Shown: positions 1 to 64,000 of the stretch, one piece after another
Layout: the number at the start of each line of letters is the position of its first letter
How positions within the stretch are numbered: the first letter of the stretch is position 1
DNA from: Perna viridis
Taxonomy: Eukaryota
Direction of reading: 5' to 3'
Assembly: GCA_037379345.1 (NCBI GenBank)
Contig: CM074517.1
Location: 13,702,001 to 13,766,000, forward strand
Length of the DNA: 64,000 bases
Notes under the pieces: generated by a model
Database searches by the model: none
Told to the model about the DNA's origin: nothing
The model's input: the letters and a program-made list of their open reading frames with translations, nothing else
Program-made: the position numbers and the translations under genes

Positions 1-14
1 GTGTACAAACATAC

Positions 15-161
15 ATTATTGACAACAAGGAACATGATAGTCTTTGGGACTAAATCTCTCTGTGTTTTGCTGACAATCTTCATGTAAGAGTCCACCAGGT
101 TCCTTATGGTCTCTACTTGTCTCTCTAACTGAGGGTCCATTGAGCCAATATCATCCTTCCC
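15..161 (-). CDS. DNM: Dynamin GED-start exon ([49 protein letters not shown])
   Basis: 147 nt, tttcag acceptor, gtatgt donor, conserved dynamin motif. Confidence 0.95.
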
Positions 162-3100
162 CTGAAAGAAAGTAATAATATTCATTTACATCTTTTGAAA
201 TTTGAAATATTTTGTTTCAATTTTCATTCCATTCATACACATCAGACACAAAACTTACTACACATGTATGCATAATACTACCCACATGTATAGTGTATAG
301 TAATCTTCTTATTAACTATACTTAGTACTTAGTAATTGTTGATATGGAACACATTAAATTAAACACAGTGATAGCATAACTTAAGATCAGCTATTTCAAA
401 AGAACTATTCACTTTAAGTTGAAGATTCAAATGCACTCCTGTTAAAAACCAAATGCTATGTTTATCACTCAGAAGCAAAAATACTGTAGTTCCACCTCAT
501 CAAGTGAATAATGAATAAAACGTTCCACCTCGTCAAGTGAATAATGAATAAAATAAAAGCTTCTAGTCTATCAAATATCAAATCTGGCAGCAACTTGTTA
601 AAAATAAACCTGATGAAAAGACACCTTATTGAGGACATAGCTCTGAACAAAACTTCAGGGGTTCAAATTAATTATCACGAAAAAGCAATATTGACCGAGA
701 AGCTTTATTTTGAAGTAAAGTTGCTTGGAATTATAGCCCATTCTATTTACAATTAAAAATCTGGTACTCTTTTTCAATACTTTATTCATTAGCATGAGTT
801 ACCCTAATTTTCTTGGCCTTTAACTAATGGAGTTTAATTTGAACCTCATGAAGAATATAAATTTGGATAGACTTAACCATGCTTCATGCATAAAAACAGA
901 GGAAAGTTGTTCACAGATATTAGATTAAATAAAATGTAAATCTTAACCTAAAAATAATCATAACTCAGTAAGTCTGGTTAAAATCAAACCCATCACTCAA
1001 TTTTATAATATCACATCCTTTTGATGTCATGTCAGAAGTTAGTCACTTGTTTTTTTCAATTTAAATGTCCAGAGTAATGGTGCAGTGATTTGATTGGACA
1101 GTAGGGAAGCCCTTAACCAGTTATATAACATTCTTTAATAGTAGGTTAGGGGGTGTGAGTTTAATCAGACACATAACGACTGAGTATAACAGTGAGTTAC
1201 GGAATGGTACATCTATTAATTGTGTCATGCGAATTGACTTTTTCATTGCCTTCCAATACAAAAAATTAGCAAACAAACAAATCTAGTAGATGCACCACAA
1301 CCTCAGCAACTTTTTCAATTAAGGTCTGGCAATGAAAAAGTCAACAATGTTATGATTTATATAATGAGAAATGTATAATGTGTATGATAGCCACAGTAAC
1401 AAGTGTTCCTTAAAAATGGTTCTTCAGATGATAAATTATTGTAAATGCTATAAAGTTCTAATTGACCCAAATGATTTTATTTTTGAAAGTTGGACACAAA
1501 ACCATTATGAATAGACTAATAATCAGAATATTGTTTAAAGATCGATTTTGTATGATTACATCTACACTATACTTCTGCTCTTTACTTTTGAAAACCACTG
1601 TTGATAAAACAGTACATTTAAATGATATTTTGATCAATCATTACAAAACATCATTTCCTAAATGTTTATTTATTTCAGTTTCAGGTATGTTATAGTTAAA
1701 TAAGATTTTTCCTATATACTGACATTATTATGTAATTTAATTCCAAATGAAACATGTTTTTTGATTAATAAAATATTTTGTAAATCATCACATATACCAA
1801 ATTATGGTCCTGGGAAGTCACAAAATATGTTTTGTGACTGGGATGTCATCCAACTTTTTTGCCAATTAATTTTGATACTAAAATTAAATTTTAAGGAATG
1901 ACAGTTATATTTTTTCAGTCTATTTAAAATTAATTCAATAAACATGGAACACATTTGAAAATAACTTGCTACACATGTAATTTAGTGTGCACCTTGATTG
2001 TGATTATTTCCTCATAGACCGAAAAAAATATAACAGTCATTCCTTCCATAGACAGTTGTGATTCATCAATTGTTCCCAATGTTATTAATTCTGATATTTT
2101 CATAAATGAAATAACTGATGTGATTCCTCCTACTATGGACTTTTTAACTCTAGCATGGAACAGTTTCAATGCACTTTCTATATTTAGTTAATTAGTTTCT
2201 CGCCATCATATTTCAAGTATTCACACCTACTAATTAATCATCCTATAATTACCTTTAAGTGATGAATACAAGAAGAATCTTATAAAAAAGACACCAAACT
2301 AATATTTCTAATGAAATTATATCTATTCATCCCCGTTAAATAGAAGCATGGTTTGAGCTAAAGGTCCCTCTATCAATGAAGCAGTAAATAGACATAAAAC
2401 TGTTGTCCTTTAGAGAAGCTTTATAAATCACTGAATGACTAAGATCACATACCTTTCCAGACTACAACAAAGAAAGATGTACATATAAGGATTATGGTCA
2501 ACTACATAAATTCAGAATTCAACAAATGAAAGCTATATTGCTTATTATACAGATATAATTCTGATCATAAGATTCTTCATGCTTATAGCCGTTTTTGATT
2601 GGTCGAGAACGTCATTGCCAAAAAGTTCATACATGCATGAATGCCAGTCAACTTGAAACCAGTTTGGCAGCCGTGTAGTTCAAAAGAGGGTGGCAATGAT
2701 CTGAATGGCATAATATAGCCGTAAGAATAGTTTATTACATGCACATTTATTGTACAGGTCAAGTTTGTTTACAGAGAGTAATTTTCAGCTCGGGGGAAGA
2801 AAATTCTAACTGAGTCTGACTGAACCCTTGAAAAACCTTGTTGTTCTTTCTTGTTGTATTTCCTTAATAATTATATTCCTGTTGAATTGTTTACATCTCA
2901 TATTTTTCAATGCCAACTATCACTTTGTCCCTGCCGCCTTCACTGTCGTGTAGATGATTATGTGTAAATACGTGTGCAAGGGAATGTGTGTGTATTGAAG
3001 CATAAATATAAACACAGTGTATAAATATTACTGACTGAGGCTCTCAGAGGGTAACTTTGACTGTCGGATAGAATTATACGGATTGAACAGCTATTTTCGG

Positions 3101-3425
3101 TCTTTCATGCATGTATAAACGATAAACGGATCTCGGAGCTCCCAAACTCAGTGAAAGGCAAAAGGCCATGCATGTATGAACGGATCTCTCCACTCCAAAA
3201 CATTACATGAATGGCCTTCAGCTGTTCACTGAGTTTGGGAGCTCCGAGATCCGTTCATACATGCATGAACGACCGAAAATAGCTGTTCAATCATAAAATA
3301 AAAACAAAATTTAAGATGCTGATTTTTAAAGTTACATAATCAATGATTCATCTAGTTTGTTATGAGATGACAATACACTAAGGCCATTCAAAGTTAATTT
3401 CTTGGTTTTCAAACCAATTTTTTAC

Positions 3426-3457
<32 letters not shown>

Positions 3458-6400
3458 TAGGGAGGCTTATGCTTTCCTTTTAACCTTTTCAGTGCCCCTA
3501 TAAGATGATGAGTGTGCTTTATAAATTGCTCAGTCAAAAAAATTATAAGGGAGGCATTTTTTTTTTTTTTAATTTTACTAATTCATTGATATAGTGATCA
3601 AATGGGTAATGATGCAGTCTCAAAGGAAGGCCTGAGAACCAAGATATCACTTCGAGTTGGCCTAAAGGTGATATTTTATGAATGATTCTAGTCTAAGCTA
3701 ACAAACAACAGTAAAATATAACAGAGAGAATAATGAGGAAACAATCATTTTATACAAATTTGGGCCACAGCTATTCTAGATATTTAACAGCAAAATCAAA
3801 TCAAATTGTTGGTTTCTGTGCATATCTTTCATATGAACTCTTCATGGTAAATAAATAGTAATGTTAACCTGTCTGAACAATTTTTTATCAAATTTTAATT
3901 GATTCTGGTAATGATTTGGTTTTGGATTTTTTTTTTTCAAAGAAATGTTCTAAAAAGTGTCAATTTGTCTGTAAAATCAAGATTTAACAATTTTCATGGT
4001 AACAGTTAAATTCTTCTATAATTTTCATACCACAAAGAAGTTCCTACATCAAACAATAGCAAAATGCATAAAAAATGCAAAAAGCCATTTCAAGAACAGT
4101 GTGCAAATTTTAATGTTAAAATATTCTCATAATGCAGTGCATACACTACCCACAATGCATTACTTACACCAGATTCACGTCCCTCATCCTGTGATCTGTC
4201 TGGGTACACACCAGCCCTGAGAAATGAAGCTTTCCAACTATCTATATCGTCCTGAGACTCTCCTGATAATTCTAACTGTTTGTAGTCCTTGTATACATTT
4301 CTGTAAAGACATTTAATATAAAAAAATCAAAATTAAGAATAATTTCAAAAGAATATAATAACATTTTAATAAATTAATGATAAAATGTTTCATTAATACA
4401 TTGAGTTTCTGTCCATACTATTCAAAGGAATGGAACCTGCTGATACTTTATTATGATAAATCTTTTAATGCTTAATTCATCTCAGCTGTTAAATGTTCAG
4501 GAGGTGTGAAAGTATTTTTCTTGATGTTTCTATCACCTCTTTTTCAGTGTTAAATTCCAATAACTTGAAAATGGATTATCAGAAAACAATATTAAAAATA
4601 AAATATTTAGCAGGGTGCAGCTGGATTTAACCACAATGGTCAAACCCTGATCATTCTGGTTCTTTTTAACTCCTAAATCCTGAAGAGTTAAGAACCTCAA
4701 TGCCATCCCATTATGACCTTTCAGGTATGAAAACATTTGGTCCAACTTTACAGAGATCCATATAATGACTGGTTTACACAAATTATACAGTTACATAAAT
4801 TTGTGTTTTGGACATTCAACAGATCCTATCTGGCACATTATTCCTGAACAATTAAGGCCATATCCCCACCCCTTAAAAATAATTACCCAATATTAATTTG
4901 TGGTATGCAACCTTATTGTAAAACCTCATCAAAATCTATCCACTAATACTCAAGTTATCTCACAAATGCAAGTCGTTTATTTTGAAAACAATACAGACAA
5001 TGATAGTGCCAGGTCTTTATAAAAACCAACAATCATTTCATGATGCAGTAACAAACACTGTATTGATCTATTTTTTTACAACATCAGAAAATTTTGACTG
5101 ATGGAAAGACTAATAAATTGGCAGCAGTATACCATTATACAATGTACCTTTGGAAAAAAATACACATAAAAATAAAACAAAAATTCCATGTACAATTTGA
5201 AGACAAAAAATATGAAAATTGGAAAAGGGAGGAAGACATGGTGTAAAATAGAAATTACATTGGTAAGGGTTGTGTCCATGCATGAAATAGCTTACACTGC
5301 AAGTTATCCTATACTGAAGAGGTATTAGTTTGTAAAAATGAATATTTCCATCACAGTTTTAGTCTAGTATTTAAAAAATGTTACATAATAAACAGAAGTT
5401 ACATAAATTCCAGATAAAGGAATATTTACAATTGTAACAAATCTAAGCCCTATAAAATTAAGCTTTGTGATGAAACATGATAAGTATATCAACCACCAAG
5501 ATTTATAACCTTTGATAATACATCCATCACCAAGAGTTATAACCCTTGATAATGCATCCACCACCAAGAGTAACGACCCTGATACCATGCTTACCTTGAT
5601 TCAGGATTAAATAATGCAAACATGTGTTTATGTGAGAATAGACCTCCCTCCATATCCCTTATCTTTAAACCATCAAGTGGTATCATAAATTTCTTCTCTT
5701 TTTCCTAGAAATTGAACATCTACAGTCATATACATTGTGCAATGATTTTGGGTGATATGAAGGTATCTGTGCCTAAAGTCCAGGTCTGTCAGTGCCATGG
5801 GGAAAATATGGTGTTATCAATGTCAAGGTCATATTGTCAGGGGGTCAAGATTGTTGACTGATGATGTGAAAGGGCAGAAAAAAACACTGAATACTCACAT
5901 TCTCATCATAACAGATTAATGGACTACAAAGCTAAATTTGAAAGTAACTACATCTGATGGACTTGAATGTTAGGTTTTCAGTGTCAATCCAAGCCCTGTG
6001 TTAATAAAGCAATGTGACTAATGCAGACAAAGAACGCAGCATGAGTCCATAGACCCTTGGGTGCCTTTGGGTATAGAGGTCATGACCTAACCTGTTATCA
6101 GCGCTGATGATAGCAAAACCCTTCCTTTTGCTCAGAAATCCAGACTCGCCAGTATCACGTAATCGTAGATTATTATTATCTAATGGTATCATGAACTTCT
6201 TTTCCCTTTCCTAGAAAATGGTGACAAGCAAAACTAAAGACAACAAAACACATTTACAAAGGGTATGACTTCATGCTAAATGGTAATCATGCAAGTTACT
6301 AATAAGTCTCTGTATGGATAAGTTCTAAACTATGTGCATGTAAGAATCAGGCAAATCCTGTGATACACCAGTTATTTGTTGTAGAACTTCTTGTTGCTGA

Positions 6401-9400
6401 AACACGTCCAACGCACTGAGGAACAATCCCTAAAGAATAAGGCAAATCCTGTGATACACGAGTTATTTGTTGTAGAATTTATTGTTGCTGAAACACATTC
6501 AACGCACTGAGAAACAATCCCTATTCCCACTTTTTGCGCTGTATCAGGATAGTGAGGAATGACTGAACTATTTGAAAAGCAGTTGAAATACAATGCAAAA
6601 TTTTTTCAACCATGTTTTTCACACTATAATCATCAAATTTATGTCTCCACCATACTGTCTCAGCAGTACAAAAGTGTTTTCCAGATGAACTGAATGCATT
6701 TCAGAGAAAAAAATGTTCCACAATAGTATCATGTGTATCACCCACGGCCTGATTCTAGTATGGGGACATGTTCTTAATAATTTTATAAATTATTTTATAT
6801 ATTTTATATTTCAAAGCATCATAGCATCCACACTTTTCAATTTTTTGTTCATTAAATTTGAATATAGGTAAGTGCACTAAACTTAGAACTTAAATTCTAA
6901 CATAGCTATTAAGTCAGAAAAACAACAAATGCCATCTATCACTAAAGCATGCATAATTGTCATTTTATTTAATGACAATGTAACAACAAATCATTCTAAT
7001 CTAAATGAAAGCTAAGATAAGAGTATAAGTTGTGGTTATAGAAAGACTAGAAGACAAACCATTAGATAGGTTTGTATTGTGGTGACAACATTGACTTATA
7101 CCTATGTTCAGAGGAGAAAAGGGCAAAAGTTGGACGCTTTGATAACATTTTTTCAACATCTCGGACTTTAACATTCTCCAGAGAGAGCATGTATTTCTTG
7201 TCACTTTCCTGAAAGAAGAGTTTTACAATGCCAATACATTTTTAAACTATTCATTGCATGCAGCTTTACTTGTCCACATTTCATTATATTAACAAAGTAA
7301 GACAAGCTTGTCATGTACTTTATGAATGAACTTAAACTCATAAAAAAATGTGTACATGTACATGTATTTGTAATTTGTACATTACTACTGTTCTTTTGTA
7401 CATAACATTTCCTTACTAAGTATAGTAACCTTTGAAATTAATACATGCTTATATCAAAATCAGCCTTTGGTGGTTGGATAACATGAACACATGCAGCTTT
7501 AGGAAAAGTAACAATGTTTGAAATGCAACAAATACTGAGGATGCTTAATAAAATATTGAGGATTAAAAACATGTTATAAGCATGGAAATGGAGAAAATTA
7601 CAATACTAAAAGACATGGATGCAACTTAAGAAAGACAATCAATACTAGTACTAGCAGTTTCAATGGATAAATTGTTTCTGTTTTATAACAAGATGGTATG
7701 AAAACAAAGATGCAGAGACTACAAGAATGTAGCAGTATATGATTACACTCAATAAGAACAAGACTACAAGTAAACAAGACGCAGATACACTTTAATCACC
7801 ATGAATTTTTAATTTCTCCACTGTATATGATGGAGGGAAATGGTGGCTCAAATATGACTCCACCAAATCTCCACCCAAGATACATGTGTAATAAGGTAAA
7901 TTATTTCAATTTGATATTTTTAAATTATGTTATGTGTTTATAATTGCAATCTTAGTAAACTGTCAGAATTTTTATGTGACTCCCATCAAACTCCATCTCC
8001 ACTGTGTAAAGTGGAGAAAAATAAAACTCATGCCGTCAGAAGTGTAAAATAAGAAAGGGAAAACATATTCTGATATGATGAAAAGGCTTACTCATAATAA
8101 GGTTACAATTCAATATCAGTACAATACATTCGTGTTGTTTTGGTTATCGATAGAGTGCACATAAATGTGTTTAGATCAATATCATTAAATGATTGGGAGT
8201 AAATGCTTATCAAATTAATTGAGTATATTATATTCATAACGTGTAGTTTGTTGATCAAGAAATATAATTAGATGAGTATCTATACTGGTATGTAAATACA
8301 TTCAACATTCTGTCAATGGCAGTTATTATAGGTCATAGGTCAATGTCAAAGTAATACATGTACATCAATTACTGAATAGCTCATTAAATAATTTTCCTTT
8401 TAATAAAAGAGAAGCAATATTTAGAATTGCTAAAATGTGTTCATAAAATACAGATGCATTGTCATTAAAACATATATAAAAAATACATATTGTATTCAAT
8501 AACAATAAATGTGAAAACAGTCATTTTAGCTTAAATCTGCATAAAATATTTGCATTGAAAAGTTATGATATTTTCAATATATATGTAAATAGATTTAGGC
8601 TTAAGAACTTTTTTATGTGTTTACAAAAAGACCCTGTTAATTTATAATTAGTATTCAAATGTAACATAGAAGTTTGAACCCATGTGTGAAAGAATTCTTC
8701 AGCAGAATTAGAACAGTGGGTTCATTCAAGTTTATATTTAAAACTGCCATACTGTTATCATTGACTCAAATGCATGTACCTCACAGTAAATTGTTCCTTA
8801 ACCAAATAATGAATATACCTCTTCATCCTTGAACCAAGACAGGGATTCAGTGGTCAGAACGAACCAGAAATCTTTTGACCCTCCTTTCATAAAACTAATG
8901 TTGTGTAGAGTTAACCAGCCTTTCCTTATCACCTAAAAGTACAGAAAAAATACATTCTTGAATAATAAAATTTCAAAGACTTTATCTTCTAAATAATGAC
9001 AAAGTGATCAAGCAGATACAATACAGCCAGTAAGCTAAACCAAAGCAATACCAGATTCTATGGATTGTCTATATGATATACACTTTCTAATTTTTTTTTT
9101 CTATACACATTGCACTACCATTATCTCTTATGTCAGAAATATGACTAATTGCAGATTAATGGCAATTTATTCACCCTTCAATTCATTATATGTGCGTATT
9201 ATCACATTATGGTATTATCAAAAGGTGAAGCCCTTATGGTAACATCGTGATTAAATAAACAATAGGCACAAGTCTAATGATATAGTTGTGTAACATTCTA
9301 CACGAAATAAAAGGTCTGGGGAAAAAATTAAAACACACTGACTGTAAACTTACATGTGACACTCTGTCATTGACTTAATGTAATTTTTCGATATGACCAA

Positions 9401-12400
9401 AAATTTTATACATGGTTAAGAAGTTACCAATATGTCACCTACTTCAAACCAAAATCATAGTTCACTTTTAATTTTTGACAAATTTACAATAAAAGTAATT
9501 TAATTTTTATCATTCACATAGATGAAAGATCTTTTGAATTTGCTTAAGTTAATTTTAGTTATATAAATGCTAATGCACACACAAATTTTTAAATTTAATA
9601 CATGTATACATTGTTCCATAATTATTCAAGCAATTAGCAAAAATGAAAAATATCTTTACAGGTATGTCAAGTTTAAGCAATGCATGGGAAACTTGGGAAT
9701 ATGGTGACCTTATAAAATTTCTACATTTTGCTTCATTGCATTTAAGAAATAACATATCTGTTCCATTTTTAAATCTGTGAATAAAACCTTTTTAAAACAT
9801 TTCAAATTGCATTTTCATAAACTACAAGCAAAATCCACTGAACTTACCCAAGTCCAATGCCGTATTGAAAAAAAAAGCTTAAAATGCAGACTTGCTACTA
9901 TAGCAACAGGAATGTTAGTTGTATTTAGTTTCTTTTTATTATTATCATGTTTTATTTTTTTTTTGCTGTGTTTTGGTGCCTTGGTATCTCTATACATTTT
10001 TTATCATTACTTAAACTAGACATTCCTGAAGAAAATCAAATATTGTTGAGAAAAAAACATCAAAACATGCATTTTTTTCTCTTAAATAAATATACCACAT
10101 ACTCCTAAAAATTATATGAACTTTATAAATATATTTCAGCATCCTTGTAACTTCCTTGATTATGTATATTTTTTTAACAAAAGATGATTGTGAATAATAG
10201 TAAGTAATATAAAATGTGAAGCAGAGCAAATGACAGCTCTAAGTATTAGTACTGCTGCATGATACTGAAAGATTAGAAGCATAGTACCAAATGTGTATGT
10301 TCAAATATGCATATTTTTTTTTTAATTTTAATACACACGTTGTTTTTCAGAATACAAGCTAAATTGAAAAGGAGACTACCAAAATAAAGGTTGTCAATTA
10401 CACTGTAGATTTAAATAAAATTATGATTACAATTTCACTTAGCGTAGATAGGAAATCACAAAACAATTTGGGATAACTCTTGTAAGGCACAAAGAATTGG
10501 CAAGAGATACTTTTACTACATCAAGTAATAATTGAGTCTTTGTGAATTTAAAAAAAATACAATTTTGTAAGCCCTTAACTCAAAAGCAGTAAAAATGATT
10601 AATTTTCAATTTCAGATGGGACTTCTCTACTATAAATGTCTGATCAAACGAAGGACACTCAGGCACAGGTCTACAATTCACAAGAGGCAAAGATTTCATT
10701 TATTATGCAAATTAGTACCTTAAGCCTGTAAAATACATCAGTTGAGAACTGGGCAATATCATTAAGTTTTAAATTTGTGATGATCAAAGGTGATTTTTTT
10801 TTTTTTAAATTTGAACTGAATATACTGAATGTTTTTGGAAGCTATAACAGTAGAAATCCTGTTCACCTTGAAACAGTACTTCTTTCTTTCTTTCATTTCT
10901 TAAAAGACCAAAAATCAAATGAATATTATCTGCTAGTTTTGATTCACTAAGTTGATAAAGATGGCAAAATAACAGACACAAGAAACTATAAACTATAATA
11001 TTCTATAATAATATAATATGTGCTTCATAGGTTTTTATACCACAGCCATGGTAAAACTTTGATAAACAAATATGACCAGCATTATAGATGCATGATAGCT
11101 TTATTTCCAACATCATAAATAAGTTTAACACAATTTTACTGACATCACAACAGAATTTTGGTCCAAAATGGTTGCCATTTATTGCAACAAACAGGCTGCG
11201 TCTTTTAAAAAATATGAAGAAGTAAGTCCTATTAGAATCAAAATAAATTAAGGAAACTTCACTTAATCATTATTTTACCATAGGCTGGACATTTATGTTG
11301 ATATTGAACCCTTGGTTACCGCTCAGGATAAAATAATGGGATATAAATGGCCAGCTCATGGTAAAACAATGATAAAATGGAGTATCTGTGATTTATTTCT
11401 TAAATTAGGGATATTGCCACATTAACAACCAGTGTATATTACTACATAGCTATAGACCAATATAAACTTAACTTACTTGGTCTTTTACAGTTTCTTTATA
11501 ACCCTATTATTATCATTGAAAGATGAAATCAAATTTGTTATAAAATTTCAAGAAGACAAATGGAGAATTAAAATGTTTGTCATGTTAATTCATTTCAAGG
11601 TCTACACCAGAAAAATGTCCATACTAGCAATTATAGTTATGTTAGTGTAGAATCTTGTTAATTTGGAGGCGACATTGTGACAGGTATTGAGGGGTTTTAG
11701 TGGACAACCATGAACATGGAATTTTACATTCTTTTTTTAATGAACAAGATGTTATTTCAGTGGAAAGAAAAAAAAGTTTTATTTTTGTTGAGTTAAATTT
11801 ACATGTAAATCTGAAAGACCATCCATGTAGCTTGACCTTCTGAAAGAAAACTATAATGATAATTATATAAAAGTTACTTCAACAAATTTAATTTTGACAA
11901 CTCAAGAGACAGTGACAATAAACCTGAAAGACTGTGACCAAAACTCACCTGATAATATCCCCACTCCCCTCAACAGAAATCATAAAAGAAACCATAAGAG
12001 TCATTCAGATGGAATATCAAAGTATAGGAGTTCAAAATGGCATCATAAGATGATGAACTTGTAAAAGTTACATCAACTTCCATTCAGCTATTTTAGAGGA
12101 ATTGCAGATGGAAACTGGGGACAAGCGGACAGATGAGCACTGCTTTTGCGTAATATTATAAAACACAGCTGTCTATACCTGTTCGTGTTCTTTGGTCCTT
12201 AACTATTCACCTAAATCATGTTTGTATGGAATTTTTAAGTAGCATCAGACAGAAGATAATTCATGCATGTAAAAAACCCAATTCAGTTTTATTCCTAGTT
12301 CAGAAACAGTTACAGACCACAGAACCAGTCTTAGCTTGTCGTTCAGTTACAGACCACAGAACCAGTCTTAGCTTGTCACTCTGTTACAGACCACAGAACC

Positions 12401-24400: not shown

Positions 24401-27400
24401 GCATGAAGATATTAAAAAGCAACACATCTGCAAGGCTCACCTAACCCCCAATACACTCTTTATTGTGTATAAAATCTCACGACGGATTTCTCGCTCACAT
24501 ATACCATCTGATTGGTACACCTGTAATACAAAGGTTAACAGTCAATACAGGTACCCGGTCACTCACCTAATAGCATGAATATTCTTGATTATTATACCAA
24601 TTTCTCGTCGTAATTCTCGCTCATCAAACTCCATCTACAAGATAAAATCTACTTATTACAACAAACCTAAATGAAAAATAATAAATGCCAACCCGCCAGC
24701 TTTCACTCCAAAATGTGATAATAATCAGAAAACTATTTTGTATCTTTTACAAGCAAGGAAAAAGCAAGGAACTATTTATACTGTAGCCCACACGAAACAA
24801 ATGAAATGACATCTGACGAAGCTGGAATATTTACAACCACTATGAAAGGCATCGCTACTGCTGACAAACTCCATCCCCCTTACCATTCAGTCACTCAGAA
24901 TATACAATATAAAAATGTTATCAACCTGGAAACCCTTGCTTAGCTGTACTTGTTAAATTTTGGTAAAAAATCACACACGCCCACACACACACACAGACCC
25001 TTTGTATGTGCTGCATACTAAGGAACAATGAATTCATTTCTGCTTTATACAATACCTTGACTAGTTCAAAGGGAAATCGTTCATGAAAAATTCTATTAAT
25101 TTTTGCTCCTCCACTGAGTTCTAGGGCACTAATCTCAGCACCTGAACCTTCTATAGACTTCTCAAAATCTCCACCAAACTGTGTACACATCCTAAAAAAT
25201 AAACAAGTTAAATTTTTTTGTAGTGTATAGAAATGCTATAAAACCACAGTTAAGGGCCAGAAACCAATCACTTTCTATCTCAGTATCCCAAGCCAAATCT
25301 AATGACTGTCTGGATCTGATTTTTACTTATGATAACTGCATTGTAACATAAGCCAGATATAGAAGATTCACAGGATACCACAATGGAAACAGATCACAAA
25401 TTGAAACAAAATCTATTTTTAAACAATAACAAAGATATACTGGTGGACATTTGTAAAAATACTATTTAAGTTTTTAAATTAGCTACCAAAATTTCTTTTG
25501 AAGCAGAATGACATTCAAGTACACAATACAATATTACATACTGCATCATGGCTTTAGTCTTTCTGGCTGGATCATCAGGTCTGAAGTTTTTGAATTCTTC
25601 CACATCTTTCTCCATGCCTAACAGCTGAGATTGTAACTTATTTCTGAGGGCAGGTAAAGTGTCTTTTATATGATTGGTCAGTTGTTGGTTTAAGACTCTC
25701 TGTAGATGTGGTGTACCCATTCTGTCTGCCATGTGCCTATATATCATCAAAAATTCAAAGTAGTGTTTTATTACTAACATTAATTACAGGAAAACGATAA
25801 TGTAGCTTGAGCTTGTTGTGAGGGCTTACATTATTGTTTTTCTGTAATTAGTGTTGATAATAAAAACACTACTTTGAATTTATTATTAACATTAAGTACA
25901 GGAAAACAATAAGTACAAAAAAAACAATAATGAAGTTTGAACTTGTTGTGAGGGCTTACATTAACTTTTTGATGTTATATGCAGTACAAATTTTCATGAA
26001 ACATCAGACATAAGCAAATTAATATAATAAGTATTGTTTGATATCTAATGTAATATTAACTAATTACCTTCAATATTGAAATACATGTACAGACAAGTAT
26101 TACTTCTGAACTCATGTAATATATATATCTAACTATTTTACATGTACTCTATCCTATCCACTTAATTAATGCATAAAATTGTATATCTTTACTGTTTTAG
26201 TTTTCAACAATATACCTGTATGAGGGATGACTGAGAAAGAATTTACGTTCAGCAGCCAATGCAGCTCTGATGTCTTTTCTTCCTTCAATATCTTTCTGAC
26301 TTCTGTTGACTACACCAATATAACCTAAAACAATAAAATCAATTTGATCATATTCTATTGATACATAGTATCTAAAATTCATACTTTGTACTCTTAACTG
26401 TCTTTTTTAATGTGTGAAAGCTTCATTAATCTGTTCATATGCATGTCCCCATCTTTTACACAAAAACTGGAAGCATCATATCTATGATAAATTTATATGC
26501 TTAAATACTGGATACTAATGGAGGTTTTATTTTGATTAAAAAAACAAAATTTGTGAGACAGACAGACAGACAGGACAAGTAGGTTATCATCAACCTCTAT
26601 GGCAAAATGTTTTCAAAAACGCCTTTGATGGCAAAATGTTTAAAAACTCCAAAACTACATTTTGGGTTTGCTGAAAATTGAACACAATCAATATTTTATT
26701 GTATTAAACAACTGTTCAAAGTTTCAAAGTTTTCACAATTTATTGATCCCTTCTGGCTTCACAAGTTATTATCTGGACACTGTCAGAGAGAGTAATTAAA
26801 GGAACCAATGTTATAGCGGTAATCAAAAGAATGCAATCCAGGGACAAAGACCAGACATCAGGGGATGAACAGACACACAACTTATCATAAAGTATCACAT
26901 AATACTTGGCCACTCCTTGTGGTGGAATATAAAGTATCACATAATAATTGGCCACTGCTTGTGGAGGAATATAAAGTATCACATAATACTTGGCCACTCC
27001 TTGTGGTGGAATATAAAGTATCACATAATACTTGGCCACTGCTTGTGGTGGAATATAAAGTATCACATAATAATTGGCCACTGCTTGTGGTGGAATATAA
27101 AGTATCATATAATAATTGGCCACTGCTTATGGTGGAATATAAAGTATCACATAATAATTGGCCACTCTTGTGGCGGAGTCAATATTCTGCAAAATACATC
27201 ATCTCAAATATAGCAAATACTCCACAGCAATCAAAATCTCCTTCAACAATGATAACTATACCTAACTAAGAGTAGATCCCTACCTCTCCTGAGTGGTAAT
27301 GTTCTGTTTTCTAACACTTCTCTAGCATCTGTTCCTTCATCCATTAAATCTAGTTTGGTCACTACACCCATTGTTCTTACACCTAAACAATATTAAAACA

Positions 27401-30400
27401 ATATTCATCTTCATGGAAAGAAAGATATGATTAAGGAATACATAAATTTATATAACTGTCCATAGAGTATGACCTTTTTCAGATGTTTCATACATGTACT
27501 GTATTTTCTGGACTGTAAGTCGATATTTTTTTTCAGCAAAAGTGTCAGCCTCGACTTATCTAAGGATTTTTAAAAAAATGTTAATCAAAAATGCTTTTCA
27601 TTAGATTTGTTTAGTTCACTTTTGAATGCTTTAATTCAAAATTTTTGGTAAACTGCAATCAACGAAAGCTGTCACTCAATCAGTCAAACTGACGATTGAA
27701 TTTGAATATTATTGATCATTGTCGCTATCCTTTATGAATGAATATGATGATGTTAATATAAACTCTGAGACTTTAAAACCATTTAACTATATAAATAAAC
27801 TCTAGAAGATACGTTAACAAAACTATTTTTTGAACTTGAAAAACATTATCGAGTGTTCCTGAGTTATCAGTCCTGCAATATGCAAAGTTATACCCATCTA
27901 CGGTATGTCGGAACACATTCGCATGTTTATTGTATTTTGTAATACTAGGTAATACTGTTTACTAATTACCACTCGTAATTATGACCAATTGATCAAATGA
28001 ATTACCCACTTATTTCACACATGGCTGCCCACGTTTGGCATGTTTACGATTTCGTACTCCTGATGATCTATGACTTCAGAGCCATCGACCCGCCATTCAA
28101 TAAAAATAATTGAACTCAAGGACAAAGCACATTTTAACAAAAACACAGGTATTTATTAAATTCATAAATCTTGTACTTAGGAACATTACTGGAATAATAT
28201 GCCGTTGAAAACAAACCGCTCAACTCGGATCTCCGTTGATACGTACGGTAAAAATGCATAAGTCTGACCCTCGACTTATCTGCCGAATTCCACTTAATAT
28301 GTTTTTTTCCTCGATTTTGGTCAAAACTAAGCAATTCGACTTATACTCCACATTGACTTATAGTCCGGAAAATATGTTGTCATAAGTGTCCGTCCCTGTA
28401 AGAATCAGGCAGTAAGTGAAACATGATTTTGATAGTGTAATTTGACTATCTGCACCAATCAGGAAAACAGAAAAGATTTTCCATAGCATGCTGGACCACT
28501 GAGTTACAATGTCATTGTTATGCACTGGAAATGAACATTTCAAGGGCAGATAATTCTGTCAAAAACCTCACTTTGCTAAGATTCTATTGAAAAATTTCAG
28601 AGCAAAGCTAGTGATGCAGAGATCAAATAATAGTCTTTTCAAATAGAGAAAGTTCCCTTGAGTAATATAACATTGTCAGATCAGTGGGTTTTTAACATGC
28701 ATGTTTCTGATTGTTCCCATTTTGCCTGATTCTTCCAAATTCTTACACTTAATATATATATTTCCATAACTGGTCCTTCATCAATGTAAACAGGCAGCTT
28801 CACTGACAATTTTAAAGTAATTTGGGATAATACATTACAGTAGCTATATAAGTTACTTTTCTATATATTTTTTAAACAAGTGATTGAATATAAGAACAAA
28901 TTTAGCAAGTATTGAAAATTCACACTCTAAGTTTCTTGGGTTATTTCTGAAATGAACTTATAATACATATAGAATTCCATAAGCAAATTTTAATAAAGGG
29001 AAATAACTTACTCTAGCAAAATTTAAAATTACTTTCATTTATCAAGTATTTCCCCTTAAATTCCATCACTGTTAATGTATGTGTTCACTTATTAATTTCC
29101 CTTTTACTACAAGATTACTCAAATTATCCCAGTACCAGAGAGCTAATAACTAAGTAAACAAAGAAATATGTATCCCTTGCATTAAGATCACACCTTGGGG
29201 GTCCACTTCCTTTGCTATTTTAAGAGCATCAGAGTTGGCCAAATCAGAATTAGCTGGTGACACTGCTAAAATTAGACAGCTGTCTTTGGATATGAACTCT
29301 AAGATCATAGTACGTATCTGCATTTCTATATCTGCTGGCTGGTTCCCTACTGCTACTTTTGTCATTCCAGGTAAATCTATTAGGGTCAGGTTAAGAACTG
29401 AAAAAAAAAACAGGAAATTATTGGTTAACTAGAGAATAATAGATTGTAAGAGTATAAAATAGAAATTTTTACTGGGTTTACTGTGCTAAAGCATTACATT
29501 TGTGTATTTAAAGTAAAAATCTGTATGTGTTCTGTGTTCTTTATATACATTTCACACTTTCATATTACCATAAGGCAGATATGTCAATTATATGCACCGT
29601 AGTATATAAGGTCAATCTGACATTAATAGATTAACTTCCACATGTTTATTTATGTATACGACAATAGATTTCTTTATTCTCTCATTGTCAATATAGTACA
29701 AAACCCTGCTCCTTTCCACAAGTATCTTAGTCATATCAAGCTGGAAAAACAAACAAATATTTTATTCACATTACGCTGATATCAATCATTTTGAAACAGA
29801 AATTATGTATTTGAATACAATTCATTTTAAATGTTGAAACCAAAACGGAAATAAAATATGGGATTCACGACTGTATACAACCTGACGTTGAGATATTAGA
29901 AGTTTCTTTATTAACCATGGGGGAACACTTACACAGCAGATCATACAAATATATTTACCATGAGGAGAATACACTCTGAGGTTGATTGGGATATTAGATA
30001 TATTTTTGTTTCCACCAGTAACTCGATCTGTTTCAGCTTCAATTTCTTTTCGAACCTGATCAAAGTCAGCATAATATTTTCCTTTCTGATGTAAAAATTC
30101 TGCATATTCTATAATAAAGTACCAAATAAATTAATGTAACATTAACCTATATTGCATTTGAGGTTAGATTCATAAAGCAACTGACTTCTGAAACTCATTC
30201 AGGGTGCTGCAGACAGCACCTCTCATTAAAAGCAAGACTTTAAAAAGTAAGGAAAAACTAGTTCTATGCTACATTATTCCCTTGTCCAACAATGTTTAAT
30301 AAAAATTATGTCCAAAAATTTTGAGAGGCATGTCTGTTACATTTTAGTAAGAAAAAAAACAAACATCTGCAGCCCTTTTCACAAAAAATCATAAGAGTAA

Positions 30401-33400
30401 AATTAGTCGTAAGTTGTGACATCATAATACTTAACTCTATTATGACATCATAACTTACGACTACTCTTACACGTACGATTTTTTGTGAAAAGGACCGCTG
30501 CTGCAGAGTGGAGCTATTAGAAAAATAAGTTTACAGTACATGTACCATCTAAAAAGTCCATAGATATGGTGATACTCAGAAGTGACACACAGATGCTGAG
30601 ACCAAAATTATCTATTCATAAATTTGTTTAAGGTGCATAAAAAGAAAATTGTTGATACATTACAGATTAAGAAGAATGAAAAAACAATAATGTTTTGTTT
30701 TGCATAACATTCATACAATGTACTGTATTAAATATAGATTCTCCTTCAGTCTCGAGAGGATTACAAGATTTCTCCAATCGAGATAGTAAAATTTTAGATT
30801 TCAACCCACAAGCTTCAGCAAAAGGTTCGAATCTAAATTTAACTATATAGTGAGGATAAATTTTGAAATCCACAAGGACATTGGAGAAGAGTCTGTTTCT
30901 CCCATGAAATCAGTAAAAAAACTTGGAAATGTAAAATGGTGGGAACTCTTGCAGAAATTTACCAGTAATAACTGCCTGATAGTTAAAAAGTCAGGTGCAT
31001 TTTTTTATCACCGGCTTAGAATGGGAGAATGTTGTTTTTACAAAGTAACATACATGTGTGCAGCACAGACTTTTAAAAAACTAAATATTAATTTGGCCTG
31101 GCCTAATGTACAAGTACAATGTGTATCCTTCATTAGTACTACATGCAGTAATATGATTTCAATTTTCTATAATCAGCAAATCTTCCTGGATTTATTAACA
31201 GTAATAGTATCTTGATTAAGTAATATTAATTTAATATTATACAAATTCTTTATGCAGTTACATTCAAGTATTTAGGGTATAAAATTACTGTGAATTCACT
31301 TCATAAAAATATCTTTTTCAAGTTTTTTACACTAAAGATTTTATAAGGTGAAGACAATTTATTTTGAAAATGAAAGAACAAATATGTATTTTACAGGAAT
31401 TTAGAACACGATCAGATAATCTTTTTGCAAACTTTTGGTTGGAGGAAGGGTTCAGATTATAGTATACAAAAATAAATGTTAATACAGAGTACCTGATTGA
31501 GAGTAAATTAATTGTAAAATTAATGGTCTTCTTGTAACAATACCACTCCCTCTGGGTAAAAAGTCTCTGAAAAGATAAAAAAAATATTTATAAGAATTGT
31601 TGAGTTTTGGAAATGAACACTGAATTTACACAGTTGCATTAAAAACAAAAATAATCCAGAGTACCAGTACACACATGTATATATGTGTGTGAAAGTTTTT
31701 GAACAACTCATGTTCAAAAGAACTCATTTAAATTAAACTGATTGCCTTGAGGGAATTCTACATGCTAAATCAGGGTAGGAAACTCACTCAAATTCCTGCC
31801 AGTCCTGAATACAATTTTTCCATATATTTAATATATGGCCATTTAAATTTTGCTAAAATTAGCCAGTCCTGCCGAAAAAAGCCAGTCTCAGGCTGGTGGG
31901 CAGGCTACTATTGCTAACTCTGGCTAAATTCTAACAGACCTTCCTTTGACTTTTAAGTCTGAATGTTTGTTGAATGATTCAAATTTTCAATATCAACACT
32001 CCAGTAGAAAAAACTCCTTAAGTGCTTGCAATCAATTTGAAATACATGTACAGGTAGGAGGGTCCTTAAGGGCATTGCACAGATCTATATATTTTCCAAG
32101 TTGCCCAAAATTACAACATAGTGTTCATAGTTCACTTTAAAAATAAACTTCTGATAGCACAGTGCTAACGATCATACTACTAAAAAAGCAGAATGCTGCA
32201 ATAGCCTGGGGAGAACATTTCCATCTTCTAATGGTTAAACTGGAAGTTCAGCAAAAAAAAGGCATAGATTGAAGAAAAATAATGCTTTAACTACTACCGG
32301 ACTTACAAAATGTATGTATTACATATTTACATTGTAAGATTTGTAAATGCATCAACAATTCAGAATCATCATGATATCACATAAATGTTTATATGATTTA
32401 ACCATAAATAGAAAATGCAGTTATAATGTACATGTATTAATTTACTGGAAAAAATCAAAACAACTTGTACAATTATTAACCTGAAACCCTATATACTTTT
32501 GTGCAATAAAAGACAAATAAAAGTTTTGGGTATTTTTTTTTCACATCATGGTTCAATGATTCTAGCTAAAACTCAGAAATATTCTGAGCTCAACATCAGT
32601 TTCCTGAATTTAAATTCTTCCTACAAATTGATTTCTTTGCTTTGTGTAGTCCTATTATCTCCACCAAACACACTATGGATTTCTCGTTGTCTTTAAAAAC
32701 AGAAGTTCTCCCAATGATTTGTTATTCAAACACTAATGATCTTCCACAGATATACAATTTGCCATTTACCAATATTGATATTTTGAACCAATCAATCAGC
32801 CAATAAAGTCACCGGGACAGTCAGTATCCCAGACTGACAAGAGTTGTGATGGAAAATCCATAGGTAATTACAGTAATAAGATTCTTTGGGTGCTTTTAAC
32901 ACAGTTGGATATAGAAAAAACCATGTACCTTTTAGTTTAGTTTACAACAATTTTATTTGTTGACTCAAAAAAGGGATAGGACCAACTTATGAAGTCTTCT
33001 CCTATCAATAATATACAATGCATATATAAGAACATTTGAACATTGAGGGCAGCATAAAATCATTATGAATATTATATACCTTTTGAACAGAAGTGCACAA
33101 GTACTGGTACAGTACACTTGAAGATCCTATTTTTAAAATCATGAACACAATGTCATAAGTCTAGTTGGTTAATTTGATCATATAGTTAAAATGTTCACAA
33201 TTATAACCCAGTTTTTAAATACATCTTAAATGTGATGCCTTAGAAGAAACTTGCTGAACATTCATTTAAACCATTTTTCTGGCTATATTGACATTCCATC
33301 ATACTGGGACATATTCTTGATATTTGCACATTGTTTACTTTAAATAAAACATTGGGAAATTATAAAAATCTCTAAAATCAAACAAACTTTCATGTGCCAG

Positions 33401-36400
33401 GGGTACTTGTAAAAGTTACATGTACATACATGTATGATTTTCTCACTTGTACAAACCTTGTAATTTGAAACTGAAATATATTTATTTCCTCATCACTTCA
33501 CAGTACTTGTAAAATATTTTATAGTCATGCAAGATTAGATTAAATTCGAAAGGAAGAATATCATGGTGTGATTGATCATCAGTAACAATTCAAGAACTGA
33601 CCTAAATGTTTGTTAATATCAGAAAATTGATCAGGATTTAAGTAAACCACATAAATAATCCATATGCATGATTTTAGGAGGATCACTTACTGGCTGTCAA
33701 TGAAAGGAGAAAATATCAATTCAATAGACATTACAGCATTTGAGGTTATTTCACTACAATATACCGAGCTTTGATATTTTTTTTCATGATTTATCTAAAA
33801 TGCACCAGTTCAACCATTAACCACTCGGTCTTGCAGTAATAAAAGTTCACTTTAGAAAGAAAACAAAGAGTTTCAGTGTTAGATACTTAATTTTTGGTCA
33901 ACATAGACCCTTCATAATTTTACATAGACCGCACTGTAGATTTCAAAGGAAATTTAGCCAATTTCATCATAGACCTCTGCTTGATTTTATGTAGACTCTG
34001 TCCATAGGTCTACTGCTACTTTCTTTCACTGGAGTTTTATATAATCTGCAGTCTATGTAATTACCACAGGACTAACAAATACAATGTATCTTCACAATTT
34101 AACAGTAGACATTATGGCCATTCAAATGAAGAATCATTTGCCAATACATGTACTAACTTCTTTTAAGGAAGACTTTAATGTACAAGCTAATACATTTTTG
34201 AAAAATATAAAGTAAAAAAAAAAATAAATAAATAAATACTTGACATGGTTTGACACTAATTTCATATATGTTTGGTGGTCAACAGAACTACGTCAGAGGT
34301 AACTAATGTAGTTCGTAGACAGTAATGACAGTTCTGTTGTAAGATCTTGTGAAAAATAAGGCAAAATTTAGATAACCCATTGGACTACCATGAAAATTTT
34401 TCAAAGTAGTCCTCTCCAAAATTAGGGTGGTACAGGACTACCAGACTACTGTAAGTGTCGATCCCTGCTTGAAATTAATTTGGGAAACTTTAAAAATTTT
34501 CATTGGCCATGAGTAATTGTTAAAGCAACATATGCTTTGGTATTTATATTGATACATGTATAACCTGGAAAAAAATGAAATTGAAATTGTCAGCGTGATA
34601 CAGATTGAAATTATCCACTCATCATTATATGTATAATGTATGCATATGCAGGGATTCAAATTGAATTAAATCATTGAAGGTCCATACACCAGAACCTGCA
34701 TACATGTACATAACCACACTCTAAAAAGTACATTTAATAAGGTATTGTGTACATTATACATGTATAAATGTAGGTCAAAGACCACAGTTTCTTATTTGGT
34801 ACATGTAAGAGGAATTACCCATAACTTTATATATAACCAGATTGGATGTGGTGAATATGTCAAAGATGTACACATGTAACAAGCCCACTGGGAAAAAAAT
34901 ATCTGCTCAATGTCAAAGATCAATGCATTACTGGTAAAAATATCAGCTACATGTACCAAGCAATCTAATTATTTGTTTTAAAAATAAAACAGAGTTCATA
35001 CATTATTTAATACTCCAATTCCAAACAATGTATCTGAATAAATTCTGTTAGCGTTGGTATAAATTAGGTATAGAAAAAATGTGTTGCTAATGTCCAGAGA
35101 GTTTGAATGGGCCTTCTTTAAGATTTGATTAGCCACATAGAAGCTCAACTGATATTTACATGTACTTAAATGGCTGGCTACCTTCTATCACTAACATACA
35201 TGTAGTATGCAGAAACCGAATCAGGGCCTAAAATAGACTTCTCCTGTTTTTTGCTCACTTTCCCCATTTTTTATAGACAGGGAAAAGTTTTTGTAATTGA
35301 AACACAGTATGTACAAAAATACTTATATTGTTATTTTTCAAACAGAATTTACTAAAACTTCTTGTTATTGAATCTAGATTAGGCTTTGACCTGAAATACT
35401 GAATCATATTTTTTGCCAATTTATTGAGAAATAAATATATATACTAAAATACCACAAGCAGCATAATAATCATAAAAATACATTTTTTGAAGTACCAGAA
35501 GAAAGATTTATTGCCCAACATAGAAGACAAGGAACTTTTCAATCACATACAATGTAAATAAAAGTGCATTTCAGTCCCCATACAGAGATCTACATGTATG
35601 TACTGAATACAAAAAATGTAATTTCTACTAACAACCCTGTCAAATGTTTTTTTTTTTTAATTTAGACAGTTACTTTCAAATTATTTTAAAATTTCATGCT
35701 TCATCTCAAGTTGCTTTTTATTTTTGTTATAATTATCTACTTTAAAAAGTGAATGTATGAAATATGCAATTTGGAACAAGAACCTAAATGTATCATTCAC
35801 ATAATGTGTACTATTGTAGATGTACATTTTGTACGAAACTGCTTGGTTAAAAATGGTGATGTAACTGCAACAGTAACATGGAAAACTATTAACACTATTA
35901 ACATTTTTCCTGTTTTTTCAGTGTTATACAAAACCTGAATGTGACTATAGCACAGGTCATCTAGATTGTTTAAAAATATTTCTTCAATTTTGCAGTCAAG
36001 TTGAACAGAAAAAAAAACAATTTCCTGGATATGGGCAAGAAAACTCAGAAGTGTCATACCACTAGCTGAAAACTTCATTTTCTTCTTCATTGTCCAAGTT
36101 AACAAGGTAATATTTTATAATTTACACCACTTGTAATTGTATTGATTATTATACTGTACAAAGTTTAAGTCACCTATTGTTACTTTTTTGGTTTAATAAA
36201 TTAGGAATGTTACTAAAGCAAATTTTCTCCCCAGCTGAACATCATTTAACATGGATCGTTTGTCTTAACTTTGTTGCTTTTTAGAAAAAAAATGTAGCAC
36301 GAATTACGCCCCCTTCGTTAAAAACAATAACCAATAGTCAATACTTACAAGTACTAGATACAAATAAAATCAAATCAAATAACAGGTTTCACAATTGTGT

Positions 36401-36650
36401 TGTCTCTTAAAGTAATGAATAATTTTTCCCTTTGATTTTCAAGTGAATAAACTACACAAAATGAACAAAAGTCGTAAAACTCTTACTTTCCAACGAAGTT
36501 TTCTAGTACACTACTTTTGCCTGCACTCTGGCTTCCTACCACGGCGATCTGAGGCAAATCAAGCGATAGAGGTGTTCCAAGGGATGAAAAGGCATCTTGC
36601 AGCTTATTCACAATGGGAATAAGCTGCTCCATGCCAACATTTCCAGACAT
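15..36650 (-). CDS. DNM: Classical dynamin (GTPase, stalk, PH, start of GED); 3' end lies outside the window
   Basis: Hand-assembled GT-AG exons in transcript order: 36650-36487 ([44 protein letters not shown]), 31566-31493 ([14 protein letters not shown]), 30108-29959, 29397-29194 (DLPG), 27382-27284 (TKLD), 26324-26216, 25736-25542, 25191-25056, 24634-24567 or 24520-24441, 14953-14815, 14530-14373, 13902-13854, [11503-11477], 8932-8819 (VIRKGWL), one of 7208-7102/6210-6092/5704-5595, 4300-4168 ([12 protein letters not shown]), [2461-2453], 161-15 ([19 protein letters not shown]). Phases join in frame. Confidence 0.97.
2453..2461 (-). CDS. DNM: Candidate 9-nt dynamin microexon (SGK) between PH and GED
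   Basis: ctttctttgttgtag|TCTGGAAAG|gtatgt; phase 0-0 matches the flanking exons. Confidence 0.6.
3081..3292. mobile_element. Fold-back (palindromic) MITE-like segment
   Basis: Arms gattgaacagctattttcggtc..ggatctcggagctcccaaactcagtgaa and ttcactgagtttgggagctccgagatcc..gaccgaaaatagctgttcaatc are reverse complements. Confidence 0.8.
3381..3665. mobile_element. MITE with short imperfect TIRs (aggcca..tggcct)
   Basis: aaggccattcaaagttaatttcttggttttca versus tgagaaccaagatatcacttcgagttggccta. Confidence 0.5.
4168..4300 (-). CDS. DNM: Dynamin PH C-terminal exon ([44 protein letters not shown])
   Basis: 133 nt, tacag acceptor, gtaagt donor. Confidence 0.95.
5488..5590. repeat. About 34-bp tandem repeat x3 abutting the donor of PH exon C
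   Basis: atc(c/a)accaccaagagttataacccttgataatgc-like units. Confidence 0.7.
5595..5704 (-). CDS. DNM: Dynamin PH alternative exon C ([37 protein letters not shown])
   Basis: 110 nt, ttctag acceptor, AG|gtaagc donor, phase 0-2. Confidence 0.93.
6092..6210 (-). CDS. DNM: Dynamin PH alternative exon B ([40 protein letters not shown])
   Basis: 119 nt, ttttctag acceptor, AG|gttagg donor, phase 0-2, homologous to exons A and C. Confidence 0.85.
6342..6523. repeat. About 91-bp tandem duplication x2
   Basis: aagaat(c/a)aggcaaatcctgtgatacac..aacgcactga(g/a)aacaatcccta occurs twice head-to-tail. Confidence 0.85.
7102..7208 (-). CDS. DNM: Dynamin PH alternative exon A ([36 protein letters not shown])
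   Basis: 107 nt, ctcttctttcag acceptor, AG|gtataa donor, phase 0-2. Confidence 0.87.
7786..8046. mobile_element. MITE with imperfect TIRs
   Basis: tacact..catgaatttttaatttctccact versus agtggagaaaaataaaactcatg..agtgta. Confidence 0.55.
8819..8932 (-). CDS. DNM: Dynamin PH N-terminal exon ([38 protein letters not shown])
   Basis: 114 nt, ttttag acceptor, AG|gtatat donor. Confidence 0.95.
11180..11375. mobile_element. Dispersed repeat with internal fold-back; related copy at about 57215-57320
   Basis: Shared gcaaca..aggctgcgtc..aaaatatgaagaa..tattagaat; palindromic ttttaccat..gctgg / ccagc..atggtaaaa. Confidence 0.55.
11477..11503 (-). CDS. DNM: Candidate 27-nt dynamin microexon (GYKETVKDQ) between stalk and PH
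   Basis: aataatag|GGTTATAAAGAAACTGTAAAAGACCAA|gtaagt; phase 0-0, open frame. Confidence 0.55.
12309..12710. repeat. 37-bp minisatellite, about 11 copies
   Basis: Unit gttacagaccacagaaccagtcttagcttgtc(actct/gttca). Confidence 0.95.
16343..17217. mobile_element. Non-autonomous element with an internal satellite-like array (HINE/Helentron-derived type)
   Basis: Inverted ends attgtcccccgccgc / gcggctggggacaat; about four diverged ~180-bp units (cccataactcc..aaaattg..caactacatatggtg); short acgg repeat near the right end. Confidence 0.7.
17505..18170. mobile_element. Retroelement-derived dispersed repeat (bivalve Penelope-like terminal region)
   Basis: Motifs gaagatatggaat..gccaa and acaggctcctg..ggacaggcaca..ggcagggttgaacatgtt resemble abundant bivalve repeats; recognised from memory only. 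Confidence 0.4.
18744..19545. mobile_element. HINE-like element with four 179-bp tandem units
   Basis: Inverted motifs tgtctcgcct / aggcgagaca plus an inner tgtctcgct; (gcc)n; units start at 18781, 18960, 19139 and 19318 and are nearly identical. Confidence 0.85.
19657..20295 (-). pseudogene. Remnant of a DNA-transposon protein C-terminus (Sola3-like)
   Basis: CxxxGCxxxF..H zinc-finger-like segment and [46 protein letters not shown], typical of Sola3-type proteins (family call from memory); no DDD core visible. Confidence 0.55.
21972..22355 (-). pseudogene. Probable N-terminal fragment of the same transposon protein
   Basis: Cys/His-rich segment ([19 protein letters not shown]) followed by a gtaagt donor; same strand as the 19.7-kb fragment. 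Confidence 0.4.
24441..24520 (-). CDS. DNM: Dynamin alternative exon 9b ([27 protein letters not shown])
   Basis: 80 nt, ctttgtattacag acceptor, AG|gtgagc donor, phase 0-2, homologous to 9a. Confidence 0.8.
24567..24634 (-). CDS. DNM: Dynamin exon 9a ([23 protein letters not shown])
   Basis: 68 nt, ttgtag acceptor, AG|gtgagt donor. Confidence 0.95.
25751..25881. repeat. Inverted repeat (about 55-bp arms) next to the exon-7 acceptor
   Basis: aaattcaaagtagtgttttatta..taattacag..aatgta versus its reverse complement at 25826-25881. Confidence 0.8.
26789..26881 (-). mobile_element. 3'-terminal fragment of the Penelope-like element
   Basis: Reverse complement matches about 60365-60454 (gtctggtctttgtccctggatt..ttttgattaccgcta..attactct). 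Confidence 0.8.
26887..27178. repeat. 42-bp minisatellite, about 7 copies
   Basis: Unit ataaagtatcacataata(a/c)ttggccact(g/c)cttgtggtggaat; explains the three repetitive ORFs here. Confidence 0.95.
27497..28378. mobile_element. Tc1/mariner (pogo-type) non-autonomous element
   Basis: TIRs tactgtattttctggactgtaagtcg / tgacttatagtccggaaaatatg; repeated internal tcgacttat motifs. Confidence 0.75.
30376..30494. mobile_element. Fold-back MITE
   Basis: cttttcacaaaaaatc.taagagta..agtcgtaagtt versus aacttacgactactctta..gattttttgtgaaaag. Confidence 0.75.
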
Positions 36651-36720
36651 TTCTGTTACTTCCGTCTGTCAGATTCAGTCAAAGTTTACTTCATGGCGGA
36701 TTATGATTATGAGAGGCCGC
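36651..36720 (-). promoter_or_regulatory. Dynamin 5'UTR / proximal promoter
   Basis: ETS-like CGGAAGT, YY1-like CCGCCAT, and an ACTTTGACT motif shared with the V-ATPase G upstream region. Confidence 0.4.
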
Positions 36721-37189
36721 TTATAACATTGTTACTTATTCAAAATCAAAACAAAACTTAAATGACAGTTAAAATTAGTGCTGCTATATTCATTGTTGTT
36801 TATGAGTAATCATAGCTTAAATTACCAACCAATTTTGGTACTTCACAATGATTATTTTGGAAAACTACGGATATGTATCATTTATATTTTAATAACTTAG
36901 GGGAGGTAACTCTATTACACTACCTCCCCCCAAAAAGAATCATGTCCTTATGAATCACCACCCTTTGTGATAAATAAATTAAAAATATTCATTACGGAAA
37001 CATATCGCGATTCATGTTGGTGTACTGTTTATTTTTATCTATTTGAAAAGTTACTTTTAAAAGTGTAAGATCTTTATTTTGGATTTACACTTTTCAGTTA
37101 AAGCAATTTTAATTTAAAACAATTTAAATAAACTGAATACTAGTAAAGTTTACATCATTATGTACAATGGTTTACCATTTCCTATTTCT

Positions 37190-37260
37190 AAGTGCTGACG
37201 CTCCGGTATGTCACAGCGGTGCGAGTTCGAGTCTCGCGGAAGGAACGACCAATCTATATC
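37190..37260 (+). mobile_element. tRNA-derived SINE head remnant
   Basis: B-box-like gagttcgagtc in local CpG-rich context; no cloverleaf. Confidence 0.35.
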
Positions 37261-39132
37261 CATTTGATACCCGTACTGCAATTCAGTTCCCGTTTTTTAG
37301 TAGACAGTTTTTTGTTTGTTTATTGTTGTTTGTTTTTTTTAACTCAAAACGCTTGGACCACTAAATTTAATGACATTTTGATTTTTTTATTTCATTTGAT
37401 CTTGGCAAAGAGGATTTTTATAGCAGTCTAGACTACTATTTAAAAAATCTTTTTAATTTTGATTTTTTTATGATTTATCAAACCCTACACTGAGAAATAA
37501 ATTATATGGGCTTATAGAAAGCACTTTGTCCGTCGCGACCTGTTTGTCTGCTCATGTTATCGGTTAAAAGTCTTCTGGCAAGTATTAATAAGTTATTTGA
37601 CAGCTTCCATTCCTAAATAATATCCTATGTTATATTTAATCACAATCAAAACTGAGAGCTGTTATTCAGGGTCGGACATCTGTAGGCGTAACCAACTGCG
37701 ACCCGTGTTTAAAGGCATGATTTGTTTTATAACATTCGTGTTGTAGGTCTTATGATATTTACCATATCGTGTATAACGCTGTTGGAAATTTTGAGGGAAT
37801 TCGCAACTTAAAGATGGTCCACGAAACCAAGTTTGCAATCATGGCTTCTACAATTTAAGCCAGTATCCTATTGATAAGGAAGCACACCCCCCCCCCCCCG
37901 AAGCTCCGCGGAGATAGCGTTTTAGAGCATCATTTATGCCTCTCCTGAATGTATTTTATCTAAAAAAAATTGGCAAAATTAAGTGCAGGCAAAAGCTTTT
38001 TTGCCTAACGGCAGCTACGCGCCTGTTAATAAATCGGAGAGTAGACAAGAAGCTAGAGCACTGGCTGTTTCTGTACCTTAGAAATCCAAAAGCAATCACT
38101 CTTTCAAATATGTAACAGAAGTAATCGTGGTTGTAATTTCCAGTCACTCAGATCTTTATTTTAAGAAATTTTAATACCTCCGAATTCATATGCTGTGTAA
38201 AAAGATAGGACGATGACAAATGAAGTTTAATATTATCGAAATGCTTTATTGTTTATTAAATAACTTTTACTTACATATTTTAAAAGCTTGTATTTAACCT
38301 GCATTGATAATTGAAAATTAAAAGTATTGTTTTGAGCGGAATTATGTGATGAAAAATCTAAAATGACAAGACGAATTGTTTTCTTTTTCTTGATAAGTGC
38401 TGTTTTGGTATTATATGTATTTAAAACTTGTGTTATGTCTGTATTTATTCTTTACCATGGTCGAAAAACTTACATAATGTTGCTTTGTAGTTGATGGTAT
38501 TTTTAAATTAATAAAAGCTCCAAAGGACGAACTTTCCTGGCATAAAAATAATGCCAAAAGGGAAGCGGACATGGAAACAAATAAATAGCAAATGCCTTCT
38601 AAAGGGACAGAACTAGGATTTCGGGTTAGATGGTGTGAAATTGGATGTAAACACAAGAAAAAAAAATGGGATAAATTTCGGAAAAATCAAGATTCATGCA
38701 AAAACAATATTCCAACATTTAGGGGGTATGGCGAGTTCACCCTATCAGTCCTCGTCTGTTCTAAATGGTGAATACCACTAACTTGACATATTATGATAGC
38801 TTGTATTTAATACAAAAAGGGGTGCCAACCCCCTGCATCCCTTCTGGATCCTTATATTTGAAATCTACGATTTTTTTTTATTTCTGTTAAACTTTAGTAT
38901 ATATACTTAAAACTCGAATGCCTACATTTTCACAATTAAACAGTTTAAATATTTATGAGATCAGAATATTGACAGGTCTTGACTTTTTCAAGGGGAAATG
39001 TAATCACAGTCGATTCAAATGGATAAGAATTGACGACTCCACGGACCAATGGACCTATCAAACCGTCCCTATAACTTAAGTTTTTGGAATTTCATTCCTA
39101 CAAAATTATACCCCAACCACAGACCCCCCGTT

Positions 39133-39209
39133 TCAGACAGAGCCTCGCCCTTCCCAAATACTACAACACAGACTGTATGGCAGTACTTATGGGGCGAGGC
39201 TCTGTCTGA
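39133..39209. repeat. Small hairpin element with a perfect 18-bp stem
   Basis: tcagacagagcctcgccc (39133-39150) / gggcgaggctctgtctga (39192-39209). Confidence 0.85.
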
Positions 39210-39929
39210 TAAGAGGGCCTGTGACTCCAACATCCAGATGGCACCAAACCAGAAAGTAGCTATACAACCACATTTTTTTGCAGTCGTATGAAAGGGGATA
39301 CTTTACATTAATACCTCTATGTTTCAATATTTGGTACTCAGTATTAGTCTACTTAATTAAATAAAAAGTTTAGCAGAGTACAGCATGATACGACTGCATC
39401 TAGACTTGCTACAAGTCCCTCCCTACATATTAAAGAATATATAAAAAAAAGTTTATTGGCTGCATGTATCCCTCTGATAACAAATCTACCAATTATTGCG
39501 GGAGAGAAAGCAATTAATAGTGGTGTTATCAGAGAGGTTAATAACACAGAATTTCTGTTTCATATTTATAATAAAGATGGACTTGTAACAAGTCTAGACT
39601 GCGAAATTTAGAACTATGTTCGCTTAGATGAAGTGTGGACACTACCAGTATTGGTTCTTTGTGTCTTTTCATGTGTAAAATTAACAGAAAATGGCAAATA
39701 ATGTCTTAGCACCCTTTTGTTCTGAGGGACCTCGGCTGGCATCCCCGCTTTTCAAAGTGTCTGGATCCGGTCCTGTTTAAGCACAGGGACCTGCTCCCAC
39801 CATCAAATATGCAGCCCGACTATATAAATTTGTGTTGAAATACTAGTAGGGCTGCATGATAGATAGTTGGAACAAGTCCTTGTGTACCTTTTATACTTAT
39901 TAGTCGACATCATTACGAATGGTCCGTTT

Positions 39930-40300
39930 TCAACGAATAAATTTCCTTGGCCGTTTCCGCCTATTTTTAAAGAGTAAAACACGGAAACGTAAAATTTTAC
40001 ATTTATACAAATCGAAAGGGAACTTACTTCAATAGATATGAACAATTCACCAAAATTTCATATAAGTTAGTGAAAGTGTTTTTGAGTTATTATGCGAAAA
40101 CTTGAAAATCTCCTTTTTTAAGTACAAAAATTCATAACACGAAAACGATAAATCTGAAATTTATAAAAATCGAAAAGGAGCTTATGTCAATAGATATGTA
40201 CAATTCACCAAAGTTTCATAAACGTTGGTGAAAGTGTTTTTGAGTTATTGTCGACGGACGGACGGACAACGGTATACCCGTCTTAGAGGGGCGTATAAAA
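39930..40300. mobile_element. HINE-like element with two ~160-bp units and (gacg)n
   Basis: Repeated caattcaccaaa..ttcata..gtgaaagtgtttttgagttatt; gacggacggacggac; terminal tatacccgtcttagaggggcgtata hairpin. Confidence 0.65.
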
Positions 40301-40656
40301 AACCATAAGAGATATCTGAAATCTTTGGTGTAACCCAATTTCTTACTCCTTCAACTCCAAAGCGGTTTAAGATAAGTCTATACTGTAACATACTACAGTA
40401 TTAAAGATAGAACTTCAAAAGGGACACATTGACATCTAAATCATCAAAATTACAAAAAAAATTAAAACATACTCAATTATTGTCAATAAACAAAAGGTAA
40501 TAGAAGCCAACAACACTGACACAGACAATGATAGGGTGATTCCATCATAAGACCAAACAAATTATTTTACAGTCGTATAAAAACATTTTTATTTTTTACC
40601 TTAGTTAATTCAAAATTACGAACATGTTGAAATGAATCAAAACTACAAGAAACTGC

Positions 40657-40792
40657 TTCAACTACTACTCAGTGTACCAGTAATTGTTGTTCAACTACTA
40701 CTCAGTGTACCAGTAATTGTTGTTCAACTACTACTCAGTGTACCAGTAATTGTTGTTCAACTACTACTCAGTGTACTAGTAATTGTTGTTCA
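40657..40792. repeat. 33-bp minisatellite x4
   Basis: Unit ttcaactactactcagtgtaccagtaattgttg. Confidence 0.95.
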
Positions 40793-42384
40793 TACAAAAG
40801 AGTCTTTTGTCTGTTTATCTATATTCTATTGAATGTTTTCTGGTTTACTGATTTTTAACTGCTGGATAAATTAATTTCAATATTAGAAGTAAAACAATTC
40901 TTTTGCAATGAAACAAGGCAGCTGATGCTAGACCTTTATTGTTAATCTGTACATTTTTCTTTTGATCTTGTTGACAGATATTTTTCTTCCTCTTATACAT
41001 GACCAGATATTCAAAAATATCTGTCAAAACATTGTCGGTGATTGTGACGTCATTAGCCTTCTTTAGAGTTCTGAATGATTATGAAGTTATGCACCAACAG
41101 TTTGTAGTTGCACTACTAGATTTTTTGCTTAAAGTACATTAAAAATTATCAAATGTGTTTATGTGCTCATCAAGATATTTCACATGATATTTTCAGTATC
41201 AAAATCAAAAGTAACTATTATTCTATATTTCTCCCCCCAACTCATAAATACTTCATAAATGTATCTGTGTAATGCATTTATTGGAATGCTATACATACAT
41301 ACATAACAAAAAAGACAGCTTTTATATCTGTTCACTTTATGATATAATACAGATGAGTTTCATGTTGTATTGGGCAAACATGTATACACTTTCTTTCGAA
41401 AGTATAATTATGAACATACTGAAAGTGTTGGTATATAAAGATTCGAAGGTTGTTCAAATACTGTGTCATTTATCAGAAAAAAAAGTTTACATCACCAGAT
41501 TAAAAAAGTCAAAAAACAATTCAGAAGAATCTTGGAGGTTCTTAATATACTTCAACAGATCCACGATACTTTTGCATGTGCATGGAATGTCAAATGAAAC
41601 AGATGTGTGAATTGAAAACAAACTTGTTATTTTTAACACAACAAATTTACTACTATAAATTACCACGATAATATAGATTTAGATTAACTATGAGCCAGAC
41701 TCCCTTTTCATGTGCATTATTGCACATTCAAACATTTTTTTATAATGTAACCACTGCTTTTATACAATGACAACTATGTAGCTTGCTTTTGTTTTGGCTT
41801 AACTTTTCTTACATAGAAATGGAAGATTACATACTGAAGCACAAAGAAAGAATGACTAGATTATTATACATAATTTGTAATAATATATATATCTCAATAC
41901 AATCAAACCATTCTCTAGAAGTCATCTTGATTTGAAGCTTTTACAATATTTATATTAGTGTATATGACACCCAAGTTGAAAGTTGCAAATCATTTGGAAT
42001 ATACCAGGAAATGACATAAACTCTTTTAAAGCTGGTCTTGTCAGCCTAGTAGATACAAGTAGCAAATTTACATGGTCCAAAATAGTGTGAGCCATTAAGA
42101 GTTGAAAATTAAGTTGAAATTTGGGTTGTCATTTGGATCACAGTATTGCTTAATATCCCAGTCTACAGGAAAACTTTAGATGTCAAACCCTGTATATTCC
42201 AATCTGAATATACTGCAAGTACTAATGTAATATTTTACTCATAACTGAATATATATATATCTACATACAAACACTACATTATGTGCCTGCACACACTACT
42301 CAGCTGTAATCATCCTGCTGACTCTCATTCTTACAACAATGATAAATTAATTTTCTACTAAATACCGGTATTCTTAGACATTTA

Positions 42385-45045
42385 TTATTGTGCTACTACA
42401 TAATTTTTGTGTAATTCTGGCTGGATGTCAACAACAAAGTCTATTAAGTTTTTAATGGCTACTTCTTTGTTCCTTCGTACATTATCTTCAACTTCTTTTA
42501 ATTTTCTCTTCGTCTCAATATCAATTTGAGACTCCATGTCACTTCTAGATCCTAAGATCTGTAACAGAAATTTAGATTCTATTACAATATTTTACATTTT
42601 ATAAATATACTCATGCATCTAATGTTACAAAAGGAATATAAATATCAATCTACATAACTAATTATACTAATACAACATGTACAGCAGGAAAATATGTCTC
42701 ATATTTTGTGCATCTTATATTACATTTTTATACTAATATACTTGCAAATGTATATTATAATGTAACTTAAAATATATGTAATTTACAATCGTTGATTAAT
42801 ATAACACCAATTATTGTTGAATTTTAAGGATTAACCTTTTAATGATATGCACAGCATCCAATACTGTGCATATCATTAAAATACACCTGTCTTGTGGGAT
42901 ATTCCAATTTATTCATACAGTGTACTGTTTTTTAAAATATCTTGTACTACTTCATTTAAGAATTGAATGTTTCATCTTTTTCACTTCATTGGTATTTTAA
43001 AGTATTGACCATAGCACATTTTCAATGAAGCATGTTATTTATATTTGAAAATGAGAAACTAGTCAGTGCTTTTACAAGCCAATGAAATATCAAATATGAA
43101 ACATTCAATTCTAATACTTACATGTACATTTGACATGTTCCTCTTATTTGTATTGCATCTGTATCAAAGTGTTCATGATGGCAAATACTGTTTCATTTAT
43201 TTTAATTTTATTTTTAGAAATGCAAACGCAATTATCAACAAGCTTTGGGTGTTGCCCATATAAATAGCTTGAAAGGTGTTTCATTGAGTATTCAAACATC
43301 ATTTTTATCAATAGTTTAATGAGCAGCACTTTAATACTCACTTACTTACACCATTTATTCATTATGAGCTCTGATCATCAATCATTTCTATGCAAGATGA
43401 GACTTACAGATTTTTCATATTTTTTGTACTGGTCCTCTCTCTGTTTTCTGTAACCATCTATTTCTGCTTGAGCTTCTTCTTTTGCCTGCTTCAGTCTCTT
43501 AGCTTTCCCTGCAAATAACAAATAATGCATCAAATTGATATCAGAGGAAGGAAATTCAGCAAGTCTGATGCAAAGGACTACAAAATTGACATTATGGACT
43601 GAAGATAAAAATATACACTCCCTGAAACTAGACATTTACATTCATTGTACAACCTCCCAAATATAGAAGTCTTGAAGAAAAAACTTTTTAATTGCAGAGC
43701 AATACTACCAGTAAGCATACTTATTAACTTTCTGTATCCAATAGCTATTTATTGTAATATATAAATGCAAATTCATTTTGTTTATACATACAATTGTATT
43801 AGCAAAGATAACATTAATAACAGTAATCTGCTTAAATAAATTTACTACTGCTTTGATATTGTTTCAAATTTCTTTACATACATGTAAGTTGCATTCTTTT
43901 TAGATGGATTCATATGCTAAGTTTGTCATCTTCCCTTTGCAAACCCTAGCTGGATCACTAAGACAATTCCTTTGTATATATGGAACAACCAGTAATTTGT
44001 TTAAAAACAATTGCAAATCAGTCCATGTTAATGTTCATGAACAGTGAAGTACGATAGACACTACTGTACGTAAGTACTACCAAAAATATCTCCCTTTGCT
44101 TTCTATGCAAAATTGATCCATTAAAAAAAAATTGGGCATTATTGGAACATTAGATAACCCTTGCCATGTAATTGTCAAAAAGGGGGATGGAATAATGTTC
44201 AAAATGGCCTTACTTGAAAACTTCATATTGGAATATGAGGAGTTATTATTTTTCATGACCAGTTTTGAAATTTACCAATGATTTAAACTGAAAAAACAGA
44301 ACAGAACAGAATGGAGCAGAAACGATTTTTAAAACCGGAATCTAACAGAATATTTCAAAATTCCGCTGAAAAATTATGTCCGCTACCCTTCTGTTCCAAA
44401 AGTAACAAGCTCCACCTACTCTCTATTACGGTTCAAAATGTCAACAAAACAGGGTCTCTCGTGGAAAATGATCAAAACTTCAAGAAATAATGTAATTTTT
44501 GTAGCAAATTTGATATCAGCATACAGGAAAATGATTCCAGAATCGAACTAGATAGGTGTGACATGCACAATTTCAACTTGAACGTCGTTACAGGCGGTTG
44601 AAGGGCGGTACTCTGTGGTACCACTAAATCTCCAACTTTTTGTATGGCACATCGTTCTGATCCCAACCCGACGTATCAATAATATCCAAATAAAAAAGAG
44701 GAGGGTTGCAGGGTCAGAGGAAATTCGGACAACCTGTAAACATTTAAGAGAATAAATTTTACAAACACAGCAAGTGTATGAGTGAACTAGGAAGTCTGAC
44801 ATGAGGAGCTCGAAATATTTGGTAGATTCATCTTTTACACGGGTGAATATAACTAAGAAACTGTGAACTGTCAACTTTGAACATTTTTCACTTTTCAGAA
44901 GGAAGATCAACCCAAGAAACTTTTACCATGGGTCACAAACCTTACAGTCAGTTGTAACCTTACTTTTTCTAGCATCCGACACCTTTTCAGCTGCCATCTT
45001 TTCAGCTTTTAAGAGCTGTTGTATTCCAGTAGATTGACTAGCCAT
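42385..45045 (-). CDS. ATP6V1G: V-type proton ATPase subunit G (118 aa)
   Basis: Exons 45045-44964 (MASQSTGIQQLLKAEKMAAEKVSDARK), 43508-43408 (RKAKRLKQAKEEAQAEIDGYRKQRE..), 42558-42385 (ILGSRSDMESQI..DIQPELHKNYVVAQ*); 82+101+174 nt, canonical GT-AG. Confidence 0.97.
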
Positions 45046-45689
45046 GATCGCCGTAATCTTATGACAGGAAGTGGTGAGTCAAAGTGATTTGCAGAATGGA
45101 TTCAGTACATTTTCTAAATTAAAAGTTAATCCCGGATAAAATAATTCCGGTTTTTGTTTTTGTCTTGTGTACTCTAGGTGTCCTAGTCCTATATTGCTTG
45201 AGAAGTTTTTCTTCAGGAAGATCTTGTTATCAATTTAATAGATAAAACATCCTATGAAAAATCCAATGATAGAAATCCTTTTCAGGTCCAAATTTCAAAT
45301 GTTATGTATTTTGCTTTGGACGTGACATAAAAATCAGATTAGAAAATAAAAAAAATTCCATCATCCTGAGTCTGCTCAGGACTTACGACGTATAGGAGGC
45401 TGGAATTCCGTTTCTCCACATCCGAACGATGGCACCAAATTAGAAAAAGCTCGCCAGACAACCTCTATAGCTTTGTTGGAGTTCTCAGACTTGACCAGTG
45501 GCTACTTATAGCGATAATTACACTGATCCAGCGAAATGCAAGGATACCACTGTAATGTCGTATTGGGAACTAAACGCATTGTTTTGGCTATCAAATCTTA
45601 TCTTTAACTTGCCTGGTTATAATCAATATGTATTGGCCTAGGCCAATTTGACATATCGGACTAGTTGGTCATTAAAGGTATGGTATCAT

Positions 45690-47119
45690 TTATTTATTGA
45701 TATCAGTAACTTATTTATTGATTGAATAAATGAATTATTGATATTAAGGATTAATTATTGATATTAATGATTAAATATTGATATCAATAAATCGTATTTA
45801 TTGCTATCAATAAATATGACATGTTTATTCACACATTAATAAATAAATATTGATATCAATAACTGTTTTATCAACATGTTTATAAATATTTACAAACATG
45901 TTGACAATTCGTTAATATGACTTCTCCATATCGTCAAACAGTATATGTCGGTACAACCCGCCTTTAGCACCTGCGCACTGTCTTTTCTTTCGCTGTCGAT
46001 TCGAGACAAAACATTCATTTATTTGCTTTTGTTACTTTGTATGTATGATTTTAGTTACATTATGTTCTTCGTTGTGTATGTCTGCTTTCCATGTCTGGTC
46101 TTTGTCCCTGGATTGCATTCTTTTGATTACCGCTAGAACCTTGGTTCCCTTGATTACTCTTTAAAAACGTTAACGTGATGATTTGACGGCTGAGAGGTTA
46201 TCTAATTGAAATCAATTATATTAGTCAAGGAGTTAAATATAGATCCTTGTATAAATACACACATTTAACACATACGGTGACATATTATATACAAATTTAA
46301 TCCAACTTCCAACGGGGTTGGTTAAACGGAACAGCCGTTATTTTGGCTACGCCTAGGGAAATTTTTCACAAAAATTACCGCATTTGTCATATTACAAAAG
46401 AAATAATTTCTAACGGGGGTAGCTTTGTACTCATTTTAACATGGGTATGGCATTTATATTCGATTATTTAACACCGAGCGACAGCGAGGTGTTTAATGAG
46501 AATATAAATGACCAAACCCATGTTAAAAGGAGTATAAATCAACCCCCGGAAAAAATTATTTCTTAAATAGATGGCAAGTCGTTGTGAGTTTATAACCTAT
46601 TTATTAATATCAATAAATCATTAATTGATATCAACAACTAAATTATTGATGTTAAGGATTAATTATTGATATCTATAATTGGTATTTATTGATATAAATA
46701 AATATAACACATTATTCACATGTTAATGAATAAATGTTGATATCAATAAATGATTTATCATCACTTTGATAAATATTTATCAACTTGTTACTAATTCATC
46801 CATGTATTGATATCAATAAATCATTTATGCACTTGTTGATAACTATTTATAATCATGTTATCAAATGTTTATTGATATCAATATACTATAGATTGCATTG
46901 CACCAGGGCACTGCAGGGGCTTGCTCCATTCCTACTAACAAATATGCAGTCCCACTAGTGTTATAGCTAGGTTATATAGCAGTAGGGCTGCATATTTGGC
47001 AGTGGGAGCAAGCCCATGTGCACCGTGCACCAGGGACACTGATAAATAAATACGAACCGTATTACGATTATTCATGATTCAGTGCACCAAGGACTTTAAT
47101 ATATATATTTAACTCCTTG
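45690..47119. mobile_element. Nested cluster of non-autonomous elements between the divergent V-ATPase G and Ro60-like genes
   Basis: tattgatatcaataa-rich repeats (45690-45910, 46595-46885); PLE 3' fragment 46016-46160; TIR pair caaggagttaaatata (46226) / tatatttaactccttg (47119); fold-backs at 46398-46564 and 46915-47015. Confidence 0.7.
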
Positions 47120-47349
47120 AGCATATTTTGTAAATTGATAGTGCTGTGACTTTTTATTATAAACATCTAGGCCTACGTTGCATGTCTGGGTAGTGTAAAT
47201 GGTTATCCTTTATGTTGTTCTGTACAGCGAAGTATTTCCTTTTTTCTCTTTTTTTTTTTTGTACATAGTAATGAAAGACTACTCAGTTCTATTCGACCTT
47301 TCACTCTTTTTGAAAGTAGCCAAAACCCGATCTTCTTCTGCAAAATGTT

Positions 47350-47480
47350 TCACCCAATAAAATAACAACACAAAAATTGATGACGTAGTTCACGTCAATA
47401 AAGGGTTTGTCTGGCCTGACTGTGGAGATCCTCACATTCTTGGAATATTTTACTTGCTCCTGCTGCTGCATCTGAGGTTA
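47350..47480 (+). promoter_or_regulatory. Candidate promoter / non-coding first exon of the Ro60-like gene
   Basis: CCAAT at 47354; inverted CRE half-sites TGACGT..ACGTCA at 47381-47397. The ATG at 49761 directly follows an acceptor, implying an upstream non-coding exon. Confidence 0.3.
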
Positions 47481-48321
47481 TTATTGCAATAAGTACTTGT
47501 TCGACTTCTAAGCATGATAACACACGTCGCTATATGTCTATTAAATAAATTGCATGTTTAAATTAGGTGAAAATGAATATTATATGAAGCAGGTATTGAA
47601 ATGCAGGGTCTAGATTGCTGGAAACTTTATAGCTATTTGTATTTATTCATATGTGTTAGGCAGAAGAGATGGAAATCTGTGTAGGCTTAAATCTGTTACT
47701 CAATTACAACGACATATCTGGATCTGATTGGGATGTTTACAACATTTGCATCACGAAGATAATGTATGCTATTGCCAAAATTTATTATTCCCGTATTTCA
47801 AATTTCAGCATTAACGTTTTCTTACACCATCTGTTCTCTTTTGGTCTTTTTTTAGATGACACATAAATGACAAAAACACATGTAAATAACGATTTTTATG
47901 CATTTGCTACATATATATTTAAATGTATTCAAATTTTTAAACTAAATCACTAATTATTTTTTATTTACTATTATGTCTAATAATTCTGGTAATTATGTTA
48001 TGTTTTTTTGCAGGGGTAAAAATTAGGAAATACAAGCTGGTAGCCTAGACCATATTTTTGCTTATAATTTTCTATATGTTCAATTAAATTTTACCCAAAA
48101 GTTCGGTAGCCAATCTAATTCTAAATGCCATGGGCTACTGATTGACTGATAATTTTTATTCCTGTTTTGTAAATAAAAGTGTGTGACATTGAGTGTTCAC
48201 CCAGGAATCGTATTTTTAATGTACATGTGCCTGAAAATTAAGATTAAGAAATTTACAATGTAGCCTAAAAGTGAAGTACTGTGTACGTTTCAGATCAGTT
48301 TGACATCACATACATTTGTAA

Positions 48322-48437
48322 AGTCTGAATTTCCTCTGACCCTGCAATCCTCCTCTTTTTTATTTGGATATTGATATGTCGGGTTCAGTATCCAATTAAA
48401 AAAGAGGAGGGTTGCAGGATCAGAGGAAATTCGCACT
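48322..48437. mobile_element. Fold-back MITE with a 9-bp flanking duplication; one-armed copy at about 44663-44730
   Basis: gaatttcctctgaccctgcaatcctcctctttttt / aaaaaagaggagggttgcaggatcagaggaaattc; acatttgta on both sides. Confidence 0.8.
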
Positions 48438-49760
48438 AACATTTGTACATTGCAAATTTATTCACTATTTTATTTGTCCATAGCATGTGCTCTAGTCTAT
48501 AGTTTTGCTTTTACACAAATTCTTTGAAAATGAAAACCAGAAGAAATAATATTTTTTGACATTGTTCTTACACTATTATTATGCAAGATAATGCACAATT
48601 AAAGTAAGTTACCATTATTTAGTTTAAATCATGAAATTAATTAAGTTAAATATTTTTGAAAAATGGAAGCCTGAAACTTGTACATGTACATGTATCTACT
48701 TGTACCATTTTCTGTACAGTACATGGTCTTGCACAGTGCTTATACACATATTGAAGATGTACACCTAGTTCCTATTATGGAGAAATTTTATTTTTTTTTT
48801 TAACATGATTTTTAGCATGTTGAAATAAGCCATTTTTTCGACAGTATATGCTGTCGTAAGTACATTACTTAAGGAAATTTGTAAGTGTGCACCACACTGT
48901 AGTTTTTTAACTTTCTTAGTGTTTATATACACATTTACATGTAAGATACTTATACATGTGTGTATATGCTGACAAATAAATGACTGTGTCACAGGTCCAG
49001 ACAAGTACTGTAAATGTGTAATTTTCCCTATATTCAGAATCCGAGAAAGTAGCAACCCATCAATGTGTGCCTTTAAGAGTGGGAGTGGTAGAAAGGTGGG
49101 GGAGGGGGGCTATAAACACATCTCTTTTAGTTCTGTAATTATTCAATAAGTTGCCAATACATAACTAATATGTTTACAGTGTGCGTTTTGCTATTGAATT
49201 ACATTGTCACTTGTTGTTAGTTGTTACTATCTCTTTCCTTTGCTGTTTGTTGTCCTTCGCCTTTTGAGTTACTGGTTTATCTACACACTATTTGTGCATG
49301 TAGGGTTTAATTTTGGATATCACTTTTACTGTGGTTATTTGAATAAAAATTTAATTTTATTTTGCTAATACAGGCTTCACATTGTCAACAGATTTTGACT
49401 TACCTATTTTCCCCCTAAAAATTTCATAGAAAACAACTTCAAAAACATCTTATTAACCACCTGAACTTTGTGGAAACTGAAAATTGACTACCATCTGTAA
49501 AATATTGGGTCATTTGGTGGTACTTTATGTTGTTTGTTAACCTAAAAATAAGTCAGTGGGATGGTCAAGGTATGAGTTGGTTGGGTAACAGGAAACAGAG
49601 GTATAATTTTATTTGGCCTTACTGTCTAGCATTAACTGAAGTTGTATTTTTAGTTTTTCACAACACTTATGATGGAGGGTCATATCTCCAATACAATTTA
49701 ACTTACATCTGTCATGTTTGTATGGGAAAAAATGGAACTTTCTAATTATTTTATAAATAG

Positions 49761-52700
49761 ATGGCTTCAGCAGATGAAGATAAAGATTTAAAAAGGTGTC
49801 AAAGATTACTGAATTACTACACAGAGGGCAGTGTCTATAAAGTTATAGGCAGGTGTTACAGCAAAGAAAACACAGAATGCTTAGTTCATATGTTAGAGGA
49901 AAAACGAGGCAAAGAGATCCTAGCAGAAGTTGAGAAATACAGCGAAAACTGCTCAGACCAACAGAAAGACATGCTTTTGTTCACTGTTGCTCTGTGTATG
50001 AAGGACAAAGACAGTGAACTGAAGCAGCATGCCAACAAAACATTTCTCTTGCTGTGTAAGACTGCAAGGGAACTTTTCACATTTTTAGAATTTCACAAAA
50101 AATTGTCTGCAAGGGACACTGCTTCTAGAGGATATGGGCGTTCATTGAAACGTACATTGAATGAATGGTACAACAGACAAGATCCAATGGACTTGGCCAT
50201 CATGACAATGAGGGATAACAGTGTCAATGGATGGTCACATGCTGATGTTCTTAAAATGGCACATATCAAAGGCAAATCTGAAGGTAAATATTTAACTTTT
50301 ATTTACTGAACATTGTAGTTTGGTTCAAAGTTTTTCTGAAATAATGCACTAATCGTACTTTTAGTCTATGATGCATTTACTAATATTAAGGTAGGTCATA
50401 CCTAATATTTGTAGTAGAGAAATTTTCCTAGTTTTTCTGGAAGATGACCTTGAATGAACTTAAGAATTTTAATGTAAAAATCATAGGTCACTGAAATTTA
50501 TTTAGAGATATTAGAGCCTTAATATAGACAATTTTTATTTGGATTCTGTGTCCCCCAACTCTTTTCCTTGTAATTTAAAAAAAAATACATTTCTATAGAA
50601 CATTTTCCTGTCAATTATCTCCCCTTAAAATAACTTTATACAATTCATGTTTGTAATTTTACCAAACAATTTTTTAGGTGAAAAATGCTTCACAAATAAT
50701 TTAAACATTATTAATTTATTGAAATTACATGTATATATATTTTTTATGATTTTGTAAGATGACAGAAAGTAATTAAGAAATAATTCCTGAATGCCGGACT
50801 TTATGTTTATTTAACATAGGGAAAGCACTATAATTGTCTATTTTTCACGGAGCATTATCGAGTTATAAAATCTTGACAAATGTAGTTAAGATAGGCATAA
50901 AGCTCATCATCCAGGAATTTTTTCTTTTCTAACGTGACAAAAAGTAATTTTTGTCGGTGAGGCACTCCATAAGAAAATGAAATATTTGGTCTTTCCAATT
51001 TTCTCTCCGTATCATTTTTTACAATAAAGTACAATTATTTTAACTGTTACAATAATAATATTTTAAATACATGCATGTGATTATAATAAGAAGTAACATT
51101 TATAATTATAAAACGGAAATTGAATCACATTTACCAATAAAATAACTAACAAAATCATGTCATGACAGCACATCATGTGACATAGATATAGGTAATTCGA
51201 TCAAGGTGGAAATCCCACTCTATGTTGCTATGTTAGTCTAACAAAATATCAACAAATCAAGATCCTCTGAAACACATTTCATTCTTTGTGAATAACATTT
51301 CAATTTTGATTTGCTAGTGGAACCATGTCCTTCAATGCTTGGTCGAAATCAGTCTGGCCAAAACAGTAATTTTACATGCATCATACAGCCAACATGTTGA
51401 CATTTCTGTGTGTTCTTATGTAGTATGTTAAGATTGTAATAGCATAGAGGCGTTTCTTGAGAAGTATCATTGACTTTGTTGCTTTCACAATTAGTAAATA
51501 AATAATTACAATTGATGAATACAATGAAAAGCAGTGATGAAAAGTTACATGTACCTCGTCATTACAATGATTGAGCAAGTGCAAGCATGGTTTTATGCTA
51601 CTTAGAGATCTCCATCTTTAACAAAGCAAACATGTCATGCCATGTTAGAATGCTCAGTGTAATAGGCATGATCTACCTCAAGAACAAAATTTAACAATAA
51701 ATTCTATTATTTTAATATTTACCCTCTCTAACAGAGTAATGCCAAAATTCAATATGACCTTGAAATAACTGAAATGAAATGTCATTAAAATAATGACTCC
51801 AGTCCTTAAAAAATAGTTATCAAGGGGATGAATCGATGGCCTGTTTTAAAATTTTTAATCTACATCACAGGACAGACTAAGAGTTTGTTTTTTCAAATAT
51901 ATATAAATGATTTAACAAGATATTATTGTGATCCAGCTAGTGTTATTATCAACTGAAATGTACTAAAACTTTTTATAGAATCAGTACTTTATACTAGACT
52001 GAACCATGAACACTGCGAATTTTAACTGAAACTCATAGCCAAATTGAAAATGCAGAGATATATACAGTGTATATACTAATTTAATGATATCTAGCGTTAA
52101 CATACATGTACATTTTACATTTAAGATTAGTCTTTGTATACAATTCAGGGGCGGATTAAGGCAGGGCATGGCGGGTAAGCACCCCCCTAAAATTTGCAAA
52201 GCATGGGTTGTCAGGGCTAGATTCAGGTGGTTTTAGGTTGATTTGTTTGTTTGTTTGTTGGGGTTTAACGTCCGAGCAGCAATATTTCAGCTATATTCAG
52301 ACAATGAAAATGAAATTGATGATAAAATGAACATGAAATGATGATGAAATGAAAAAGGGATGGGACAAAAGGACAATGGGGTCGACAAATTTTGATTGCC
52401 ACTGGAAATAGGGAGAGATGGGTAGGGTCGGGCAATTTAGCCTCCTGTGGCAGAGCCCTATGCTTCCTACTCCGGGAGAATACCACAGTAGGGTTCTTTA
52501 ATGTGCGAGGAACATGGCATCTTTCCCAACACGGTGCACCACTATGGTTTGCGGTCATGTTTTCCGTATTATAGCCTGACAACTCCAGCATGTAACACAC
52601 CAGGGGTACCCCATTCCACCACCTGGGCACACATCCCAGTTGCTCTGTGGGCAGAGTGCCCTAGCCCCCAGCTAAGGTTCTGAGCACTATTTAGTCGCCT

Positions 52701-55700
52701 TTTACGACAAGCTTAGCGCTGCTGCAGGCCTATTCTTTTAACACCTGGACCTGCATGGGGCGGTTTTAGGTTGAAACTTTAATTTCTCGCTAATTTTACC
52801 ACAAAATATATCTACATTGCATCCACTCTTGAAGAATATTTCCAAAATTTAATCTAAAAAAATTTAACTGAGTCCCCCCCATCCCCCCCTCCTAATCTAA
52901 AATCCTGGATCCACCCCTGTATAATGTGTTCCATTGTGTGGAGGTTCCTGGCTGAGTTTGAAGCAATGGTCTGATTGATTCATTCTTGTTGATTCACACA
53001 TACTAATCTCAGATAAAGTCTTCTATAGGTTTTAATCTTTAAAACATAAATAAGTGTATGCTAAAAGATTGATTAGTCTATAATTTGCTTAAAAATGAAA
53101 GCCATTAATGTAAATAATTTTTATTGATTTGATTAACAGCTGCAGTTGATAACATTGCAAGAAGGATATTTAACTAATGCTATAATGATATTCAGATACT
53201 TTGCTTAAATGAAGTTAAATGAGTTATTTCTTAAGTTTTAAGATATTGAAAGAGTTTTAAAGGGGGCCAAAAAGGTTCTTATGTTTTGAGGAACTTTTAA
53301 TGTTTCCTTCTTTCATGATTAATGCAATATTCTGAGATGCATTTTATAACAGAGGAATTTCACTTCAAATGAATTAACTGGAAATCTGCCAAAACCATAA
53401 CAATTACCGGAAATATTCTGTTTGTCTAGTTTCACTACATGTACAACAACTGCCATTTAGACTGTGCCATTCTTAGTAATACATGTACCTGTAGTTACGT
53501 TGTTATGTTGAATTTTGTTTTTGCTCCAATGTGTCTTGTAGTGATTGATGCCAAATTATTTTAAATGATGACATGCACCAAGATACATGAAATATATTAC
53601 ATAACAATCTTGGATAATCATACATGTTCATGTAGAACATGTTACCTTCAATTTTAAACATAAGTAGATAGCAATTACTGTGAATGCTTTTCAAGGCAGA
53701 GCAAAATCATGGTCACATAATGCAAGGGGTCTTTAATAAATACAGATTAATTTTACAATAGCATGCACTACATAGGGATATAAAAGCCACAATCTTGTAA
53801 GACAGGTTACTGTTGAATACATGTGGTCACTAAGACAGGTTGACTCTATTTAAAGGAAGCTTATAACCTTATATGTATTTATAATTAGTTTTACTACCAA
53901 TGTCCTGCAAAATAAATCAGTGATCATTTATAAAAAAATAAGTAGCTCTCAGAATGATTGGAATATAATTGTTTTTATATTATAGACATTTTTTTTTTTA
54001 AATTCCACATGTTATTAAGTTTGACCAAGGCATTTTCTGTTTTTATTTTTAAAATCTGAACAGGAATAATTAGAAGGAATTTCTTGTGACATGTTTTAGA
54101 AAGCATGTATAATCAAGTAACTGTAACTACCTAGTCTTTACTAAATACCCTTTACAAGTAAGTAAGGATGGAAGATAAGTTTCTATTTATCTATCTGTCC
54201 ATCTCATTGTCTGTCAGATATAATTTTGCTTAAATGAAGTTAAATGGGTTATTTCCAAGTTTTAAGATATTGAAAGATCACTATGGGAATGTGCATATTG
54301 GCAAGTATATAAGGTATTGGGAATTTTCTTTCAATATGTTTTATAAATGATATCAGTACAGACATGGGTACCACACACGCTGCAGTCGAGGGGAGGGGAA
54401 TCAATCCTGTTACGGCATGTTCTTGTTTTATTTGAAAGATTCCCATAAAAGTGAATAATAAAAGAAATGTGTTATTTCTGTTTGCTTATCCATAAGGCCT
54501 GAACTAAAGATTTTTATTTGAATCTTTTGTGGTACTGTACATGTATATGTATTTATTTTTCGCAGTTGTTAACTTTTGCTTGATTTTGTCAAATAAACAT
54601 TTTTGCGGGTATGAATTTTCACTGTTTAAAAAAAATGATTAGCATTGTTCATTGTATTGTGTTAAAAAATAATTTCATTGAATAGTGTTATTCATTATAC
54701 AGAGTTAAAAATCAATTTCGTGGGTTTCATGTTTTTTTGACATTGCAAAATTAATACCTCATAAAAATTAATAGGTTTACACTAGATAATTACATGTACA
54801 TGTACAACATGTTCATCAAGTGGACATGTAATTTCATTTCATAGGACAATTAGAGGTGTATTGACTCAGTCCCTTTATGTGAACTTCAATTGTAATTATC
54901 TTTCCAGGATCATCATTGATATTCAAGTACCTTATTAAAGGTAGAAAAGGAAGAGATGAGGTTTTGAAGCAAGATAACCAACCAGAAAATGTGCAAAAAG
55001 TTTTAGACTACCTCAAAATGGTACACCAAATCCATCACTGTACCGATGAACATACAGTAGCCAGACTTATTGAGCAGCATAACCTTGGCACGCAACATGT
55101 GCCTACAGGTCTATTGACTTCCAAAGAGGTAAAGTAAAAATATCTTATGTTTTAAGACAATTTTAGTGTTTGTTTTCAAAATCTTATCACACAAGGCAAT
55201 AGACGACTTTCACATTCAACATTTATGTCGAATCCGGTGGAATCTGGTTCATGGTTTCATTCCAGACAAAGAAAGGGTGTTGGATTTGAAGGCTACGAGA
55301 ACAGTATTAGTTATGTGTAAATACGTTTCCCACCAATATAATACATGTACCATTTAAAAACTCCTGGCCGTAACCAATCAAGTTTCTGTTCCCTTGGCTT
55401 CCATTGCAATGTCTCCTGATCTTGCACCAGCTGACCCCAGTTGACCTTTATATAATTGAGGGTCACGCTGGGCTTCACCAATGTCACAATTTGTGATTTT
55501 TTATTTGATCATGGCCATGTGCATGTGTCTACATACAGGTTTCACAGCCCTTTTAAACTACAGATACATTCTGAAACAGATTAACCTTATAACAGAGTAA
55601 ATTAAATCCAACTAAGAATGGTTATCCCATCAGGAAGTGTCTAAAACACTTTGAAATGCAAGAATTGATAAAAGAAAATGGATGACATTTGTTTTGCCAT

Positions 55701-58700
55701 GTGGCTTTTTTTGGCAGGAAAATCAGTAAACAAATAGAATGGGGATTTCCAAAATCTAATAAATGAAATAATGAAGGCATTAAGTAATAATGAATCAGAT
55801 ATCAAGCAGGAGTACAAGAGATAATTAAAAAGGAACACAGTTTATTGTCCATTGTAGTTTGCTAGAAATGTTATCACTTGAAAAAAGAATCAAGTTTGTT
55901 GAAAATTTATAGATAAAAAATCATTAGAATTTTAGACAAATTTAATTAAGACCACAAAGGACAAAGGTAAACATGGTTTAAAATCAGGGACTATATGAGC
56001 ATAGTAATAGAAAGTCCTTGATAGTAATTAAACACCTTTTTTCTGGAGTAGTACTTTATTATTTTGCATATAAAAAGTGACTAATGGTTTTAGATCCTAA
56101 GATTAGAGCTAAATACCAGCTTTACACATTGAAACTTCAGATTTCCAATGAAAAGTTGTACAATTTTGTTAAAGTTTTAGAGACAGAACTTTTTAAAAGG
56201 ATGATCAACAAAAAGAAATAACACTTATTTTTTGTAGACTTCATACTACATGTAATACATCTTTAATAATCTTTTACATCGTTTAGATTAATGAAAAGCA
56301 AAATCAACTGAATGTTAGTTTACAGAAATTTCAAAAAATTTGCATAGAAATGATATACTTTCAAGAATGACATAAAATATGATACTGGATGACATAATTA
56401 ATTGAATATATGCTAATTTCCAATGAATTGATCATCAGTTTTTGAATTGATCAGTAGGATCCTATTCAATATAAAAACCATTTAATCCTAACATCACTAT
56501 AAGTTGAATATTAATTGTACTCTATATACAAGTTACTTTTTTGTATAAAGTCTTAAATAATATTATCTAAAAATTATTTCACAAACATGGATCATACAAT
56601 TCAACATTTCAAAAACATAATTGTTAGGTTGACCGAGACCACAAACATCAGTTTGTTAACAGTGTTTGAAAATGTACATCACAAAGGTAATGTTTTACAT
56701 GAACTGGTACTTTACTTTGAGACATTAAATGAATGTTGAAGTAAGGATCTCTCATGTTGAGTTATCGCTTCTTTTAATTACAGGTGTGGGGATCACTGAT
56801 AGGTGAGATGACTGTAGGAGAGGTCCTACAAAACTTCAACAAACTTGCCAAGATAGGGTTCCTGGAATCTGCCTATGAAAACAGTAACAAGGTTGTGGAG
56901 ATGTTGCGCAATGAAGAGATGCTTCAGAAATCAAAGTAATCGTTATATATATTTTAGGATGTAGTTTGTTGATTTCATAATTAGATCTAATGCATTTTAG
57001 TAGTAAATAACATTAGAAATAAGGTAGCCAGTTATCTTTGGAGAATAGGTTATAAAGTGTTTTCTGGTTATCCAGGTTTTTCAAAGGAGATATGAGGCGA
57101 ATTTCACTGCTTCACTTCAATGAAATCACCTGTTAAAATTTCAATTTTGTAAGAAAAATTTTTAAAACATAAAAAAAATAATAAAAATCTGATAAATACA
57201 TGACCAATATTTCGTGCAACACATAGGCTGCGTCTGTTCTAAAATATGAAGAAACTAGTCATATTAGAATTGTAATAAATCATGGAAACTATATTTTATT
57301 ATTGTTTTACCACAGCTGGCTTTTTCTTAATTTGACAGTAAACTTAGAGTTATTTATAAATGTCAAAATATATACAAATATACAAATGAATTACATTCTC
57401 TCTATTTTTTTTCAGAGTACAACCAATCGATGTTTTGATTGCCAAGAATGTGTATGAAAATGGCAAGGGTGGCAAAGTCACCTGGGCAATAAATGAAGCT
57501 GTTGTTGATGCTCTCAACTTTGCCCTGGAATTCACTATTAAGGTTTGTTATTTAGCATGTTTTTGTAGCTTATATTCCTACTTGTAACATATATTCTATG
57601 GGAATTTCTTTATGTAAAATTAGTGGGAGACCTTTCAACAATTTAGTTTTTTATAAAAAATGCAGTTTAGTTGTGATCTTAGGAAAACTTCTATACGCTT
57701 ACGCTTGCATGTTTTGCATGCTGTTTATGAATATAATTCTTTGGAAAATATGCATTGTATATTCAACATTATTTTTCAATAGAAATGATAGCTTTATATC
57801 AAATATTTTCCCATTTGTAATGCCATTGGTCACAACTTATAATAACAATGTTCATTTATCTTCCTGTAACTACCAATTTAATATCAGATTTATGTATAAA
57901 AGAAAACTATAGAACTACTGATATCTAGTTGCATTCTTAATAAACTATCAAGATGTAAATTTTGTATTCATATTTATAACTGAGTGTCATTTTAAACTTC
58001 AGAATACTAAGTCAACTAATAAGCGTTACCTTATTGGGGTTAGAGTTGGGGCCAACACAAAGAAATCCACAGTGCGAGGCTGTAAGACACTGTCCACAGT
58101 ATTTGCCTCTGCTTCTATTGCCATGGTTACAGCCAGGAAAGAGGACAAAGTTCAGTTTGTTTATTTCACAGACAAAGCCACTCAACTGTCCTTGAACTCA
58201 GAATCTTCCCTCAATGAAATTGTTGAAGACATTTCTAAACAAATTGTAGTTTCGTCATCGACACCCACCGCAGGAGATGGGGTAAGAGTTTTATTTTAAT
58301 CATATTTCTGATAGTACCCAAGAAATAATTCTTTTATTCTAAGGAAAAAGTTTACGTATCTTATATTTAAAATGGGACGCTTAATGACCTTGATTACTGT
58401 GGAAGAACCATTGTTTGTTAGGTACAAATCGGGCTAGTAAGTGTCGTCACATGACACTATGAATTTACAAGAATGTGTCCCGAACTCCTATTCAAAAACA
58501 TTGGTATTGTGTGTGTGTATATATAATAAAAACTACAATGTTATCAACAAAAAACTCTTATATATAAATATAATGGTACAAATATGACCCTTGTTTATAC
58601 AGTAAAAACTAAAATGTTATCAACAAAAACCTCTTTTATGTAAATATAATGATACAAATATGACCATTTAACTATTTCTACACTTCAGTTATTAATGGTA

Positions 58701-61700
58701 ATAAAACACAACTAGAAATTATTGAGATGGAATCCATATCTGTTGGCACCGCCTTGGTAATTAAGTCATATATACATGAAATGGATTTACGTGATCTGAA
58801 ACTTTGTCTACTATACATGACAAATATGTTGTAATAACAGCAGACAAAGCCCAACACAACATTGTTTTTTTTCTGCAAAACGTTTTACATCAAATGTTTA
58901 TTATCAGAGGTAGACATAGAAAATAATAGCAGTGATAAGACCTATACTGCTACCACACTCTCCAAAGAAGATATTGTGGAAAACCAGAAATCTGTGCTAT
59001 CCTCTTTTGGTCTCTCTACCAAGGAAGATGATTGTGATTTACCATCTATGTACTGGATTCCTAAACTTCACAAGAATCCATACAAACAACATTTCATGGC
59101 TGGATCTGCAAAATGTACCACCAAACCTCTTTCAAAACTTTTAACTTCTATACTCACAACTGTCAAAGAGGGTCTACAGTCCTACTATAATACTTGTTAC
59201 TCCTGTAGTGGTATTAATTCAATGTGGATCCTGAAAAATTCGAAAGATCTTTTGGAGACAATCAGTTCAAGACTATTATCTGAATATAATAGCATTAAAA
59301 CCTATGATTTTTCAACACTGTATACTTCTATTCCCCATACTCAGTTAAAATCTCGACTTAAAATCATTATACATTGTTGTTTTACCAAAAAATATGGTAC
59401 ACCTAGATACAAATATATAGTTCTTGGTAGAGATTCCTCATATTTTGTAAGAAATAATTCCAAATCATCTTCCAAATATACAGAGGAAGATGTTTACAAA
59501 ATGCTGAAATTTTTAATTGACAACATATTTATCCAGTGTGGTGGACGTGTTTTTCAGCAAACGGTTGGCATTCCAATGAGAACAAATTGTGCTCCTTTAC
59601 TTGCTGACCTTTTCCTTCTCTCTTATGAGGCTGACTTTATAGCTAATCTGATCCGAAAGAAAGAATATCGTTCAGCTAGATCCTTTAATCTCAGTTTCTG
59701 ATATATAGATGACGTATTATGTTAAAACAATCCTAATTTCGAGGATTTGATACATCGCATCTACCCCAAAGAACTTCAGATAAAGGATACTACAGGCACT
59801 GTGAAGTCGGCCTCATATCTTGACCTACACTTAGAAATCGATGGTAAAGGAAAACTATTGACCAAACTTTATGACAAACGTGATGACTTTTCATTCAAAA
59901 TTGTCAACTTTCCTTTCATCTGTGGCAACATCCCTTCAGCACCTGCGTATGGAGTTTTCATATCACAACTCATACGTTATGACAGAGCTTGCTGAAACTA
60001 CACAGACTTCTTGTATCGCGCTAAAACTCTAACAAATAGGCTTCTTGAACAGGGTTATCTTGCTACAAGATTGAAGTCGTCACTATAGAAGTTTTATGGT
60101 CATCATGAACTCGTGGATTGTTATGGTGTATCTACATGTATCTGCACCATGAAAACTGATTTATTCAATGGGTCATAGATTTCCTTTCCTCGTTTGTCTA
60201 CCCCGGACTTGACTTTTTATGAGCAACTCGGCGGGTGTTTCTAGAAAAACAGAGGACGCTTACCCTACTGATGCACCTGGTTCATGCTCCCAGTTTTTAG
60301 TGGAGTCCGAGTTGCTCATTTGCTTTTGTTACTTTGTATGTATGATTTTAGTTACTTCATGTTCTTTGTGTGTGTCCGTTTTCCTTGTCTGGTCTTTGTC
60401 CCTGGATTACATTCTTTTGATTACCGCTATAACCTTGGTTCAGTTGATTACTCTATCTACCCACATGCCAAATGTCAAAAGCCCACATGGAAAGACAAAA
60501 AAATTACAGCCTGGAAAAGAGTTCGTCAATGGAAAAATAGGAGTTTTACCTTGAGGTAAAAGATCATAGACAAGGTCATAGGCTTCTATCCATGGTACAC
60601 TACACATCATCTTTACATGATCTACATACATGCCAAATATAAAAAGATCACATCTAAAAACAAAAAAAAATTACAGCCCAGACAAGAATTTTTCTCTGAA
60701 AAATATGGAATTTGACCTTGACATCAAAGTTCAAGGTCATAGTCTAGTATCCATGGAATGTGACATGTTTTTAGGTGATCTATCCACATGAAAAGTATCA
60801 GAAGTCCACATTAAAAGATAAAAAAAATCACAACCAAGACACAAGTGTGTCACTGAAAAAAAAACATGAATTTGACCTTGAGGTGAAAGTTCAAGGTCAT
60901 AGGCCACATGCCACATAATCTTAAGGTGATTTACCTACTGGAACATGTTGAATATCAAAAGGCTACATGGAAAGACTAAAAAGTTATAGCCTGGACATGA
61001 GTGTGTAATGGATGGACAGACATTATAGGGCAACCACTGCTTTTTCTGGTGGGGCCCTAATTAAAAATTCTTACAACTAACCATTATATTGATGTGCTTT
61101 GAAGTAGCAAACTTATACAAGCCAGTCTTGGCGTTTTATGTGTACGATCGGTACTATTTCCGGATAAGAAATTAGTCAAAAACAAAACAAGCCCAATAGT
61201 CATGGTGTTTTTGTCAAATTTTGAATTAAAATTCTTGATGAAATGTTAAACTATGAAAACATTGATTCATTGATGAAAAAAACTGGTGGACATTTGATTA
61301 ACCATGAAAAAAGTCCCTTCTTAAGTATTAATTTCAGTACCAAGTACCATGGTACTTTTGAAAATCACAACATAATTGAATGACTATGGCCAAGTAAAAG
61401 AAAGTTTGGTTCTCAGTTCCTCCCTTGTCTCTTTAAATGCCTTTGAGGGTTCCTCATTTCCTACCTCTTGAAATATAAACAAAAGCACCTTTATATCAAA
61501 GTTTTATTGGCCATGAAAAGGGTCAAAGTAATGTCTGTCTCTTCCTCCTTTATTAATTTTTATGAAAAACGAACCACAAAATTAACTATGAATTTCCTAT
61601 ATTATTAGTTCTTGTTTGCAATTATTAGATTTGTATAATTGTAGATGTCTGATTTTAATATTTTTTTTCAAAGGATATGCCAAAAGTCCCATGTGACCTG

Positions 61701-62671
61701 ACAGCCCCAATCAGATGGGCCACTGAAAACAGGAAGCAGATTGATGTATTTATCACAATTACAGATGCTTATCATAGAACTGGGGAAATAACTCCTCCTA
61801 AAGCACTCATGCAGTACAGAAAAGAAATGAACATGCCAAAAGCCAAGTAAGATTGAGAACTATGTTTTAGGGGGAAAATATAACAACAAATTAGGCATAA
61901 TCTAAAGAAAATGTGGATAACAATATGCATAGTAAAACATTTCAAAAAGAAACGAGAGGGTCTGTTAAAATGTCATTTTTATTGACTTTCACTCTATTGT
62001 TGACCCAGAAATTATTCCTTTTATTATTTAGGGAGTATGACATGATATAATTAGACTTTTTCATAAGATCCACTGTGTAAAGTATTTGGTTTTACTGGAT
62101 CATGGTGTATAAATTGGTGTTGCACTAAAATATGAATTTGGTTCCTAGAAACTTTTATGCAATGAACAAATAAACAAAATACCTCTCTTTTGGCACAGAC
62201 ATTGATAACCATATATATCTGTTGAAATGTAGAAATGTAAATTCAGAATTTTATTAAATTTTTTTGTCATTATGAAGTTGAAGTTGCAACTGACTTCAAA
62301 TAGTAATAATTATTTAAACTTACATTGTGGAACTTGTAACATATCTAATAAGCTTTTTTTTTTCGATTGCAAAAACTAAAATCTTATAAATTAACTTACA
62401 TGACAAAAATGTAATAATTCATGCAAGCAATGATTTCTTTATTATAATATTTATTTGTACATCAAAAGATGTATAACTAAAGATAATATAAAGAGATCCT
62501 GCAGTCATCATGTGAAAAAAAAAATCTTCATTTTACAGGCTGGTGACGTGCGGATTGTGCAATGCTAATATGAAATCAGCTGACCCAAGTGATCCTGGAA
62601 TGATAGACATTGCTGGTTTTGACAGCACTGTCCCTTCAGTTATCAGTAAATTCATCCTCCATGACTTTTGA
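49761..62671 (+). CDS. RO60: Divergent Ro60 / TROVE2-like RNA-binding protein (TROVE + vWA), 535 aa
   Basis: Exons 49761-50283, 54908-55128, 56784-56935, 57416-57542, 58003-58281, 61674-61846, 62539-62671; 1608 nt in frame. Motifs GYGRSLKR..WYN, NGWSHADVLKMAH, LIEQH, DVFITITD, ADPSDPGMIDIAGFD. Confidence 0.93.
52146..52919. mobile_element. MITE (CAGGGGCGGAT..ATCCACCCCTG termini) split by a SINE insertion
   Basis: Terminal inverted repeats at 52146 and 52909-52919. Confidence 0.65.
52242..52761 (-). mobile_element. SINE-like retroposon with a 13-bp TSD
   Basis: TSD ggttttaggttga at 52229-52241 and 52762-52774; (aaac)n tail; head with RTE-like cttgtcgtaaaaggcgactaaa. Confidence 0.85.
58527..58666. 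repeat. About 77-bp tandem duplication x2
   Basis: taaaaacta.aatgttatcaacaaaaa.ctctt.tat.taaatataatg.tacaaatatgacc occurs twice. Confidence 0.8.
58780..60454 (+). mobile_element. 5'-truncated, decayed Penelope-like retroelement (RT) in Ro60-like intron 5
   Basis: RT motifs YWIPKLHK, ILKNS, YDFSTLYTSIPH, GIPMRTNCAPLLADLFL, F*YIDD, LYDKRDDF, YGVFISQLIRY; in-frame stops and a frameshift after YIDDVL. Confidence 0.92.
60455..61062. mobile_element. HINE-like element with about three diverged ttgaccttga..caaggtcat units
   Basis: Units near 60545, 60712 and 60872; tggatggacagac; terminal tagggc..gcccta. Confidence 0.6.
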
Positions 62672-64000
62672 GGTTCATACAGTAATCAAAGCTATTCACC
62701 CTACGTGAAAGGGTTGGGAGCTTTATCATCTGAAAGCTTTTGAATTCCTGATAAAAACAGTCGCTTATGACACCAATCAATTGCTTAAAGGCTTAAAAAT
62801 TCCACTCTGGCATAAATCATTTGCTTTCCCAGCAATTGACTGATAAACTGTCACAAGCTACTGCTTGAGGCTGTTTAAAGCCTGAAATGTTTTTTTTTTT
62901 TTTGGTAACAGTCAGAGAAGCCAAGTTTCAAGGAACCAGTCTGATGGAGAATATTCCAAGAAACATACTGTGATATAACATACATACTGATTATTGAATC
63001 ATTTCTCTTTTTGAGATTGACTTTTTTTTCGTTTTCGAGAAACTTTATACAAATTTAGCATATTATTTTTCAATTTTAATGCAGATTTGTACATTGAATT
63101 CCAACACTTGTGTGACATATTCAACTTATTTTTGGTACCATTTTTATAATGCATGTATAGCCTTATTTATTGAGATTGTAGCATGCTCAGTCTGTTTGCA
63201 TTTGTCATTTTCAGTTATATTCATCCAAAATGTATTAATGGTAGATATTGACCAATTACCATTGTTTTACAGGAATATTTTACTGTGCAATCTTATTTAC
63301 CTCTGAGTTTAAATCATTTACGTGTATATTTATCTTGGAGATCTTGAAAATTATCTAGTTTATTGTATGATTCATTAGCACATTTCTACATACACACATA
63401 AAAGATTTACCTGTTACTAAAGATTCAGGATACTAAACAAACATACGATTATAATAATCTGAGGATATAATTTGTTTTAGAAAATATATGAATTAACTTA
63501 ATAAGAAAATACTATGAAATATTTATATTAGTTTTTATACACAACATCGGTATTTATGAACCACATAAATGTAACAATGTATCTTATTGTGTACAAATAT
63601 TATGCATATGTGCTTTCTGATTTATGTGTATTGAAAGGATTTAATTTATTGAATGAAAGAATTTATTGATTCATAGTATATTTCATCCTGTTTAAATGGA
63701 ACTTATGTAAAATTAAACATACAAATGTAAATAAAGCTAGAAGAAGAAAAAATGTCATAAAGAAAAATGGAAAAAAAGTTAAATATAGCAGTAAATTAGA
63801 AGAAAAAGATTTTGTCAACTTAATCTTGTAATCTTCTCTCAATTTGAGCATGCTTTATCATTTTATCATCCTTTACATTCATATTTTGTCTAATTTGTAT
63901 TTTGTCATCATCTGCAATATCTTAAATATTCATTTATTTAATTTGTAATTATTGGGTTGTCATATGTCAGGTAAGCTATTATTCATTCATTTTAATATTC

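What the first reader, a model, noticed from the sequence alone, without database searches (positions are those of the whole stretch)
5595..7208. Three tandem, apparently mutually exclusive exons rewrite the membrane-facing half of the dynamin PH domain
Seen in sequence: between the constitutive PH exons 8932-8819 and 4300-4168 lie three homologous exons, A (107 nt), B (119 nt) and C (110 nt). All are open, have GT-AG boundaries and are phase 0-2. Only one-of-three keeps frame; zero, any two (217/226/229 nt) or all three (336 nt) frameshift. Established knowledge: this exon matches human DNM1 about 558-594 (EKEKKY..GFMSSK..FNTEQR), covering K562, the beta5-beta6 hydrophobic loop (VL4) and the start of VL3, which contact phosphoinositide membranes. 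The variants differ mostly at that loop: EKMLSKR (A), [11 protein letters not shown] (B), EGGLFSHKH (C). Inference: one gene may produce lipid- or curvature-tuned fission isoforms by exon switching, where vertebrates use paralogues. The vertebrate mutually exclusive pair I know of is stalk exon 10a/b, not a PH exon. C has the strongest donor (gtaagc) and is the likely default. I cannot check whether this cluster is already annotated.
Basis: partly seen in the sequence, partly recalled or inferred. Interest (0 to 1): 0.88.

Follow-up and report, generated by a model that had tools for sequence, protein, structure and literature searches.

The report
Swappable dynamin PH-domain exon triplet
The only classical dynamin gene of this invertebrate genome carries three alternative versions of one exon for the membrane-touching part of its PH domain. 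RNA shows two of them used one at a time and the acceptor of the third in use, and a related species keeps all three intact.

Summary
On the minus strand, three homologous exons lie between PH exons 8932-8819 and 4300-4168: A (7208-7102, 107 nt), B (6210-6092, 119 nt) and C (5704-5595, 110 nt). All are open, AG/GT-bounded and 3n+2 long.

They are the only copies in the 723-Mb genome, which has one classical dynamin gene.

RNA contigs from four studies show:
- C is joined to both constitutive exons in all four runs.
- B is joined to both in one run, at a higher contig depth than C there.
- For A, only the acceptor joint appears (one low-depth contig that runs on into the next intron).

No double inclusion or skipping was seen. 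Either would hit a stop codon within 6-21 codons.

A second species keeps A, B and C in the same order, with intact splice sites and unalignable introns. dN/dS is about 0.17, 0.19 and 0.03.

Two further unrelated contigs carry tandem pairs of the same exon.

The exon corresponds to human dynamin-1 residues 558-594. The variants differ most at the VL4 loop, which is conserved within each type.

I found no paper describing this. It is a new member of a known kind, a mutually exclusive exon cluster. Any difference in membrane behaviour is inferred, not shown.

The parts
8819..8932 (-). Constitutive PH-domain exon (114 nt, ends in phase 0). It encodes the first PH strands and VL1, and is the equivalent of human VIRKGW...KDDEE.
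   Evidence: Sequence. Weak Pfam PH hit, E 0.0022. Joined in RNA contigs to C, B or A.
7102..7208 (-). Variable exon A (107 nt). Its loop reads E-K-M-L-S-K-R-P, one residue shorter than C and without the aromatic residue.
   Evidence: Acceptor joint 8819>7208 in run X1 only, depth 6.6, in a contig that continues into intron 7101-6308. The orthologue in L001 is 83% identical, 107 nt, with the same splice sites and dN/dS about 0.17.
6092..6210 (-). Variable exon B (119 nt). It has a longer, more basic loop ([11 protein letters not shown]) and two extra Asn residues.
   Evidence: One 173-nt contig in run X10 joins 8819>6210 and 6092>4300, at depth 51.8 against 27.7 for C. The orthologue in L001 is 113 nt and 54% identical, with dN/dS about 0.19.
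5595..5704 (-). Variable exon C (110 nt). It is the common form and the closest to canonical dynamin (loop E-G-G-L-F-S-H-K).
   Evidence: Joined on both sides in all four runs, at depths 174, 72, 64 and 28. It matches dynamin-1/2/3 PH structures with E down to 1e-11, at residues 558-592. The orthologue in L001 is 94% identical with dN/dS about 0.03.
4168..4300 (-). Constitutive PH-domain exon (133 nt, enters in phase 2). It encodes the rest of VL3 and the C-terminal helix ([10 protein letters not shown]...[12 protein letters not shown]).
   Evidence: Sequence. Joined to C and to B in RNA contigs.
7080..7101 (-). Conserved intron flank just after the exon A donor (GTAT.A.TCAATGTTGT). It is a candidate splicing-control element.
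   Evidence: 16 of the first 18 intron bases match between the window and L001, while the rest of the intron does not align.
6070..6091 (-). Conserved intron flank just after the exon B donor (GTTAGGTCAT...). It keeps a weak donor and is a candidate control element.
   Evidence: The first 10 bases are identical and similarity continues to about base 22 in L001.

Best explanation
This is a real cluster of three mutually exclusive exons, made by tandem exon duplication, in the single classical dynamin gene of this genome. Each mRNA takes one of A, B or C between the two constitutive PH-domain exons.

The chosen exon encodes the equivalent of human dynamin-1 residues 558-594. That span covers the conserved Lys-Lys pair (K561/K562), strands beta4 to beta6, the membrane-dipping VL4 loop and the first residues of VL3.

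Exclusivity at the protein level comes from the reading frame. Every exon is 3n+2 long, so zero, two or three exons give an early stop codon. Such transcripts would be removed by nonsense-mediated decay, which is inferred.

The choice among the three is probably set by weak, conserved donors and short conserved intron flanks read by tissue-specific splicing factors. This too is inferred. C is the default, B is a regulated alternative that has the higher contig depth in some samples, and A is a rare or tissue-restricted form.

The likely consequence is three dynamins that differ in how the PH domain sits on and senses the membrane. VL4 differs in length, hydrophobic tip and charge between types and is conserved within each type.
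For: Anatomy: exact AG/GT borders, open frames and 3n+2 lengths. These are the only three copies in the window and in the genome. There is one classical dynamin gene, plus a Drp1-like gene on another contig.

RNA:
- Contigs from four studies carry joints with GT..AG ends at the predicted bases.
- C is joined on both sides in 4 of 4 runs.
- B is joined on both sides within one 173-nt contig in X10.
- The A acceptor joint appears in X1.
- No A-B, B-C or A-C joints and no skipping joint are listed.
- The genome has no retrocopy that could mimic these joints.

Frame: out-of-frame reading stops after 6, 6, 20 and 8 codons.

Conservation:
- Contigs L001-L003 from another species hold A', B' and C' in the same order, at 107, 113 and 110 nt, all AG/GT.
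- Only the exons plus about 10-20 flanking bases align at the DNA level.
- dN/dS is about 0.17 (A), 0.19 (B) and 0.03 (C).
- A-A', B-B' and C-C' pair in a tree with support 100/97, 88/88 and 100/99. The triplication therefore predates that species split.
- The loop is nearly unchanged within each type and different between types.

Function of the region: the exon aligns to dynamin-1 558-592. VL4 is 576-EKGFMSSK-583. F579A and the disease mutation M580T make binding curvature-sensitive and impair fission (PMC10089193).
Against: - The A donor to 4300 joint was not seen. The one A contig is shallow (depth 6.6) and reads on into the intron.
- All runs are Logan contigs whose RNA label is a guess. 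Contigs drop rare forms and give no reliable quantities, and tissues are unknown.
- B was seen in only one of four runs.
- dN/dS rests on 35-37 codons per exon, with dS near saturation for B and C.
- No conserved docking or selector RNA pairing was found, so the choice mechanism is open.
- No functional difference between the isoforms has been measured.
Confidence: 0.8

Rival explanations
1. Only B and C form a working mutually exclusive pair. A is a leftover duplicate whose acceptor is used now and then, giving unproductive transcripts.
For: A was seen in one run only, at depth 6.6 against 174 for C. The contig does not splice at the A donor but runs about 800 nt into the intron. A has a weak donor, gtataa.
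Against: A is open and 107 nt long in both species, with AG/GT kept. It is 83% identical at the protein level although the introns have diverged beyond alignment. dN/dS is about 0.17 and the loop is the same except for one K/R change. 16 of the first 18 intron bases after its donor are conserved. A dead exon would not keep all of this.
Confidence: 0.15
2. All three exons are spliced one at a time, but the isoforms are functionally equivalent. The cluster persists through neutral partitioning of expression among duplicated exons.
For: No functional data exist. Residues known to bind lipid head groups (the K-K pair) are invariant in all three. Mutually exclusive pairs seem common in this genome, according to unchecked notes on netrin and dynein genes.
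Against: Each type keeps its own loop sequence across species while the types differ from each other exactly there. That pattern indicates type-specific selection. In mammalian dynamin, small changes in this loop have large effects (PMC10089193).
Confidence: 0.2
3. The spliced joints do not come from RNA of this gene. They come from processed copies in DNA or from another organism in the runs.
For: The runs are labelled RNA only by guess, and they also cover introns at low depth.
Against: The genome holds no further copy of the exon. The contigs are at least 99% identical to the window. Exon depth is 10-40 times intron depth. The joints have GT..AG ends at the predicted bases in four separate studies.
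Confidence: 0.02

Closest known systems
Vertebrate DNM1/DNM2 exon 10a/10b (mutually exclusive stalk exons; Boumil et al. 2010, PMC2916854)
   Same: Tandem duplicated exons in a classical dynamin gene, used one at a time, conserved across species and regulated in expression.
   Different: Those exons encode part of the middle (stalk) domain and come as a pair. Here the cluster has three members and encodes the membrane-facing part of the PH domain. That paper states that invertebrate dynamin lacks the stalk pair and has only one isoform there.
Vertebrate dynamin paralogues Dyn1, Dyn2 and Dyn3
   Same: They provide dynamins with different PH-domain membrane properties in different tissues. From my own knowledge, differences in curvature generation between Dyn1 and Dyn2 have been mapped to the PH domain.
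   Different: There the diversity comes from gene duplication. Here one gene swaps 36-40 residues by splicing. That the two serve the same purpose is an inference.
Classic invertebrate mutually exclusive exon clusters (Dscam1, myosin heavy chain, 14-3-3 zeta)
   Same: Arrays of homologous exons from tandem duplication, with one chosen per transcript.
   Different: Several of those use conserved docking and selector RNA pairings. I found no such pairing here. Frame incompatibility plus decay is the only enforcement I can show.
VL4 loop mutants of mammalian dynamin (F579A, M580T; PMC10089193, PMC8351549)
   Same: They change the same loop (576-583) that differs most between A, B and C. Exon A lacks the aromatic tip residue, rather like a natural F579 variant.
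   Different: Those are laboratory or disease point mutations that impair function. Here whole-loop variants are kept by selection as normal isoforms.

Membership tests
Mutually exclusive exon cluster from tandem exon duplication | Adjacent homologous exons of similar length between the same two constitutive exons | tested here: met
   Three copies of 107, 119 and 110 nt, 38-46% identical by tblastn, with no others in the window or genome.
Mutually exclusive exon cluster from tandem exon duplication | Each exon has working splice sites and the same phase | tested here: met
   AG/GT at all six borders, and all enter in phase 0 and leave in phase 2. RNA joints use the acceptors of A, B and C and the donors of B and C.
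Mutually exclusive exon cluster from tandem exon duplication | Transcripts carry exactly one member | tested here: inconclusive
   Met for B and C: single contigs join upstream exon, B or C, and downstream exon, and no double-inclusion or skipping joints are listed. For A only the acceptor joint was seen. Contigs can miss rare forms.
Mutually exclusive exon cluster from tandem exon duplication | Other combinations are non-productive | tested here: met
   Out-of-frame reading stops within 6-21 codons. Removal by nonsense-mediated decay is inferred.
Classical dynamin (GTPase-stalk-PH-GED-PRD) | PH domain matching solved dynamin PH domains | tested here: met
   Exon C matches dynamin-2, -1 and -3 chains with E from 1e-11 to 5e-8, at residues 558-592. 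The upstream exon gives a weak Pfam PH hit below the cut-off. The flanking exons read as the conserved dynamin PH sequence.
Classical dynamin (GTPase-stalk-PH-GED-PRD) | Dynamin middle domain in the same gene | tested here: met
   Pfam Dynamin_M matches exon by exon on the same strand, at window positions about 14372-14955 and 25053-26331.
Classical dynamin (GTPase-stalk-PH-GED-PRD) | GTPase domain, GED and proline-rich tail in the same transcript | not tested
I did not map these exons.

The most novel reading that the evidence does not exclude
The A/B/C split may be an old invertebrate device, shared by several lineages, that lets one dynamin gene make fission machines tuned to different membrane curvature or lipid charge by swapping the VL4 loop. 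That would do by splicing what vertebrates do with Dyn1, Dyn2 and Dyn3.

Hints:
- Two unrelated contigs (L004, L005) carry tandem pairs of this exon.
- Their first copies share the S-R-H-P-x-FALF signature with exon A.
- Their second copies share G-F-A-I with exon B.

The 36-residue tree cannot resolve these deep links.
Probability: 0.35. Interest if true: 0.75.

Novelty: new member of a known kind. Interest (0 to 1): 0.58.

Why it matters
The VL4 loop of the dynamin PH domain was recognised only in 2021-2023 as a second membrane anchor. Small changes in it alter curvature sensing and fission, and one such change causes a human neuropathy.

Here nature supplies three selected versions of that loop and its neighbouring strands in an otherwise identical protein. 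That is a ready-made set of variants for asking how PH-domain geometry, charge and hydrophobicity set the fission properties of dynamin.

It also corrects the published view that invertebrate dynamin comes in one form. And it shows a second evolutionary route to dynamin diversity: exon duplication rather than gene duplication.

Tried and rejected
- Fourth copy: none in the window or the genome.
- Word-index protein searches with the open frames around B and A found nothing. The index needs three shared 5-residue words. These blanks say nothing about absence.
- A search with the downstream exon, meant to catch spliced fragments joining A to it, returned mostly genomic exon fragments and no A-type junction.
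- The profile search of cluster representatives was dominated by the canonical exon type. Only the best 150 of 406 hits could be read.
- Cluster look-up gave no names or taxa.
- Two contigs could not be fetched because the files were too large.
- Docking/selector RNA pairing: the inverted repeats in 4300-8819 are short, AT-rich and not tied to conserved flanks, so I rejected this as unsupported. Steric exclusion is also rejected, because the introns are 891 and 387 nt long.
- The 91-nt and 34-nt tandem repeats in the introns are not conserved in L001.
So there was no full-length protein search, no structure prediction of the three PH variants and no complex prediction.
- Some database hits look like vertebrate, possibly human, dynamin fragments. 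I did not pursue, save or compare them further.
I re-ran it from references.
Full report
**Observation**

The gene runs on the minus strand. Reading the sequence gives these exons:
- a constitutive exon 8932-8819 (114 nt; V-I-R-K-G-W ... S-W-F-K-D-E-E)
- variable exon A 7208-7102 (107 nt)
- variable exon B 6210-6092 (119 nt)
- variable exon C 5704-5595 (110 nt)
- a constitutive exon 4300-4168 (133 nt; [10 protein letters not shown] ... [12 protein letters not shown])

Every border is AG|exon|GT. A, B and C translate without stops and align over their whole length. They are 38-46% identical to each other by tblastn.

tblastn of each exon against the window finds only the other two, with E from 1e-6 to 3e-3, and nothing else above noise. 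A profile of the three, run over the whole 723-Mb assembly, finds only these three places. The genome has one classical dynamin gene, this one. Pfam Dynamin_M matches it exon by exon, and matches a second, Drp1-like gene on another contig.

**Frame logic**

All three exons are 3n+2 long, enter in phase 0 and leave in phase 2.
- A second variable exon after a first is read one base out of frame. It stops after six codons, in B and in C alike.
- With none or all three, the downstream exon is read from its first base and stops after 20 codons.
- After two exons it stops after 8 codons.

Only one-of-three gives a dynamin. I worked this out by reference, exon by exon.

**RNA evidence**

One search for runs listed about twenty runs of the same organism. 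Those with 60-105 Mb of contigs behave like RNA-seq: exon depth is 10-40 times intron depth. I laid four of them, from four studies, on 4100-9000.

| Exon | Joints seen | Runs and depth |
|---|---|---|
| C | 8819>5704 and 5595>4300 | All four runs; depths 174, 72, 64, 28. In X8 one 1294-nt contig carries upstream exon, C and downstream exon. |
| B | 8819>6210 and 6092>4300 | X10 only; one 173-nt contig at depth 51.8, against 27.7 for the C contig in that run. |
| A | 8819>7208 only | X1 only; one 928-nt contig at depth 6.6 that continues past the A donor to 6308. |

All joints have GT..AG ends on the gene strand, at exactly the predicted bases. No joint between two variable exons and no skipping joint is listed. 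The genome has no other copy of the exon, so these joined forms cannot come from a retrocopy.

Limits:
- These are assembled contigs. Rare forms are lost and depths are crude.
- The tissues are unknown to me.
- The RNA label of the runs is a guess.

**Conservation**

A profile search of 1.8 billion cluster representatives returned mainly the canonical exon type from many animals. One hit, P0060, is an A-type exon inside intron-like flanks.

Its contigs are L001-L003, from three runs of another organism. They hold A', B' and C' in the same order. The three are 107, 113 and 110 nt long, each with AG and GT.

At the DNA level only the exons and 10-20 flanking bases align with the window. The two species are therefore far enough apart for introns to have randomised.

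| Exon pair | Protein identity | dN/dS (Nei-Gojobori) |
|---|---|---|
| A-A' | 83% | about 0.17 |
| B-B' | 54% | about 0.19 |
| C-C' | 94% | about 0.03 |

Each estimate rests on 35-37 codons, and dS is near saturation for B and C.

In a tree of exon peptides, A-A', B-B' and C-C' pair with support 100/97, 88/88 and 100/99. Deeper forks are unresolved.

Short intron stretches just after the A and B donors are conserved, including the weak donors gtat.a and gttagg.

Two further, unrelated contigs each carry a tandem pair of the same exon. They are L004, from an ocean metagenome, and L005, from another run. All four exons there are AG/GT and 3n+2. A third contig, L006, has a single copy followed by the downstream exon.

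In the joint alignment:
- the first copies of L004 and L005 share Ser-Arg-His-Pro-x-Phe-Ala-Leu-Phe with exon A (Lys-Arg-Pro)
- the second copies share Gly-Phe-Ala-Ile with exon B

This hints that the types are older than these lineages. It is no proof.

**What the exon encodes**

Exon C aligns to residues 558-592 of full-length human dynamin-1 chains and to the PH-domain structures of dynamin-1, -2 and -3. In the published nomenclature (PMC10089193):
- VL2 is 554-KDDEEKE.
- VL4 is 576-EKGFMSSK, between strands beta5 and beta6.
- VL3 is 590-NTEQRNVYKDY.

The variable exon therefore supplies the end of VL2, the invariant Lys-Lys pair (561/562), beta4 to beta6, all of VL4 and the first five residues of VL3.

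At VL4 the three read as follows:

| Exon | VL4 loop | Features | Net loop charge |
|---|---|---|---|
| C | E-G-G-L-F-S-H-K | Close to the canonical loop | About 0, plus two His |
| B | [11 protein letters not shown] | One residue longer, more basic | About +2 |
| A | E-K-M-L-S-K-R | One residue shorter, no aromatic tip | About +2 |

Within each type the loop is almost unchanged between the two species. The same paper shows that lowering VL4 hydrophobicity (F579A, or M580T of Charcot-Marie-Tooth disease) makes dynamin binding more curvature-dependent and impairs fission and endocytosis. That the three isoforms differ in membrane behaviour is thus a well-grounded inference, but it is untested.

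**How the choice is made**

- Steric exclusion is ruled out, because the introns are 891 and 387 nt long.
- All sites are ordinary GT-AG.
- I found no conserved long-range RNA pairing.
- What remains is frame incompatibility plus decay for enforcement.
- For selection, what remains is weak conserved donors (A, B) against a strong one (C, gtaagc), together with conserved donor-flank elements. This part is inferred.

**Comparison and novelty**

The closest known case is the vertebrate DNM1/DNM2 exon 10a/10b pair in the stalk. The paper on it says that invertebrates have one isoform there (PMC2916854). Drosophila shibire variants are described at the C-terminal tail.

Six full-text searches found no paper on alternative PH-domain exons in any dynamin. 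Automated gene models of related genomes may well contain these isoforms. I could not check that.

Mutually exclusive clusters are a familiar kind, and unchecked notes of this scan report others in the same genome. One of those notes calls the animal a mussel, which I did not test. I therefore class this as a new member of a known kind. Its special interest lies in the part of the protein it rewrites.

**Verdict**

| Claim | Status |
|---|---|
| Observation | Confirmed |
| Interpretation for B and C | Supported |
| Interpretation for A | Probable |
| Functional claim | Plausible but open |

Noticed in passing
window 11477-11503 (minus strand), with exon 13854-13902: A 27-nt in-frame cassette microexon (9 codons, AG/GT) lies in the linker just before the PH domain. 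Loose ends at 8932 show it included in run X8 and skipped (13854 joined to 8932) in X4 and X10. From memory, vertebrate DNM2 has a small optional insert at about the same spot.
   Followed up: partly
window 24441-24634 (minus strand): Two similar stalk exons are separated by a 46-nt intron. This is the subject of another first-reader note (s1-763683). If they are used alternately, it would contradict the published statement that invertebrate dynamin lacks a stalk exon pair. I only read the sequence.
   Followed up: no
L004:143-252 and 2159-2271; L005:990-1099 and 1974-2083: Tandem pairs of the same PH exon occur in two unrelated public contigs of unknown taxa. All four exons are AG/GT and 3n+2 long. 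The first copies resemble exon A (Pro after the basic pair) and the second copies resemble exon B (Gly-Phe-Ala-Ile).
   Followed up: partly
window 6342-6523 and 5485-5590: A 91-nt repeat (2 copies, 92% alike) sits in the A-B intron. A 34-nt repeat (3 copies) starts about 5-20 bases after the exon C donor. Neither is present in the related species' contig, so they are probably neutral.
   Followed up: partly
window 4222: All four runs read G where the assembly has A. On the gene strand this is a synonymous TTT>TTC change in the downstream PH exon. It is probably a variant of the sequenced individual.
   Followed up: no
window 141-155: The exon that follows 4168 in the RNA contigs begins near window position 155 and runs downward, so the gene continues to or beyond the start of the window.
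   Followed up: no

What the first reader, a model, noticed from the sequence alone, without database searches (positions are those of the whole stretch)
24441..24634. Duplicated stalk exon 9 separated from its twin by only 46 nt: sterically enforced mutual exclusion at the self-assembly loop
Seen in sequence: 9a [23 protein letters not shown] (68 nt) and 9b [27 protein letters not shown] (80 nt) share ERExRREI..IK...R, phase 0-2 and a gtgag donor. The spacer is 46 nt (gtgagtgacc..gttaacctttgtattacag), which puts the branch point about 30 nt from the 9a donor. Joining both exons frameshifts, and retaining the spacer hits TGA at once. Established knowledge: the end of this exon is the IHGIR(395-399) L2 loop of stalk interface 3, where mutations block dynamin polymerisation. 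Short donor-to-branch distance is a known mechanism of exon exclusion (alpha-tropomyosin). Inference: 9b (VLGVR, plus 4 aa and a Cys) could be an assembly-modified isoform. Exon 9a also has IHAIR instead of IHGIR.
Basis: partly seen in the sequence, partly recalled or inferred. Interest (0 to 1): 0.78.

Follow-up and report, generated by a model that had tools for sequence, protein, structure and literature searches.

The report
Alternative twin exons in mussel dynamin stalk
The single classical dynamin gene of this mussel-like animal carries two tandem versions of one small exon, which encodes the tip of the protein's self-assembly stalk. RNA shows that each transcript uses one version or the other, so this is a real and conserved, but fairly ordinary, example of alternative-exon switching.

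Summary
On the minus strand, exon 9a (24634-24567, 68 nt) and exon 9b (24520-24441, 80 nt) are diverged copies of the same dynamin exon. A 46-nt GT..AG spacer separates them.

RNA settles whether both are used. One raw-read RNA run and spliced contigs from three other studies show exon 8 joined to 9a and exon 8 joined to 9b at acceptor 24520. Both 9a and 9b run on into exon 10. Exon 9b makes up about 15-28% of transcripts. No product containing both exons and no retained spacer was seen.

A related species (L009) keeps the same layout: 68 nt, a 49-nt spacer, then 80 nt. Silent-site divergence from that species is saturated (dS about 1.3). There, 9b evolves about nine times faster than 9a but is still constrained. 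Six other invertebrate loci have only one exon 9.

Exon 9 encodes the L1C loop, helix alpha1C and the first half of the L2 loop (human residues 377-399, interface 3). Exon 9b lengthens L1C by four residues and keeps Gly397, which 9a has changed to Ala.

I class this as a new member of a known kind. Earlier notes from this scan list many such exon pairs in this genome, including a PH-domain exon triplet in the same gene.

The parts
25056..25190 (-). Dynamin exon 8. Its donor at 25056 is the common donor for both alternative acceptors.
   Evidence: Sequence. Pfam Dynamin_M positions 117-159. RNA depth and joints from 25056 to both 24634 and 24520.
24635..25055 (-). Intron 8, 421 nt. It is 1231 nt in relative L009.
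   Evidence: Joint 25056->24634 with GT..AG ends. Lengths compared.
24567..24634 (-). Exon 9a, 68 nt, the major form. It corresponds to human dynamin-1 residues 377-399, with IHAIR in place of IHGIR.
   Evidence: Ten junction reads in X21. Contig depth 54/44/42 in X1-X3. The loose end at 24567 continues into the start of exon 10.
24521..24566 (-). 46-nt GT..AG spacer between the twin exons. It is never seen spliced out on its own and never seen retained.
   Evidence: Sequence. No 24567->24520 joint and no spacer coverage beyond the exon edges. The L009 counterpart is 49 nt.
24535..24542 (-). Candidate branch-point adenosines, read from sequence only. ttgAc has its A at 24542, which is 25 nt from the 9a donor and 21 nt from the 9b acceptor. 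ttaAc has its A at 24535, which is 32 nt and 14 nt respectively.
   Evidence: Match to the YTNAY consensus read. Not mapped experimentally.
24441..24520 (-). Exon 9b, 80 nt, the minor form (about 15-28%). It gives an L1C loop four residues longer and ends in VLGVR.
   Evidence: Joint 25056->24520 in X21 (3 reads) and in contigs of X1, X2, X3 (depth 20/17/14). The loose end at 24441 continues into exon 10. An 80-nt orthologue is present in L009.
14954..24440 (-). Intron 9, about 9.5 kb. It contains tandem repeats and long ORFs that are probably from mobile elements.
14815..14953 (-). Exon 10, 139 nt, present as a single copy in this genome. It is the common acceptor for both 9a and 9b.
   Evidence: Pfam Dynamin_M positions 185-228. 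There is only one tblastn hit in the window. The loose-end consensus at 24441 and 24567 is the reverse complement of its first 26 nt.

Best explanation
Exons 9a and 9b are a tandem-duplicated, mutually exclusive exon pair in the animal's classical dynamin gene.

**Shown.**
- The exon-8 donor (25056) is spliced either to the 9a acceptor (24634) or to the 9b acceptor (24520).
- Whichever exon is chosen is then spliced to exon 10 (14953).
- This gives two in-frame proteins that differ only in the segment matching human residues 377-399.
- About three quarters of transcripts carry 9a and about one quarter carry 9b.
- The layout, including the very short spacer, is kept in a relative whose silent sites are saturated. 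The pair is therefore old and both copies are under selection.

**Inferred.**
- The 46-nt spacer leaves at most 25-32 nt between the 9a donor and any branch point for 9b. That is too short for both sites to be engaged in one spliceosome, so 9a cannot be joined to 9b.
- Exclusivity then reduces to one choice: which acceptor pairs with exon 8, or which donor pairs with exon 10.
- Any double inclusion or double skipping shifts the frame and would be removed by nonsense-mediated decay as a back-up.

**Inferred function.** Exon 9b remodels the membrane-proximal stalk tip. It gives a longer L1C loop next to the PH domain, a different alpha1C surface and a different L2 motif. This would tune interface-3 assembly or PH-stalk autoinhibition.

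**My odds.** Real functional exclusive pair 0.9. Steric block as the main enforcer 0.6. An assembly-related effect of 9b 0.4.
For: **RNA use.**
- Joints 25056->24634 and 25056->24520 have GT..AG ends in one raw-read RNA run and in contigs of three other studies.
- Loose ends at 24567 and 24441 both read into exon 10.
- No 9a-9b joint and no spacer coverage were seen.
- Depth ratios put 9b at about 25-28% in contigs, 23% of junction reads in X21, and 14-19% by X21 read depth.

**Run shares.** RNA-type runs fall into two groups, holding 0.28-0.30 or 0.22 of the sampled words. The gap is about the size expected for the words of one small exon.

**Frame logic.**

**Homology of the twins.**

**Conservation in L009.**
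- Exons of 68 and 80 nt, the same phases, AG/GT sites and a 49-nt spacer.
- Exons 8+9a: dS about 1.3, dN 0.039.
- Exon 9b: dN 0.356 with pS 0.81, so omega is below about 0.3.
- The flanking introns cannot be aligned.

**Position in the protein.**
- PDB numbering.
- In a low-confidence model, a loop at 376-380, a helix at 381-394 and a loop at 395-403.
- Literature: IHGIR395-399AAAAA and G397D abolish assembly, R399 is needed for assembly, and L1C lies next to the PH domain.

**Steric precedent.** A donor-to-branch-point distance under 50 nt is a recognised mechanism, proposed for 9% of human clusters.
Against: - No branch point has been mapped.
- The minimum spliceable intron length of this species is unknown. 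Some animals splice introns of 40-50 nt.
- Absence of the double-inclusion product is weak evidence. X21 has only about 20 reads over the site, contigs drop rare variants, and the product would be degraded anyway.
- The three X21 reads across the 8->9b joint share one start and may be copies of one molecule. The three contig runs carry the independent support.
The listed loose ends at 25056 show only 9a; two further rows of that table were not displayed.
- Conservation rests on a single relative.
- No protein-level or functional data exist.
Confidence: 0.75

Rival explanations
1. The pair is mutually exclusive, but exclusivity is kept mainly by reading-frame surveillance. The 46-nt spacer can be spliced, and the frameshifted 9a+9b mRNA is removed by nonsense-mediated decay. 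The short spacer is simply a relic of tandem duplication.
For: - Both exon lengths are 2 mod 3, and double inclusion gives an early stop.
- In humans, 60% of such clusters have lengths not divisible by three.
- Read depth here is too low to exclude a rare double-inclusion product.
Against: The spacer has stayed at 46-49 nt across a divergence with saturated silent sites, whereas the neighbouring intron changed from 421 to 1231 nt. That suggests the short length is itself maintained. No double-inclusion contig was found in three runs.
Confidence: 0.25
2. The choice and exclusivity are controlled by competing RNA secondary structures (docking and selector sites), or by a hairpin that masks the 9a acceptor, rather than by spacing.
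For: An 18-nt, 83% complementary pair joins intron 8 (24710-24727) to the middle of exon 9a (24586-24603), looping out the 9a acceptor. The fold has z = -1.96. A structure-based mechanism has been proposed for vertebrate dynamin-1 exon 10a/10b (Suyama 2013, listed in the references seen; I did not read it).
Against: 10 of 200 shuffles fold as well. The region is AT-rich and gave 13 such pairs in 900 nt. The equivalent L009 segment shows no corresponding structure (z = -0.59). Folds across the spacer and 9b are no better than shuffles in either species.
Confidence: 0.1
3. Exon 9b is a decaying or noisy pseudo-exon. Its inclusion is splicing noise that yields a non-functional or neutral dynamin.
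For: Exon 9b evolves about nine times faster than 9a at non-synonymous sites. It is absent from six other invertebrate loci. It does not hit PDB or Pfam on its own.
Against: - It is used in about a quarter of transcripts in four independent studies.
- Exact length, phase, both splice sites and 14 of 26 residues are kept despite saturated silent divergence, with omega below about 0.3.
- It retains residues that are invariant in other dynamins (R385, E387, I388, I392, G397, R399).
- It scores higher against the vertebrate exon than 9a does against 9b.
Confidence: 0.07

Closest known systems
Vertebrate DNM1/DNM2 exon 10a/10b mutually exclusive pair
   Same: It is a tandem-duplicated, mutually exclusive exon pair in the stalk (middle domain) of classical dynamin. 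Its length is not divisible by three. It alters an assembly-relevant segment: the fitful A408T mutation in 10a impairs oligomerisation.
   Different: A different exon is duplicated. Here it is the 68-nt exon just upstream (residues 377-399). Exon 10 is single in this genome. The twins differ in length (68 vs 80 nt) and sit only 46 nt apart. This is an independent origin in the lineage of this animal and L009.
Alpha-tropomyosin exons 2/3 and other steric-hindrance exclusive pairs
   Same: The upstream exon's donor lies closer to the downstream exon's branch point than a spliceosome can span. The two exons therefore cannot be joined to each other. This class is recognised in the human survey. 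The tropomyosin case itself is from my own knowledge.
   Different: Here the whole intron is 46 nt, so any branch point qualifies. The branch point has not been mapped, and the block has not been tested experimentally.
PH-domain exon triplet of the same gene (scan note s1-763657)
   Same: Same gene, the same kind of tandem alternative exons, and it affects the neighbouring membrane-proximal module.
   Different: It is a different domain with three copies. I did not test it. Any linkage between the two choices is unknown.
Tandem exon-10 pair in another invertebrate lineage (L052, L053, L054)
   Same: It is another non-vertebrate dynamin with a duplicated stalk exon: two 139-nt copies with AG/GT sites.
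   Different: Exon 10 is duplicated there, not exon 9. The intron between the copies is 282 nt. I have no RNA evidence, and the organism is unknown to me.

Membership tests
Mutually exclusive exon pair from tandem exon duplication | Adjacent exons that are homologous to each other and encode the same protein segment | tested here: met
   Nucleotide and protein alignments. Best non-self hit in the window. 0 of 20,000 shuffles reach the score.
Mutually exclusive exon pair from tandem exon duplication | Same phase, so that either exon alone keeps the reading frame | tested here: met
   68 and 80 nt are both 2 mod 3. Both end in AG, completed by the first base of exon 10. Including both gives a stop.
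Mutually exclusive exon pair from tandem exon duplication | Transcripts carry one or the other exon, never both and never neither | tested here: met
   8->9a, 8->9b, 9a->10 and 9b->10 are all seen, and no 9a->9b joint. Limits: depth is low, and the skip-both junction could only be judged from loose ends at 25056. The listed loose ends there show 9a; two rows of that table were not displayed.
Mutually exclusive exon pair from tandem exon duplication | Both copies conserved in related species | tested here: met
   L009 has 68 nt, a 49-nt spacer and 80 nt, with intact frames and splice sites. This is one relative only.
Steric-hindrance type of mutual exclusion (alpha-tropomyosin type) | Distance from the upstream donor to the downstream exon's branch point is below the spliceosomal minimum (about 50 nt) | tested here: met
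   The whole intron is 46 nt. Candidate branch points lie at +25 and +32. The threshold comes from the human survey, not from this species.
Steric-hindrance type of mutual exclusion (alpha-tropomyosin type) | Lengthening the spacer, or moving the branch point, permits joining of the two exons | not testable with these tools
   This needs a minigene experiment.
Steric-hindrance type of mutual exclusion (alpha-tropomyosin type) | Introns of this length are not spliced elsewhere in the organism | not tested
   No annotation or genome-wide junction set was available.
Classical dynamin (GTPase, middle/stalk, PH, GED) | All four domain families are present in order in one gene | tested here: met
   Exon by exon: Dynamin_N, Dynamin_M, PH (weak, below the cut-off for that single exon) and GED. 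The exon order is shown.
Orthologue of the vertebrate exon 10a/10b pair | Two copies of the 139-nt exon encoding residues 399-444 | tested here: not met
   The window has a single copy of exon 10.

The most novel reading that the evidence does not exclude
The 9a/9b choice is coordinated with the choice among the three PH-domain exons of the same gene. Matched stalk-tip (L1C/L2) and PH surfaces would then form distinct autoinhibited tetramers and polymers that assemble differently, or do not co-assemble. A single-copy gene would thereby reproduce the division of labour that vertebrates achieve with three dynamin genes plus exon 10a/b.
Probability: 0.12. Interest if true: 0.7.

Novelty: new member of a known kind. 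Interest (0 to 1): 0.45.

Why it matters
Dynamin polymerises through three stalk interfaces. Residues 395-399 are so critical that mutating them was how non-assembling protein was obtained for crystallography.

A natural, conserved isoform pair that swaps this loop, the preceding helix and the little-studied L1C loop next to the PH domain is a ready-made experiment on how interface 3 and PH autoinhibition can be tuned.

It also corrects a published generalisation, drawn from fly and worm, that invertebrate dynamins have no middle-domain alternative exons. Stalk exons were duplicated at least twice outside vertebrates: exon 9 here, and exon 10 in the L052-L054 lineage. This points to recurrent selection for stalk isoforms.

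As a splicing case, the 46-49-nt conserved spacer is a clean candidate for steric exclusion in a mollusc.

Tried and rejected
**Dead ends**
- **Short-peptide searches.** PDB and Pfam searches with 9b alone gave nothing. Pfam also gave nothing for 9a at that length, although 9a did hit dynamin-1 chains in PDB, so the result is uninformative.
- **Word search with 9b.** I did not work around this rule.
- **Relatives in the genome collection.** There are none for a eukaryote.
- **Metagenome DNA scans with back-translated 9a motifs.** The first found nothing. The second gave 35 chance matches, none of them dynamin.
- **The big representative search.** It returned only ORF-like fragments and vertebrate full-length proteins, with no mollusc full-length protein. 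I could therefore not check whether 9b isoforms are already annotated in public protein sets.
- **Contig look-ups.** Several contigs ended before exon 9 (L010, L011, L012, L048-L051). One had no DNA available.
- **A weak 9b-like hit in L002.** It lies just after exon 9, but has no acceptor and runs into a stop, so it is chance.

**Inconclusive**
- **RNA hairpin and competing-structure idea.** It is not significant and not conserved.
- **The AlphaFold model of a vertebrate homologue.** Overall quality was poor (mean pLDDT 45.7). I used only the secondary structure of the stalk segment, as a check on the published loop names.

No model of a 9a or 9b full-length protein was made.

Full report
**1. 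What is in the sequence**

The gene lies on the minus strand. Reading 24800-24300 gives, in order:
- an acceptor ending in ttgtag;
- a 68-nt exon, 24634-24567;
- a 46-nt GT..AG spacer, 24566-24521;
- an 80-nt exon, 24520-24441;
- a gtgag donor.

Exon 8 ends at 25056 on a codon boundary. Exon 10 begins at 14953 with an A, which completes the split AG codon of either exon 9 to Arg.

Exon-by-exon Pfam scans place the gene in the classical dynamins, with Dynamin_N, Dynamin_M, PH and GED in order. Exon 8 covers Dynamin_M positions 117-159 and exon 10 covers 185-228. That leaves exactly the gap that exon 9 fills.

Exon 9a aligns over its whole length to human dynamin-1 residues 377-398.

**2. Is the duplication real?**

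- The two exons align at nucleotide level through a shared core.
- In a six-frame search of the whole window, each is the other's best non-self hit (E about 0.02, next best about 3).
- None of 20,000 shuffles reaches the observed protein score.
- Their position adds to this: same strand, 46 nt apart, same phase.
- The genome holds only one copy of this region.

**3. Are both exons used?**

Run shares:
- The run search listed 24 runs. Sixteen RNA-type holders and four DNA-like runs of the same organism hold part of the stretch.
- Ten of the RNA-type holders carry 0.28-0.30 of the sampled words and six carry 0.22.
- The gap of about six of 74 words is roughly what one small exon would contribute.

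I laid one raw-read RNA run (X21) and contigs from three other studies (X1, X2, X3) on 24200-25400.

Junctions:

| Junction | X21 reads | Contig depth X1 / X2 / X3 |
|---|---|---|
| 25056->24634 (8->9a) | 10 | 54 / 44 / 42 |
| 25056->24520 (8->9b), GT..AG ends | 3 | 20 / 17 / 14 |

Other observations from the same call:
- The loose ends at 24567 and at 24441 have the same consensus. It is the reverse complement of the first 26 nt of exon 10.
- No joint removes the spacer alone.
- No read covers the spacer beyond the exon edges.
- The out-of-frame acceptor at 24507 is not used.
- All X21 first mates lie on the plus strand, as expected for a stranded library of a minus-strand gene.
- Exon 9b is about 25-28% of the total in the contigs, 23% of the junction reads in X21, and 14-19% by X21 read depth.

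Caveats:
- The three X21 junction reads share one start.
- X1-X3 are only guessed to be RNA, although spliced contigs can hardly be anything else.
- Depth is too low to exclude rare double inclusion.
- Exon 10 lies 9.5 kb away, so the skip-both junction could only be judged from loose ends at 25056. The listed loose ends there show 9a; two further rows of that table were not displayed.

**4. Frame logic**

- Both exon lengths are 2 mod 3.
- Reading 9b in the frame left by 9a gives a stop after 19 codons.
- Reading into the spacer gives a stop straight after the Arg codon.
- Only single inclusion gives a dynamin.

**5. Conservation**

No relatives are in the genome collection. I therefore used the ORF-like fragments that public gene callers make from exons 7 and 8 of eukaryote DNA and fetched their contigs.

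The relative L009:
- Its exon 8 is 43/45 identical to the window's. The same exon-8 sequence also occurs on contigs from hydrothermal-vent metagenomes (L048-L051).
- It has a 1231-nt intron 8, a 68-nt exon 9a (21/22 residues identical), a 49-nt GT..AG spacer, an 80-nt exon 9b and a gtgag donor.

Divergence between the two species:

| Segment | dN | Silent sites |
|---|---|---|
| Exons 8+9a | 0.039 | dS about 1.3 |
| Exon 9b | 0.356 | pS 0.81 |

- Flanking introns cannot be aligned.
- Exon 9b therefore changes about nine times faster than 9a. It has still kept its exact length, phase, splice sites and 14 of 26 residues, with omega below about 0.3.
- The spacer stayed at 46-49 nt while intron 8 changed almost threefold.

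Other loci:
- Six other invertebrate loci (L002, L006, L007, L052, L053, L054) have a single exon 9 and nothing 9b-like before exon 10.
- L001 has no introns between exons 8 and 10.

Among what I could sample, the pair is specific to the lineage of this animal and L009.

**6. Where it sits in the protein**

A model of a vertebrate homologue was poor overall. In the stalk segment (pLDDT about 50-67 across residues 361-400) it gives:
- helix 358-375;
- loop 376-380;
- helix 381-394;
- loop 395-403;
- helix 404-448.

This matches the published names L1C, alpha1C and L2.

From the literature:
- IHGIR395-399AAAAA and G397D are the assembly-dead mutants used for crystallography.
- L2 is the hydrophobic core of interface 3.
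- R399 is needed for self-assembly.
- L1C lies next to the PH domain and is little studied.

From the alignment of the four exons:
- The four extra residues of 9b lengthen L1C. One lies at the exon's N-terminal end and three follow the conserved Asp380.
- Asp380, Glu381, Arg385, Glu387, Ile388, Ile392, Lys393 and Arg399 are kept in all four exons.

Comparison with other dynamins:
- Exon 9a, in both species, has Ala at position 397. That position is Gly in all 14 dynamins aligned.
- Exon 9b keeps Gly397 and Tyr390, but changes Asn394 and His396.
- Exon 9b scores higher against the vertebrate exon (60-66) than against its own twin (48-49).

Each copy has thus kept a different subset of ancestral residues. 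That looks like division of an ancestral exon's features, not decay of one copy.

**7. Mechanism**

Shown: one donor, two acceptors, one common downstream acceptor, and in-frame products.

Inferred, steric block:
- The two YTNAY matches in the spacer put a branch point 25 or 32 nt from the 9a donor.
- Any branch point inside a 46-nt intron is closer than the roughly 50 nt used as the steric limit in the human survey, where 9% of clusters qualify.
- If 9a cannot be joined to 9b, choosing 9a forces 9b to be skipped. Choosing 9b removes 9a within the lariat.
- The conserved short spacer supports this.

What keeps it an inference:
- Decay of the frameshifted product would hide any leak, so steric enforcement is likely but unproven.
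- I found no convincing competing RNA structure. One 18-nt pairing between intron 8 and exon 9a has z = -1.96 and is not kept in L009.

**8. Comparison with what is known**

- Vertebrate DNM1 and DNM2 have a mutually exclusive pair at the next exon (10a/10b).
- A paper on that pair states that invertebrate dynamin has no such variants, based on fly and worm.
- This animal has one exon 10, so the pair here is a separate event at the neighbouring exon.
- L052-L054, from another invertebrate lineage, have two tandem 139-nt copies of exon 10.
- Stalk-exon duplication is therefore recurrent.
- My literature searches found no paper on a mollusc dynamin exon pair. They cover open-access text only.

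**9. Context and verdict**

- Earlier notes of this scan list 29 findings on mutually exclusive exons in this genome. They include a PH-domain triplet in this same gene.
- Those notes call the animal a mussel.
- The genome size of 723 Mb is close to the 726 Mb published for the green mussel, and the relatives come from vent metagenomes. Both fit a mytilid, but I did not verify the species.
- The finding is real and well supported as an alternative exon pair. It is a new member of a known kind, of moderate interest mainly to people who study dynamin assembly.
Noticed in passing
L053:11275-11834 (also L052:11568-12122 and L054:3609-4167): Another invertebrate lineage has a single exon 9 but two tandem 139-nt copies of dynamin exon 10. 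One record is NCBI GCA_029980185.1; the organism is unknown to me. The copies have AG/GT sites and are 282 nt apart, the same exon that is duplicated in vertebrates. This contradicts the published statement that invertebrate dynamins lack middle-domain alternative exons.
   Followed up: partly
window 24567-24581 and L009:2127-2141: The major exon 9a has Ala at the position of Gly397 (IHAIR) in both species. That position is Gly in 14 aligned dynamins, and G397D is assembly-dead. The minor exon 9b keeps the Gly.
   Followed up: partly
runs X1-X14, X19, X20: RNA-type runs fall into two groups, holding 0.28-0.30 or 0.22 of the sampled words. Runs of similar size within one study (X1 vs X11 and X12) fall in different groups. 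This may mean sample-specific presence of one of the twin exons. I could not lay more runs.
   Followed up: no
window 24586-24603 and 24710-24727: An 18-nt, 83% complementary pair between intron 8 and the middle of exon 9a would loop out the 9a acceptor. The fold has z = -1.96, and the pairing is not seen in L009.
   Followed up: yes
window 18683-19420: Four head-to-tail copies of a unit of about 179 nt, each with an open frame of about 54 aa, lie inside the 9.5-kb intron 9.
   Followed up: no
window 26743-27178: A minisatellite-like tandem repeat is open in two frames, with the short motif [13 protein letters not shown] repeated. It lies in the intron between dynamin exons 5 and 6.
   Followed up: no
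window 19660-20307 and 21975-22508: Two long open frames (216 and 178 aa) lie on the minus strand inside intron 9. They are probably remnants of a mobile element or nested genes.
   Followed up: no
L001:1713-2024: In one metagenome-derived relative, dynamin exons 8, 9 and 10 are contiguous with no introns. Exon 9 begins QEFDE there.
   Followed up: no
window 42388-45078: Upstream of the dynamin gene, on the minus strand, several short open frames look like exons of a V-ATPase subunit G-type protein. This is read by eye from the ORF list and has not been searched.
   Followed up: no

What the first reader, a model, noticed from the sequence alone, without database searches (positions are those of the whole stretch)
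49761..62671. Intact but MIDAS-dead, cavity-remodelled Ro60 paralogue
Seen in sequence: a full 535-aa frame with clean splice sites. Compared with canonical Ro60 (recalled human sequence), the MIDAS DxSxS (LAVDVSASM) reads LIGVRVGANT, the MIDAS Thr (GGTD) reads VPCD, and TDNET reads TDAYH. The N-terminal NSxxGYVW segment is missing. TKYKQRNGWSH reads MRDNSVNGWSH (R174->V), LVREH reads LGTQH (R255->T) and LLRNLGKM reads VLQNFNKL (R283->Q). The outer-surface Y-RNA-binding region GRSLKR and H187 (KMAH) are retained. There is also a Ser/Thr/Pro-rich insertion (VVSSSTPTAGDGDMPK) in the vWA domain. Inference: this Ro60 may still bind a Y-like or stem-bulge RNA but no longer threads ssRNA tails or binds a MIDAS cation. 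It could be a neofunctionalised or decoy ring with an unknown RNA partner.
Basis: partly seen in the sequence, partly recalled or inferred. Interest (0 to 1): 0.72.

Follow-up and report, generated by a model that had tools for sequence, protein, structure and literature searches.

The report
Ancient metal-site-less Ro60 of molluscs
This mussel gene is an intact, spliced, strongly conserved member of a mollusc-wide branch of the ring-shaped RNA-binding protein Ro60 that has lost its metal-binding motif and several channel arginines while normal copies sit on another chromosome; it likely grips folded RNA on its outer surface only, and it may be the closer relative of the human protein.

Summary
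In detail: 7 GT-AG exons give 535 aa, one public contig joins all seven, and pN/pS is 0.20 against a related genome. MIDAS residues D376/S378/S380/T445 (human numbering) read R/G/N/C, but the fifth ligand D469 is kept. R174, R255 and R283 are lost; R146, D181 and H187 are kept. The genome has seven more Ro60 genes on contig C8, three with a full MIDAS. The gene is not a recent or local oddity. It belongs to a clade (100/99-100) spanning bivalves, gastropods and cephalopods; none of nine members has a MIDAS and eight carry Lys/Arg at the first Asp. Chelicerate and myriapod relatives put Arg two positions later. A mollusc-internal origin from the canonical copies is rejected (AU p=0.007, 0.024). 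Best trees place the clade nearer vertebrate RO60 than the C8 copies, but the alternatives are not rejected (p=0.11, 0.17). Best mechanism (inferred, 0.42): a metal-independent ring whose basic side chain fills the cation site, and which binds structured RNA on its outer face without threading tails. I found no description in ten searches. New variant of a known kind.

The parts
49761..50283 (+). Coding exon 1 (aa 1-174): HEAT/TROVE helices; short N-terminus; retained R127, K130, H160, D162, H168 (human R146, R149, H179, D181, H187); V155 for R174 at 50223-50225
   Evidence: spliced contig
54908..55128 (+). Coding exon 2 (221 nt); T236 for human R255 at 55090-55092
56784..56935 (+). Coding exon 3; Q264 for human R283 at 56829-56831
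57416..57542 (+). Coding exon 4, end of the HEAT ring
58003..58281 (+). Coding exon 5: vWA strand 1 with the degenerate MIDAS (R355 at 58042-58044, G357, N359) and the start of the loop insertion (58246-58281)
   Evidence: Pfam PF25045 41.7 bits
61674..61846 (+). Coding exon 6: end of the insertion, C441 for MIDAS T445 (61692-61694), retained D465 for MIDAS D469 (61764-61766)
   Evidence: Pfam PF25045 54 bits
62539..62671 (+). Coding exon 7 with stop codon
   Evidence: Pfam PF25045 44.6 bits
62672..63112 (+). 3' untranslated region, at least this far
   Evidence: contig X1 record 1 runs to 63112
58838..60190 (+). Degraded reverse-transcriptase-like repeat in intron 5; a passenger, not part of the mRNA
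   Evidence: broken frames; high multi-copy read depth and skipped by the spliced contig; no Pfam hit, so the RT label is my reading of motifs and the right end is approximate

Best explanation
The gene encodes an expressed, conserved Ro60 of an ancient mollusc-wide subfamily that has lost four of five MIDAS metal ligands and three cavity arginines, and it likely works as a metal-independent ring that holds a structured RNA stem on its outer surface without threading single-stranded tails. SHOWN: intact spliced gene; purifying selection; Ro60 fold in a model of a 75%-identical orthologue; the residue pattern; a clade spanning bivalves, gastropods and cephalopods; three MIDAS-intact copies in the same genome. 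INFERRED: (a) the Arg/Lys that replaces the first MIDAS Asp reaches into the empty cation site and pairs with the retained D469 (and D446), fixing the vWA domain without Mg2+; (b) the helices bearing R146/R149 and H179/D181/R184/H187 still bind a Y-like or other stem-bulge RNA; (c) labour is divided, with the canonical C8 proteins doing misfolded-RNA threading and this protein stabilising or tethering its RNA; (d) the split between the two lineages predates molluscs, and this lineage is more probably the one that includes vertebrate RO60.
For: Splicing: one 2050-nt contig carries all 7 exons in order with 2 differing letters in the coding pieces. Raw RNA reads on exon bins are low but skewed to one mate orientation, e.g. 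0.02 vs 1.86 and 0.22 vs 2.24. Selection: pN 0.16, pS 0.79 (saturated), pN/pS 0.20, bootstrap 0.16-0.26, over 294 codons of exons 1-3 against L021. Fold: orthologue P0002 pLDDT 93, pTM 0.90; best structural match human Ro60 9NEN, TM 0.83-0.87, Z 37.4, 495 residues. Residue table, 9 mollusc clade members: D376 kept 0/9 and basic 8/9; T445 0/9; D469 9/9; R174 0/9; R255 0/9; R283 1/9; H187 9/9; positions 146 and 149 basic 9/9; D181 8/9; R184 7/9. Three arthropods keep D376 and D469 but have Arg at 378 (3/3), an independent basic residue beside the same site. H187S abolishes Y RNA binding in mouse Ro60 (PMC11277228, passage). Trees: mollusc clade 100/100 and 100/99. Union with mollusc canonical copies rejected, AU p=0.007 and 0.024. 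Haliotis, Sinanodonta, Mytilus and Lingula each have both types. The window protein is 34.5-35.2% identical to tarpon and amphioxus RO60 but 24-30% to its own C8 paralogues.
Against: No binding, metal or RNA data exist. Net charge of the HEAT region is only +4 (+4 and +5 in the two closest orthologues) against +14 to +16 in the canonical C8 copies, which argues for weak RNA binding overall. R184 is Ser in P0002 and D181 is Asn in Mytilus. Conversely, K170, K287 and in some orthologues K255/R283 remain basic, so threading may not be lost. No Rfam Y RNA match in the genome (only 51 of 115989 candidates scored, vertebrate-built model). The grouping with vertebrates is unstarred (83/92, 81/95), joins long branches, and the rivals are not rejected (p=0.11; p=0.17). 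The roles of R174, R255 and R283 in the cavity are recalled from Stein 2005 and Fuchs 2006, which I could not open.
Confidence: 0.42

Rival explanations
1. A diverged but functionally ordinary Ro60: it still binds Y-like RNA and threads tails, using substitute basic residues, and the MIDAS is simply dispensable.
For: K170 and K287 basic in 8 of 9; K at 255 in 3 of 9; R283 kept in P0002. The MIDAS is also eroded in tarpon RO60 (S380P, D469N), amphioxus (S378G) and 4 of 7 C8 genes. Its role in Ro60 is stated to be unclear (PMC12135203, passage).
Against: R174 and R283 are Arg in 119 of 120, and R255 in 114 of 120, canonical-type hits, yet 0/9, 1/9 and 0/9 here. The fixed Asp-to-basic change suggests a selected state, not drift.
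Confidence: 0.22
2. The protein has left RNA binding largely behind and serves as a HEAT/vWA protein scaffold.
For: HEAT net charge +4; R108, W144, Y171 and K172 also changed; N-terminal segment lost; variable loop inserted next to the MIDAS Thr position.
Against: H187 9/9, basic 146/149 9/9, H179 8/9 and D181 8/9 across the mollusc clade. Other clade members have HEAT charge +7 to +18. These residues may also be structural.
Confidence: 0.2
3. Immune decoy or sensor: it sequesters viral or retroelement RNA, or baits antagonists of canonical Ro60.
For: The family is expanded to 8 genes here, with a 4-gene tandem cluster. Human Ro60 binds Alu/L1 transcripts (PMC11277228, passage).
Against: The expansion concerns the C8 lineage. 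This gene is single-copy, largely follows the species tree and is under purifying selection, unlike an arms-race decoy.
Confidence: 0.1
4. A decaying duplicate or pseudogene.
For: Low read depth on exons (about 1-3x in a fifth of two RNA runs); repeats in introns.
Against: Open 535-aa frame, spliced contig, pN/pS 0.20, orthologues across three mollusc classes.
Confidence: 0.02

Closest known systems
Vertebrate RO60 (TROVE2/SSA2; PDB 9NEN, 1YVP, 2I91)
   Same: HEAT ring plus vWA fold (TM 0.83-0.87 to 9NEN for the orthologue model); 34% identity; H187, R146, D181 and D469 kept. Best trees group it with tarpon, lamprey and amphioxus RO60. From recall only, human RO60 has introns at the same places as window introns 1, 2 and 4, and a 221-nt exon.
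   Different: MIDAS D376R, S378G, S380N, T445C; R174V, R255T, R283Q; about 20 N-terminal residues missing; about 10-residue loop insertion before the T445 position; much lower positive charge; no Y RNA identified.
Canonical spiralian Ro60 (C8 two-exon genes L001-L003; Mytilus P0216, Haliotis P0226, Lingula P0313)
   Same: Same family and genome; same predicted fold.
   Different: These keep all five MIDAS ligands, the cavity arginines and the N-terminal segment. They have one phase-2 intron at a site the window gene lacks, are about 30% identical to it, and form a separate tree lineage.
Ecdysozoan Ro60-like proteins (Limulus, Nymphon, Chamberlinius, Priapulus)
   Same: Short N-terminus, lost R255 and R283, kept H187 and D469; sister to the mollusc clade at 93/82. 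Priapulus isoforms differ starting exactly at the window's intron-1 position.
   Different: They keep D376. The three arthropods have Arg at the S378 position instead of a basic residue at 376.
Bacterial Rsr and phage phiRo60 (2NVO, 9KOP/9L5Y)
   Same: Ring fold; RNA duplex bound on outer helices (PMC12135203, part 3 read).
   Different: They have a Ca2+-binding MIDAS and adjacent Y RNA genes; 16-25% identity.

Membership tests
Ro60/TROVE family | TROVE (PF05731) plus vWA_Ro60 (PF25045) domains | tested here: met
   Window exons 5-7 over the PF25045 cut-off. Full-length orthologues P0001, P0002, P0019 and P0021 are over both cut-offs. Single window exons did not hit PF05731.
Ro60/TROVE family | Ring of HEAT repeats closed by a vWA domain | tested here: met
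   Model of the orthologue P0002 (75% identical, not the window protein itself): 9NEN Z 37.4, rmsd 3.0, 495 aligned.
Canonical Ro60 (MIDAS-intact, threading) | MIDAS DxSxS...T...D | tested here: not met
   R, G, N, C, D in the window; 0 of 9 clade members intact; 120 of 120 canonical-type hits intact.
Canonical Ro60 (MIDAS-intact, threading) | Basic cavity residues K170, R174, R255, R283 (roles recalled) | tested here: not met
   R151, V155, T236, Q264: one of four basic.
Canonical Ro60 (MIDAS-intact, threading) | Outer-surface Y RNA residues (H187; D181, R184, R146 by recall) | tested here: met
   H168, D162, K165, R127. H187 role from PMC11277228 passage.
Canonical Ro60 (MIDAS-intact, threading) | Bound Y RNA or Y-like RNA | tested here: inconclusive
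   No RF00019 match in G000 (51 candidates scored) and no Rfam hit in the window. The models are poor for molluscs.
Canonical Ro60 (MIDAS-intact, threading) | Tail-dependent binding of misfolded RNA; cation binding | not testable with these tools
   Needs biochemistry.
Orthogroup of vertebrate RO60 | Groups with vertebrate RO60 to the exclusion of the C8-type copies | tested here: inconclusive
   Favoured in three trees (0.947; 83/92; 81/95). Rivals not rejected, p=0.11 and 0.17.
Orthogroup of vertebrate RO60 | Shared intron positions and synteny with chordate RO60 | not testable with these tools
   No chordate genome available. Only isoform breakpoints in Octopus (introns 1, 6) and Priapulus (intron 1) were seen; human positions are recalled.
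TEP1-type TROVE | TEP1-like TROVE segment without a vWA_Ro60 domain | tested here: not met
   The window gene has vWA_Ro60. A separate TROVE locus at G000:C3:6.68-6.69 Mb has no vWA_Ro60 hit and looks TEP1-like by recalled motifs.

The most novel reading that the evidence does not exclude
Animals inherited two Ro60 lineages from before the protostome-deuterostome split. The one that gave human RO60 survives in molluscs and arthropods as a metal-free ring in which an Arg or Lys was installed independently, at two different motif positions, in place of the MIDAS cation. It serves an undiscovered class of small RNA, while a second, two-exon lineage that looks canonical does the quality-control job.
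Probability: 0.3. Interest if true: 0.72.

Novelty: new variant of a known kind. Interest (0 to 1): 0.5.

Why it matters
The function of the Ro60 MIDAS is stated to be unknown (PMC12135203). This genome offers a natural pair: MIDAS-intact and MIDAS-less Ro60 side by side, the latter kept in bivalves, gastropods and cephalopods with a fixed Asp-to-basic swap. Comparing their RNAs and metal dependence would test directly what the MIDAS and the cavity arginines do. It is also a handle for finding the unknown Y-like RNAs of molluscs. If the orthology holds, best-hit annotation picks the wrong gene as the invertebrate counterpart of human RO60.

Tried and rejected
(1) Open-ring idea. The orthologue model fits apo human Ro60 and Rsr (rmsd 3.4-3.5) better than RNA-bound forms (5.4-6.0), and I considered that loss of the N-terminus leaves the ring open. 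The control, a canonical Mytilus protein folded on nearly the same alignment, gave the same preference (rmsd 1.9 and 2.9 vs 5.2-5.5), so the models say nothing on this. (2) The C3 TROVE locus as the canonical intron-rich Ro60: rejected; at best a weak match to Ro60 queries (E 0.03) and no vWA_Ro60 hit. (3) A missing N-terminal coding exon upstream: no motif or similarity in 45050-49760. The upstream exon remains unlocated. One Mytilus annotation has a 23-residue extension without the motif. (4) Y RNA: no RF00019 match in G000, no Rfam hit in the window; weak tests. (5) The run search listed no holder on record as RNA; only laid runs were used. (6) dS is saturated, so only pN/pS, an upper bound on omega, is given, and for exons 1-3 only. 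(7) Ten paper searches (listings only) showed no paper on mollusc Ro60 paralogues or MIDAS-less Ro60. Four look-ups for three papers (Stein 2005 and two reviews) found nothing held, most subscription papers are outside the library, and no supplements were read, so prior description cannot be excluded. (8) Earlier scan findings: none by words or sequence for this gene; the eight listed for 'Ro60' concern prokaryotes and phages. (9) complex prediction was not used: no protein partner is claimed.
Full report
1. The gene. Seven exons at 49761-62671 (+) have canonical AG/GT ends and give 535 aa with no internal stop. Exons 5-7 pass Pfam vWA_Ro60, and exon 1 matches human and Xenopus Ro60. The host is a mytilid mussel by inference from 73-80% identity to Mytilus proteins. 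A 2050-nt contig from run X1 carries all seven exons in order and continues to 63112; a contig from X3 joins exons 1 and 2. Those runs are only guessed to be RNA, but an intron-free join of seven exons is a spliced transcript. In two raw RNA runs (about 19% of each read) exon bins have depth of about 1-3, mostly in one mate orientation, so expression is real but low. The exon-1 bin is inflated by a nearby repeat. Against the orthologous locus L021 (same three first introns), 294 aligned codons give pN 0.16, pS 0.79 and pN/pS 0.20 (0.16-0.26); synonymous sites are saturated, so omega is lower still.

2. The residues. Human numbering was read from chain 9nen_A and carried over with an alignment anchored on tarpon RO60. 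All listed substitutions are right. The MIDAS is defined as DxSxS...T...D (PMC11277228, passage). Here it reads R355, G357, N359, C441, D465: four ligands lost, the last Asp kept. R174, R255 and R283 read V, T, Q; K170 is Arg and K287 is Lys. R146, D181 and H187 are kept, R149 and R184 are Lys. That R174, R255 and R283 line the cavity is recalled from Stein 2005 and Fuchs 2006, which were not available. H187 as a Y RNA determinant is from PMC11277228 (passage). The insertion at 423-438 spans intron 5, varies from absent (Octopus) to about 20 residues (Pecten), and is a lower-confidence coil in the orthologue model (pLDDT 68-75). It is a variable loop, not a conserved Ser/Thr/Pro module.

3. 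The rest of the genome. A PF25045 search found seven more Ro60 frames, all on contig C8, four of them in tandem at 21.90-21.93 Mb. Six were completed as two-exon genes with one phase-2 intron; the first exon of the seventh was not found in the stretch fetched. Three (L001-L003) keep all five MIDAS ligands and R174/R255/R283. Four have degenerate MIDAS motifs of other kinds, keep R174 and R283, and have very basic rings (+22 to +26). The window gene is single-copy. A TROVE locus on C3 is not Ro60.

4. Relatives. A profile search of 1.84 billion representatives, with 30 of the 150 best hits and earlier hits looked up by name, found the same type in Pecten, Argopecten, Sinanodonta, Lottia, Haliotis, Octopus and Argonauta; Babylonia came. 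In nine members tabulated: D376 is kept in 0, is Lys/Arg in 8; T445 in 0 (Cys in 7); D469 in 9; H187 in 9; positions 146 and 149 are basic in 9; R174 in 0; R255 in 0 (Lys in 3); R283 in 1; the N-terminus is 6-9 residues in 9. Limulus, Nymphon and Chamberlinius keep D376 and D469 but have Arg at 378 and Val at 445 (3 of 3). Tarpon RO60 has S380P and D469N. By contrast the 120 best of 691 hits to a canonical bivalve query all have the full MIDAS; this set is biased by its selection. Haliotis, Sinanodonta, Mytilus and Lingula carry both types.

5. Trees. FastTree on 159 rows (near-duplicates and rows under 450 or over 650 aa left out; output partly cut), then IQ-TREE LG+C20 on 46 and 45 rows that I chose. 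The second set left out five of the seven C8 genes and the bacterial rows, and its bootstrap had not fully settled. Vertebrates are represented by tarpon and lamprey only. The mollusc degenerate clade is 100/100 and 100/99 and largely follows the species tree. The C8 genes fall in a separate bivalve or mollusc clade (100/98; 99/94). Forcing the two together is rejected (AU p=0.007; p=0.024). The degenerate clade joins the ecdysozoan proteins (93/82) and lies in a group with the vertebrate and amphioxus rows (83/92) or with all deuterostome rows (81/95), none starred. Vertebrates with the C8 type (p=0.11) and a single protostome clade (p=0.17) are not rejected. All groups were named after the first tree was seen, and long branches are involved. 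Supporting hints: higher identity to tarpon and amphioxus (34.5, 35.2%) than to any C8 paralogue (24-30%); isoform breakpoints at the window's intron 1 in Priapulus and Octopus and at intron 6 in Octopus; and, from recall only, human introns at the positions of window introns 1, 2 and 4. So a split older than molluscs is well supported; orthology to human RO60 is probable (about 0.6) but not established.

6. Structure. The window protein itself could not be folded as one chain; the 75%-identical orthologue P0002 was used (pLDDT 93). It matches human Ro60 over its whole length. Compared with the canonical control model, it lacks the short helix and hairpin after vWA strand 1, so the MIDAS loop is predicted to be reshaped. 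Both models prefer the open, apo-like ring, so ring opening is uninformative. A crude proxy, HEAT-region net charge, is +4 here, +7 to +18 in non-mytilid clade members and +14 to +16 in canonical C8 copies.

7. Mechanism. Shown: an old, conserved, expressed Ro60 ring without a metal motif. Inferred: a basic side chain fixed at or beside the cation site while the partner Asp is retained is most simply a built-in counter-charge that locks the vWA domain; arthropods reached a similar state by another substitution. Retained outer-surface residues and lost cavity arginines point to binding of an RNA stem without threading, with canonical copies covering quality control. I put this at 0.42, an ordinary Ro60 with a dispensable MIDAS at 0.22, a protein scaffold at 0.2, a decoy at 0.1 and a pseudogene at 0.02.

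8. Known and new. It is a member of the Ro60 family but fails the MIDAS and cavity tests for canonical Ro60. Databases label the orthologues only 'RO60-like'. Papers seen: PMC12135203 (passages and part 3 of 6 of the text; says the MIDAS role is unclear), PMC11277228 (passages), PMC4726728 (passages; list Y-like RNAs in nematodes, insects and amphioxus, and none of the passages shown mentions molluscs). Ten searches, read as listings, showed no account of two animal Ro60 lineages or of a MIDAS-less mollusc form; the library lacks most subscription papers and I read no supplements. Verdict: real, new variant of a known kind, interest 0.5.

Noticed in passing
G000:C8:21,903,000-21,927,400 (L002, L006, L007, L003), C8:28.18 Mb (L001), C8:40.93 Mb (L004), C8:15.67 Mb (L005): Seven further Ro60 genes, nearly intronless (six shown to have two exons). 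Four have independently degenerate MIDAS motifs but very basic rings (+22 to +26) and keep R174 and R283; one has a Mytilus californianus orthologue (P0116). A second, separate case of MIDAS loss in the same genome.
   Followed up: partly
P0067, P0038, P0061 (Limulus, Nymphon, Chamberlinius): Arthropod Ro60-like proteins have DxR at the MIDAS and Val for the Thr, a parallel basic substitution.
   Followed up: partly
P0024 (tarpon RO60): A teleost RO60 with S380P and D469N: the MIDAS may be eroded in some vertebrates too.
   Followed up: no
window 42405-45045, - strand: V-ATPase subunit G gene (Pfam PF03179), head to head with the Ro60 gene, 4.7 kb from its ATG; the Ro60 5' exon may lie near this promoter.
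   Followed up: partly
window about 4000-30150, - strand: Dynamin gene, many exons (Pfam Dynamin_N).
   Followed up: no
window 58838-60190, + strand: Degraded reverse-transcriptase-like repeat in intron 5, with abundant related reads from other copies; no Pfam or PDB match.
   Followed up: partly
G000:C3:6,683,380-6,690,417, - strand: Intron-rich TROVE gene without vWA_Ro60, TEP1-like by recalled motifs.
   Followed up: partly
window 19660-20307 and 21975-22508, - strand: Open frames of 216 and 178 aa inside the dynamin region with no significant Pfam match; probably transposon remnants.
   Followed up: partly
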